A DNA stretch of 64,000 bases from Mayamaea pseudoterrestris. Taxonomy: Eukaryota. A program made the translations under genes and the position numbers. The stretch is from positions 124,001 through 188,000 of the forward strand of contig BROI01000008.1 of assembly GCA_027923505.1 (NCBI GenBank), read 5' to 3'. Numbering within the stretch: position 1 is the stretch's first letter; every line of letters begins with the position of its first letter. Below, piece after piece: positions 1 to 64,000 of the stretch. Below the pieces are notes generated by a model. It worked only from the letters and a program-made list of their open reading frames with translations, searched no databases and had not been told where the DNA came from.

Positions 1-3000
1 CGGTAATGACATTGGTGACAACTTGTCACCAGTCTCAGCCTTCAGATGCCGTGACATTCAAACGCCTTTACAGCAGGCCATGAATATACCCAAATGACAC
101 CAGAATGGTGCCAACATCATTATTCAGGCTGCGCTACAAGCTGGTATGCCTGGCTAGTGTCTAAGGGGACGGCAATGATATTGGTGACAACTTGTCACCA
201 GTCTCAGCCTGCAGATGCCGTGACATTCAAACGCCCCTACAGCAGGCCATGTATACACCCAAATGACACCAGAATTGTGCCAACATCATTATCCAGGCTG
301 CGCTACAAGATGGTATGCCTGGCTAGTGTCTCAGGGGACGGCAATGATATTGGTGACAACTTGTCACCAGTCTCAGCCTGCAGATGCCGTGACATTCAAA
401 CGCCCCTACAGCAGGCCATGTGTATACCCAAATGTCACCAGAAAATTGCCAACATCATTATTCAGGCTGCGCTACAAGATGGTATGCCTGGCTAGTGTCT
501 CAGGGGACGGCAATGATATTGGTGACAACTTGTCACCAGTCTCAGCCTGCAGATGCCGTGACATTCAAACGCCCCTACAGCAGGCCATGTGTATACCCAA
601 ATGACACCAGAATGGTGCCAACATCATTATTCAGGCTGCGCTACAAGATGGTATGCCTGGCTAGTGTCTCAGGGGACGGCAATGATATTGGTGACAACTT
701 GTCACCAGTCTCAGCCTGCAGATGCCGTGACATTCAAACGCCCCTACAGCAGGCCATGTATACACCCAAATGACACCAGAATGGTGCCAACATCATTATC
801 CAGGCTGCGCTACAAGATGGTATGCCTGGCTAGTGTCTCAGGGGACGGCAATGATATTGGTGACAACTTGTCACCAGTCTCAGCCTGCAGATGCCGTGAC
901 ATTCAAACGCCCCTACAGCAGGCCATGTATACACCCAAATGACACCAGAATGGTGCCAACATCATTATTCAGGCTGCGCTACAAGATGGTATGCCTGGCT
1001 AGTGTCTCAGGGGACGGCAATGATATTGGTGACAACTTGTCACCAGTCTCAGCCTGCAGATGCCGTGACATTCAAACGCCCCTACAGCAGGCCATGTATA
1101 CACCCAAATGACACCAGAATGGTGCCAACATCATTATTCAGGCTGCGCTACAAGATGGTATGCCTGGCTAGTGTCTCAGGGGACGGCAATGATATTGGTG
1201 ACAACTTGTCACCAGTCTCAGCCTGCAGATGCCGTGACATTCAAACGCCCCTACAGCAGGCCATGTATACACCCAAATGACACCAGAATGGTGCCAACAT
1301 CATTATTCAGGCTGCGCTACAAGATGGTATGCCTGGCTAGTGTCTCAGGGGACGGCAATGATATTGGTGACAACTTGTCACCAGTCTCAGCCTGCAGATG
1401 CCGTGACATTCAAACGCCCCTACAGCAGGCCATGTATACACCCAAATGACACCAGAATGGTGCCAACATCATTATTCAGGCTGCGCAACAAGATGGTATG
1501 CCTGGCTAGTGTCTCAGGGGACGGCAATGATATTGGTGACAACTTGTCACCAGTCTCAGCCTGCAGATGCCGTGACATTCAAACGCCCCTACAGCAGGCC
1601 ATGTATACCCAAATGACACCAGAATGGTGCCAACATCATTATTCAGGCTGCGCTACAAGATGGTATGCCTGGCTAGTGTCTCAGGGGACGGCAATGATAT
1701 TGGTGACAACTTGTCACCAGTCTCAGCCTGCAGATGCCGTGACATTCAAATGCCCCTACAGCAGGCCATGTATACACCCAAATGACACCAGAATGGTGCC
1801 AACATCATTATTCAGGCTGCGCTACAAGATGGTATGCCTGGCTAGTGTCTCAGGGGACGGCAATGATATTGGTGACAACTTGTCACCAGTCTCAGCCTGC
1901 AGATGCCGTGACATTCAAACGCCCCTACAGCAGGCCATGTATACACCCAAATGACACCAGAATGGTGCCAACATCATTATTCAGGCTGCGCTACAAGATG
2001 GTATGCCTGGCTAGTGTCTCAGGGGACGGCAATGATATTGGTGACAACTTGTCACCAGTCTCAGCCTGCAGATGCCGTGACATTCAAACGCCCCTACAGC
2101 AGGCCATGTATACACCCAAATGACACCAGAATGGTGCCAACATCATTATTCAGGCTGCGCTACAAGATGGTATGCCTGGCTAGTGTCTCAGGGGACGGTC
2201 ATGATATTGGTGACAACTTGTCACCAGTCTCAGCCTGCAGATGCCGTGACATTCAAACGCCCCTACAGCAGGCCATGTATACACCCAAATGACACCAGAA
2301 TGGTGCCAACATCATTATTCAGGCTGCGCTACAAGATGGTATGCCTGGCTAGTGTCTCAGGGGATGGCAATGATATTGGTGACAACTTGTCACCAGTCTC
2401 AGCCTGCAGATGCCGTGACATTCAAACGCCCCTACAGCAGGCCATGTATACACCCAAATGACACCAGAATGGTGCCAACATCATTATTCAGGCTGCGCAA
2501 CAAGATGGTATGCCTGGCTAGTGTCTCAGGGGACGGCAATGATATTGGTGACAACTTGTCACCAGTCTCAGCCTGCAGATGCCGTGACATTCAAACGCCC
2601 CTACAGCAGGCCATGTATACACCCAAATGACACCAGAATGGTGCCAACATCATTATTCAGGCTGCGCTACAAGATGGTATGCCTGGCTAGTGTCTCAGGG
2701 GACGGCAATGATATTGGTGACAACTTGTCACCAGTCTCAGCCCGCAGATGCCGTGACATTCAAACGCCCCTACAGCAGGCCATGTATACACCCAAATGAC
2801 ACCAGAATGGTGCCAACATCATTATTCAGGCTGCGCTACAAGATGGTATGCCTGGCTAGTGTCTCAGGGGACGGCAATGATATTGGTGACAACTTGTCAC
2901 CAGTCTCAGCCTGCAGATGCCGTGACATTCAAACGCCCCTACAGCAGGCCATGTATACACCCAAATGACACCAGAATGGTGCCAACATCATTATTCAGGC

Positions 3001-6000
3001 TGCGCTACAAGATGGTATGCCTGGCTAGTGTCTCAGGGGACGGCAATGATATTGGTGACAACTTGTCACCAGTCTCAGCCTGCAGATGCCGTGACATTCA
3101 AACGCCCCTACAGCAGGCCATGTATACACCCAAATGACACCAGAATGGTGCCAACATCATTATTCAGGCTGCGCAACAAGATGGTATGCCTGGCTAGTGT
3201 CTCAGGGGACGGCAATGATATTGGTGACAACTTGTCACCAGTCTCAGCCTGCAGATGCCGTGACATTCAAACGCCCCTTCAGCAGGCCATGTATACTCCA
3301 AATGACACCAGAATGGTGCCAACGTCATTATTCAGGCTGCGCTACAAGATGGTATGCCTGGCTAGTGTCTCAGGGGACGGCAATGATATTGGTGACAACT
3401 TGTCACCAGTCTCAGCCTGCAGATGCCGTGACATTCAAACGCCCCTACAGCAGGCCATGTATTCACCCAAATGACACCAGAATGGTGCCAACATCATTAT
3501 TCAGGCTGCGCTACAAGATGGTATGCCTGGCTAGTGTCTCAGGGGACGGCAATGATATTGGTGACAACTTGTCACCAGTCTCAGCCTGCAGATGCCGTGA
3601 CATTCAAACGCCCCTACAGCAGGCCATGTATACACCCAAATGACACCAGAATGGTGCCAACATCATTATTCAGGCTGCGCTACAAGATGGTATGCCTGGC
3701 TAGTGTCTCAGGGGACGGCAATGATATTGGTGACAACTTGTCACCAGTCTCAGCCCGCAGATGCCGTGACATTCAAACGCCCCTACAGCAGGCCATGTAT
3801 ACACCCAAATGACACCAGAATGGTGCCAACATCATTATTCAGGCTGCGCTACAAGATGGTATGCCTGGCTAGTGTCTCAGGGGACGGCAATGATATTGGT
3901 GACAACTTGTCACCAGTCTCAGCCTGCAGATGCCGTGACATTCAAACGCCCCTACAGCAAGACGTGTAGATGCCCAAATGACACCAGAATGGTGCCAACA
4001 TCATTATTCAGGCTGCGCTACAAGATGGTATGCCTGGCTAGTGTCTCAGGGGACGGCAATGATATTGGTGACAACTTGTCACCAGTCTCAGCCTGCAGAT
4101 GCCGTGACATTCAAATGCCCCTACAGCAGGCCATGTATACACCCAAATGACACCAGAATGGTGCCAACATCATTATTCAGGCTGCGCTACAAGATGGTAT
4201 GCCTGGCTAGTGTCTCAGGGGACGGCAATGATATTGGTGACAACTTGTCACCAGTCTCAGCCTGCAGATGCCGTGACATTCAAACGCCCCTACAGCAGGC
4301 CATGTATACACCCAAATGACACCAGAATGGTGCCAACATCATTATTCAGGCTGCGCAACAAGATGGTATGCCTGGCTAGTGTCTCAGGGGACGGCAATGA
4401 TATTGGTGACAACTTGTCACCAGTCTCAGCCTGCAGATGCCGTGACATTCAAACGCCCCTACAGCAGGCCATGTATACCCCCAAATGACACCAGAATGGT
4501 GCCAACATCATTATTCAGGCTGCGCAACAAGATGGTATGCCTGGCTAGTGTCTCAGGGGACGGCAATGATATTGGTGACAACTTGTCACCAGTCTCAGCC
4601 TGCAGATGCCGTGACATTCAAACGCCCCTACAGCAGGCCCTGTATACACCAAAATGACACCAGAATGGTGCCAACATCATTATTCAGGCTGCGCTACAAG
4701 ATGGTATGCCTGGCTAGTGTCTCAGGGGACGGCAATGATATTGGTGACAACTTGTCACCAGTCTCAGCCTGCAGATGCCGTGACATTCAAACGCCCCTAC
4801 AGCAGGCCATGTATACACCCAAATGACACCAGAATGGTGCCAACATCATTATTCAGGCTGCGCTACAAGATGGTATGCCTGGCTAGTGTCTCAGGGGACG
4901 GCAATGATATTGGTGACAACTTGTCACCAGTCTCAGCCTGCAGATGCCGTGACATTCAAACGCCCCTACAGCAGGCCATGTATACACCCAAATGACACCA
5001 GAATGGTGCCAACATCATTATTCAGGCTGCGCTACAAGATGGTATGCCTGGCTAGTGTCTCAGGGGACGGCAATGATATTGGTGACAACTTGTCACCAGT
5101 CTCAGCCTGCAGATGCCGTGACATTCAAACGCCCCTACAGCAGGCCATGTATACACCCAAATGACACCAGAATGGTGCCAACATCATTATTCAGGCTGCG
5201 CTACAAGATGGTATGCCTGGCTAGTGTCTCAGGGGACGGCAATGATATTGGTGACAACTTGTCACCAGTCTCAGCCTGCAGATGCCGTGACATTCAAACG
5301 CCCCTACAGCAGGCCATGTAGTACACCAAAATGACACCAGAATGGTGCCAACATCATTATTCAGGCTGCGCTACAAGATGGTATGCCTGGCTAGTGTCTC
5401 AGGGGACGGCAATGATATTGGTGACAACTTGTCACCAGTCTCAGCCTGCAGATGCCGTGACATTCAAACGCCCCTACAGCAGGCCATGTATACACCCAAA
5501 TGACACCAGAATGGTGCCAACATCATTATTCAGGCTGCGCTACAAGATGGTATGCCTGGCTAGTGTCTCAGGGGACGGCAATGATATTGGTGACAACTTG
5601 TCACCAGTCTCAGCCTGCAGATGCCGTGACATTCAAACGCCCCTACAGCAGGCCATGTATACACCCAAATGACACCAGAATGGTGCCAACATCATTATTC
5701 AGGCTGCGCTACAAGATGGTATGCCTGGCTAGTGTCTCAGGGGACGGCAATGATATTGGTGACAACTTGTCACCAGTCTCAGCCTGCAGATGCCGTGACA
5801 TTCAAACGCCCCTACAGCAGGCCATGTATACACCAAAATGACACCAGAATGGTGCCAACATCATTATTCAGGCTGCGCTACAAGATGGTATGCCTGGCTA
5901 GTGTCTCAGGGGACGGCAATGATATTGGTGACAACTTGTCACCAGTCTCAGCCTGCAGATGCCGTGACATTCAAACGCCCCTACAGCAGGCCATGTATAC

Positions 6001-9000
6001 ACCCAAAATACACCAGAATGGTGCCAACATCATTATTCAGGCTGCGCAACAAGATGGTATGCCTGGCTAGTGTCTCAGGGGACGGCAATGATATTGGTGA
6101 CAACTTGTCACCAGTCTCAGCCTGCAGATGCCGTGACATTCAAACGCCCCTACAGCAGGCCATGTATACACCCAAATGACACCAGAATGGTGCCAACATC
6201 ATTATTCAGGCTGCGCTACAAGATGGTATGCCTGGCTAGTGTCTCAAGGGACAGCAATGATATTGGTGACAACTTGTCACCAGTCTCATCAGGCTGCAGA
6301 TGCCGTGACACTCAAACGCCCCTACAGCAGGCCATGTATACACTTAAATGACACCAGAATGGTGCCAACATCATTATTCAGGCTGCGCTACAAGATGGTA
6401 TGCCTGGCTAGTGTCTCAGGGGACGGCAATGATATTGGTGACAACTTGTCACCAGTCTCAGCCTGCAGATGCCGTGACATTCAAACGCCCCTACAGCAGG
6501 CCATGTATACACCCAAATGACACCAGAATGGTGCCAACATCATTATTCAGGCTGCGCAACAAGATGGTATGCCTGGCTAGTGTCTCAGGGGACGGCAATG
6601 ATATTGGTGACAACTTGTCACCAGTCTCAGCCTGCAGATGCCGTGACATTCAAACGCCCCTACAGCAGGCCCTGTATACACCCAAATGACACCAGAATGG
6701 TGCCAACATCATTATTCAGGCTGCGCTACAAGATGGTATGCCTGGCTAGTGTCTCAGGGGATGGCAATGATATTGGTGACAACTTGTCACCAGTCTCAGC
6801 CCGCAGATGCCGTGACATTCAAACGCCCCTACAGCAGGCCATGTATACACCCAAATGACACCAGAATGGTGCCAACATCATTATTCAGGCTGCGCAACAA
6901 GATGGTATGCCTGGCTAGTGTCTCAGGGGACGGCAATGATATTGGTGACAACTTGTCACCAGTCTCAGCCTGCAGATGCCGTGACATTCAAACGCCCCTA
7001 CAGCAGGCCATGTATACACCCAAATGACACCAGAATGGTGCCAACATCATTATTCAGGCTGCGCAACAAGATGGTATGCCTGGCTAGTGTCTCAGGGGAC
7101 GGCAATGATATTGGTGACAACTTGTCACCAGTCTCAGCCCGCGGATGCTGTGACATTCAAACGCCCCTACAGCAGGCCATGAATATACCCAAATGACACC
7201 AGATTGGTGCCAACATCATTATTCAGGCTGCGCTACAAGATGGTATGCCTGGCTAGTGTCTCAGGGGACGGCAATGATATTGGTGACAACTTGTCACCAG
7301 TCTCAGCCTGCGGATGCCGTGACATTCAAACGCCCCTACAGCAGGCCATGTATACACCCAAATGACACCAGAATGGTGCCAACATCATTATTCAGGCTGC
7401 GCTACAAGATGGTATGCCTGGCTAGTGTCTCAGGGGACGGCAATGATATTGGTGACAACTTGTCACCAGTCTCAGCCTGCAGATGCCGTGACATTCAAAC
7501 GCCCCTACAGCAGGCATCTTATACACCCAAATGACACCAGAATGGTGCCAACATCATTATTCAGGCTGCGCTACAAGATGGTATGCCTGGCTAGTGTCTC
7601 AGGGGACGGCAATGATATTGGTGACAACTTGTCACCAGTCTCAGCCTGCAGATGCCGTGACATTCAAACGCCCCTACAGCAGGCCCTGTAGGTACACCAA
7701 AATGACACCAGAATGTTGCCAACATCATTATTCAGGCTGCGCTACAAGATGGTATGCCTGGCTAGTGTCTCAGGGGACGGCAATGATATTGGTGACAACT
7801 TGTCACCAGTCTCAGCCTGCAGATGCCGTGACATTCAAACGCCCCTACAGCAGGCCATGTATACACCCAAATGACACCAGAATGGTGCCAACATCATTAT
7901 TCAGGCTGCGCAACAAGATGGTATGCCTGGCTAGTGTCTCAGGGGACGGCAATGATATTGGTGACAACTTGTCACCAGTCTCAGCCTGCAGATGCCGTGA
8001 CATTCAAACGCCCCTACAGCAGGCCATGTATACACCCAAATGACACCAGAATGGTGCCAACATCATTATTCAGGCTGCGCTACAAGATGGTATGCCTGGC
8101 TAGTGTCTCAGGGGACGGCAATGATATTGGTGACAACTTGTCACCAGTCTCAGCCTGCAGATGCCGTGACATTCAAACGCCCCTACAGCAGGCCCTGTAT
8201 GCACCCAAATGACACCAGAATGGTGCCAACATCATTATTCAGGCTGCGCAACAAGATGGTATGCCTGGCTAGTGTCTCAGGGGATGGCAATGATATTGGT
8301 GACAACTTGTCACCAGTCTCAGCCTGCAGATGCCGTGACATTCAAACGCCCCTACAGCAGGCCATGTATACACCCAAATGACACCAGAATGGTGCCAACA
8401 TCATTATTCAGGCTGCGCTACAAGATGGTATGCCTGGCTAGTGTCTCAGGGGACGGCAATGATATTGGTGACAACTTGTCACCAGTCTCAGCCTGCAGAT
8501 GCCGTGACATTCAAACGCCCCTACAGCAGGCCATGTATACACCCAAATGACACCAGAATGGTGCCAACATCATTATTCAGGCTGCGCAACAAGATGGTAT
8601 GCCTGGCTAGTGTCTCAGGGGACGGCAATGATATTGGTGACAACTTGTCACCAGTCTCAGCCCGCAGATGCCGTGACATTCAAACGCCCCTACAGCAGAA
8701 CCAGGGCCATTACTGGTCAATAGCACCACCAAACCCTGACACCAGAGCACATTACCGCAACAAGATGGTATGCCTGGCTAGTGTCTCAGGGGACGGCAAT
8801 GATATTGGTGACAACTTGTCACCAGTCTCAGCCTGCAGATGCCGTGACATTCAAACGCCCCTACAGCAGGCCATGTATACACCCAAATGACACCAGAATG
8901 GTGCCAACATCATTATTCAGGCTGCGCTACAAGATGGTATGCCTGGCTAGTGTCTCAGGGGACGGCAATGATATTGGTGACAACTTGTCACCAGTCTCAG

Positions 9001-12000
9001 CCTGCAGATGCCGTGACATTCAAACGCCCCTACAGCAGGCCATGTATACACCCAAATGACACCAGAATGGTGCCAACATCATTATTCAGGCTGCGCTACA
9101 AGATGGTATGCCTGGCTAGTGTCTCAGGGGACGGCAATGATATTGGTGACAACTTGTCACCAGTCTCAGCCTGCAGATGCCGTGACATTCAAACGCCCCT
9201 ACAGCGAGGCCATGTATACACCCAAATGACACCAGAATGGTGCCAACATCATTATTCAGGCTGCGCAACAAGATGGTATGCCTGGCTAGTGTCTCAGGGG
9301 ACGGCAATGATATTGGTGACAACTTGTCACCAGTCTCAGCCTGCAGATGCCGTGACATTCAAACGCCCCTACAGCAGGCCATGTATACACCCAAATGACA
9401 CCAGAATGGTGCCAACATCATTATTCAGGCTGCGCTACAAGATGGTATGCCTGGCTAGTGTCTCAGGGGACGGCAATGATATTGGTGACAACTTGTCACC
9501 AGTCTCAGCCTGCAGATGCCGTGACATTCAAACGCCCCTACAGCAGGCCATGTATACACCCAAATGACACCAGAATGGTGCCAACATCATTATTCAGGCT
9601 GCGCTACAAGATGATATGCCTGGCTCGTGTCTCAGGGGACGGCAATGATATTGGTGACAACTTGTCACCAGTCTCAGCCTGCAGATGCCGTGACATTCAA
9701 ACGCCCCTACAGCAGGCCCTGTAGGTGCCCAAAATACACCAGAATGGTGCCAACATCATTATTCAGGCTGCGCTACAAGATGGTATGCCTGGCTAGTGTC
9801 TCAGGGGACGGCAATGATATTGGTGACAACTTGTCACCAGTCTCAGCCTGCAGATGCCGTGACATTCAAACGCCCCTACAGCACGCCATGTACACACCCA
9901 AATGACACCAGAATGGTGCCAACATCATTATTCAGGCTGCGCTACAAGATGGTATGCCTGGCTAGTGTCTCAGGGGACGGCAATGATATTGGTGACAACT
10001 TGTCACCAGTCTCAGCCTGCAGATGCCGTGACATTCAAACGCCCCTACAGCAGGCCATGTATATACCCAAATGACACCAGAATGGTGCCAACATCATTAT
10101 TCAGGCTGCGCTACAAGATGGTATGCCTGGCTAGTGTCTCAGGGGACGGCAATGATATTGGTGACAACTTGTCACCAGTCTCAGCCCGCAGATGCCGTGA
10201 CATTCAAACGCCCCTACAGCAGGCCCATGTAAGCCCAAAATGACACCAGAATGGTGCCAACATCATTATTCAGGCTGCGCTACAAGATGGTATGCCTGGC
10301 TAGTGTCTCAGGGGACGGCAATGATATTGGTGACAACTTGTCACCAGTCTCAGCCGCAGATGCCGTGACATTCAAACGCCCCTACAGCAGGCCATGTACC
10401 CAAATAACCAAGGTGCCAACCATATCATTATTCAGGCTGCGCAACAAGATGGTATGCCTGGCTAGTGTCTCAGGGGACGGCAATGATATTGGTGACAACT
10501 TGTCACCAGTCTCAGCCTGCAGATGCCGTGACATTCAAACGCCCCTACAGCAGGCCCTGTATATGCCCAAATGACACCAGAATGGTGCCAACATCATTAT
10601 TCAGGCTGCGCTACAAGATGGTATGCCTGGCTAGTGTCTCAGGGGACGGCAATGATATTGGTGACAACTTGTCACCAGTCTCAGCCTGCAGATGCCGTGA
10701 CATTCAAACGCCCCTACAGCAAGCCCTGTAGGTGCCCAAATGATACCAGAATGGTGCCAACATCATTATTCAGGCTGCGCTACAAGATGGTATGCCTGGC
10801 TAGTGTCTCAGGGGACGGTAATGATATTGGTGACAACTTGTCACCAGTCTCAGCCTGCAGATGCCGTGACATTCAAATGCCCCTACAGCAGGCCATGTAT
10901 ACACCCAAATGACACCAGAATGGTGCCAACATCATTATTCAGGCTGCGCTACAAGATGGTATGCCTGGCTAGTGTCTCAGGGGATGGCAATGATATTGGT
11001 GACAACTTGTCACCAGTCTCAGCCCGCAGATGCCGTGACATTCAAACGCCCCTACAGCAGGCCATGTATACACCCAAATGACACCAGAATGGTGCCAACA
11101 TCATTATTCAGGCTGCGCTACAAGATGGTATGCCTGGCTAGTGTCTCAGGGGACGGCAATGATATTGGTGACAACTTGTCACCAGTCTCAGCCTGCAGAT
11201 GCCGTGACATTCAAATGCCCCTACAGCAGGCCATGTATACACCCAAATGACACCAGAATGGTGCCAACATCATTATTCAGGCTGCGCTACAAGATGGTAT
11301 GCCTGGCTAGTGTCTCAGGGGACGGCAATGATATTGGTGACAACTTGTCACCAGTCTCAGCCTGCAGATGCCGTGACATTCAAACGCCCCTACAGCAGGC
11401 CATGTGTATACCCAAATGACACCAGAATGGTGCCAACATCATTATTCAGGCTGCGCTACAAGATGGTATGCCTGGCTAGTGTCTCAGGGGACGGCAATGA
11501 TATTGGTGACAACTTGTCACCAGTCTCAGCCCGCAGATGCCGTGACATTCAAACGCCCCTACAGCAGGCCATGTATACACCCAAATGACACCAGAATGGT
11601 GCCAACATCATTATTCAGGCTGCGCTACAAGATGGTATGCCTGGCACGCTACAAGATGGTATGCCTGGCTAGTGTCTCAGGGGACGGCAATGATATTGGT
11701 GACAACTTGTCACCAGTCTCAGCCTGCAGATGCCGTGACATTCAAACGCCCCTACAGCAGGCCATGTATACACCCAAATGACACCAGAATGGTGCCAACA
11801 TCATTATTCAGGCTGCGCAACAAGATGGTATGCCTGGCTAGTGTCTCAGGGGACGGCAATGATATTGGTGACAACTTGTCACCAGTCTCAGCCTGCAGAT
11901 GCCGTGACATTCAAACGCCCCTACAGCAGGCCATGTATACACCCAAATGACACCAGAATGGTGCCAACATCATTATTCAGGCTGCGCAACAAGATGGTAT

Positions 12001-15000
12001 GCCTGGCTAGTGTCTCAGGGGACGGCAATGATATTGGTGACAACTTGTCACCAGTCTCAGCCTGCAGATGCCGTGACATTCAAACGCCCCTACAGCAGGC
12101 CATGTATACACCCAAATGACACCAGAATGGTGCCAACATCATTATTCAGGCTGCGCTACAAGATGGTATGCCTGGCTAGTGTCTCAGGGGACGGCAATGA
12201 TATTGGTGACAACTTGTCACCAGTCTCAGCCTGCAGATGCCGTGACATTCAAACGCCCCTACAGCAGGCCATGTATACACCCAAATGACACCAGAATGGT
12301 GCCAACATCATTATTCAGGCTGCGCTACAAGATGGTATGCCTGGCTAGTGTCTCAGGGGACGGCAATGATATTGGTGACAACTTGTCACCAGTCTCAGCC
12401 TGCAGATGCCGTGACATTCAAACGCCCCTACAGCAGGCCATGTATACACCCAAATGACACCAGAATGGTGCCAACATCATTATTCAGGCTGCGCAACAAG
12501 ATGGTATGCCTGGCTAGTGTCTCAGGGGACGGCAATGATATTGGTGACAACTTGTCACCAGTCTCAGCCTGCAGATGCCGTGACATTCAAACGCCCCTAC
12601 AGCAGGCCATGTATACAACCAAATAACACCAGAATGGTGCCAACATCATTATTCAGGCTGCGCTACAAGATGGTATGCCTGGCTAGTGTCTCAGGGGACG
12701 GCAATGATATTGGTGACAACTTGTCACCAGTCTCAGCCTGCAGATGCCGTGACATTCAAACGCCCCTACAGCAGGCCATGTATACACCCAAATGACACCA
12801 GAATGGTGCCAACATCATTATTCAGGCTGCGCTACAAGATGGTATGCCTGGCTAGTGTCTCAGGGGACGGCAATGATATTGGTGACAACTTGTCACCAGT
12901 CTCAGCCTGCAGATGCCGTGACATTCAAACGCCCCTACAGCAGGCCATGTATACACCCAAATGACACCAGAATGGTGCCAACATCATTATTCAGGCTGCG
13001 CAACAAGATGGTATGCCTGGCTAGTGTCTCAGGGGACGGCAATGATATTGGTGACAACTTGTCACCAGTCTCAGCCTGCAGATGCCGTGACATTCAAACG
13101 CCCCTACAGCAGGCCATGTAGGTGCCCAAAATACACCAGAATGGTGCCAACATCATTATTCAGGCTGCGCTACAAGATGGTATGCCTGGCTAGTGTCTCA
13201 GGGGACGGCAATGATATTGGTGACAACTTGTCACCAGTCTCAGCCTGCAGATGCCGTGACATTCAAACGCCCCTACAGCAGGCCATGTATACAACCAAAT
13301 AACACCAGAATGGTGCCAACATCATTATTCAGGCTGAGCTACAAGATGGTATGCCTGGCTAGTGTCTCAGGGGACGGCAATGATATTGGTGACAACTTGT
13401 CACCAGTCTCAGCCTGCAGATGCCGTGACATTCAAATGCCCCTACAGCAGGCCATGTATACACCAAATGACACCAGAATGGTGCCAACATCATTATTCAG
13501 GCTGCGCTACAAGATGGTATGCCTGGCTAGTGTCTCAGGGGACGGCAATGATATTGGTGACAACTTGTCACCAGTCTCAGCCCGCAGATGCCGTGACATT
13601 CAAATGCCCCTACAGCAGGCCATGTATACACCCAAATGACACCAGAATGGTGCCAACATCATTATTCAGGCTGCGCTACAAGATGGTATGCCTGGCTAGT
13701 GTCTCAGGGGACGGCAATGATATTGGTGACAACTTGTCACCAGTCTCAGCCTGCAGATGCCGTGACATTCAAACGCCCCTACAGCAGGCCATGTATACAC
13801 CCAAATGACACCAGAATGGTGCCAACATCATTATTCAGGCTGCGCTACAAGATGGTATGCCTGGCTAGTGTCTCAGGGGACGGCAATGATATTGGTGACA
13901 ACTTGTCACCAGTCTCAGCCCGCAGATGCCGTGACATTCAAACGCCCCTACAGCAGGCCATGGTACACCCAAATGACACCAGAATGGTGCCAACATCATT
14001 ATTCAGGCTGCGCTACAAGATGGTATGCCTGGCTAGTGTCTCAGGGGACGGCAATGATATTGGTGACAACTTGTCACCAGTCTCAGCCTGCAGATGCCGT
14101 GACATTCAAACGCCCCTACAGCAGGCCATGTATACACCCAAATGACACCAGAATGGTGCCAACATCATTATTCAGGCTGCGCTACAAGATGGTATGCCTG
14201 GCTAGTGTCTCAGGGGACGGCAATGATATTGGTGACAACTTGTCACCAGTCTCAGCCTGCAGATGCCGTGACATTCAAACGCCCCTACAGCAGGCCATGT
14301 ATACACCCAAATGACACCAGAATGGTGCCAACATCATTATTCAGGCTGCGCTACAAGATGGTATGCCTGGCTAGTGTCTCAGGGGACGGCAATGATATTG
14401 GTGACAACTTGTCACCAGTCTCAGCCTGCAGATGCCGTGACATTCAAACGCCCCTACAGCAGGCCATGTATACACCCAAATGACACCAGAATGGTGCCAA
14501 CATCATTATTCAGGCTGCGCTACAAGATGGTATGCCTGGCTAGTGTCTCAGGGGACGGCAATGATATTGGTGACAACTTGTCACCAGTCTCAGCCTGCAG
14601 ATGCCGTGACATTCAAACGCCCCTACAGCAGGCCATGTATACACCCAAATGACACCAGAATGGTGCCAACATCATTATTCAGGCTGCGCTACAAGATGGT
14701 ATGCCTGGCTAGTGTCTCAGGGGACGGCAATGATATTGGTGACAACTTGTCACCAGTCTCAGCCTGCAGATGCCGTGACATTCAAACGCCCCTACAGCAG
14801 GCCATGTATACACCCAAATGACACCAGAATGGTGCCAACATCATTATTCAGGCTGCGCTACAAGATGGTATGCCTGGCTAGTGTCTCAGGGGACGGCAAT
14901 GATATTGGTGACAACTTGTCACCAGTCTCAGCCTGCAGATGCCGTGACATTCAAACGCCCCTACAGCAGGCCATGTATACACCCAAATGACACCAGAATG

Positions 15001-18000
15001 GTGCCAACATCATTATTCAGGCTGCGCTACAAGATGGTATGCCTGGCTAGTGTCTCAGGGGACGGCAATGATATTGGTGACAACTTGTCACCAGTCTCAG
15101 CCTGCAGATGCCGTGACATTCAAACGCCCCTACAGCAGGCCATGTATACACCCAAATGACACCAGAATGGTGCCAACATCATTATTCAGGCTGCGCTACA
15201 AGATGGTATGCCTGGCTAGTGTCTCAGGGGATGGCAATGATATTGGTGACAACTTGTCACCAGTCTCAGCCTGCAGATGCCGTGACATTCAAACGCCCCT
15301 ACAGCAGGCCATGTATACACCCAAATGACACCAGAATGGTGCCAACATCATTATTCAGGCTGCGCTACAAGATGGTATGCCTGGCTAGTGTCTCAGGGGA
15401 TGGCAATGATATTGGTGACAACTTGTCACCAGTCTCAGCCTGCAGATGCCGTGACATTCAAACGCCCCTACAGCAGGCCATGTATACACCCAAATGACAC
15501 CAGAATGGTGCCAACATCATTATTCAGGCTGCGCTACAAGATGGTATGCCTGGCTAGTGTCTCAGGGGACGGCAATGATATTGGTGACAACTTGTCACCA
15601 GTCTCAGCGCGCGTATGCCGTGACATTCAAACACCCCTACAGCAGGCCATGTATACACCCAAATGACACCAGAATGGTGCCAACATCATTATTCAGGCTG
15701 CGCTACAAGATGGTATGCCTAGCTATTGTCTCAGGGGACGGCAATGATATTGGTGACAACTTGTCACCAGTCTCAGCCTGCAGATGCCGTGACATTCAAA
15801 CGCCCCTACAGCAGGCCATGTATACACCCAAATGACACCAGAATGGTGCCAACATCATTATTCAGGCTGCGCTACAAGATGGTATGCCTGGCTAGTGTCT
15901 CAGGGGACGGCAATGATATTGGTGACAACTTGTCACCAGTCTCAGCCCGCAGATGCCGTGACATTCAAATGCCCCTACAGCAGGCCATGTATACACCCAA
16001 ATGACACCAGAATGGTGCCAACATCATTATTCAGGCTGCGCAACAAGATGGTATGCCTGGCTAGTGTCTCAGGGGATGGCAATGATATTGGTGACAACTT
16101 GTCACCAGTCTCAGCCTGCAGATGCCGTGACATTCAAACGCCCCTACAGCAGGCCATGTATACACCCAAATGACACCAGAATGGTGCCAACATCATTATT
16201 CAGGCTGCGCTACAAGATGGTATGCCTGGCTAGTGTCTCAGGGGACGGCAATGATATTGGTGACAACTTGTCACCAGTCTCAGCCTGCAGATGCCGTGAC
16301 ATTCAAACGCCCCTACAGCAGGCCATGTATACACCCAAATGACACCAGAATGGTGCCAACATCATTATTCAGGCTGCGCTACAAGATGGTATGCCTGGCT
16401 AGTGTCTCAGGGGACGGCAATGATATTGGTGACAACTTGTCACCAGTCTCAGCCTGCAGATGCCGTGACATTCAAACGCCCCTACAGCAGGCCATGTATA
16501 CACCCAAATGACACCAGAATGGTGCCAACATCATTATTCAGGCTGCGCTACAAGATGGTATGCCTGGCTAGTGTCTCAGGGGACGGCAATGATATTGGTG
16601 ACAACTTGTCACCAGTCTCAGCCTGCAGATGCCGTGACATTCAAATGCCCCTACAGCAGGCCATGTAGTACCCAAAATGACACCAGAATGGTGCCAACAT
16701 CATTATTCAGGCTGCGCTACAAGATGGTATGCCTGGCTAGTGTCTCAGGGGACGGCAATGATATTGGTGACAACTTGTCACCAGTCTCAGCCTGCAGATG
16801 CCGTGACATTCAAACGCCCCTACAGCAGGCCATGTATACACCCAAATGACACCAGAATGGTGCCAACATCATTATTCAGGCTGCGCTACAAGATGGTATG
16901 CCTGGCTAGTGTCTCAGGGGACGGCAATGATATTGGTGACAACTTGTCACCAGTCTCAGCCTGCAGATGCCGTGACATTCAAACGCCCCTACAGCAGGCC
17001 ATGTATACACCCAAATGACACCAGAATGGTGCCAACATCATTATTCAGGCTGCGCTACAAGATGGTATGCCTGGCTAGTGTCTCAGGGGACGGCAATGAT
17101 ATTGGTGACAACTTGTCACCAGTCTCAGCCTGCAGATGCCGTGACATTCAAACGCCCCTACAGCAGGCCATGTATACACCCAAATGACACCAGAATGGTG
17201 CCAACATCATTATTCAGGCTGCGCTACAAGATGGTATGCCTGGCTAGTGTCTCAGGGGACGGCAATGATATTGGTGACAACTTGTCACCAGTCTCAGCCT
17301 GCAGATGCCGTGACATTCAAACGCCCCTACAGCAGGCCATGTATACACCCAAATGACACCAGAATGGTGCCAACATCATTATTCAGGCTGCGCTACAAGA
17401 TGGTATGCCTGGCTAGTGTCTCAGGGGACGGCAATGATATTGGTGACAACTTGTCACCAGTCTCAGCCTGCAGATGCCGTGACATTCAAACGCCCCTACA
17501 GCAGGCCATGTATACACCCAAATGACACCAGAATGGTGCCAACATCATTATTCAGGCTGCACTACAAGATGGTATGCCTGGCTAGTGTCTCAGGGGATGG
17601 CAATGATATTGGTGACAACTTGTCACCAATCTCAGCCCGCGGATGCCGTGACATTCAAACGCCCCTACAGCAAGCCCTGTAGGTGCCCAAAATACACCAG
17701 AATGGTGCCAACATCAATATTCAGGCTGCGCAACAAGATGGTATGCCTGGCTAGTGTCTCAGGGGACGGCAATGATATTGGTGACAACTTGTCACCAGTC
17801 TCAGCCTGCAGATGCCGTGACATTCAAACGCCCCTACAGCAGGCCATGTATACACCCAAATGACACCAGAATGGTGCCAACATCATTATTCAGGCTGCAC
17901 TACAAGATGGTATGCCTGGCTAGTGTCTCAGGGGATGGCAATGATATTGGTGACAACTTGTCACCAATCTCAGCCCGCGGATGCCGTGACATTCAAACGC

Positions 18001-20110
18001 CCCTAGAACAGGCCATGAGTATACCCAAATGACACCAGAATGGTGCCAACATCATTATTCAGGCTGCGCTACAAGATGGTATGCCTGGCTAGTGTCTCAG
18101 GGGATGGCAATGATATTGGTGACAACTTGTCACCAGTCTCAGCCTGCAGATGCCGTGACATTCAAACGCCCCTACAGCAGGCCATGTATACACCCAAATG
18201 ACACCAGAATGGTGCCAACATCATTATTCAGGCTGCGCTACAAGATGGTATGCCTGGCTAGTGTCTCAGGGGACGGCAATGATATTGGTGACAACTTGTC
18301 ACCAGTCTCAGCCTGCAGATGCCGTGACATTCAAACGCCCCTACAGCAGGCCATGTATACACCCAAATGACACCAGAATGGTGCCAACATCATTATTCAG
18401 GCTGCGCTACAAGATGGTATGCCTGGCTAGTGTCTCAGGGGACGGCAATGATATTGGTGACAACTTGTCACCAGTCTCAGCCTGCAGATGCCGTGACATT
18501 CAAACGCCCCTACAGCAGGCCCTGTAGGTGCCCAAAATACACCAGAATGGTGCCAACATCATTATTCAGGCTGCGCTACAAGATGGTATGCCTGGCTAGT
18601 GTCTCAGGGGATGGCAATGATATTGGCGACAACTTGTCACCAGTCTCAGCCCGCAGATGCCGTGACATTCAAACGCCCCTACAGCAGGCCCTGTAGGTGC
18701 CCAAAATACACCAGAATGGTGCCAACATCATTATTCAGGCTGCGCTACAAGATGGTATGCCTGGCTAGTGTCTCAGGGGACGGCAATGATATTGGTGACA
18801 ACTTGTCACCAGTCTCAGCCTGCAGATGCCGTGACATTCAAATGCCCCTACAGCAGGCCATGTATACACCCAAATGACACCAGAATGGTGCCAACATCAT
18901 TATTCAGGCTGCGCAACAAGATGGTATGCCTGGCTAGTGTCTCAGGGGACGGCAATGATATTGGTGACAACTTGTCACCAGTCTCAGCCTGCAGATGCTG
19001 TGACATTCAAACGCCCCTACAGCAGGCCCTGTAGGTGCCCAAAATACACCAGAATGGTGCCAACATCATTATTCAGGCTGCGCTACAAGATGGTATGCCT
19101 GGCTAGTGTCTCAGGGGATGGCAATGATATTGGCGACAACTTGTCACCAGTCTCAGCCCGCAGATGCCACGACATTCAAACGCCCCTACAGCAAGCCCTG
19201 TAGGTGCCCAAAATACACCAGAATGGTGCCAACATCATTATTCAGGCTGCGCTACAAGATGGTATGCCTGGCTAGTGTCTCAGGGGACGGCAATGATATT
19301 GGTGACAACTTGTCACCAGTCTCAGCCTGCAGATGCCGTGACATTCAAACGCCCCTACAGCAGGCCCTGTATACACCCAAATGACACCAGAATGGTGCCA
19401 ACATCATTATTCAGGCTGCGCTACAAGATGGTATGCCTGGCTAGTGTCTCAGGGGATGGCAATGATATTGGCGACAACTTGTCACCAGTCTCAGCCCGCA
19501 GATGCCGTGACATTCAAACACACCTACAGCAGGCCATGTAGGTGCCCAAAATACACCAGAATGGTGCCAACATCATTATTCAGGCTGCGCTACAAGATGA
19601 TATGCCTGGCTAGGGTTTCAGGGGATGGCAATGGTATTGGCGACAACTTGTCACCAGTCTCAGCCCGCAGATGCCGTCCCCCCGAACCAGGAAAACGCCC
19701 AGCAAGCCCTGTAGGTGCCCAAAATACACCAGAATGGTGCCAACATCATTATTCAGGCTGCGCTACAAGATGGTATGCCTGGCTAGTGTCTCAGGGGACG
19801 GCAATGATATTGGTGACAACTTGTCACCAGTCTCAGCCTGCAGATGCCGTGACATTCAAATGCCCCTACAGCAGGCCATGTATACACCCAAATGACACCA
19901 GAATGGTGCCAACATCATTATTCAGGCTGCGCAACAAGATGGTATGCCTGGCTAGTGTCTCAGGGGACGGCAATGATATTGGTGCACCAGTCTCAGCCCG
20001 CAGATGCCATGACATTCAAATGCCCAGTCAGGCCATATACACCCAAATGACACCAGAATGGTGCCAACATTGGACAAGATGGTATGCCTGGCTAGACCAA
20101 TGATATTGGT
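1..20110. repeat. Satellite A: homogeneous 169-bp tandem array, about 119 copies in window, continues beyond the left edge
   Basis: Unit recurs every 169 bp (repeat-derived ORF starts at 770, 939, 1108, 1277). Each unit has the dyad TGGTGACAA-C-TTGTCACCA. Degenerates at ~19960-20110. Confidence 0.98.
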
Positions 20111-23100
20111 GATGCCCTGGCCACCAACAAACCATAGGGCTGTCCAGTTGGCGCTGGTGCAAAACGGACTGGAGGCCTACGCCATCTGCAAAATGGGTGT
20201 GGCCAACACCCCAAATTATGGAATCATACCACTACAATGCCCCGTCCCCTGATCACCCAACAACCCAATGAGTCAGGCAAAACATGTCCAGGGTGTGCCA
20301 TTGACATGAGGATGGGCTGAAATGGTGCAAAACGGACTGCCTGGAGGCCTACACCATCTGCAAAATGGGTGTGGCCAACACCCCAAATTATGGAATCATA
20401 CCACTACAATGCCCCATCCCCTGATCACCCAACAACCCAATGAGTCATGCAAACCATGTCCAGGGTGTGCCATTGACATGAGGATGGGCTGACATGGTAC
20501 AAAACGGACTGCCTTGTGGCCTACAGCATGGAATGGTCTACAAGATGGGTGTGGCCAACACCCCACATTATGGAATCATACCACTACAATGCCCCATGCC
20601 CTGGCCACCCAACAACCTGCCATTGACATGAGGATGGGCTGAAATGGTGCAAAACGGACTGCCTGGAGGCCTACACCATCTGCTAAATGGGTGTGGCCAA
20701 CACCCCAAATTATGGAATCATACCACTACAATGCCCCGTCCCCTGATCACCCAACAACCCAATGAGTCATGCAAAACATGTCCAGGGTGTGCCATTGACA
20801 TGAGGATGGTCTGACATGGTACAAAACGGACTGCCTGGAGGCCTACAGCATGGAATGGTCTACAAGATGGGTGTGGCCAACACCCCAAATTATGGAATCA
20901 TACCACTACAATGCCCCATGCCCTGGCCACCCAACAACCCAATGAGTCAGGCAAAACATGTCCAGGGTGTGCCATTGACATGAGGATGGGCTGAAATGGT
21001 GCAAAACGGACTGATTGGAGGCCTACACCATCTGCAAAATGGGTGTGGCCAACACCCCAAATTATGGAATCATACCACTACAATGCCCCGTCCCCTGATC
21101 ACCCAACAACCCAATGAGTCATGCAAAACATGTCCAGGGTGTGCCATTGACATGAGGATGGTCTGACATGGTACAAAACGGACTGCCTAAAGGCCTACAG
21201 CATGGAATGGTCTACAAGATGGGTGTGGCCAACACCCCAAATTATGGAATCATACCACTACAATGCCCCATGCCCTGGCCACCCAACAACCCAATGAGTC
21301 AGGCAAAACATGTCCAGGGTGTGCCATTGACATGAGGATGGGCTGAAATGGTGCAAAACGGACTGATTGGAGGCCTACACCATCTGCAAAATGGGTGTGG
21401 CCAACACCCCAAATTATGGAATCATACCACTACAATGCCCCGTCCCCTGATCACCCAACAACCCAATGAGTCATGCAAAACATGTCCAGGGTGTGCCATT
21501 GACATGAGGATGGTCTGACATGGTACAAAACGGACTGCCTAAAGGCTTACAGCATGGAATGGTCTACAAGATGGGTGTGGCCAACACCCCAAATTATGGA
21601 ATCATACCACTACAATGCCCCATGCCCTGGCCACCCAACAACCCAATGAGTCAGGCAAAACACGTCCAGGGTGTGCCATTGACATGAGGATGGGCTGAAA
21701 TGGTGCAAAACGGACTGCCTGGAGGCCTAGACCATCTGCTAAATGGGTGTGGCCAACACCCCAAATTATGGAATCATACCACTACAATCGTCCCCTGATC
21801 ACCCAACAACCCAATGAGTCATGCAAAACATGTCCAGGGTGTGCCATTGACTTGAGGATGGTCTGACATGGTACAAAACGGACTGCCTGGAGGCTTACAG
21901 CATGGAATGGTCTACAAGATGGGTGTGGCCAACACCCCAAATTATGGAATGATACCACTACAATGCCCCATGCCCTGGCCACCCAACAACCCAATGAGTC
22001 AGGCAAAACATGTCCAGGGTGTGCCATTGACATGAGGATGGGCTGAAATGGTGCAAAACGGACTGCCTGGAGGCCTACACCATCTGCAAAATGGGTGTGG
22101 CCAACACCCCAAATTATGGAATCATACCACTACAATGCCCCGTCCCCTGATCACCCAACAACCCAATGAGTCATGCAAAACATGTCCAGGGTGTGCCATT
22201 GACATGAGGATGGTCTGACATGGTACAAAACGGACTGCCTGGAGGCCTACAGCATGGAATGGTCTACAAGATGGGTGTGGCCAACACCCCAAATTATGGA
22301 ATCATACCACTACAATGCCCCATGCCCTGGCCACCCAACAACCCAATGAGTCAGGCAAAACATGTCCAGGGTGTGCCATTGACATGAGGATGGGCTGAAA
22401 TGGTGCAAAACGGACTGCCTGGAGGCCTACACCATCTGCAAAATGGGTGTGGCCAACACCCCAAATTATGGAATCATACCACTACAATGCCCCGTCCCCT
22501 GATCACCCAACAACCCAATGAGTCATGCAAAACATGTCCAGGGTGTGCCATTGACATGAGGATGGTCTGACATGGTACAAAACGGACTGCCTGGAGGCCT
22601 ACAGCATGGAATGGTCTACAAGATGGGTGTGGCCAACACCCCAAATTATGGAATCATACCACTACAATGCCCCATGCCCTGGCCACCCAACAACCCAATG
22701 AGTCAGGCAAAACATGTCCAGGGTGTGCCATTGACATGAGGATGGGCTGAAATGGTGCAAAACGGACTGCCTGGAGGCCTACACCATCTGCTAAATGGGT
22801 GTGGCCAACACCCCAAATTATGGAATCATACCACTACAATGCCCCATGCCCTGATCACCCAACAACCCAATGAGTCATGCAAAACATGTCCAGGGTGTGC
22901 CATTGACATGAGGATGGTCTGACATGGTACAAAACGGACTGCCTGGAGGCCTACAGCATGGAATGGTCTACAAGATGGGTGTGGCCAACACCCCAAATTA
23001 TGGAATCATACCACTACAATGCCCCATGCCCTGGCCACCCAACAACCCAATGAGTCAGGCAAAACATGTCCAGGGTGTGCCATTGACATGAGGATGGGCT

Positions 23101-26100
23101 GAAATGGTGCAAAACGGACTGCCTGGAGGCCTACACCATCTGCAAAATGGGTGTGGCCAACACCCCAAATTATGGAATCATACCACTACAATGCCCCGTC
23201 CCCTGATCACCCAACAACCCAATGAGTCATGCAAAACATGTCCAGGGTGTGCCATTGACATGAGGATGGTCTGACATGGTACAAAACGGACTGCCTGGAG
23301 GCCTACAGCATGGAATGGTCTACAAGATGGGTGTGGCCAACACCCCAAATTATGGAATCATACCACTACAATGCCCCATGCCCTGGCCACCCAACAACCC
23401 AATGAGTCAGGCAAAACATGTCCAGGGTGTGCCATTGACATGAGGATGGGCTGAAATGGTGCAAAACGGACTGCCTGGAGGCCTACACCATCTGCAAAAT
23501 GGGTGTGGCCAACACCCCAAATTATGGAATCATACCACTACAATGCCCCGTCCCTGATCACCCAACAACCCAATGAGTCATGCAAAACATGTCCAGGGTG
23601 TGCCATTGACATGAGGATGGTCTGACATGGTACAAAACGGACTGCCTGGAGGCCTACAGCATGGAATGGTCTACAAGATGGGTGTGGCCAACACCCCAAA
23701 TTATGGAATCATACCACTACAATGCCCCATGCCCTGGCCACCCAACAACCCAATGAGTCAGGCAAAACATGTCCAGGGTGTGCCATTGACATGAGGATGG
23801 TCTGACATGGTACAAAACGGACTGCCTGGACAGCATGGAATGGTCTACAAGATGGGTGTGGCCAACACCCCAAATTATGGAATCATACCACTACAATGCC
23901 CCATGCCCTGGCCACCCAACAACCCAATGAGTCAGGCAAAACATGTCCAGGGTGTGCCATTGACATGAGGATGGGCTGAAATGGTGCAAAACGGACTGCC
24001 TGGAGGCCTACACCATCTGCAAAATGGGTGTGGCCAACACCCCAAATTATGGAATCATACCACTACAATGCCCCGTCCCCTGATCACCCAACAACCCAAT
24101 GAGTCATGCAAAACATGTCCAGGGTGTGCCATTGACATGAGGATGGTCTGACATGGTACAAAATGGACTGCCTGGAGGCCTACTTCATGGAATGGTCTAC
24201 AAGATGGGTGTGGCCAACACCCCAAATTATGGAATCATACCACTACAATGCCCCATGCCCTGGCCACCCAACAACCCAATGAGTCAGGCAAAACATGTCC
24301 AGGGTGTGCCATTGACATGAGGATGGGCTGAAATGGTGCAAAACGGACTGCCTGGAGGCCTACACCATCTGCAAAATGGGTGTGGCCAACACCGCAAATT
24401 ATGGAATCATACCACTACAATGCCCCGTCCCCTGATCACCCAACACACCAATGAGTCATGCAAAACATGTCCAGGGTGTGCCATTGACATGAGGATGGTC
24501 TGACATGGTACAAAACGGACTGCCTGGAGGCCTACAGCATGGAATGGTCTACAAGATGGGTGTGGCCAACACCCCAAATTATGGAATCATACCACTACAA
24601 TGCCCCATGCCCTGGCCACCCAACAACCCAATGAGTCAGGCAAAACATGTCCAGGGTGTGCCATTGACATGAGGATGGGCTGAAATGGTGCAAAACGGAC
24701 TGCCTGGAGGCCTACACTATCTGCAAAATGGGTGTGGCCAACACCGCAAATTATGGAATCATACCACTACAATGCCCCCCCCCTGATCACCCAACAACCC
24801 AATGAGTCATGCAAAACATGTCCAGGGTGTGCCATTGACATGAGGATGGTCTGACATGGTACAAAACGGACTGCCTGGAGGCCTACAGCATGGAATGGTC
24901 TACAAGATGGGTGTGGCCAACACCCCAAATTATGGAATCATACCACTACAATGCCCCATGCCCTGGCCACCCAACAACCCAATGAGTCAGGCAAAACATG
25001 TCCAGGGTGTGCCATTGACATGAGGATGGGCTGAAATGGTGCAAAACGGACTGCCTGGAGGCCTACACCATCTGCAAAATGGGTGTGGCCAACACCGCAA
25101 ATTATGGAATCATACCACTACAATGCCCCGTCCCCTGATCACCCAACAACACAATGAGTCATGCAAAAACATGTCCAGGGTGTGCCATTGACATGAGGAT
25201 GGTCTGACATGGTACAAAACGGACTGCCTGGAGGCCTACAGCATGGAATGGTCTACAAGATGGGTGTGGCCAACACCCCAAATTATGGAATCATACCACT
25301 ACAATGCCCCATGCCCTGGCCACCCAACAACCCAATGAGTCAGGCAAAACATGTCCAGGGTGTGCCATTGACATGAGGATGGGCTGAAATGGTGCAAAAC
25401 GGACTGCCTGGAGGCCTACACCATCTGCAAAATGGGTGTGGCCAACACCGCAAATTATGGAATCATACCACTACAATGCCCCGTCCCCTGATCACCCAAC
25501 AACCCAATGAGTCATGCAAAACATGTCCAGGGTGTGCCATTGACATGAGGATGGTCTGACATGGTACAAAACGGACTGCCTGGAGGCCTACAGCATGGAA
25601 TGGTCTAACAAGATGGGTGTGGCCAACACCCCAAATTATGGAATCATACCACTACAATGCCCCATGCCCTGGCCACCCAACAACCCAATGAGTCAGGCAA
25701 AACATGTCCAGGGTGTGCCATTGACATGAGGATGGGCTGAAATGGTGCAAAACGGACTGCCTGGAGGCCTACACCATCTGCAAATGGGTGTGGCCAACAC
25801 CGCAAATTATGGAATCATACCACTACAATGCCCCGCCCCTGATCACCCAACAACCCAATGAGTCATGCAAAACATGTCCAGGGTGTGCCATTGACATGAG
25901 GATGGTCTGACATGGTACAAAACGGACTGCCTGGAGGCCTACAGCATGGAATGGTCTACAAGATGGGTGTGGCCAACACCCCAAATTATGGAATCATACC
26001 ACTACAATGCCCCCATGCCCTGGCCACCCAACAACCCAATGAGTCAGGCAAAACATGTCCAGGGTGTGCCATTGACATGAGGATGGGCTGAAATGGTGCA

Positions 26101-29100
26101 AAACGGACTGCCTGGAGGCCTACACCATCTGCAAAATGGGTGTGGCCAACACCCCAAATTATGGAATCATACCACTACAATGCCCCGTCCCCTGATCACC
26201 CAACAACCCAATGAGTCATGCAAAACATGTCCAGGGTGTGCCATTGACATGAGGATGGTCTGACATGGTACAAAACGGACTGCCTGGAGGCCTACAGCAT
26301 GGAATGGTCTACAAGATGGGTGTGGCCAACACCCCAAATTATGGAATCATACCACTACAATGCCCCATGCCCTGGCCACCCAACAACCCAATGAGTCAGG
26401 CAAAACATGTCCAGGGTGTGCCATTGACATGAGGATGGGCTGAAATGGTGCAAAACGGACAGCCTGGAGGCCTACACCATCTGCAAAATGGGTGTGGCCA
26501 ACACCCCAAATTATGGAATCATACCACTACAATGCCCCGTTCCCTGATCACCCAACAACCCAATGAGTCATGCAAAACATGTCCAGGGTGTGCCACTGAC
26601 ACGAGGATGGTCTGACATGGTACAAAACGGACTGCCTGGAGGCCTACAGCATGGAATGGTCTACAAGATGGGTGTGGCCAACACCCCAAATTATGGAATC
26701 ATACCACTACAATGCCCCATGCCCTGGCCACCCAACAACCCAATGAGTCAGGCAAAACATGTCCAGGGTGGGCCATTGACATGAGGATGGGCTGAAATGG
26801 TGCAAAACGGACTGCCTGGAGGCCTACACCATCTGCAAAATGGGTGTGGCCAACACCCCAAATTATGGAATCATACCACTACAATGCCCCGTCCCCTGAT
26901 CACCCAACAACCCAATGAGTCATGCAAAACATGTCCAGGGTGTGCCATTGACATGAGGATGGTCTGACATGGTACAAAACGGACTGCCTGGAGGCCTACA
27001 GCATGGAATGGTCTACAAGATGGGTGTGGCCAACACCCCAAATTATGGAATCATACCACTACAATGTCCCATGCCCTGGCCACCCAACAACCCAATGAGT
27101 CAGGCAAAACATGTCCAGGGTGTGCCATGGACATGAGGATGGTCTGACATGGTACAAAACGGACTGCCTGGAGGCCTACAGCATGGAATGGTCTACAAGA
27201 TGGGTGTGGCCAACACCCCAAATTATGGAATCATACCACTACAATGCCCCGTCCCCTGATCACCCAACAACCCAATGAGTCATGCAAAACATGTCCAGGG
27301 TGTGCCATTGACATGAGGATGGTCTGACATGGTACAAAACGGACTGCCTGGAGGCCTACAGCATGGAATGGTCTACAAGATGGGTGTGGCCAACACCCCA
27401 AATTATGGAATCATACCACTACAATGTCCCATGCCCTGGCCACCCAACAACCCAATGAGTCAGGCAAAACATGTCCAGGGTGTGCCATTGACATGAGGAT
27501 GGGCTGAAATGGTGCAAAACGGACTGCCTGGAGGCCTACACCATCTGCAAAATGGGTGTGGCCAACACCCCAAATTATGGAATCATACCACTACAATGCC
27601 CCGTCCCCTGATCACCCAACAACCCAATGAGTCATGCAAAACATGTCCAGGGTGTGCCATTGACATGAGGATGGTCTGACATGGTACAAAATGGACTGCC
27701 TGGAGGCCTACTTCATAAATTGGTCTACAAGATGGGTGTGGCCAACACCCCAAATTATGGAATCATACCACTACAATGCCCCATGCCCTGGCCACCCAAC
27801 AACCCAATGAGTCAGGCAAAACATGTCCAGGGTGTGCCATTGACATGAGGATGGGCTAAAATGGTGCAAAACGGACTGCCTGGAGGCCTACACCATCTGC
27901 AAAATGGGTGTGGCCAACACCCCAAATTATGGAATCATACCACTACAATGCCCCGTCCCCTGATCACCCAACAACCCAATGAGTCATGCGAAACATGTCC
28001 AGGGTGTGCCATTGACATGAGGATGGTCTGAGATGGTACAAAACGGACTGCCTGGAGGCCTACAGCATGGAATGGTCTACAAGATGGGTGTGGCCAACAC
28101 CCCAAATTATGGAATCATACCACTACAATGCCCCATGCCCTGGCCACCCAACAACCCAATGAGTCAGGCAAAACATGTCCAGGGTGTGCCATTGACATGC
28201 GGATGGGCTGAAATGGTGCAAAACGGACTGCCTGGAGGCCTACGCCATCTGCAAAATGGGTGTGGCCAACTCCCCAAATTATGGAATCATACCACTACAA
28301 TGCCCCGTCCCCTGATCACCCATCAACCCAATGAGTCATGCAAAACATGTCCAGGGTGTGCCATTGACATGAGGATGGTCTGACATGGTACAAAACGGAC
28401 TGCCTGGAGGTCTACAGCATGGAATGGTCTACAAGATGGGTGTGGCCAACACCCCAAATTATGGAATCATACCACTACAATGCCCCACGCCCTGGCCACC
28501 CAACAACCCAATGAGTCAGGCAAAACATGTCCAGGGTGTGCCATTGACATGAGGATGGGCTGAAATGGTGCAAAACGGACTGCCTGGAGGCCTACACCAT
28601 CTGCAAAATGGGTGTGGCCAACACCCCAAATTATGGAATCATACCACTACAATGCCCCGTTCCCTGATCACCCAACAACCCAATGAGTCATGCGAAACAT
28701 GTCCAGGGTGTGCCACTGACACGAGGATGGTCTGACATGGTACAAAAGGGACTGCCTGGAGGCCTACAGCATGGAATGGTCTACAAGATGGGTGTGGCCA
28801 ACACCCCAAATTATGGAATCATACCACTACAATGCCCCATGCTCTGGCCACCCAACAACCCAATGAGTCAGGCAAAACATGTCCAGGATGTGCCATTGAC
28901 ATGAGGATGGGCTGAAATGGTGCAAAACGGACTGCCTGGAGGCCTACACCATCTGCAAAATGGGTGTGGCCAACACCCCAAATTATGGAATCATACCACT
29001 ACAATGCCCCGTCCCCTGATCACCCAACAACCCAATGAGTCATGCAAAACATGTCCAGGGTGTGCCATTGACATGAGGATGGTCTGACATGGTACAAAAC

Positions 29101-31848
29101 GGACTGCCTGGAGGCCTACAGCATGGAATGGTCTACAAGATGGGTGTGGCCAACACCCCAAATTATGGAATCATACCACTACAATGCCCCATGCCCTGGC
29201 CACCCAACAACCCAATGAGTTTTGCAAAACATGTCCAGGGTGTGCCATTGACATGAGGATGGGCTGAAATGGTGCAAAACGGACTGCCTGGAGGCCTACA
29301 CCATCTGCAAAATGGGTGTGGCCAACACCCAAAATTATGGAATCATACCACTACAATGCCCCATCCCCTGATCACCCAACAACCCAATGAGTCATGCAAA
29401 ACATGTCCAGGGTGTGCCATGGACATGAGGATGGTCTGACATGGTACAAAACGGACTGCCTGGAGGCCTACAGCATGGAATGGTCTACAAGATGGGTGTG
29501 GCCAACACCCCAAATTATGGAATCATACCACTACAATGCCCCATGCCCTGGCCACCCAACAACCCAATGAGTCAGGCAAAACATGTCCAGGGTGTGCCAT
29601 TGACATGAGGATGGGCTGAAATGGTGCAAAACGGACTGCCTGGAGGCCTACACCATCTGCAAAATGGGTGTGGCCAACACCCCAAATTATGGAATCATAC
29701 CACTACAATGCCCCGTCCCCTGATCACCCAACAACCCAATGAGTCATGCAAAACATGTCCAGGGTGTGCCATTGACATGAGGATGGTCTGACATGGTACA
29801 AAACGGACTGCCTGGAGGCCTACAGCATGGAATGGTCTACAAGATGGGTGTGGCCAACACCCAAAATTATGGAATCATACCACTACAATGCCCCATGCCC
29901 TGGCCACCCAACAACCCAATGAGTCAGGCAAAACATGTCCAGGGTGTGCCATTGACATGAGGATGGGCTGAAATGGTGCAAAACGGACTGCCTGGAGGCC
30001 TACACCATCTGCAAAATGGGTGTGGCCAACACCGCAAATTATGGAAACATACCACTACAATGCCCCATCCCCTGATCACCCAACAACCCAATGAGTCATG
30101 CAAAACATGTCCAGGGTGTGCCATTGACATGAGGATGGTCTGACATGGTACAAAACGGACTGCCTGGAGGCCTACAGCATGGAATGGTCTACAAGATGGG
30201 TGTGGCCAACACCCCAAATTATGGAATCATACCACTACAATGCCCCATGCCCTGGCCACCCAACAACCCAATGAGTCAGGCAAAACATGTCCAGGGTGTG
30301 CCATTGACATGAGGATGGGCTGAAATGGTGCAAAACGGACTGCCTGGAGGCCTACACCATCTGCAAAATGGGTGTGGCCAACACCCCAAATTATGGAATC
30401 ATACCACTACAATGCCCCGTCCCCTGATCACCCAACAACCCAATGAGTCATGCGAAACATGTCCAGGGTGTGCCATTGACATGAGGATGGTCTGAGATGG
30501 TACAAAACGGACTGCCTGGAGGCCTACAGCATGGAATGGTCTACAAGATGGGTGTGGCCAACACCCCAAATTATGGAATCATACCACTACAATGCCCCAT
30601 GCCCTGGCCACCCAACAACCCAATGAGTCAGGCAAAACATGTCCAGGGTGTGCCATTGACATGCGGATGGGCTGAAATGGTGCAAAACGGACTGCCTGGA
30701 GGCCTACGCCATCTGCAAAATGGGTGTGGCCAACTCCCCAAATTATGGAATCATACCACTACAATGCCCCGTCCCCTGATCACCCATCAACCCAATGAGT
30801 CATGCAAAACATGTCCAGGGTGTGCCATTGACATGAGGATGGTCTGACATGGTACAAAACGGACTGCCTGGAGGCCTACAGCATGGAATGGTCTACAAGA
30901 TGGGTGTGGCCAACACCCCAAATTATGGAATCATACCACTACAATGCCCCACGCCCTGGCCACCCAACAACCCAATGAGTCAGGCAAAACATGTCCAGGG
31001 TGTGCCATTGACATGCGGATGGGCTGAAATGGTGCAAAACGGACTGCCTGGAGGCCTACACCATCTGCAAAATGGGTTGTGGCCAACACCCCAAATTAAG
31101 GAATCATACCACTACAATGCCCCGTCCCCTGATCACCCAACAACCCAATGAGTCATGCAAAACATGTCCAGGGTGTGCCATTGACATGAGGATGGTCTGA
31201 CATGGTACAAAACGGACTGCCTGGAGGCCTACAGCATGGAATGGTCTACAAGATGGATGTGGCCAACACCCCAAATTATGGAATCATACCACTACAATGC
31301 CCCATGCCCTGGCCACCCAACAACCCAATGAGTCAGGCAAAACATGTCCAGGGTGTGCCATTGACATGAGGATGGGCTGAAATAGTGCAAAACGGACTGC
31401 CTGGAGGCCTACACCATCTGCAAAATGGGTGTGGCCAACACCGCAAATTATGGAATCATACCACTACAATGCCCCGTCCCCTGATCACCCAACAACCCAA
31501 TGAGTCATGCAAAACATGTCCAGGGTGTGCCATTGACATGAGGATGGTCTGACATGGTACAAAACGGACTGCCTGGAGGCCTACAGCATGGAATGGTCTA
31601 CAAGATGGGTGTGGCCAACACCCCAAATTATGGAATCATACCACTACAATGCCCCATGCCCTGGCCACCCAACAACCCAATGAGTCAGGCAAAACATGTC
31701 CAGGGTGTGCCATTGACATGAGGATGGGCTGAATTGGTGCAAAACGCACTGCCTGGAGGCCTACACCATCTGCAAAATGGGTGTGGCCAACACCACAAAT
31801 TATGGAATCATACCACTACAATGCCCCGTCCCCTGATCACCCAACAAC
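20111..31848. repeat. Satellite B: 352-bp dimeric higher-order repeat of alternating 180- and 172-bp monomers, about 33 dimers
   Basis: CACCCCAAATTATGG at 20701, 20881, 21053, 21233 (spacings 180/172/180). Monomers differ at diagnostic sites (CAGCATGGAATGGTCTACAAG vs CACCATCTGCAAA; CATGCCCTGGCC vs CGTCCCCTGATC). Confidence 0.97.
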
Positions 31849-32346
31849 CGGCCAGTCCTTTGTCCTAGCCGACATACCGGCTTGCTGTCATCCAGCCCAT
31901 CTAGGCAGCTAGCTAGTTGGAGAGACGAGTTGGTGTTAACAGGCAGTTTACTTGCCAGCCCCCCCAGGCCCAGTGTCGCGAGGGTGGGTGAGGAGGGTGA
32001 AGCTTATGAGACTATCTAATGAAGTACTGGAACTGCTTGACTCGGATGTCTGCAGTTGACTTCGTGCAACAGAATGAGGAGACGAGAATCGACGTCGCGA
32101 GGCTTTCGCCGCGCGGAGCGTAGTAAGGCGGTATCAGGTAAAGTCTCGAGTAGGTGCATGTGCTTCTTGGTGTTCAATTGTCCGGTGCGGCTTTCTTCCC
32201 CCTGCACCGGAATGACGGCCAGTCCTTTGTCCTAGCCGACATACCGGCTTGCTGTCATCCAGCCCATCTAGGCAGCTAGCTAGTTGGAGAGACGAGTTGG
32301 TGTTAACAGGCAGTTTACTTGCCAGCCCCCCCAGGCCCAGTGTCGC
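31849..32346. repeat. 131-bp direct repeat pair (31849-31979 and 32216-32346) around a 236-bp spacer at the satellite edge
   Basis: CGGCCAGTCCTTTG...CCCAGTGTCGC occurs twice, offset 367 bp. The first copy directly abuts satellite B. Confidence 0.9.
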
Positions 32347-32915
32347 TCCAACAGCCTCCCATTTCGGAGGAAGTCTGAGAAATCAGGCCACGACAAGTCT
32401 GGGTGGGAGCGAAGCGGGGAGGCACGAAGTGCGGGAAAGAAAGCGCGCGGGCGAGGGGCGCGAGACGGCGCGCGAGGAAATTACATGAGTGGAACGAAAT
32501 GGTTGAATCTTCTTGATGTGCATGGCAGCAGTAGAAGCTATGTACAGTTCAAAGCGTTGCAGAGGTGCTTGTTTCACTCGACTCGTCCCATGGTCGAATG
32601 GCAAAAGTCCGTTGATTGGATTCGATGGTGTCGTAGCGGTCGCGCCGGCCAGCTTTACCTACCGTATCGGCACCGGTAGGTTCTCCCACTCAGAGTTAAG
32701 GATTTGAAACATTGGCGAGATGCACTCGCGTCACCTTCACCATGAGATTGATGATGGAGACGAAGAGCACTCGCCCACTTCTTGACGGGACACTACTGAC
32801 GTAATCTTTGCAGAGAACCTTTAGCAATAATTTTGAACAAGAGGATTGGCGGCATATCGTTTTAACATATTCGCAGGTCATTATCGCCGCGAGGCTAAGA
32901 GGAAAGGCTTGTTCG

Positions 32916-33220
32916 AGTCGAAACAATTAAGGTTCAGGCCCTGCCAGTGTCCGTTTGTTTCGGTTGATCCTCATGGCTGGATATCTGTTAATATCCAGTA
33001 TCTGTGAATACTCAAGTTACTTAAGCTACAGAAGCAAGCCGACGTTACTAACACGTCGGCAACGGTCCCCTTAAAGTAGCGGTAACAACTAAATCAAATC
33101 ATTCTATTGCAAAGTACACGCAATCGTCTCGTTCCCCTCTTCTTACCAAGTTAGCAGACTGATCATCTCTCCTACTTGACCAGAGTACTCAAGGTAACTT
33201 CGACACAAGTTGCATTGATA
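32916..33220 (+). repeat. Copia 5' LTR (305 bp)
   Basis: AGTCGAAAC...GCATTGATA. Matches 40367-40667. Contains two 8-bp-stem inverted repeats (CTGGATAT/ATATCCAG, GCCGACGT/ACGTCGGC). Confidence 0.93.
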
Positions 33221-34917
33221 GGTTATTCGTCTCCAATCAGCCTACCGTGGCTACAAAATCTCGTTCTAGACCCCGAGAAAAGCATCATGTCTACCGACAA
33301 CAACGACACCGACACGGAGCAGTACTTCGACACTCCTCCTCCTAAACCCCGAGCTGGCTCTCCAACATCTGCTGCAGCCGATCTTGCCACGCTCATCACA
33401 GCTCTCAAGTCGATTCCATCCGACCAGCTTAAGATCCTCCTCCAAGCCGTCCAACCGACCGACGCGTCGTCTGGAGACTCCCCTCCCAAGTATGAAACCT
33501 CTATTCCAACGGCCAACGAATATGTTTCCCTCATTGGTGGTTACCTCGATGCCGAGCGCAAGATTGCCTTCTGTGGAGGCAAACCGAATCTTGACTACAC
33601 GCTCCCCCAAGTGCTCGAGGACGATCCGCTCGCCAAGCACATCCCCAAGACGCCAGCTTGTCACCGCGATTTGACAATGAAGCGTGCTGCTCAGGATTAC
33701 GCCATTCGCATTGCTTTCAAGCCTTCCATTGGCAAGTTAGAGAAGGCGATGCCGATGTTCGCCTGGGGCGAGCTCATCCTTCGTGCGCTTGAAACGACTG
33801 GCGGCGATTCCGTCACTTACTCGCTGTCGAGAGACAACAAGGCGCGCGTTAGTGTTTGTACCAACTTTGATGTACTCACGCTCGCTCACGTTATCGCTCA
33901 AAGCAAGAAGGATGTCGCCAATTGGCGTCCAATGGACCACGAGAACAGCTCGATGGCGTTGAGTTAGTGTTGAATCACTTGAGCACGGCGATCCAACAGA
34001 TTGTCGAGCCTCGCGAAGGAAGATGATACCTTCGCTATCTTCTTTATGCGCACGCTCAAGCCAACGCTGATCTTTCATCTGGCTCTGCCGACAAGATGAA
34101 GGCAGAGCTCCGTGCTTACAAATTGACCGACGTTTCCTACCAAGACGTTCACCATTTTGGTGCCAAGTTCCTCAACACTGAGCGCCAGCTTCACAATGGC
34201 AAACGCTGGGATCATGCGCTTGGATTGATCTTCATTAGAGAGCTCTCCAAGTGTCCATCGGAAGTTATGCGTGTAACGTTCATCGGCATTGGAGAACGGT
34301 ACGACACTGCTCTTCGTGAAATCAATCCCCTCTCCTACGACGAGCAGCGCTCTCGCATGTTCAGTTTAAACGTTCATATCTCCCAGCTGGTTGAACGCGC
34401 TGATGATCTTTACGCTCAGATCAAAGCAGTTGATGGAGGATGGCCTCCGCTTGTCAATATTGTCGACAAGAAAGCGCCCGATATCAACTCGTTGACGAAA
34501 CTCAGCCACGCCGAGCAAGCTGCTCTCATCTCAAGCGGCCAAGTTGACATCAACAATCTCGTTCAATCCAAGGTCAAAGAGCTCCGCACAAAGGACAAGA
34601 AGCAGTTGGAGGCTTACAAGAAGCGATTCGCCAAGCAGTCGCCAACTGGCGACACCAAGGCTCCAAACACGACTCCTTCTGGCGATTCCACCAAGACCGC
34701 CGAAAAGCGAGCTGAACGCCCTTTACCAGCATGGCGCACAAAGCCGCCTGCTGCCAACAATAAAGACGAAGTCAAGGAGGTTGGCAAGTACAAGTTCCAG
34801 TGGTGCGACAAGTGCTCCAAGTGGGTGTGGAATCATACGTCTGCAACTCACAAATCCAAGTCGCCCGAGGCAATAGCAGGTATGCAACAGAAAGTAGTAT
34901 CACTATGCCGTTAAAAG

Positions 34918-34973
34918 TAGCGCACCTCGGAATCGAACCAAGGATAACCGGCTATATCACCTCTAAACACGCT
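34918..34973 (-). ncRNA. 56-nt minimal tRNA-like module in TRIM 3' LTR (putative)
   Basis: Minus strand AGCGTGT-TTAGAGGTGATATAGCCGGTTATC-CTTGG TTCGATT CCGAG-GTGCGCT-A, followed by CTTTT. B box GGTTCGATTCC at 34939-34929. No full D or anticodon arm. Confidence 0.6.
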
Positions 34974-35387
34974 GCTACTTTTCCGTCTGCTAGTGTACTA
35001 TATGCTGCATACAAGGCACCATGCACTATGACAAGTAAAGGTATCGCTCTGGTTGCTGTTTTTCGTGTGCAACCTGCTACTCCCCTAGCTTTGCGCGTCA
35101 TAGTGCTAACTCGTCTTCCGTTTCAGCTGGCATTTTCGTCTCGCGGGGGAATGTCACTTTTCAGTTTTTCCTGCGGCGTTTCGGGCTCGGCGCATCTTTG
35201 TGCACTCCCCAGGGTCCGCGACTCCCCATCGTTCGTTCGTGACAAACCCGTGCAACCAGTGAATTTTTGCTTTTTCTTCGCTTGATTCGATCGCAACTCG
35301 AACCAGCAGCCTCAGTCCAGATCTCTCGATAGGGACGCTACCATAGCAGGTATGCAACAGAAAGTAGTATCACTATGCCGTTAAAAG

Positions 35388-35443
35388 TAGCGCACCTCGG
35401 AATCGAACCAAGGATAACCGGCTATATCACCTCTAAACACGCT
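35388..35443 (-). ncRNA. 56-nt minimal tRNA-like module in TRIM 5' LTR (identical copy, putative)
   Basis: Identical to 34918-34973, offset 470 bp. Lies about 45 nt upstream of the PBS on the minus strand. Confidence 0.6.
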
Positions 35444-35633
35444 GCTACTTTTCCGTCTGCTAGTGTACTATATGCTGCATACAAGGCACCATGCACTATG
35501 ACAAGTAAAGGTATCGCTCTGGTTGCTGTTTTTCGTGTGCAACCTGCTAGCAAACAACTTCATCCTTGCCGACTCCGCCAACGTGTTTGAAGAATTCACC
35601 GACTACGCTCCCTTCGCTGACAGTCAGGAATGA

Positions 35634-38600
35634 CTTGAATGCGGAAGGACGCCGCCTCTTCTTCTCTTTGTTCAAGCGTTTTGTTTCAAGACTGCCTTCG
35701 CCCGGTTCATCCTCAAGCCCGTCGCCGCCTTGCTCCTCTTGGCTGCTCTGAGTATGCTTCCTACCGTCCTACCGGCCGTCCTTGAATCAGTTTGCGCTTG
35801 CGCATTGAGTGGACTTGCGCTCAATCAATGGTTCTGGTCTTCGACTCTCGCCAACGCCTCTTCGTTTGCTTGCAATGCGCTCAGTCTTTCGCGCGCCGCG
35901 CTCGCTCTTCCAACGTTTCTTCGCTGGTTTTGGTTTGAGTTACTCACGACTACGCTCGAGAGGGAGATGATGTTGCTGTGGATGACAGTTATCCTCGAAG
36001 CATTAGCTCTTTCCTATCACCTTTCTCCGAGTCGTCCGCAACCAACTAGAGACAAGCTCCGTCAAAAACAAAAACACTACGACAAACGCAAGAACTCTAC
36101 TGACGAACGTCAACCTTCCGTCCAATCAAAACGCCGCATTCGCCAACAGAAACGATTGAAAAGAACGCTCCGTGTCCCACTCATCTATAGCTATCACCGT
36201 TCCTATCCAACAAGATTGCGCAGCGACGGCATCTATCGTCAAAGAGTCCATTGCCCTCGTTTCGAGACCCTTCCAGACGCCAAGACTGTTCCCATTGAAG
36301 TCATTAAAGGGTACAATGGCTTGTTTACGACCCTCGTCGAGTCCAAGGCATGCCGATGGATCGACAATCCCATCTCCCAATTTAATTCCCTCGTCGAGTA
36401 CCCCAGCCTCATGGATTACCTTGGCGCGCTCGCTCCACTCGAGTTCAACAACGTTACTTTCCAAGCAGACTCTACAGTCAATGACTTTGCCTTCTCTCCA
36501 AGCAATGCTGCACGATCCTCCACGTTCGAAATCATTCACGACAGCGGCGCTTCTGCAACCGTCGCCAATCACTTGGATGACTTCGTCCCTGGTACTTACC
36601 GCAAGAGCACAAAGAAGATCATTGCTAAAGGCCTCGCATCTGGATTGCAAGTAGTTGGCCATGGCATAATTGACTGGACCCTTGATGGCAACGATGGCAA
36701 GCCTCTACGAGTCCGTTGTCAAGCTCTCTACATACCCGACAGTCCGCGCAAGTTACTGTGTCCCCAACAGTACACTCGATATCACAAGCTACACGATCGC
36801 GAGGCGAATTTAACGTTTGCTATTAATGGAGAAGGATTCTGGTACTTTGATCTACACAAACAAGGACGCCCGTCCCTTCTTCACGGCTCGATCGATCCAG
36901 TCACCAACCTACCGACTTCTACAGCCATTGCAACTCAAGATAGTCCTGAAACCCTTCATGCTGAGTTTAATGCATGTGTAACAGACGCGCGAAACGCCAA
37001 CTTGTCGCCCGCGCAAAAGCTCCTTCTTCAATGGCATTTCAAGTGCGGCCACGCCAGCTTCCGCAGCATTCAAAACCTTCTACGCTCTGGTCGCCTCGCT
37101 ACAAGCGATGAGATGCGCAAACTCCATAAAGCAGCAGCCTCCTGTGAGATCCCGCGGTGCGCTGCTTGCGAGTTTGGCAAGGCAAAACGCCGACCCGCGC
37201 CCGGAACGAGTCGTCAACCAACGCCTCGAGCCGATGGATCGCTCAAGCAAGGAAAGCTTCGACCAGGACAACAAGTCTCCGTTGATCATTACATCTGCAG
37301 TCAAAAGGGACGCCTCTATACGTCTCGCGGCAAAACGTCGACCGACTCAATGTTCAGCGGTGGCGCGCTCTTTGTCGACCACGCAAGTGGATACGTCTTC
37401 GTCGACCATCAAGTTGTTATGAACACTCATGAAACTCTTCGCTCCAAGTGGAACTTTGAAAAGGTTGCAAGGGATTGCGGCGTTTCAATTGAAAGCTACT
37501 TGTCTGATAACGCTGCGTGTTTCACCAGTCACGAGTACACTGAGCATCTTTCCAAATTCAAGCAGACGACTGTCTTTGCAGGCGTCGGCGCACATCATCA
37601 AAACGGAATAGCAGAACGAAACATTCAAACCATTATGAATATGGCAAGAACGATGCTTATCCATGCTAACATGCATTGGACTGACGTTGATGATATGTCG
37701 CTCTGGCCGATGGCCGTCGACTACGCAGTTTACATCTTCAATCGAATGCCAAACGTCGCCACTGGCCAAGCTCCCATTGATATCTTCACTGGTACCATCT
37801 GGGCAAGTCACAAGTTCCATCATCTCCACGTTTTTGGATCGCCCGCCTACGTTCTTGATCCTCGCATGCAAGACGGCAAGTCCATTCCTCGTTGGAAAGT
37901 GCGCTCACGCCGCGGGATCTTTGTCGGCTTCTCCAGCAAGCACTCAGCTACCGTTCCACTTGTCCTCAATCTGAATACATTAACAATCAGTCCTCAGTAT
38001 CACGTTACGCATGACGATTGGTTTACCACAGTTGACGCTCTTCCTGATTCGCCTCCAAATTTTACGGACGACAGATGGACGAGTCTCTTTGCGACAAGCA
38101 AGTACATCTATCCGTTCGACGACGATGATCCCCTTCCTGCTCTCAATCCTGAGTGGGAGGACAACTTTGATGCCTCAGCTGCTCGCCAAGACGCTATACA
38201 TGCAGCACAGACTCCTTCTACTGCTCCAGTTTTACCTGCTCCCGCCGCTCCGCCCGCGGTTGCTCCAGTTCCTTCCAATGATTCTCCGCCCATCCCAGGC
38301 GCTCCGCCTACGAATCAGAGGGAGACAAGGCCTCCTGAAATTCATTCGCCTCAAGAAACTACAGAACCACAGCTTCAGAGGGAGCAGAGGGAGCATTTAG
38401 ATCACATTGATGGCAATCCTTTGCGCTCGTCCGCACCAACACCGCGTGTCGCAGCCGATGTCACAGTCAATCCCAGTCCACCAAACGCATCAAACGAGTC
38501 CACGATCCCGACGACAGCTCCCACGCTCGCACAACAACAACAACAAGCAAGTGATCCTCCTTTACGTCGCTCTGCACGTTTACGCGATCGTCCTCCTGAG

Positions 38601-40309
38601 CCAGTTATTACTCGAGCTCAGCGCCTTCGCCATGCTCGCGACGAAATGATTGAAACCAATATGCTGTTAGCAGAGCATGCGCACGCGGAATACCCTTACT
38701 CAATTGGTTTAACGCAAGTGCTACTCGCCTCGACCAACGATCCCGACACACTCCGCTACGATGAAGCGATGCGCGCTGATGACTCTGAAGAGTTCAGGAA
38801 AGCCGCAGGAATAGAGATCAAGTCGCTCGAAGACCATGGAACGTGGGTTGTCATACCAAGGACCGAGGTTCCTCAAGGAAAGCAAATCATTCCCGGCACG
38901 TGGACCTTTCGCCGCAAGCGAGCAGTGAGCTCAAGAAACACAAAGCTCGCTTCTGCGTTCGAGGAGACCTACAGAAGGACGTTTGAAACGGTTTGCCCCC
39001 AGTCGTTCAATGGAGCACCGTTCGTGTCCTCATGGTATTCGCCTTGACGTTCGGATACAAAAACCAAGTGCATTGATTTCACCAACGCTTTCGTTCAGGC
39101 AGAACTAAAGGATCCAATCTACATTCAATTCCTCGGCTTTCAACACAAAGACGGTCATCAATCAGCGATTACTGTTTAAAGTTGCTCAAGTCGTGCTACG
39201 GAACGAAGATCGCCCCAAAGCTCTTCTACGAACACTTACGCGACCGACTCGTCGAACTCGGATTCACTCAAAGCTTCTTCGATCCCTGTCTCTTCTACCG
39301 CAATGGACAAATCATCGCCTGTTACGTTGACGATTGCATCTGCGTCGCCCGTCCCGACAAGGAGCTACAGACCATCATCGACGACCTTCGCTCCAAGTTC
39401 ACGCTCACCGAAGAAGGCGATCTCAGTCAATATCTTGGCATTGATATAAAGCGCTCTGGCAAGTCTTTCACGCTCACTCAAACGGGTCTGATCGACAGTA
39501 TCATTCAAGCTACTGGAATGGAGGCTGCTAACGGAGTCTTCACGCCCGCCAATGACACGCTCGGCAAGAACGCCGATTTACCTGATCATCAAGAGAGCTG
39601 GAGCTACAACTCGCTAATCGGCAAGCTTCTTTATCTCGCTGGTAACTCGCGTCCTGATATTGCTTTCGCTGTCAATCAATGCGCAAGATTCAATCACTGT
39701 CCTAAAAAGCCACACTTTGACGCCGTTAAACGCATCGTCCGCTATCTCATCAAGACTCGCGAACAAGGACTCATCATGACGCCCGAAGGCAACCTCACGG
39801 TTGACTGTTACGTTGATGCCGACTTTGCTGGTTTATATGGAAAGGAAGACGGACAAGATCCAGTGTGCGCTCAATCACGTACCGGATACCTCATTATGCT
39901 CGGTGGCTGCCCCGTCTTTTGGCAAAGCAAGCTACAAACCGAAATCGCTCTATCTACAATGGAATCCGAGTATGTTGCTCTTTCTTCAAGTCTTCGCCAA
40001 GTCATTCCTATCCAAGCAATCGTCAAGGAAATGGGAAACAAAATGAAGCAACGCATTCAAGTAAACGCGCGCTCCTACTGCACGGTTTACGAAGATAACG
40101 CAGGCTGCCTAGCGCTCGCCAATGCCCCTCATCTTACGCCTCGCTCTCGCCATTACGCTACTAAGTATCACCACTTTAAGCACCACGTAAAACAGGGCAC
40201 GATCAAAGTCGTTAAGATTGATACCAAGGAGCAACGAGCGGATATCTTTACCAAGGCGCTGCCGCAAGTCACATTCGAGCACCTCCGCCGTCTCCTTATG
40301 GGATGGTAA
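35634..40309 (+). pseudogene. pol: Copia pol (protease, integrase, RT, RNase H) with clustered frameshifts at ~38920-39180
   Basis: PR: IHDSGAS. IN: WHFKCGH..CAAC, VSVDH, SDN, NGIAERNI. RT fragments across frames (KHKARFCVRGD, FAPVVQWSTVR, IDFTNAFVQA) and YVDD. RH: YVDADFAG, EDN, ADIFTK. Confidence 0.93.
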
Positions 40310-40366
40310 GTTGCTCATCTCCTCTGTTATTTGTCTCTATGTCTATAACATCGATCCAAGAGGGAG

Positions 40367-40667
40367 AGTCGAAACAATTAAGGTTCAGGCCCTGCCAGTG
40401 TCCGTTTGTTTCGGTTGATCCTCATGGCTGGATATCTGTTAATATCCAGTATCTGTGAATACTCAAGTTACTTAAGCTACAGAAGCAAGCCGACGTTACT
40501 AACACGTCGGCAACGGTCCCCTTAAAGTAGCGGTAACAACTAAATCAAATCATTCTATTGCAAAGTACACGCAATCGTCTCGTTCCCCTCTTCTTACCAA
40601 GTTAGCAGACTGATCATCTCCTACTTGACCAAGTACTCAAGGTAACTCGACACAAGTTGCATTGATA
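40367..40667 (+). repeat. Copia 3' LTR (301 bp)
   Basis: Follows the PPT. Same as the 5' LTR except three small deletions (4 bp total) in the last ~50 bp. Confidence 0.93.
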
Positions 40668-40805
40668 GTTCGGGCCCAAGAACTCTTGGAGATTGGAGCA
40701 CCTCAGCCATCAGCCTTTAGCCTATCGCCTTGTGAAAAACAGCAATATACTCTACTACAGAAACTTTGTTTCCAGCTGTGGTCAGGAAGTCGATTGTCGG
40801 GTAAA

Positions 40806-42557
40806 ATGCCTTATACACTAGAGGATGACCGACCTGTTCGAGATATGATGCAGACATGGCTCTTATACATAATGCTTCCAGCTGGGCTCATCGCTTGGGG
40901 AGCAACACATCGGCCAGCAGCAGTGGTCGCCGCAACTCTAGCCACACCATGTCTCGCCATTGTCCAGGGAGCTATTGGGATTTTGTCCTTTCGACTCAAT
41001 TTTGGCGATGCTCCATTGCCATGTACGCCGTCGCATGGAGTGGTGATTGTTCGGCCTGACGAAAACAACGAAAATATGTATCAGCACGAGGAAAGGACAA
41101 ACAGCGAGCATCACAACAATTCACAATTCATCAAAAGAGCGCTGCAGCAGCGTCCCGTTCGTCTTCTTGTAATTGGGGATTCCTTGGCCATTGGCGTCGG
41201 ACAATCCAAATCTTCGACTCCGATCATGCCCGAAGTCATTGCCAAGACTCTATCCAAAAAACTCAACGGCCGTGTCGTTTATTGGACGTGTCACGGGGCT
41301 CCAGGTGCATCAACAGGATGGGTTGTAAGAGAACTGGAAAGAGGCATCAACTATCGTGTCTACGAAGATGCTAAATCCCACGATGACGACGACGAAAATA
41401 GATGCGATGCTTTCAACGAGGACGTGGACTCATTTCCAAATTTGAACCCGACGACCGAGGCGAAGGACAACTCGACGACTTCCGACGTTTCTTCGACGAA
41501 TGACGGCGCAAGTACGAGCGACAGTGAGATAGTTGCTTCGTCGAAGGATCTAAAGCAATGGAAGGATAGACTATATCAGCATAGCAGGCGTTTCTATGAT
41601 CCACATAGGCTGGGACCATACGACGTTGTTGTCATACTGACTGGAAGTAATGATCTCAAGTCGGCCTTCTTTCCATTTCTACTAACCGGCGAGGATGCCG
41701 AATTTCGTCGACAGGCAAAGTTGCGAGGCGGCTCGTATGGACTGGAGCTGCGTCGTTTACTGGAAACTCTGGAGCAGAAGATGACCATGCGGATCAAGAC
41801 TTTTAAAGAAACAGTAATACACTCGGTCGAAGCAGCGACGGATAAACTACAGGATTCCATCGAGGAGACGATGGAACGCTTGGCTCCGGGGAGCTCGCAG
41901 AGACTGAATAGTTTCCGGTTGCCAAAAGGAGATTCCAAGAAAACAAACGAGCCCAACACTCTTGGGAAACTTTGCAATGATATCAACGGAACCATACAAC
42001 CTTCCTTTGACGAAAGCCCAATCAAGTCTGACGAGACAAGACCATTTCCTGTAATTGTGCTTCCTGGGATGCCCAGCAGGACGTTGCCGATATTCCGACA
42101 AGCTCCCTTGCGGTGGCTTGCTGTACCAATCGTTGATATAATGGATTCTCACAAGAGAAGATTAGCAAACTCAAAGCCTGGTGACTTGCTTTTCGTGAAG
42201 GCTCCGAGTGTCAAAGACCTAGCAGATTACGAGACCGGAAAGGGTGTTGTCTGGCAGGAGCGAGTTGCAGAGCAAACGCTTTTATCATTATCGGATGTTC
42301 AGAAGCAGGTGCGTTGTCGTATCGAGAAAGAAATGCACTTGTATTTTGAAAAGCGAGGAGTGTCAGCAGCAAATGCGATTGCCAAGGCACCCGCAACTAT
42401 CTGGCGGCGTTTTCTACCATGCAGAGCCATCCCTGCCGGATTTGAAGTCTTTGCTGTGGATCAAATACATCCGAACGAAAAGGGATACGATTTTTGGGGG
42501 AGGCACATTGCCAATGCAGTCGTAGACGAGCTACACCGGAAGGGCAAGGACGGGTAA
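40806..42557 (+). CDS. SGNH/GDSL-type hydrolase with N-terminal hydrophobic segment
   Basis: Block I LVIGDSLAIGVG, block III TGSNDL, block V DQIHPNEKGY. First ATG at 40806; the ORF-track start at 40662 is a TTG inside the LTR. Confidence 0.8.
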   Translation: MPYTLEDDRPVRDMMQTWLLYIMLPAGLIAWGATHRPAAVVAATLATPCLAIVQGAIGILSFRLNFGDAPLPCTPSHGVVIVRPDENNENMYQHEERTNSEHHNNSQFIKRALQQRPVRLLVIGDSLAIGVGQSKSSTPIMPEVIAKTLSKKLNGRVVYWTCHGAPGASTGWVVRELERGINYRVYEDAKSHDDDDENRCDAFNEDVDSFPNLNPTTEAKDNSTTSDVSSTNDGASTSDSEIVASSKDLKQWKDRLYQHSRRFYDPHRLGPYDVVVILTGSNDLKSAFFPFLLTGEDAEFRRQAKLRGGSYGLELRRLLETLEQKMTMRIKTFKETVIHSVEAATDKLQDSIEETMERLAPGSSQRLNSFRLPKGDSKKTNEPNTLGKLCNDINGTIQPSFDESPIKSDETRPFPVIVLPGMPSRTLPIFRQAPLRWLAVPIVDIMDSHKRRLANSKPGDLLFVKAPSVKDLADYETGKGVVWQERVAEQTLLSLSDVQKQVRCRIEKEMHLYFEKRGVSAANAIAKAPATIWRRFLPCRAIPAGFEVFAVDQIHPNEKGYDFWGRHIANAVVDELHRKGKDG

Positions 42558-42658
42558 TGTTACAAAGCGATGGGCGTGATATTATATTTCCCTAAATGCC
42601 AATTGTTCTGTAGCCAAACCTTTACTTACAGTTTTACTGTAAACAGTACTAGTGGTAT

Positions 42659-43738
42659 CTAAAATGCCGGATCTACTTGGAATACCATCGCGTCTCCTGA
42701 TATGGGATGTTCAAATTCCAACCGTGCAGCGTGCAACATCATGGGCATCTCATTTGGGGGATGAAACTTTATCCATTGCCTTTGCACTTCCAACGGACAT
42801 GGCGAAACTACGAGGAAATCCTCTTTATTCTGAACGAAATGCTCGATACTTCTGAGCCCTCCCTTTTCGTTCGCTTCGCCAAACAGTGAGTAGACAGGAT
42901 CACCGACTATGGGAAACCCAAGCGCGGCAAGATGTACGCGTAGTTGATGCGTACGGCCAGTCACTGGCGTGAGCCGCACTCGTGTAAATGGAAGTCCTCT
43001 GGTTTCTCCACGCTCAACAACAAAGAACTCGGTTTGACTTGGCTTTGGTTTCCGCTTGACCAATTTCTTCCAACCCCGACTTTGCAAATCAGTCAGTGCT
43101 TCTGCCGCACTTTCCTCACTTTCGGGAGTTGCGACTCTCATAAATGGGGGGTGCTCATGATCTCGTTGCAGTGGAAGGTCAATCGAACCAGACTCAATCC
43201 AGTCCGGAATATGGCCTTGAACCAGCGCCTCATATTCCTTCTTGACAACTCGATCTCGAAAAATGGCATGTAGTTTTCGAGTAATGTCAGCGCGTCGCGA
43301 AAACACTAAAATTCCCGAAGTATCCATGTCAAGTCGATGAACAATCATATTGGCGACACTGTCCACGTCTTTTCCGTATCGTTCAAATACGAGATCCACA
43401 ATGGATGGATTGGCATTTACTCCGGGAACGGAAAGAATCCCTGAAGGCTTGTTAACCACAACGATAGCATCATCGGCATACATAACTTTCAAATCATCTC
43501 GACAAACGACAGTTCCTGCTCGTTTGAAATGCTGCACCTTGCGTAGTTGGCGTTCAAATTGTAGGACGGACCGCGGAATCTCCTGCTCTTCATTCTCCTG
43601 CATCTTGATTGTAGGAATTACAAGCCCTGCGCCCGTATTGTCTTGATACAATAAGGGCTTGAGCGAAACTTTAACGATTGCTTGACGTTGATATTCCCAT
43701 ACGAGAGCGACGCCTCGCAACGCTTTCGTAATTTGCAT
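42659..43738 (-). CDS. RluA-family pseudouridine synthase
   Basis: VVNKPSG, HRLDMDTSG, GRTHQLRVH, PIVGDPVY, LHAARL. Start codon uncertain. Confidence 0.9.
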   Translation of the reverse strand: MQITKALRGVALVWEYQRQAIVKVSLKPLLYQDNTGAGLVIPTIKMQENEEQEIPRSVLQFERQLRKVQHFKRAGTVVCRDDLKVMYADDAIVVVNKPSGILSVPGVNANPSIVDLVFERYGKDVDSVANMIVHRLDMDTSGILVFSRRADITRKLHAIFRDRVVKKEYEALVQGHIPDWIESGSIDLPLQRDHEHPPFMRVATPESEESAAEALTDLQSRGWKKLVKRKPKPSQTEFFVVERGETRGLPFTRVRLTPVTGRTHQLRVHLAALGFPIVGDPVYSLFGEANEKGGLRSIEHFVQNKEDFLVVSPCPLEVQRQWIKFHPPNEMPMMLHAARLEFEHPISGDAMVFQVDPAF

Positions 43739-44130
43739 CGAAAAGTCCTCGTTCGAGAGGGATGGTTGGATGATGTGATTGACAGCCAAGCCACAGAAAG
43801 GCGCATGAGCGGGTGAACCCACTTTCTCCGCTCCTCGAGTCACAATTAGTGCTTTTGTTGTTGTAACGACTTCTCTGGTGTGGTACTTGCTAGCCGAATT
43901 ACCAGCATTTCAGGATCAATCGACCTGATATCGTACCGGTACACAAGTAAAGTAAGTTGTGGTGGGCGCAGCGGCACGAATTCTGCCCTCTTCGTGTCGT
44001 AGCGTCACCGATGTTTCCGCACCGTATCCTTTACAGTTAATCTTAAGTGCGATTGAACGCCGGGTTACTTGATGACGTCCGATGCTGCAGCGGCTCGTCA
44101 CCTCCACTTTCTTGCGATTCCTTCTCGACC

Positions 44131-44971
44131 ATGAGCTTTGCCGTCCGCGCTCTCGCCGGCCGATTGGCCCCTCGGGCACTGAACCAAGTAGCTCAGACAT
44201 CAATCATTCCAAGAGTTCTTACTGGTGAGTTTAAATTGGGAGTTGAGCCAAAAAGCGTTGACAGTGAGACGACCAGTCACATGGGTGACGAATCTGCTGT
44301 ATGCTCCATTGCCGACGATGACGCTCTTTGACATGTAATTGACTCACTTTTATAAATCTTATACATATACAGTAGCGTATCGTCCGCTTTCAACTCCGCC
44401 TGCCTTGCATGATCTTGGAAGTGTCGATCATGGATACGAGGAAGACCGCATCAACAAGGTGGCCGATCCGGAGCGACGCGCTTTTACGTATTTGATGCTT
44501 TCTTCGGTCCGCTTCGCATACGCTTCATTTGCGCGCCTTTTGGTGATTAAGTTTGTTGCGTCAATGAGCGCGTCTGCCGAAGTTTTGGCGCTGGCTTTTG
44601 CCGAAATTGACCTTTCCAAAGTGGACATGGGCAAGACCATTACTGTCAAGTGGCGTGGCAAGCCCATCTTTATCCGACGCAGAACACCAGAGGAAATTGC
44701 TCATGAAGCGACTGTGCCAATGGAACACTTGCGCGACCAGGAGCGGGATGAAGATCGTACCATCAAGCCAGAATATATTGTCGTCCTTGGAATTTGCCCA
44801 CACTTGGGTTGCGTTCCAGTCTCCAACGCGGGTGATTATGGTGGCTGGTTTTGCCCGTGTCATGGATCTCATTACGATGTAAGTGGACGTATTCGAAAGG
44901 GTCCAGCGCCATTGAATCTAGAGGTGCCGCCGTACAAATTCATCTCGGACAGTGTCATTCTGATGGGTTAA
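44131..44971 (+). CDS. UQCRFS1: Mitochondrial cytochrome bc1 Rieske iron-sulfur subunit; exons 44131-44224 and 44373-44971
   Basis: CPHLGC and CPCHGS Rieske motifs, WRGKP, GPAPLNL. Arg/Ala-rich presequence. GT..AG intron 44225-44372 joins in frame. Confidence 0.95.
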
Positions 44972-45264
44972 ATATCGAGTACAGTACTTGCTGCTAAGTT
45001 GATTAGTCGGAGTTTAAAAGCATCCAGGTTATAGTTCACGACATTTAATGGCTGATGAAGTAACATCGAATGTTAATTCAGTGGATATAGGAGCAGTTGG
45101 GTTGGTGGAGTCGTACCGGTACGACGCACAGCTCGTCAAACCGCTGCGACAATTCATGTGCCGATCACACCATTGCAATGGATAAGTCCTCGCCCTCGCC
45201 GTAACTATCAGAATTTGGCGGAATACACAAGGCAGCTGCTCTCCTATACTTTTGCTGTGTAAAG

Positions 45265-46068
45265 ATGAGTACCACGACAGTCCTGATAAATCGCGAGAAG
45301 CGTCTCGAGGGAGTGCAAGTGACAAAAGGCATCAAACAATGTCTCAACGAGGCGCAGGTCATGGTCAAGGGTTCAGGCTCCGAACACTCAGCGTACAGCA
45401 CAGCCAAGCAAGTAACGAGGAGTCTACATGCGCCCATGACGCTACAGGAAGCTCGAACACTCATCTTAAAGTATCACGAGTCGGATGAGCTTATTCCTAT
45501 TCCTGTCATTCGCGCTATGACTCTCGTAGTGGGCAAAGAAAAGATCGAAGCAGCCTTATCGAATGGCTCAGACGCTACTCAACTTGCATTTACTCCACCA
45601 GCGCTAGCTACCGAGGAAACTACCGAGCAACAAAAATGGAAGCAGCGCATGCAACATCTGGCATTACTGCAGGAGGAACGAAGCTACTCAAAACTGACCA
45701 ATAACCTTGGCAGGGCGATTCAAGATGATGTCAGTATTCGTAGCATGACGTACGCCGCTTCAATCGGTCTCAATATGATTCTCGCTCCCATTTCCTTTGG
45801 AGTTTTCATGTATTTCTTTGGTGGAGCACTCATTGACTTTTTCTGGCGTAGATCACTCGATGCTCCTCTCGCAGCCTCGACGGTGGACAACCGCAAAGTG
45901 ATTTGTGGCGTGGTGAGTGGAGTTGTCATGCTCATTGTGGAAATGCTTCTGTTTGTCATTCGAACTCATGAAATGGACAAGGCCATGCGCAAAAAGACAA
46001 GGAAGAAGACGGTCAAGCCTTTCGGCCCCTACTCATCGGCCTCGGTCAAGACGTTTAAGGGAGAATAA
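45265..46068 (+). CDS. Vma12/TMEM199-like V-ATPase assembly factor
   Basis: Helical QEERSYSKLTNNL followed by two TM segments (IGLNMILAPISFGVFMYF; GVVMLIVEMLLFVIR) and a basic tail. Confidence 0.65.
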   Translation: MSTTTVLINREKRLEGVQVTKGIKQCLNEAQVMVKGSGSEHSAYSTAKQVTRSLHAPMTLQEARTLILKYHESDELIPIPVIRAMTLVVGKEKIEAALSNGSDATQLAFTPPALATEETTEQQKWKQRMQHLALLQEERSYSKLTNNLGRAIQDDVSIRSMTYAASIGLNMILAPISFGVFMYFFGGALIDFFWRRSLDAPLAASTVDNRKVICGVVSGVVMLIVEMLLFVIRTHEMDKAMRKKTRKKTVKPFGPYSSASVKTFKGE

Positions 46069-46103
46069 AGCGGCATAAATTGAGTTACTTTTTTGCCCAT
46101 TGT

Positions 46104-47786
46104 TTAGTCGTAAAGGATACTGTTGGAAAAGTTTACATACATGACACTTCCATTGCCGGGTCTTGATGACACATTAGTATCCTCGTCTTCCATCATAAAA
46201 TCGTCATCATCCTTCCCGTTGAGCTTAAAGACGGCATAGCTGCCTGACTCTCCCATACTGCCAGCATGCACTACATGACAGCCGCCGTAAATCTCGTGAA
46301 AGCCTTCCTTGACAGCATCGCCTCCCAGAATCAATGCATCCGGAAGCGGATATAGACGAAGCGCATGATCGTAGTTCCAAAAAACTGGAACGCCTTGAAC
46401 TGGAAGCAAATAAGATTGGTCCAAAAGCGTCTTGATCAAGCGATGATGCAACTTGCGTTGGCCACCATCCTCAACGTCTGCATCCACCGCATCACTATCG
46501 TTGATGTCAGTAACATCCTCTGCTTTTGGCAACATAATTTGTTTTCGCTGTAGCAAGTGCAAAATGTTGTAGCAAAAGAGTACTAGCTCGCGACCCTTGT
46601 AGAAGATGCGGGATGGGTTCGTGGCCATGTGCACGTGAGCCAGGCGCGAAAGCCGTGCCGCCAGGGGAGGCAAGGGAAGCACCTGTTGCGCCGTATCATT
46701 GGGCCCTGGCACCAACACAAAATGTGCATTTTTAGAAAGGTTGGTAAAGGCAGACAACACTGTGGCAAGCTCGTCCAATGGAGGCGAGTCACGATAAGTC
46801 GATGAAAAGTTTCCCATGAGGACAAAGAGCGGCAAGTCGCAAGGAGCGCACTTTTCGTAAGTTGCAAACAGTGATTCCAAGTAAGCAACGACTTTCGGTT
46901 GATCCAGATGAACGTCCGAAAGCACGATAAAGGTGGGTTGTTCGTCAACGTCGCACTCGACTCGCTTGACAAAGAAGGGATGCGACAATTGCTGCTGCAT
47001 GGCGGCGACGGAAACATCGCGTGACTCCAAGAGCGGATGACCAACGCGCTGCAAGTATAGCGTTCCATCGTGGAATGAGCCTTCGACCAGCAGAATGCAA
47101 TGCTCAGCGACAAAGAAGTCGTCGACAGCAGTGGCCTCTTGGAAGGAAACAGGGACTTGTCCAGTTGGATCCTCAAGGTAATAGTTTCCTTCTTCAATCT
47201 GTACAAGGATTCCAAGCAATAGAAACGTCTTTGACATGGTCTTTTTCCCAAGCAAGGACTCAATGGGCGTCAGATGATGTTGGAGGGAAGCAGTACGAGC
47301 TTCATGCCCGAGCTGGCTAGGACGAAACAGTTCGTGTCGAATCAGACGCTGATGAACCAAAGCGTAGCGCTGAGCGAGCATGTTTGTCTTGTCGAGCGGG
47401 GACCCAAACAGCGACTCCCTAGTTTCGGTGACGTGAAATTGTTTCCTTGTGACATCATATGTGAGCTTGGGAGTCTCAAACGCATTGATGAGTCGAACCT
47501 GATCGGTCCAAGCTGCATTTTTCATTGAAGCATTGTCGTCTCGGCGTGAATTTTTCTGCGACGAGATGTCATGTCGTTGCTGCTCGGCTGATGCAAACTC
47601 TTCCCATATTCCAGCAGTGATGGTCTTGTCGTTCCCAATTCTCTCGTCGAGCGAGTCCAACATGTCTTCCATGGCTTGTTCGCTGTGAACGAAATCCATC
47701 ATTTGTTGGAGGGCAGCTGGCTGTATGATCCAGCCACGCTGCTTGCAAGCGCGAACAATGTAGCGGCGTCGAGCAGCAATAGTCAT
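46104..47786 (-). CDS. POLE2: DNA polymerase epsilon subunit 2 (Dpb2)
   Basis: LEDPTGQV, LSDVHLD, FVLMGNF, FVLVPGPND, TNPSRI, WNYDHALRLYPLPDALILG. Confidence 0.92.
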   Translation of the reverse strand: MTIAARRRYIVRACKQRGWIIQPAALQQMMDFVHSEQAMEDMLDSLDERIGNDKTITAGIWEEFASAEQQRHDISSQKNSRRDDNASMKNAAWTDQVRLINAFETPKLTYDVTRKQFHVTETRESLFGSPLDKTNMLAQRYALVHQRLIRHELFRPSQLGHEARTASLQHHLTPIESLLGKKTMSKTFLLLGILVQIEEGNYYLEDPTGQVPVSFQEATAVDDFFVAEHCILLVEGSFHDGTLYLQRVGHPLLESRDVSVAAMQQQLSHPFFVKRVECDVDEQPTFIVLSDVHLDQPKVVAYLESLFATYEKCAPCDLPLFVLMGNFSSTYRDSPPLDELATVLSAFTNLSKNAHFVLVPGPNDTAQQVLPLPPLAARLSRLAHVHMATNPSRIFYKGRELVLFCYNILHLLQRKQIMLPKAEDVTDINDSDAVDADVEDGGQRKLHHRLIKTLLDQSYLLPVQGVPVFWNYDHALRLYPLPDALILGGDAVKEGFHEIYGGCHVVHAGSMGESGSYAVFKLNGKDDDDFMMEDEDTNVSSRPGNGSVMYVNFSNSILYD

Positions 47787-48257
47787 GGCTTCTTGTGTAA
47801 TGAGATGAGAGTAGTACCGGTAAGGGATGTTGTGTAATGAATGATAGTGCTTCAGCGGATCATGGTCAGCAACAGGAATGAACGGATGAAAGTTGGCACG
47901 AGTCGCCCAATGCGAAAGTACAAAGAATAATTAAGGATGAGGCCAACCTAGCTATTGTGTACCAAGCTGCTGAAATGATTGCCTACCGGCAAATCGGGCT
48001 GCCATGATGTGTTGCTGCATGAGCTCAGACCTAACCAGCATCTTAACACACATGGTATGCTTAATGCTTATGCAATGTTTGATGGCGACAGAAAAAGGCA
48101 TTGCCAACCTACGACTGTAAGTGTCGTGTTGTCGTACCGGCTTTGATGGTGACTTCCGTTTTCTTGGTTTGCGACCATGAGAAAATGGCTCTCGCGGCTC
48201 GCAGCTCACCTGCAACAGTTTCCTTGACTGCAAGGCACAGCGAGTACATCTTTCGTC

Positions 48258-49577
48258 ATGAAACGGGTGCGAAGTAGCGGTAACCTCAGCAACGAGCCGT
48301 CAAACGGGCAAGATTGTTCGCCTACACGCACGTCAGTTTCAGTTCGACAGCAACACACTCTCCGTTTCATCGAGTTCTTTTCAGGGGTCGGTGGATGGAC
48401 AGAAGCACTTCAGGTTGCTATCAAGACTATCTCGGGAGCTCGGAATGTTGACATCAATGTACGGTGCTGTGCAGCATTAGATCATTCTGACCTGTGCACG
48501 TCAGTGTATAATCATAATCACGGATCGTTCGTTTCATCGACGCAAGCACAGGAGCAGTTTCGAATCGAACAACTTACATCCCATCAGCTCAACGAGTGGA
48601 AGGCTGATATCTGGCTCATGTCACCGCCATGCCAGCCACATACAAGGCAGCACTCGAATCAGGCCAATGACCTGCAAGACGCAAGAAGTGCGAGCTTTCT
48701 TCGACTTGTTTATCTACTGACTTGTGGTGAGGTAGACGATGATGCTATTCCATCGGTGATTTGCCTTGAGAATGTAGTGGGATTTGAAAAGTCAAACAGC
48801 TTTGGTCAGTTTCTTAATGCCCTAGCATGTCGCAACTATCAACTTGCGCAGTTTTTGATTCAACCGTCTCAAGTTGGATTTCCGAATGATCGCCCACGTT
48901 TTTACTGCGTGGCCATTCGCACCTCAAGTGTCAAGGGAATGACCATCAACGACGAAAATCCTTTGAATCATTACTTTCATCATGTCGGCGAGAAGTTTAC
49001 TCGGGAAAGTTCGCCTCCAGTGGTCTCGGTAGCAATGCCAGAATTGCAGATTCATGCTGCTGATGCTATCACGGAGGAGACTATCCGTAGAATATCTGAC
49101 TTTTTGGATCCGTCGTTGACAGCTACAATGGCGACGGATTTGTCCGTGCCAGCTAATCTTTTCAAAAACTCCGCTGCCTGGTGTTTTGACATTGTTTCGC
49201 CCGAAGCTCGACGGAGTGCTTGCTTCACCAGTGGATACGGACGCTTCATCCGAGGAACTGGGAGCATATTGTATCAACCTTTGATGACGGATGACAGCGA
49301 GCAAAGTCAAGTATTTGCGGCGGAGACACTTGTGCTCCAAGATCCAAACGAGCGTAAGTTTCAGGCAGACTGGCTTAAAGAGTCAAAGTTGGATACGCGG
49401 CAATTGCGTTACTTTTCTGGGACGGAGATGGCTCGACTTCTAGGATTCTCCAACTCCTTTTCTTTCCCTTCTCATGTGACGCTTAAGCAGCAATGGAAGC
49501 TGATGGGCAACTCTTTGAATGTGTGCGTCGCGGCCAAATTGATTGAACTAGGACTGCTTGCAATCAAGTTTCGATAG
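48258..49577 (+). CDS. DNMT2: DNMT2/TRDMT1 tRNA cytosine-5 methyltransferase
   Basis: EFFSGVGG, MSPPCQPHTRQ, ENVVGFE, PNDRPRFY, DNMT2-type CFTSGY, GNSLNV. Confidence 0.9.
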   Translation: MKRVRSSGNLSNEPSNGQDCSPTRTSVSVRQQHTLRFIEFFSGVGGWTEALQVAIKTISGARNVDINVRCCAALDHSDLCTSVYNHNHGSFVSSTQAQEQFRIEQLTSHQLNEWKADIWLMSPPCQPHTRQHSNQANDLQDARSASFLRLVYLLTCGEVDDDAIPSVICLENVVGFEKSNSFGQFLNALACRNYQLAQFLIQPSQVGFPNDRPRFYCVAIRTSSVKGMTINDENPLNHYFHHVGEKFTRESSPPVVSVAMPELQIHAADAITEETIRRISDFLDPSLTATMATDLSVPANLFKNSAAWCFDIVSPEARRSACFTSGYGRFIRGTGSILYQPLMTDDSEQSQVFAAETLVLQDPNERKFQADWLKESKLDTRQLRYFSGTEMARLLGFSNSFSFPSHVTLKQQWKLMGNSLNVCVAAKLIELGLLAIKFR

Positions 49578-49862
49578 CCGTACGCTTTTTGTCAGCTACG
49601 AGTATGATATATTGCGTTGAGCCATCTGCTCCTTCTACCTACAAATATTTGTTATGACTGAGAGTAAAGTACCAACTTGTATTCTTGTAAGAGTTTACGT
49701 TCATCGCAGCGGAGGCAGTGTTATACCTATGCTACGTACCGCAAGCATCCAGTGGTCAACGTGGCCAAACCGATGCGACAGCTTGAAACAACCCATCCAT
49801 TGTCGCGCTTCCGCGTCGGCCATTTCCGCCTTACGCAGATGGAAGAGTAGTACTCAGCTTTA

Positions 49863-52124
49863 ATGCCGATTAATAAACCACCTTTACTACCTGGTAGTTG
49901 TCAGGCTCATGGCATCGGGCGCCGTCGCCAGCGAAACCAGTCAGGGAACGAAAATGACCCTACGAGTCTTACTCCAGCTACTTACGTCGTTAACGACTCC
50001 CACAAGCTTATGATTTTCCATACGAGCGTTCCAATAAAGCTGACAACATCGATTGCGATCGATCCGTCGGTCACTTTGGTGGTACTTGACAAAAAACCTG
50101 ATCTTATGTCCATTCTGGATGACTTTTATAATTGTTCTGTCGGGATGGCTGAGGATGATGTGGGCCCAGAGCTCATCTTTAATATTGATGGACCATTGCC
50201 AAAGAGATCTATTTGTGACTTGAGAGTGTTCTTGGGCGGCGTTGTTCAAGATGCTGTCGCAGCTCTTTCGTTGTCGATTGTCATGTCAGGTGTCGCATCA
50301 ACCGCGACGACACCATCACCAGTAACGTCATTGTTTCATGCCGTCGTCAAGCGCACCATTGTGGGCACGCACATTCTGTGGCGAGAACAGCGATATACGA
50401 CAGCGATTCAATTGAAGATTGAAGAAAAGGAAATTACTTTGCAAATTCAGTCTGTAACGGCGAACAAGACTCGAGGTGCCGATAGTCCAATCCACTACAT
50501 TATATTGCCAAGCACTCGCATAACAATCGAAAACGACGTAATTTCTTGTCGAGATGTGGTCCAGGAGGCGATATCGGAAAGCCATTTTGCCTCTCCCGCT
50601 ATCAAAGTTCTTGTGGAGACAATCAATGCCATCCGTCAGTATCCCAAGCTTTCACTCGCTCGGTCGTTTATCTTCTCAGGTCAACCTGGGACTGGCAAAA
50701 CTTATGCAATTAACATGGCGTCTAAAATGGTCGGCCTTGCCTGTCAGTTGACATCGTTGAACGGCTCCGAGATCATGGCTTCTGGGCACGGGCCAGAAGC
50801 AGCTCGATCTTTGGAACAACTCTTTATCAAAGCACATCAAGCCAGCAAGGACGACGTTTCTTCAGTCGCCTTGGTTTTTCTCGATGAGTTTGATGCTCTT
50901 GCAGTGTCAGAACATGTTACTGCTATGCTGGGTATGCTATTGGATCGAGTTTCGACAGACGCGCATTGGCGCAGATTCCTCGTGGTGGCGGCAACGAACC
51001 GCATTGATGCTGTACCGGCTCATCTGCGCCGACCAGGGCGGTTTGACAAGGAGCATATTTTTGCAGCACCAGATGTGAGGGAACGGCAATTGATTATACA
51101 AAGAATCATGCGCCAGTCTACCAAATTGGAATTTTGGTTGGAAGAAGAACAACTTGAGTCGCTAGCGGAAAATTGCGTCGGTTTTGTGCCGGCAGATCTG
51201 GTAGCACTTGTGCGCAAAGCAATGCTTCTACGATTCAGTCATCCTAACGCGACCTCCAATGAGCTACTCAATGCGGCACTTTCTTTTGTAGGCGCATCAG
51301 CCTTGCGCGACGCGGCCTTGACGGCGCCACCTGCGACGACTTGGTCGGACATTGCCGGCGATTGTGGCGGGGCAAAATTGGCACTGCAGCAAGCAATTGA
51401 GTGGCCACGAACACGGAGGATAGCATATCAACGTCTGGGCTTGCAGAATCCGAGAGGATGTTTATTGTATGGTCCGCCTGGAACTGGCAAAACGATGCTT
51501 GCGCGCGCCGCGGCCGGTTCCTCAGGTCTTGCATTTTTGTCGCTATCCCCAGCTGATGTGTACGCTTCATCGTACGTGGGCGATGCCGAAGCGATCATTA
51601 GGAGAGCTTTCGATTGTTCGAGAGCAGCTGCACCCTGTATCTTATTTTTTGATGAGCTGGACTCGATTCTTGGGTTCGACGATAATGCAACAGGAGGGAT
51701 GACTCGAGGGCACTCTGCTGAGGCCAGAATTCTTTCCACGTTCCTAAACGAAATGGACGGCATCGATGGCACAATGAACGATGGTGTCATGGTGCTTGGC
51801 GCCACAAACAGACCGGAAACCATTGATCGCGCCCTCCTGCGACCTGGGCGCTTTGACAAGGTGATTCATGTACCGCCTCCCGACTTAATTGGTCGTCGCG
51901 CCATTTTAGAAATGCAGTGTTGTGGTTGGAAGACGGACGAACCGCTTGACTATGACCTGCTGGCGCAAGGAGATGTGACAGGAGGTATGACCGGAGCTGA
52001 GATGGTTGGAGCTTGTCGCGAGGCTGCAATGGAAGTTTTTCACGAGATTGTCATTGAAAGGAAGTTGCATTGCATGGGCCAAAGCATATTATTTGACGCT
52101 CTTCACCGAGCGCGTCCAATGTAG
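49863..52124 (+). CDS. Two-domain AAA+ ATPase, CDC48/AFG2(SPATA5)-like
   Basis: Walker A GQPGTGKT and GPPGTGKT, Walker B LDEFD and FDELD, SRH LRRPGRFD and LLRPGRFD. Confidence 0.88.
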   Translation: MPINKPPLLPGSCQAHGIGRRRQRNQSGNENDPTSLTPATYVVNDSHKLMIFHTSVPIKLTTSIAIDPSVTLVVLDKKPDLMSILDDFYNCSVGMAEDDVGPELIFNIDGPLPKRSICDLRVFLGGVVQDAVAALSLSIVMSGVASTATTPSPVTSLFHAVVKRTIVGTHILWREQRYTTAIQLKIEEKEITLQIQSVTANKTRGADSPIHYIILPSTRITIENDVISCRDVVQEAISESHFASPAIKVLVETINAIRQYPKLSLARSFIFSGQPGTGKTYAINMASKMVGLACQLTSLNGSEIMASGHGPEAARSLEQLFIKAHQASKDDVSSVALVFLDEFDALAVSEHVTAMLGMLLDRVSTDAHWRRFLVVAATNRIDAVPAHLRRPGRFDKEHIFAAPDVRERQLIIQRIMRQSTKLEFWLEEEQLESLAENCVGFVPADLVALVRKAMLLRFSHPNATSNELLNAALSFVGASALRDAALTAPPATTWSDIAGDCGGAKLALQQAIEWPRTRRIAYQRLGLQNPRGCLLYGPPGTGKTMLARAAAGSSGLAFLSLSPADVYASSYVGDAEAIIRRAFDCSRAAAPCILFFDELDSILGFDDNATGGMTRGHSAEARILSTFLNEMDGIDGTMNDGVMVLGATNRPETIDRALLRPGRFDKVIHVPPPDLIGRRAILEMQCCGWKTDEPLDYDLLAQGDVTGGMTGAEMVGACREAAMEVFHEIVIERKLHCMGQSILFDALHRARPM

Positions 52125-52288
52125 TTAAAACGCTTCTTGCAATGCATGTTTTGAACTTTTGCATCGAGCAACTTTAATTGGTACTTAATTATCCTAGTGA
52201 TATAAAATAAAATCGTTTAACTAATTTTTCCTGCTGCCAAGTTTACACAAACGCCATTTTACAGCAAGCTACTAACCTAACTTACACT

Positions 52289-54056
<1,768 letters not shown>

Positions 54057-54357
54057 GGCGCACCAGGTTGCTGCATATATTATGGTGCGAGTATACTATA
54101 ACACAATCAAGCTCGCACGGAGGGAACGACTGGAAAGAAAATCGGAGTGGATCTTCGCGACAAGATCCGCATCGCGCGCGTGCGTCAGAGGTTCGTGGTA
54201 AATGTCGCTACGGTACTTGTCACAACCGAAGCGCATCCTCGTCCAACACACAGACATCAACAACCAATGCTCGCAAGCCACAAGCGACGCATATACTTCT
54301 TGTACACTGTTCATGCAGTTATCGCGCACTAACTGTTCACAAAACGACAAGATCGCC

Positions 54358-55407
54358 ATGAATTCTGATTCTGCAGACATTCTGGATGATCCCATCCATC
54401 GTCTCTACGAGCACTCGGGCGATGCACTCCAAAATCGTAAGGAAACGATCCAAGTGATGGAGGCGTTGCTCGACGACTCTCGTCGAGACGCCGCGTCAAA
54501 TGTGTACGGTCCAGGCCCACTTTTATTGTCAGATATTCCTGAGTCTACCACGCGCGATGGTGTCATTCTCGGCATTGACGAGGCCGGACGTGGCAGTGTG
54601 CTCGGTCCAATGATCTACGGAGCTGCATACTGGCATCCAAGTGTTGCTAGCAGTATTCCCAAAGACTTTAACGACTCGAAACAACTATCGGAAGACAAGC
54701 GAGCTTCCTTGCTTAAGAAAATCTTGTACGAGACGCCAGCGATTGGGTTTGCCGTTCGCGTTATTCATGCCAGTGAGATTGCTCGAAACATGCTTCGGCC
54801 TGCGCCATACAACTTGAATCAAATGTCACACGACGCTGCCATTGAAATGATTCGTCGACTACTTGTCGCTGGGGTAAGAATTGATACTTGCTACATTGAC
54901 ACTGTCGGAAATCCGCAATCCTACGCGCGTCGACTCCAGGGTGAATTTCCTGGATTGACCTTTGTCGTCGAATCCAAGGCTGACGCCAAGTACCCTCCAT
55001 GCTCGGCCGCCTCGGTAGTGGCCAAGAATGTCCGTGATCGCATGACGAGTAGCTGGAAGTTTAGCGAAGGTGAGAGCCTGAGTGCGTCGACGGCATTCGG
55101 TTCCGGCTATCCATCCGATCCCACCTGCAAATTTTGGATGTTGAACCATCAAAAGTGCAAGATATTCGGCTTTCCAGACGTTGTTCGCTTTTCGTGGGGA
55201 CCGGCGAAAAAATTGTTGGAGGAGAACGCAATCAAGTTTGTATTCGAAGCAGACGTGGATGACGAGGGAAATGACAGCTTGACTCTGGCGACAAAAAAGC
55301 GCCAGCAGGAGCATATGAAAACATTTTTGGGTAAGCAATTGAGCAAGACAAAGCGATACTACTTCCATTCGCGTCGGCGTATGGAGATTGTTGCCAATCT
55401 AGGGTAG
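54358..55407 (+). CDS. RNASEH2A: Ribonuclease H2 catalytic subunit A
   Basis: GIDEAGRGSVLGPM, DSKQL, YIDTVG, KADAKY, GSGYPSDP. Start uncertain (54358 or 54202). Confidence 0.93.
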   Translation: MNSDSADILDDPIHRLYEHSGDALQNRKETIQVMEALLDDSRRDAASNVYGPGPLLLSDIPESTTRDGVILGIDEAGRGSVLGPMIYGAAYWHPSVASSIPKDFNDSKQLSEDKRASLLKKILYETPAIGFAVRVIHASEIARNMLRPAPYNLNQMSHDAAIEMIRRLLVAGVRIDTCYIDTVGNPQSYARRLQGEFPGLTFVVESKADAKYPPCSAASVVAKNVRDRMTSSWKFSEGESLSASTAFGSGYPSDPTCKFWMLNHQKCKIFGFPDVVRFSWGPAKKLLEENAIKFVFEADVDDEGNDSLTLATKKRQQEHMKTFLGKQLSKTKRYYFHSRRRMEIVANLG

Positions 55408-56240
55408 GGTAATATGTCAGTCTATTGTCTATTCTATTGGACAACACCGATATTATTTAGCCATGGTCATCTCTACGGTATGCTTGTTACTGACTCGGTG
55501 TTGCGGTAACTCCAAGCATTGTCGCGAAGCAGACCCACTCAAAAATCGACCTCTTTGTATTGTCTCGTAAGGGAACATTTTCATCCGTGTCGTGAGGCGT
55601 TGTCGCCTTGCCGACAAACACTGATTCACTGTCAGTGGCTTCTTGTTTTTGATCACAATCCGACGGCGACTTTCAGAGAGCCGCTAACATGAAACATCTT
55701 ATCCCACAAGTAGTCAATCGTTGCACTTTCTTTCACATCGTATCTCGTATCTCCAAAGACTCGCGCTGGTAGATAGATTGGCATTAACATGGCGGCCAGA
55801 TACGTGCCGTCAAAAACAATTTCCGCTTTCGGTTTATTTTCATTGTGTTCTTGACACTAACTGTAAAGGATGGGCGAATCATCGTCGGCTATTGTACACT
55901 GCTGCATCCATCGTCCATAAGCACCATCACAGCCTTTCGACGACGCGCCGATGTTCAACCTTGCTGGCATTGGGAGGCCATCATTCAATTACGTCGACAA
56001 GCCTGCCGCTCATAGTGGACTCCGAGAGTATGTCCTACAGCATCATCCTGTGTACTTTACAATACCGTAGTCTCTCTGAATGCTCAGAGGCTTTGTGAGA
56101 ATGCATCGAAGGGGCTACAGGCTGACATGCTGTGATGTGTGGATTACGTTGTGGTGATCGCATCCGATTTCGTCCGTAACGCGCGCGCCGTACGACCACG
56201 TACGATCCATCCAATCAGACCAATGAAGCTTGTTGGGCCT

Positions 56241-56710
56241 TTTTCAAAGTTTCTGGCAGTACTCTTTGAGCAACAGTAAACGTGCGTTGAGAATCAAAGT
56301 TATTGGCAGTACTCTATAAACGACAGTCAACGTACGTTGAGAATCAAAGTTATTGGCAGCACTGTTTGAGCAACAGTCAACGTACGTTGAAAATCAAAGT
56401 TATTGGCAGGACTGTTTGAGCAATAGTCAACGTACGTTGAGAATCAAAGTTATTGGCAGTTCTCTATAAACGACAGTCAACGTACGTTGAAAATCAAAGT
56501 TATTGGCAGTACTGTTTGAGCAACAGTCAACGTACGTTGAAAATCAAAGTTATTGGCAGTACTGTTTGAGTAACAGTCAACGTACGTTGAAAATCAAAGT
56601 TATTTGCAGTACTGTTTGAGCGTTAGTCAACGTACGTTGAGAATCAAAGTTATTGGCAGTACTCTATAAACGACAGTCAACGTACGTTGAAAATCAAAGT
56701 TATTGGCAGT
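56241..56710. repeat. 50-bp minisatellite, about 9 copies, with 14-bp palindrome TCAACGTACGTTGA
   Basis: TATTGGCAG every 50 bp from 56301 to 56701 (variant at 56601), degenerate copy at 56251. Confidence 0.95.
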
Positions 56711-56849
56711 ATGTACTGATACAGAACGCCTATATGTCATGACATTTCCAAGTTCTATTGTACTGTACTACTAAACAGTGCTTTGACGCGATCACCATGG
56801 CGCACCATCCTTATCCGCTGAACAAACAAACCCATCATAAACAAAAAGC

Positions 56850-57845
56850 ATGAGCACATCTGTCAACTGCGATCAGAAGCAGCAAGACTTGCTTGCGACG
56901 AATGATGTTGCTGAACTTGCATTTGAATCTCCTGTAGCTGACAAGTCGACAATCACCGTCGGCCCAACCGAAACGACGACCACAGGCAGCATCAGCAACC
57001 AACCGAATCAAATGTCCAAGAACCAACTCAAGAAGCTTAAACGTTGGGAACAAAAGATGGTGATCAAGCAACGTCGCAAGGAGCAAGAGCGCGCCGCCAA
57101 GGTTGCCAAGGCGCTAGCCGTTGGTCGAGATATAGAGGAGGAACGTCGCCAGCAGGCCGCCACCTACGGCAAGGGTCGAATGCGACAATACAAGCTAGAC
57201 AAATGGAAGGCGCGATTGCAGCAAGGGTCGTCGCTTCAAATATGTGTTGACGGCAGCTTTGAGTCGAGCATGACGGCCAAGGAGATTAATAGTTTGGCGC
57301 TGCAATTACGATACTGCTACGCGAGCAACCGACGATGCTGCAGCGCCTCTGGGAATGCACTTCCTTGTGGTTATACATTTACAAGCTCGGGCGGAGAAAC
57401 GTTGAAGCATTTGCAGAATGTTAGTGGATTTGACGAATGGAAGAACTGGGGCTTCCAGCATTCGCCGCTTTCGCTCGGAGATTATTACAAGGACAAGTTG
57501 TCACAGGTTGTGTATTTAACCTGTGATTCGGAACATACATTGACGGAACTAGCGAGTGACAAAATTTATGTCATTGGTGGAATTGTTGATCGAAATCGCC
57601 TCAAGCGCGCAGCAATGGACAGGGCGGAAGCGTTGGGCGTTTCTACTGCAAAGTTGCCAATCGATGATCACCTGAAGAAAATGCCTTCTACCAGAGTGCT
57701 CACGTGCAACCACGTCTTTGATCTACTGCTCAAGTGCCGAGAACATAATGGGGATTGGAAGAAGGCGTTAATGGAAGTTTTACCAACGCGAAAGGATGCG
57801 CAGTTTAATGATGTTGAGCAGCCTGATCAAATTGCCGCGAAGTAG
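56850..57845 (+). CDS. TRM10: tRNA m1G9 methyltransferase, Trm10 family
   Basis: MSKNQLKK N-terminal motif, VYLTCDS, YVIGGIVDRNR, AKLPI, VLTCNHV. Confidence 0.92.
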   Translation: MSTSVNCDQKQQDLLATNDVAELAFESPVADKSTITVGPTETTTTGSISNQPNQMSKNQLKKLKRWEQKMVIKQRRKEQERAAKVAKALAVGRDIEEERRQQAATYGKGRMRQYKLDKWKARLQQGSSLQICVDGSFESSMTAKEINSLALQLRYCYASNRRCCSASGNALPCGYTFTSSGGETLKHLQNVSGFDEWKNWGFQHSPLSLGDYYKDKLSQVVYLTCDSEHTLTELASDKIYVIGGIVDRNRLKRAAMDRAEALGVSTAKLPIDDHLKKMPSTRVLTCNHVFDLLLKCREHNGDWKKALMEVLPTRKDAQFNDVEQPDQIAAK

Positions 57846-58456
57846 GTGGCGATACCTGTTCCACAGACATAGATTACTGTCATTACGATAAGCATGTCTT
57901 TAAATGAATGTGAACGGAAGGTGGCGTGGCGGGCGGGCGGACGGGACAGTCAATCTGTTTCGTGCTATTGAAAAGTCGCCGTCATTTTGGGAGCACTTAC
58001 ACGTTCCTACCTCGTGCCCTGCGTTTCTTGTAACAGAAAACTAAAATAAACTCCCTGCCTTGCGTGTCTCTGTTGTTGATTTCATAATTTCGGGAAGCCT
58101 GGTAGTGAACATTGTCGACGCGGCTGAACTGGAGCTGAAAGTGCCAGATCGCCCATCGCAACCGTTTCCTTTAAGACGAATCGCGGACTTTGTATCCTTA
58201 TTTTATGCCTGCGTTTCACTTGTACTCCCACTTTTTGCAGTAGGTACACCTCTACTCGTATGGGAAAGCTAGTCGACGAGCAATACCGTACCGGTAGATG
58301 CACGCGAATCACGATAGGGCTGTCAATCGCACCGGTACTTCTGGCCAAATTCTTGAAACGACGAGACGCAAATCCGCAAGTCGACGCACAGCGGAGCGAG
58401 CGAGAAGTACTTATTCACTGCCCACAAATTTGACATTTCCAGCTGCAACCGACTAA

Positions 58457-59644
58457 ATGAGAGTGGAGGAGTCAATGAATATGGTGCAGCCAAACTCAGT
58501 GGCTTCCTTACTCGCAGAGGAGTGGACGATTCGCCCAAGCTCGATCATGCCTTCTTTTGCTGAAATGATGATGATTCATCAAGCTTCGCAGTCAAGCCAC
58601 GAGGCCTTGGGCTCTGCTATTAATATCGCCTTGCGCTGGCTCAACTCGTCAAATGATTCGCCGCTTTCAGCGACGACCGCAACACTTGTGAACATGGTTA
58701 GTGCAATACGACGCAGACTACGATTATTAGCAACGAACCACAGGGACGAAATCCATCCATTAGTTTTATATCTGTTGGAACGGTCGTCTCTTCAATCGTC
58801 AGCGTCAGCAACTGTTTCAGAGGCGTTGTATGGCACAAAGCGATCCAAGCTTGTTTCTTTTGCGGACCACAATGCAGGAACGTCGGCACATGGGCGAAGA
58901 ATAGTAGACTTGTCGGGAAATGACCAGACGCGTCTCGCTCTCCTATCAGCTTTGGCACCGTATGTAAAGCACAAATGCTACCAGCTTCATCGAAAGTATC
59001 GTGTTCCTTCGCTTGACGGTAATGGTTCCGTAAATCGACGGAACCGTATATTAGGGGCATGCTACTTGTCGACTGCAGTTGTTCTGGCGTCGATGAAAGT
59101 GCTGTGCCAATGGCGTTTCCTTGCCAAACAATCGCTATTTTTCAGTCCCAGCTCGCTGCTCCTGAATCAGATCGTACGTCGAGTCACTCAGTCGGACGCG
59201 ACGAAAGGAATGGCGTCACAACCTGTGTCGACGAATGCGAAGCAATCAGGCGACTGCCTCACATATTTGCTGACTGTGACAGTGGCTGTTAGTTGGATCG
59301 CTCAAATGCGGGTAGCTTGGGCGAATCGTCGACGAGAGCAACGTCAACACTTAGCGATTCGAGACCACTCCGCGGCTGGGAGCGACACTCCACCGCCATC
59401 TCCTCCTTGCACGATACCCACCAGTTTTGGGAAGCATGCAACGAAATACGTTGATGATCGGTGTTGCTCATTGTGTCTTGGACCTCGAACTAACCCCACT
59501 GCCACTAGCTCGGGTCACGTATTCTGTGAACTTTGCATTCGTTCACATGTGCGACGCTTTCAACGGTGTCCAGCGACTGGCGTAGCGTGTAAAGAATCTA
59601 TGTTGATAAGGTTGTTTGAGCCAAGCAATACGGGTCGCTACTAA
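58457..59644 (+). CDS. PEX12: Peroxin 12-like RING protein
   Basis: PSFAEM N-terminal motif, SEALYG, C-terminal degenerate RING CSLC..RTNP..SGHVFCELCI..CPATG. Confidence 0.8.
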   Translation: MRVEESMNMVQPNSVASLLAEEWTIRPSSIMPSFAEMMMIHQASQSSHEALGSAINIALRWLNSSNDSPLSATTATLVNMVSAIRRRLRLLATNHRDEIHPLVLYLLERSSLQSSASATVSEALYGTKRSKLVSFADHNAGTSAHGRRIVDLSGNDQTRLALLSALAPYVKHKCYQLHRKYRVPSLDGNGSVNRRNRILGACYLSTAVVLASMKVLCQWRFLAKQSLFFSPSSLLLNQIVRRVTQSDATKGMASQPVSTNAKQSGDCLTYLLTVTVAVSWIAQMRVAWANRRREQRQHLAIRDHSAAGSDTPPPSPPCTIPTSFGKHATKYVDDRCCSLCLGPRTNPTATSSGHVFCELCIRSHVRRFQRCPATGVACKESMLIRLFEPSNTGRY

Positions 59645-59780
59645 ACGACACAAACTAAAATATAATAGGCTGCACTTAATTGGACGAAGCATGCGGCACA
59701 TAAAGTGGAAAAGTTTTGCAAGCTTTTCAAAACTGTGTCGCAGTAATAGAATGGGCACACGCAGAAACAAACGAGCTGGT

Positions 59781-61943
59781 TCAAGTGTAGATCGCTTCGA
59801 TCATGTCGCTGTACTTCTCCGCGGCGATGCTGCGCTTCAACTTGAGTGTCGGAGTCAGCTCCCCGCCTTTTTCGGAAAAATCCGACGGCAACAGCAACCA
59901 CTTATTGACTTTCTGCGCGCGCGATATCGCTTTTTCGTTGGCAGCTTTAATACCATTATCAAAGTACGTCTTCCACGCAGGATCGTTGCGAACTTCGTCG
60001 GTCGTGGTGGCAGTACTGCCGATTTGCTTGCCGATGTCGAGGGCTTCGCCGGTGAGTTTGTTTGTTGGAACACAATCTGCGCCAACTTCGACTTGGAGCG
60101 CGAGCACAGCTGAAAGGAACTTGCGCTTGTCGCCAATGACCATAACATTTGAAAGCGCTGGCATAACCTCCTTCAGATTTTCTTCGATAGGTACTGGTGC
60201 AACATTTTCACCCCCCGACGTGATGATGAGCTCCTGATTCAATTTCAGAAAGACAGAAATAACTAGTGAGGACAAGTAGAAACTAATCAAGATCGCCATT
60301 ATTGATGTCGTGATACCTTACCTTAATCCGACCAGTTATACGCATGAAGCCAGACGGTTCGGGAATTCTTTGATCGTTATTGCCGTCCATCGTTGCCACA
60401 TCTCCACTGCGCAGCCAGCCTTCGGCATCGATAGTCTCGTTTGTTTTCTCAGGCATACCCCAGTAACCAGCAAAAATATGACGTCCACGGTAGCAGAGTT
60501 CCCCAGTCTGCTTGTCCAACATGGTTTCGGTTCCAAGGAGTGGCCGACCGCACGTTCCAAACTTAAAGGCAGTATACGTATTTGTAGTCTGCGGACCCGT
60601 GCACTCGGATTGTCCAAAAATTTCCATAATCGGGATATCTAAGCTTGCAAAGTAGTGCATAACCTTTAATTCAATTGGGGCCGCCGCAACGTAAAATGCA
60701 TAGCACCGGTCAAATCCAAGTGCTGCATGCACCTTATGCAAGAGTTTCTTTGCCAAAAACAGGCTAAAGTTGGGCGTTCCACAGACATCTTGGTCTTCCG
60801 AGCTACCATACTCCTTTTTCTTCCAATCAGCGAGCGCTTGCGCCTTGGCCCAATTGGAAAGAATTCGTTTAATACCAGACGATGACTTGGCGACCTGTTG
60901 CAGCCTTTCATGAAACTTCTCCCAAACACGCGGAACGCCGAAAAAGGTCGTTGGACGGACGTCCTTGAGCGTTTGAGCCAGCGATCCTTTCAATGCATCC
61001 GGCTGGGCAAAGTAGATCTGGGATCCACATCGATTGGGCAAGTACATATCAATCATCTGTGCGGCTACATGCGACAAAGGCAGATAACTTACCATGACAT
61101 CCGAAGTGTCCATTGTTCCTTTGCGCGTGGCCAGAAGCATGGTTTCCACGGTCCAAGTGATGTTATCGTTTGTAATCATGACGGCTGTGAAAGTGGTAGA
61201 AATACAGGAATGAGCAATCGAATGACTACATTGTGATGAAAATGCTCGCAATTACCTTTCGGTGGACCAGTAGTTCCGGACGTGTAGATCAAGCTGCATG
61301 TTTCGCCGAAACTCCACGAGTCCGATCGAGCCTTGAGATCCGCGTCGCTCACGCTGGCTCCAAGCTTGACAAATTCGTCAAAGGTGTAGCACGGAACCCT
61401 GCACTTTCCCTTGATATCAGCTGGTAGCTTGTCGGGTCCATACATGACGAGCGCCTTTAAATTCAGAAGATGCGTGGTATCGTAGTACTTTTCAAGCTGC
61501 TGAACGCCCTCGCACACAACGACTCGCGCCTTGGAGTGCTCGGAAATGTATTGACACGCCTCTTTGCTGTTTGTCGTGTAAATGCCGGCGCTGACGCCTC
61601 CAGCTGCAATGGCTCCAAAGTTGGCAAAGAGCCATTCGGGCGCGTTGAAGCCGATGATATTGATGGTATCAAAGCGGTCAAAACCAATGGACAAGAGACT
61701 CTTGGCAAAGTCGTCAACATTCTTGCGATATTCCTTCCAGGTATATGTCGTCCATTTGGTGTCGAGCTTGCCGTCAGTCACCTTTTTTTGATGCAACGCA
61801 GGCTTGTCTCCGTTCAGTTTGACAGTTGCGTCAAATGACTGCATGATTGTCTTGGGCGGCAAGGCAGCAATGCCATTCATTCCAAGTCGAATCTTGACCT
61901 CCTGGCGAATGTCAGAGGTGGAGAGAGGAAGCTCGTCACTCAT
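59781..61943 (-). CDS. Long-chain acyl-CoA synthetase, bubblegum (ACSBG) type; exons 61943-61256, 61184-60322, 60233-59781
   Basis: IYTSGTTGPPK, SYLPLSH, FGQSECTGP, GWLRSGD, GRIK|ELIITSGGENVAP, ELTPTLKLKR. Two GT-AG introns (71 and 88 nt) join in frame. Confidence 0.92.
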
Positions 61944-62286
61944 CGTATGCTTTTAATGATTGTGCAAATGCAAAGTTTCCTTTGTGATGATGAAGAAAAG
62001 AGCTGTGCCACGCCTGTTACGGACTTATTGATATGCAAGCGTGCGCTGCGTTGCCTACAAGATTTTGCCATGGCAATGACGGAAGGGCGAGGCTGTCTTC
62101 GGCATCATCAACGTCATCAAATTCATGTCGTACCACTACTTCATGCGTCACAACACGTTTCACGCGATGAGTCACTCGCTCATCGATATTCGATGCGCAA
62201 CCATGAGCTGCCAGAATGTCATACTAGTAGTTTCAAGAGGCATTAAACATTCTCTATTACAATAATCCACTGTTCTTTTTTCAATC

Positions 62287-63033
62287 ATGACCTTTGCTCG
62301 GTGCACACTCATGTTCTTAGCATTCTTGGTGCTCGAAATTCAAGCATTCTCCACTTTGGCTGCTACTCGCACCACGAAGCAACAATCATCTTCATGCAAA
62401 TCTCTAATCACGTTATCAGCCGTCGAGGATGAAAATCATATTCCTTTTATTAAGCAAATGCGATATGCGTTTGCTGCAACAACCCTCGGGCTATCATTAA
62501 TGTCAGCACCTGCAATGTCCCTTGCAGACGGAAGTACTAAGGAATTCAAACTACCACCCATTGATCGCGAAGACAAGAACCGATGTGTTCTTCAGGGAAG
62601 CAGCATGGGTCAGGCAAATGCAGCACGAGACAAGCTATACGATTTACGTCTATGTCAACTCGGTGGACAAGATGCGTCAGGTTTGGACTTGTCGGGAGTC
62701 ATTATGAGTCGAACTGACGTCTCAAAGGCAAAGTTTGTCGAAGCGTATTTTAGTAAGGGATATCTACATGACTCCAACTTTGATGGAGCCGACTTTACAA
62801 ATGCTATTGTTGATCGAGCGTCATTCTCGGGGTCCACATTGCGCGGCACCATCTTTAAAAACTCGGTGCTGACAGGCACATCCTTTGAAAACGCCAATGT
62901 TGAGGGAGCCGACTTCACGGAAGCAGCGCTTGGAGACTTTGATATAAAGAGTCTTTGCCGAAACCCAACACTCAAGGGAGAAAACCCAACGACTGGCGAA
63001 GACACACGAATGTCTGTTGGATGCCGGAACTAA
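62287..63033 (+). CDS. Thylakoid-lumen pentapeptide-repeat protein
   Basis: Signal peptide ending IQA-F, second hydrophobic segment ending SLA-D, pentapeptide repeats (SNFDG ADFTN ASFSG TSFEN ADFTE), terminal Cys pairs. Confidence 0.85.
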   Translation: MTFARCTLMFLAFLVLEIQAFSTLAATRTTKQQSSSCKSLITLSAVEDENHIPFIKQMRYAFAATTLGLSLMSAPAMSLADGSTKEFKLPPIDREDKNRCVLQGSSMGQANAARDKLYDLRLCQLGGQDASGLDLSGVIMSRTDVSKAKFVEAYFSKGYLHDSNFDGADFTNAIVDRASFSGSTLRGTIFKNSVLTGTSFENANVEGADFTEAALGDFDIKSLCRNPTLKGENPTTGEDTRMSVGCRN

Positions 63034-63347
63034 ATAATGACGTTGAGGGTACGCGGTTGCTAAAAATTTAAATGAGCTAGCTAATCATGATTTGTATGGT
63101 AACACACACTATCCTGCCTAATCATCGTACGTAATAGTTTAGGAGTATGTACCGGCATAATACCAACTTAGCAAGCGAAAGAAAAGGTTACTGTAGCATT
63201 CTGGGCCGCTGCGGTGCGGAAGGCGCAGCTCACGAATCGACGCTGATGACGTACGTGCGCGCCATCAAAATGATCCGTTTCATCCCATTTTTTCTTTGAC
63301 GCTATTCTCATCTTTTGCTTCGTCCATCATTGCCGCAACTTATTTAC

Positions 63348-63968
63348 ATGACTAACATGATACAAAGGCTAATCAGAGTGTTGGTGTTAATCGGAGGGTT
63401 ATCTTCGAGTGCGTTTCATGTGCAACCTTCGAGAACTAATGTAAACATTCACCGTCTCGCCGCGCAGTCTTCCGATGATTCAACAATTGGCATATCAAGG
63501 AGCGATGCAATTATGAAGGGCGTTTTGGACAGCATAATTACTGGATCATTATTGTTGGCAAGCCCAAGCATGTCCAGAGCAGATGTCGCAGATGGTAACG
63601 TTCTTCCCCAAGGAGCTGCTCAATTTAGTCGCGTGCTCCGACTCAAGAGCGACCTCCAAGGTGTAAAGAGGCGAGTCGTCACTGGTGGTGAACTCATTGG
63701 AAAACCCGAATGGGACAATATAAGTCGATTTCTTCGAACAGCATACAGTACTGGCGACGATATGAAGGCTGTTGCTGGTGGTGTTGCGGATCCCGAAAGA
63801 AAACGACGAGCGTTAACTGATGTCGATCTCGTTCGGCAGTACGCGCAAGCAGGTGAAATTCCAGTTTCCAAAAAGTCTCCAGAGGGCCTGGTTCCAGTGC
63901 TTGAGAAGATGAGTGCCCTAGTCGACGACTTTTTAGATGCTCTGAGCGACATTCCGGACGAAATCTAA
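63348..63968 (+). CDS. Plastid/thylakoid-lumen targeted helical protein, possibly PsbQ-like
   Basis: Signal peptide with SSA-F cleavage motif, lumenal signal ending SRA-D, amphipathic helices (WDNISRFLR). Family call tentative. Confidence 0.55.
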   Translation: MTNMIQRLIRVLVLIGGLSSSAFHVQPSRTNVNIHRLAAQSSDDSTIGISRSDAIMKGVLDSIITGSLLLASPSMSRADVADGNVLPQGAAQFSRVLRLKSDLQGVKRRVVTGGELIGKPEWDNISRFLRTAYSTGDDMKAVAGGVADPERKRRALTDVDLVRQYAQAGEIPVSKKSPEGLVPVLEKMSALVDDFLDALSDIPDEI

Positions 63969-64000
63969 AACGGATGGTCGGTCGAGTGAAGGTCGAAGGC

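Follow-up and report, generated by a model that had tools for sequence, protein, structure and literature searches.

The pennate diatom Mayamaea pseudoterrestris carries a 676-bp element that is almost certainly a TRIM, and each of its two LTRs holds a degenerate tRNA-like segment with an A box, a B box and a T run. We favour reading it as a Helenus / TRIMp3-type LTR retrotransposon that is young, mobile and non-autonomous. The element lies in a 64-kb stretch of DNA, here called the window, in which an earlier note had picked out Pol III-type promoter and terminator signals. Because the stretch singled out in that note sits in an LTR and the two LTRs are identical, every promoter-type signal is present twice.

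The TRIM consists of a 206-bp LTR, a 264-bp internal region and a second 206-bp LTR (Table 1). Two direct repeats, 34873-35079 and 35343-35549, are 100% identical and lie 470 bp apart, which bears out the earlier placement of the signals inside an LTR. The LTR termini, TAGCAGGT...ACCTGCTA, form an 8-nt terminal inverted repeat with TA...TA at its ends. Next to the LTRs stand a primer-binding site (PBS), of which TGGTAGCG occurs nowhere else in the window, and a polypurine tract (PPT), and the whole is bounded by a 4-bp target-site duplication (TSD). At its total length the TRIM has no gag/pol coding capacity, and the lone long frame that overlaps it (34764-35285, plus strand) gave no match in a Pfam search.

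Table 1. Features of the TRIM and its surroundings, in window coordinates.
Feature	Position	Strand	Remarks
Satellite array, 169-bp unit	1-20070
Satellite array, 180/352-bp unit	20155-31849
Host Ty1/copia element	32915-40668 (about)	+	between satellites and genes; TRIM nested in its gag-like ORF
Target-site duplication GCAA, left	34870-34873	+	4 bp
Whole TRIM, 676 bp	34874-35549	-	exact limits from empty-site contig and direct repeats
3' LTR, 206 bp	34874-35079	-	includes the stretch of the earlier note, 34913-35002
TTTT run, 3' LTR	34913-34916	-	LTR 164-167, two bases past discriminator A
tRNA-like segment, 83 nt, degenerate, 3' LTR	34917-34999	-	LTR positions 81-163; ARAGORN -ps
B box GGTTCGATTCC, 3' LTR	34929-34939	-	inside T arm
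A box TAGCAGACGG, 3' LTR	34983-34992	-	tRNA positions 8-19
PPT AAAGCTAGGGGAG	35080-35092	-	immediately precedes 3' LTR
PBS TGGTAGCGTCCC	35332-35343	-	adjoins 5' LTR
5' LTR, 206 bp	35344-35549	-	identical to 3' LTR
TTTT run, 5' LTR	35383-35386	-	LTR 164-167, two bases past discriminator A
tRNA-like segment, 5' LTR copy	35387-35469	-	ARAGORN -ps
B box GGTTCGATTCC, 5' LTR	35399-35409	-	inside T arm
A box TAGCAGACGG, 5' LTR	35453-35462	-	tRNA positions 8-19
Target-site duplication GCAA, right	35550-35553	+	4 bp

Beyond the satellite arrays the window is gene-dense, intron-poor eukaryotic DNA. The phosphoglucose-isomerase frame at 52289-53293 shares 100% identity with a protein of Mayamaea pseudoterrestris, and its next-best named matches are from other diatoms. 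The copia element into which the TRIM is inserted has LTRs of ~308 bp separated by three small indels and domain matches to gag-pre-integrase, SH3_retrovirus and RVT_2; the insertion point lies 26 codons ahead of the stop of its gag-like frame. We considered this copia element as the TRIM's partner and dropped it, because in BLAST the TRIM shared nothing longer than 20-nt words with the remainder of the window and the PBSs of the two elements differ. The genome paper for this diatom describes repeats that are mainly Ty1-Copia, and mentions no TRIM in the portion available to us (PMC9724779).

Copies of the TRIM were compared through contigs of public sequencing runs, eight of which contained the element, none of these being catalogued as RNA, and four of which (X1, X3, X4 and X5) were compared. 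An empty site is preserved in a different sample, record 10 of run X5, where 34729-34873 is joined straight to the sequence starting at 35554 with a single GCAA; the contig reads ...CCCGAGGCAA and then directly ACAACTTC..., the latter being the sequence from window position 35554. The coexistence of filled and empty sites shows recent movement, and with its identical LTRs the studied copy is very young. The LTR occurs in at least two further genomic contexts. Record 6 of run X3 joins the LTR end at 35079 to satellite-like sequence, which, compared by eye with the 169-bp satellite consensus of the window in reverse complement, differs at 1 of 30 bases. Records 2 and 3 of run X1 hold a decayed copy that shows 14 differences over 127 nt and has a different flank. 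In the main contigs of all four runs the LTR is identical to that of the window, and because the well-covered copies are all identical, selection on the boxes cannot be read from them. Contig depth, which is not copy number, was 15.6 over the TRIM against 2.5 over the flank in X3 and 871 against 4-9 in X5. The TRIM flank had no cover in X1 and X4, from which we draw no inference.

The tRNA-like segment runs in the same direction as the TRIM, and its 83 nt exceed the module of ~60 nt proposed earlier. In the ARAGORN model its acceptor stem forms six of seven pairs (AGTACAC / GTGCGCT), and its arms comprise a D stem of 3 pairs, an 8-nt anticodon loop on a weak stem, and a long, class-II-like variable arm. 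The T arm is perfect (CTTGG/TTCGATT/CCGAG), and the 3' end is made up of a discriminator A, then C, then TTTT. ARAGORN labels the segment tRNA-?(Stop|Leu), with the 4-base 'anticodon' ttag. The relaxed search (-ps) made only two calls in the 64-kb window, both of them the LTR copies; at the default threshold the whole window yielded no tRNA. At E up to 10 the Rfam tRNA model matched neither the surrounding 1.4 kb (34500-35900) nor the closer 116 nt (34900-35015), and the same intervals and limit gave no match to the 5S and hammerhead families. Sub-threshold Rfam matches to snoRNA, miRNA and lncRNA families at 14-16 bits were set aside as noise.

Folding of the 83 nt did not produce a cloverleaf (-17.2 kcal/mol, z = +0.89, with 166 of 200 shuffles as stable or better), the stable part of the fold being the T hairpin only, and the fold of the 160-nt context was not significant (z = -0.70). 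The minimum-energy fold of that context does contain the 9-nt pairing of AAAAGTAGC (34982-34974) with GCTACTTTT (34921-34913) that had been suggested as an alternative structure enclosing the module, and both strands of it are present. Because ARAGORN calls the segment only when relaxed, Rfam does not match it and no cloverleaf forms, the segment is non-functional as a tRNA. It has kept its promoter boxes, T arm and stop signal, and its anticodon arm and stems have decayed. As read from the sequence, the evidence on ancestry is mixed and favours descent, so that the segment very probably derives from a tRNA or a tRNA-derived SINE.

The individual motifs named in the earlier note were all present on the minus strand: GTGTTTAGAGG (34970-34960), GGTTCGATTCC (34939-34929), TTTT (34916-34913) and TATAG within the TATA-like GCATATAG (35005-34998). 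Two of them turned out to have been assigned the wrong role or place. GTGTTTAGAGG, put forward as a weak A box, falls in the anticodon-loop region of the 83-nt segment, and a better A box, TAGCAGACGG, lies 20 nt upstream and had been missed. TATAG, described as standing about 29 nt upstream of the module, is actually at the 5' edge of the tRNA-like segment and not ~30 nt before its start. The new A box starts 53 nt before the start of the B box, a spacing like that of tRNAs whose variable arm is long. The only runs of at least four T on the TRIM's sense strand are the two TTTT, one per LTR; depletion of sense-strand T runs as a Pol III signature was not significant (0 seen against 0.6-0.9 expected, P = 0.41-0.53).

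With an A box from tRNA position 8, this box spacing, and TTTT 2 nt past the discriminator, the layout fits Pol III, and we infer, tentatively and with rather less than even confidence, that a Pol III promoter is active in the LTR. If it is, the A and B boxes of the 5' LTR would recruit TFIIIC, TFIIIB and Pol III, with transcription starting near LTR position 81. The majority of transcripts would end at the TTTT of the same LTR (LTR 164-167) and give a small RNA of ~85 nt. A read-through fraction would stop instead at the 3' LTR's copy of this TTTT, and the resulting RNA of ~557 nt would repeat LTR 81-167 at both ends, the R region needed for strand transfer. An autonomous LTR element would then provide the reverse transcriptase and integrase that copy this non-coding RNA and insert it, and a cellular tRNA, possibly of initiator type, with a 3' end matching TGGTAGCGTCCC would act as primer. 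The anatomy and established LTR-element biology imply the retrotransposition route itself, in which reverse transcriptase and integrase supplied in trans would act with a tRNA primer, the PPT and a staggered cut of 4 bp.

The intact parts of the segment are exactly what Pol III needs, namely an in-register A box, all 11 nt of the B box and a run of T, while the anticodon arm and stems have decayed, and the same pattern of retention is reported for Helenus (PMC10886601). The LTR, moreover, contains neither AATAAA nor ATTAAA by direct reading. Both observations count against the idea that the tRNA-like piece is a relic of a tRNA or tRNA-derived SINE fragment, which would have landed in one LTR, reached the other through retrotransposition, and have lost any promoter role. 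The TRIM would then be transcribed by Pol II like ordinary TRIMs, and the T-arm hairpin would be at most an RNA structure in R/U5. We regard this as unlikely, though several observations speak for it. The segment is as degenerate as a relic would be by Rfam, folding and relaxed-only ARAGORN calls, and the TATA-like GCATATAG at its 5' edge could set a Pol II start within it. The TTTT just past the segment would truncate Pol III transcripts, stopping most of them ahead of the PBS. The boxes were not spared in the decayed X1 copy, in which the B box is altered at 2 of 11 bases (to GGTTCAATTCT) and TTTT has become ATAT. Finally, insertion of a SINE into an LTR is the source that Kojima proposes for such elements (PMC10886601).

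Far less probable is a chance resemblance, in which an LTR hairpin would merely look like a T arm and have no tRNA descent. The B box by itself is not beyond chance: its consensus, GGTTCGANNCC, has two matches in the window, where shuffles had a mean of 0.26 per window and at least two matches in 2 of 100 cases, and since both matches are LTR copies they amount to one independent occurrence. The case was also selected from a very large scan, and the missing Rfam tRNA match points the same way. The combination of the B box with the A box and the acceptor register, however, is beyond chance. When the upstream 137 nt were shuffled and the T arm and 3' acceptor strand left unchanged, 47 of 200,000 shuffles placed an A-box consensus (TRGCNNA..GG) right after a 7-nt strand able to form at least 6 of 7 pairs with the 3' acceptor strand; this register test was defined after the structure was known, and the consensus used was the textbook one. 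On 10 Mb of simulated sequence relaxed ARAGORN gave 17 calls, or ~1.7 false calls per Mb and ~0.0004 per 206-bp LTR. On shuffles of the kind just described, in which the T arm is fixed because it dominates ARAGORN scores, it called a tRNA in 64 of 3,000. A discriminator A followed by TTTT likewise matches the layout of a tRNA gene.

As to the primer, we take Ty1 nucleotide 335 to be the Ty1 PBS for initiator tRNA-Met. The first eight bases of the TRIM's PBS are the first eight of a Ty1 probe primer reported to start at that nucleotide (PMC7055915), and because the start of the PBS is shared with the Ty1 site, an initiator-type cellular primer is plausible. The PBS is also largely complementary to the segment itself. 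Trimmed behind the discriminator and followed by CCA, the 3' end of the segment would pair with TGGTAGCGTCCCT of the PBS at 12 of 13 positions (8 Watson-Crick pairs, 1 G-U pair, 1 mismatch, then 3 Watson-Crick pairs), and an A1:U72 end pair belongs to the segment as well as to the tRNA that the PBS implies. This match could reflect chance, at roughly 1 in 1,000 to 1 in 10,000 before post-hoc choice, or shared tRNA ancestry, or self-priming. The acceptor stems of the segment and of the PBS-implied tRNA differ in 3 of 7 pairs (3'-strand positions 67 and 68; 5'-strand bases 3-6), which means that the segment is more than a mere duplicate of the primer.

For self-priming, the Pol III small RNA, as an acceptor/T-arm minihelix, would have to be 3'-trimmed after the discriminator, receive CCA, anneal to its own PBS and start reverse transcription. 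The pairing, the shared end pair and a TTTT 2 nt past the discriminator suit such a scheme, which we nevertheless hold to be very improbable: TGG/CCA and the discriminator A are generic and leave ~4 to 8 informative positions, the match was noticed post hoc, the acceptor stem departs from the PBS-implied one as just described, the 5' parts of the segment are badly decayed, a perfectly matching cellular tRNA is a simpler primer, and Kojima's account, in the text available, has such complementarity in no Helenus (PMC10886601). If true, self-priming would free the TRIM from any cellular tRNA species, a link that was sought and, as reported there, not found in earlier Helenus families (PMC10886601).

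The reading we prefer is that of a Helenus / TRIMp3 element. Kojima (2024) gave the name Helenus to TRIMs with tRNA-like LTR sequences and grouped them with Cassandra and Ajax as TRIMp3 (PMC10886601). In Helenus LTRs box A (TRGCY, YGG) and box B (GGTTC) are reported as conserved, most of the units are judged to be non-functional tRNAs, and the author considers the boxes likely Pol III promoters without experimental proof (PMC10886601). The A box of the diatom TRIM, TAGCA..CGG, agrees with this consensus at 4 of 5 and 3 of 3 positions, with A where TRGCY has Y. The diatom element shares with Helenus its shortness, the paired LTRs, the PBS, PPT and TSD of a TRIM, and a tRNA-like LTR sequence that keeps boxes A and B and is no functional tRNA (PMC10886601). 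Its 676 bp fall inside the reported range of 311-1263 bp, and its 4-bp TSD is as in animal Helenus (PMC10886601).

Unlike the Helenus hosts of Kojima's Table 1, which are fungi, six animal phyla and Selaginella and include no stramenopile, the host here is a diatom, a stramenopile (PMC10886601). Helenus elements are described with 5-bp TSDs and Copia partners in fungi and with 4-bp TSDs and Gypsy partners in animals (PMC10886601); the diatom TRIM has a 4-bp TSD, linked to Gypsy in that scheme, yet resides in a genome whose repeats are mainly Ty1-Copia (PMC10886601, PMC9724779). Two further features set it against Helenus as described, the complementarity of the segment's 3' end to the PBS (PMC10886601) and the TA...TA termini of its LTRs. 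Its placement with Helenus / TRIMp3 is one of structure, by the boxes and the tRNA-like LTR segment.

The other members of the group, and SINEs, share parts of this design. Pol III promoters and terminators are reported from the LTRs of Cassandra, whose PBS is TGGTATCAGAGC (PMC7215508). Both Cassandra and the diatom element are TRIMs with a small-RNA-gene unit, comprising an internal Pol III-type promoter and a terminator, in their LTRs (PMC7215508). Cassandra has a plant host, and its 5S unit bears boxes A and C, whereas the diatom TRIM has a tRNA-type A/B unit, and Rfam at E up to 10 found no 5S-derived sequence in its LTR. The LTR of Ajax, a nemertean TRIM with a 5S promoter fragment, similarly retains only the promoter-relevant part of a small-RNA gene (PMC10886601), but Ajax is 5S-derived and has 5-bp TSDs and a tRNA-Leu primer. 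Like the diatom TRIM, tRNA-derived SINEs (SINE2), which have been proposed as the source of the LTR module, are short non-coding retroelements in which a degenerate tRNA part, the SINE head, bears A and B boxes (PMC10886601). SINEs, however, lack LTRs, a PBS and a PPT and rely on LINEs, whereas the diatom TRIM has all three structures and a fixed 4-bp TSD.

A search for relatives with an exact 22-nt stretch of the module gave no matches in the viral, metagenome and genome contig collections. A looser pattern, combining the B-box consensus, a 40-65 nt gap and an LTR end with PBS, gave 29 metagenome loci, all of which we rejected as tRNA genes or chance matches; 16 of the 29 contain a tRNA gene called by ARAGORN. 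One of the rejected loci, L003, shares CTATGGTAGCGTC with the TRIM and has a tRNA-like stretch followed by a T run, but no flanking repeat. Thus the exact-stretch and looser-pattern contig searches revealed no relatives outside this organism group. Among the papers listed by literature searches, judged by titles and abstracts, none dealt with a TRIMp3 from a diatom. The earlier note had proposed a tRNA-based analogue of Cassandra, and that much stands, in that tRNA-type boxes and a T run replace the 5S unit in the LTRs of a TRIM; the novelty it implied does not, since the design has been published as Helenus / TRIMp3 (PMC10886601). What is new therefore shrinks to the host group, and we read the diatom TRIM as an additional Helenus / TRIMp3 element, from a group of hosts that Kojima's Table 1 does not include.

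If this classification holds, the TRIMp3 design, a Pol III promoter borrowed from a small-RNA gene, extends to the stramenopiles. Kojima's survey, so far the sole one, argues for multiple independent origins of the design, and the diatom case supports the view that it arose repeatedly (PMC10886601). LTRs of this kind can also inflate or confuse the annotation of tRNAs and SINEs in diatom genomes. The host is a diatom with a small genome, and related diatoms are transformable. A young copy together with transformable relatives therefore offers a possible practical system for testing the use of an LTR tRNA-type promoter by Pol III, and the same system could show how a terminator that lies inside both LTRs is bypassed once and obeyed once.

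Once the TRIM (a 676-bp Helenus/TRIMp3-type element on the minus strand) and one GCAA of its target duplication are discounted, the gag-like and pol frames of the Ty1/copia element that hosts it fall in one reading frame. The only separation between the two is a single TGA at 35631-35633, and the TRIM had inserted into the gag-like frame 26 codons ahead of it. Since the frames are shared and one stop codon lies between them, the sequence suggests that this junction is passed by stop-codon read-through rather than by a frameshift. The 270-codon frame that precedes the gag-like frame had no Pfam match.

A candidate 4-bp target duplication, GTTC, flanks the copia element (32911-32914 and 40665-40668), whose boundaries carry a one-base ambiguity. 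The host element, like the TRIM, may thus carry a 4-bp duplication, and its LTRs may end in ...GATA. Three small indels near the 3′ ends distinguish the two copia LTRs.

Within the 206-bp LTR of the TRIM, the hexamer TAGCAG occurs three times, a recurrence that may reflect an old internal duplication. The earlier note had proposed an alternative 9-bp pairing enclosing its module (34982-34974 with 34921-34913); this acceptor-like pairing can be traced to the third TAGCAG. Between the two TTTT runs, one after the tRNA-like segment of each LTR (34913-34916 and 35383-35386), the TRIM sense strand holds seven runs of at least four A, a count reached in 0.22% of 5,000 shuffles. In the internal region, the plus-strand T5-GC-T5 at 35264-35275 is replaced by a far longer T run in several short contigs from X5, a public sequencing run, and this longer T run is an A run in the TRIM’s own direction.

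Repeats and open frames in the window, with the TAGCAG copies of the TRIM LTR
Feature	Position	Strand	Remarks
Satellite array 1	1-20070		169-bp unit, ~119 copies, 96% matches
Satellite array 2	20155-31849		180/352-bp unit
Perfect direct repeat, 131 nt	31849-31979 and 32216-32346		spacing 367 bp; edge of satellite array 2
Open frame, 270 codons	33155-33967	+	starts inside copia 5′ LTR, upstream of gag-like frame
Copia gag-like and pol frames	34027-39047	+	zinc-knuckle-like WCDKCSKW near end of gag-like frame
TAGCAG copy 1	35079-35074 (LTR 1-6)		very start of LTR
TAGCAG copy 2	34992-34987 (LTR 88-93)		in A box
TAGCAG copy 3	34977-34972 (LTR 103-108)		15 nt beyond A-box copy
Tandem repeat, 50-bp unit	56244-56711		9.4 copies, 88% matches

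The 50-bp tandem repeat is flanked by RNase HII-like and tRNA (guanine-1) methyltransferase-like genes. The transposon-rich stretch of the window adjoins both long satellite arrays. In one contig from X3, another public run, the LTR of this TRIM is joined to sequence resembling the 169-bp satellite. Together, the satellites and transposons may mark a centromere-like region where retroelements accumulate.
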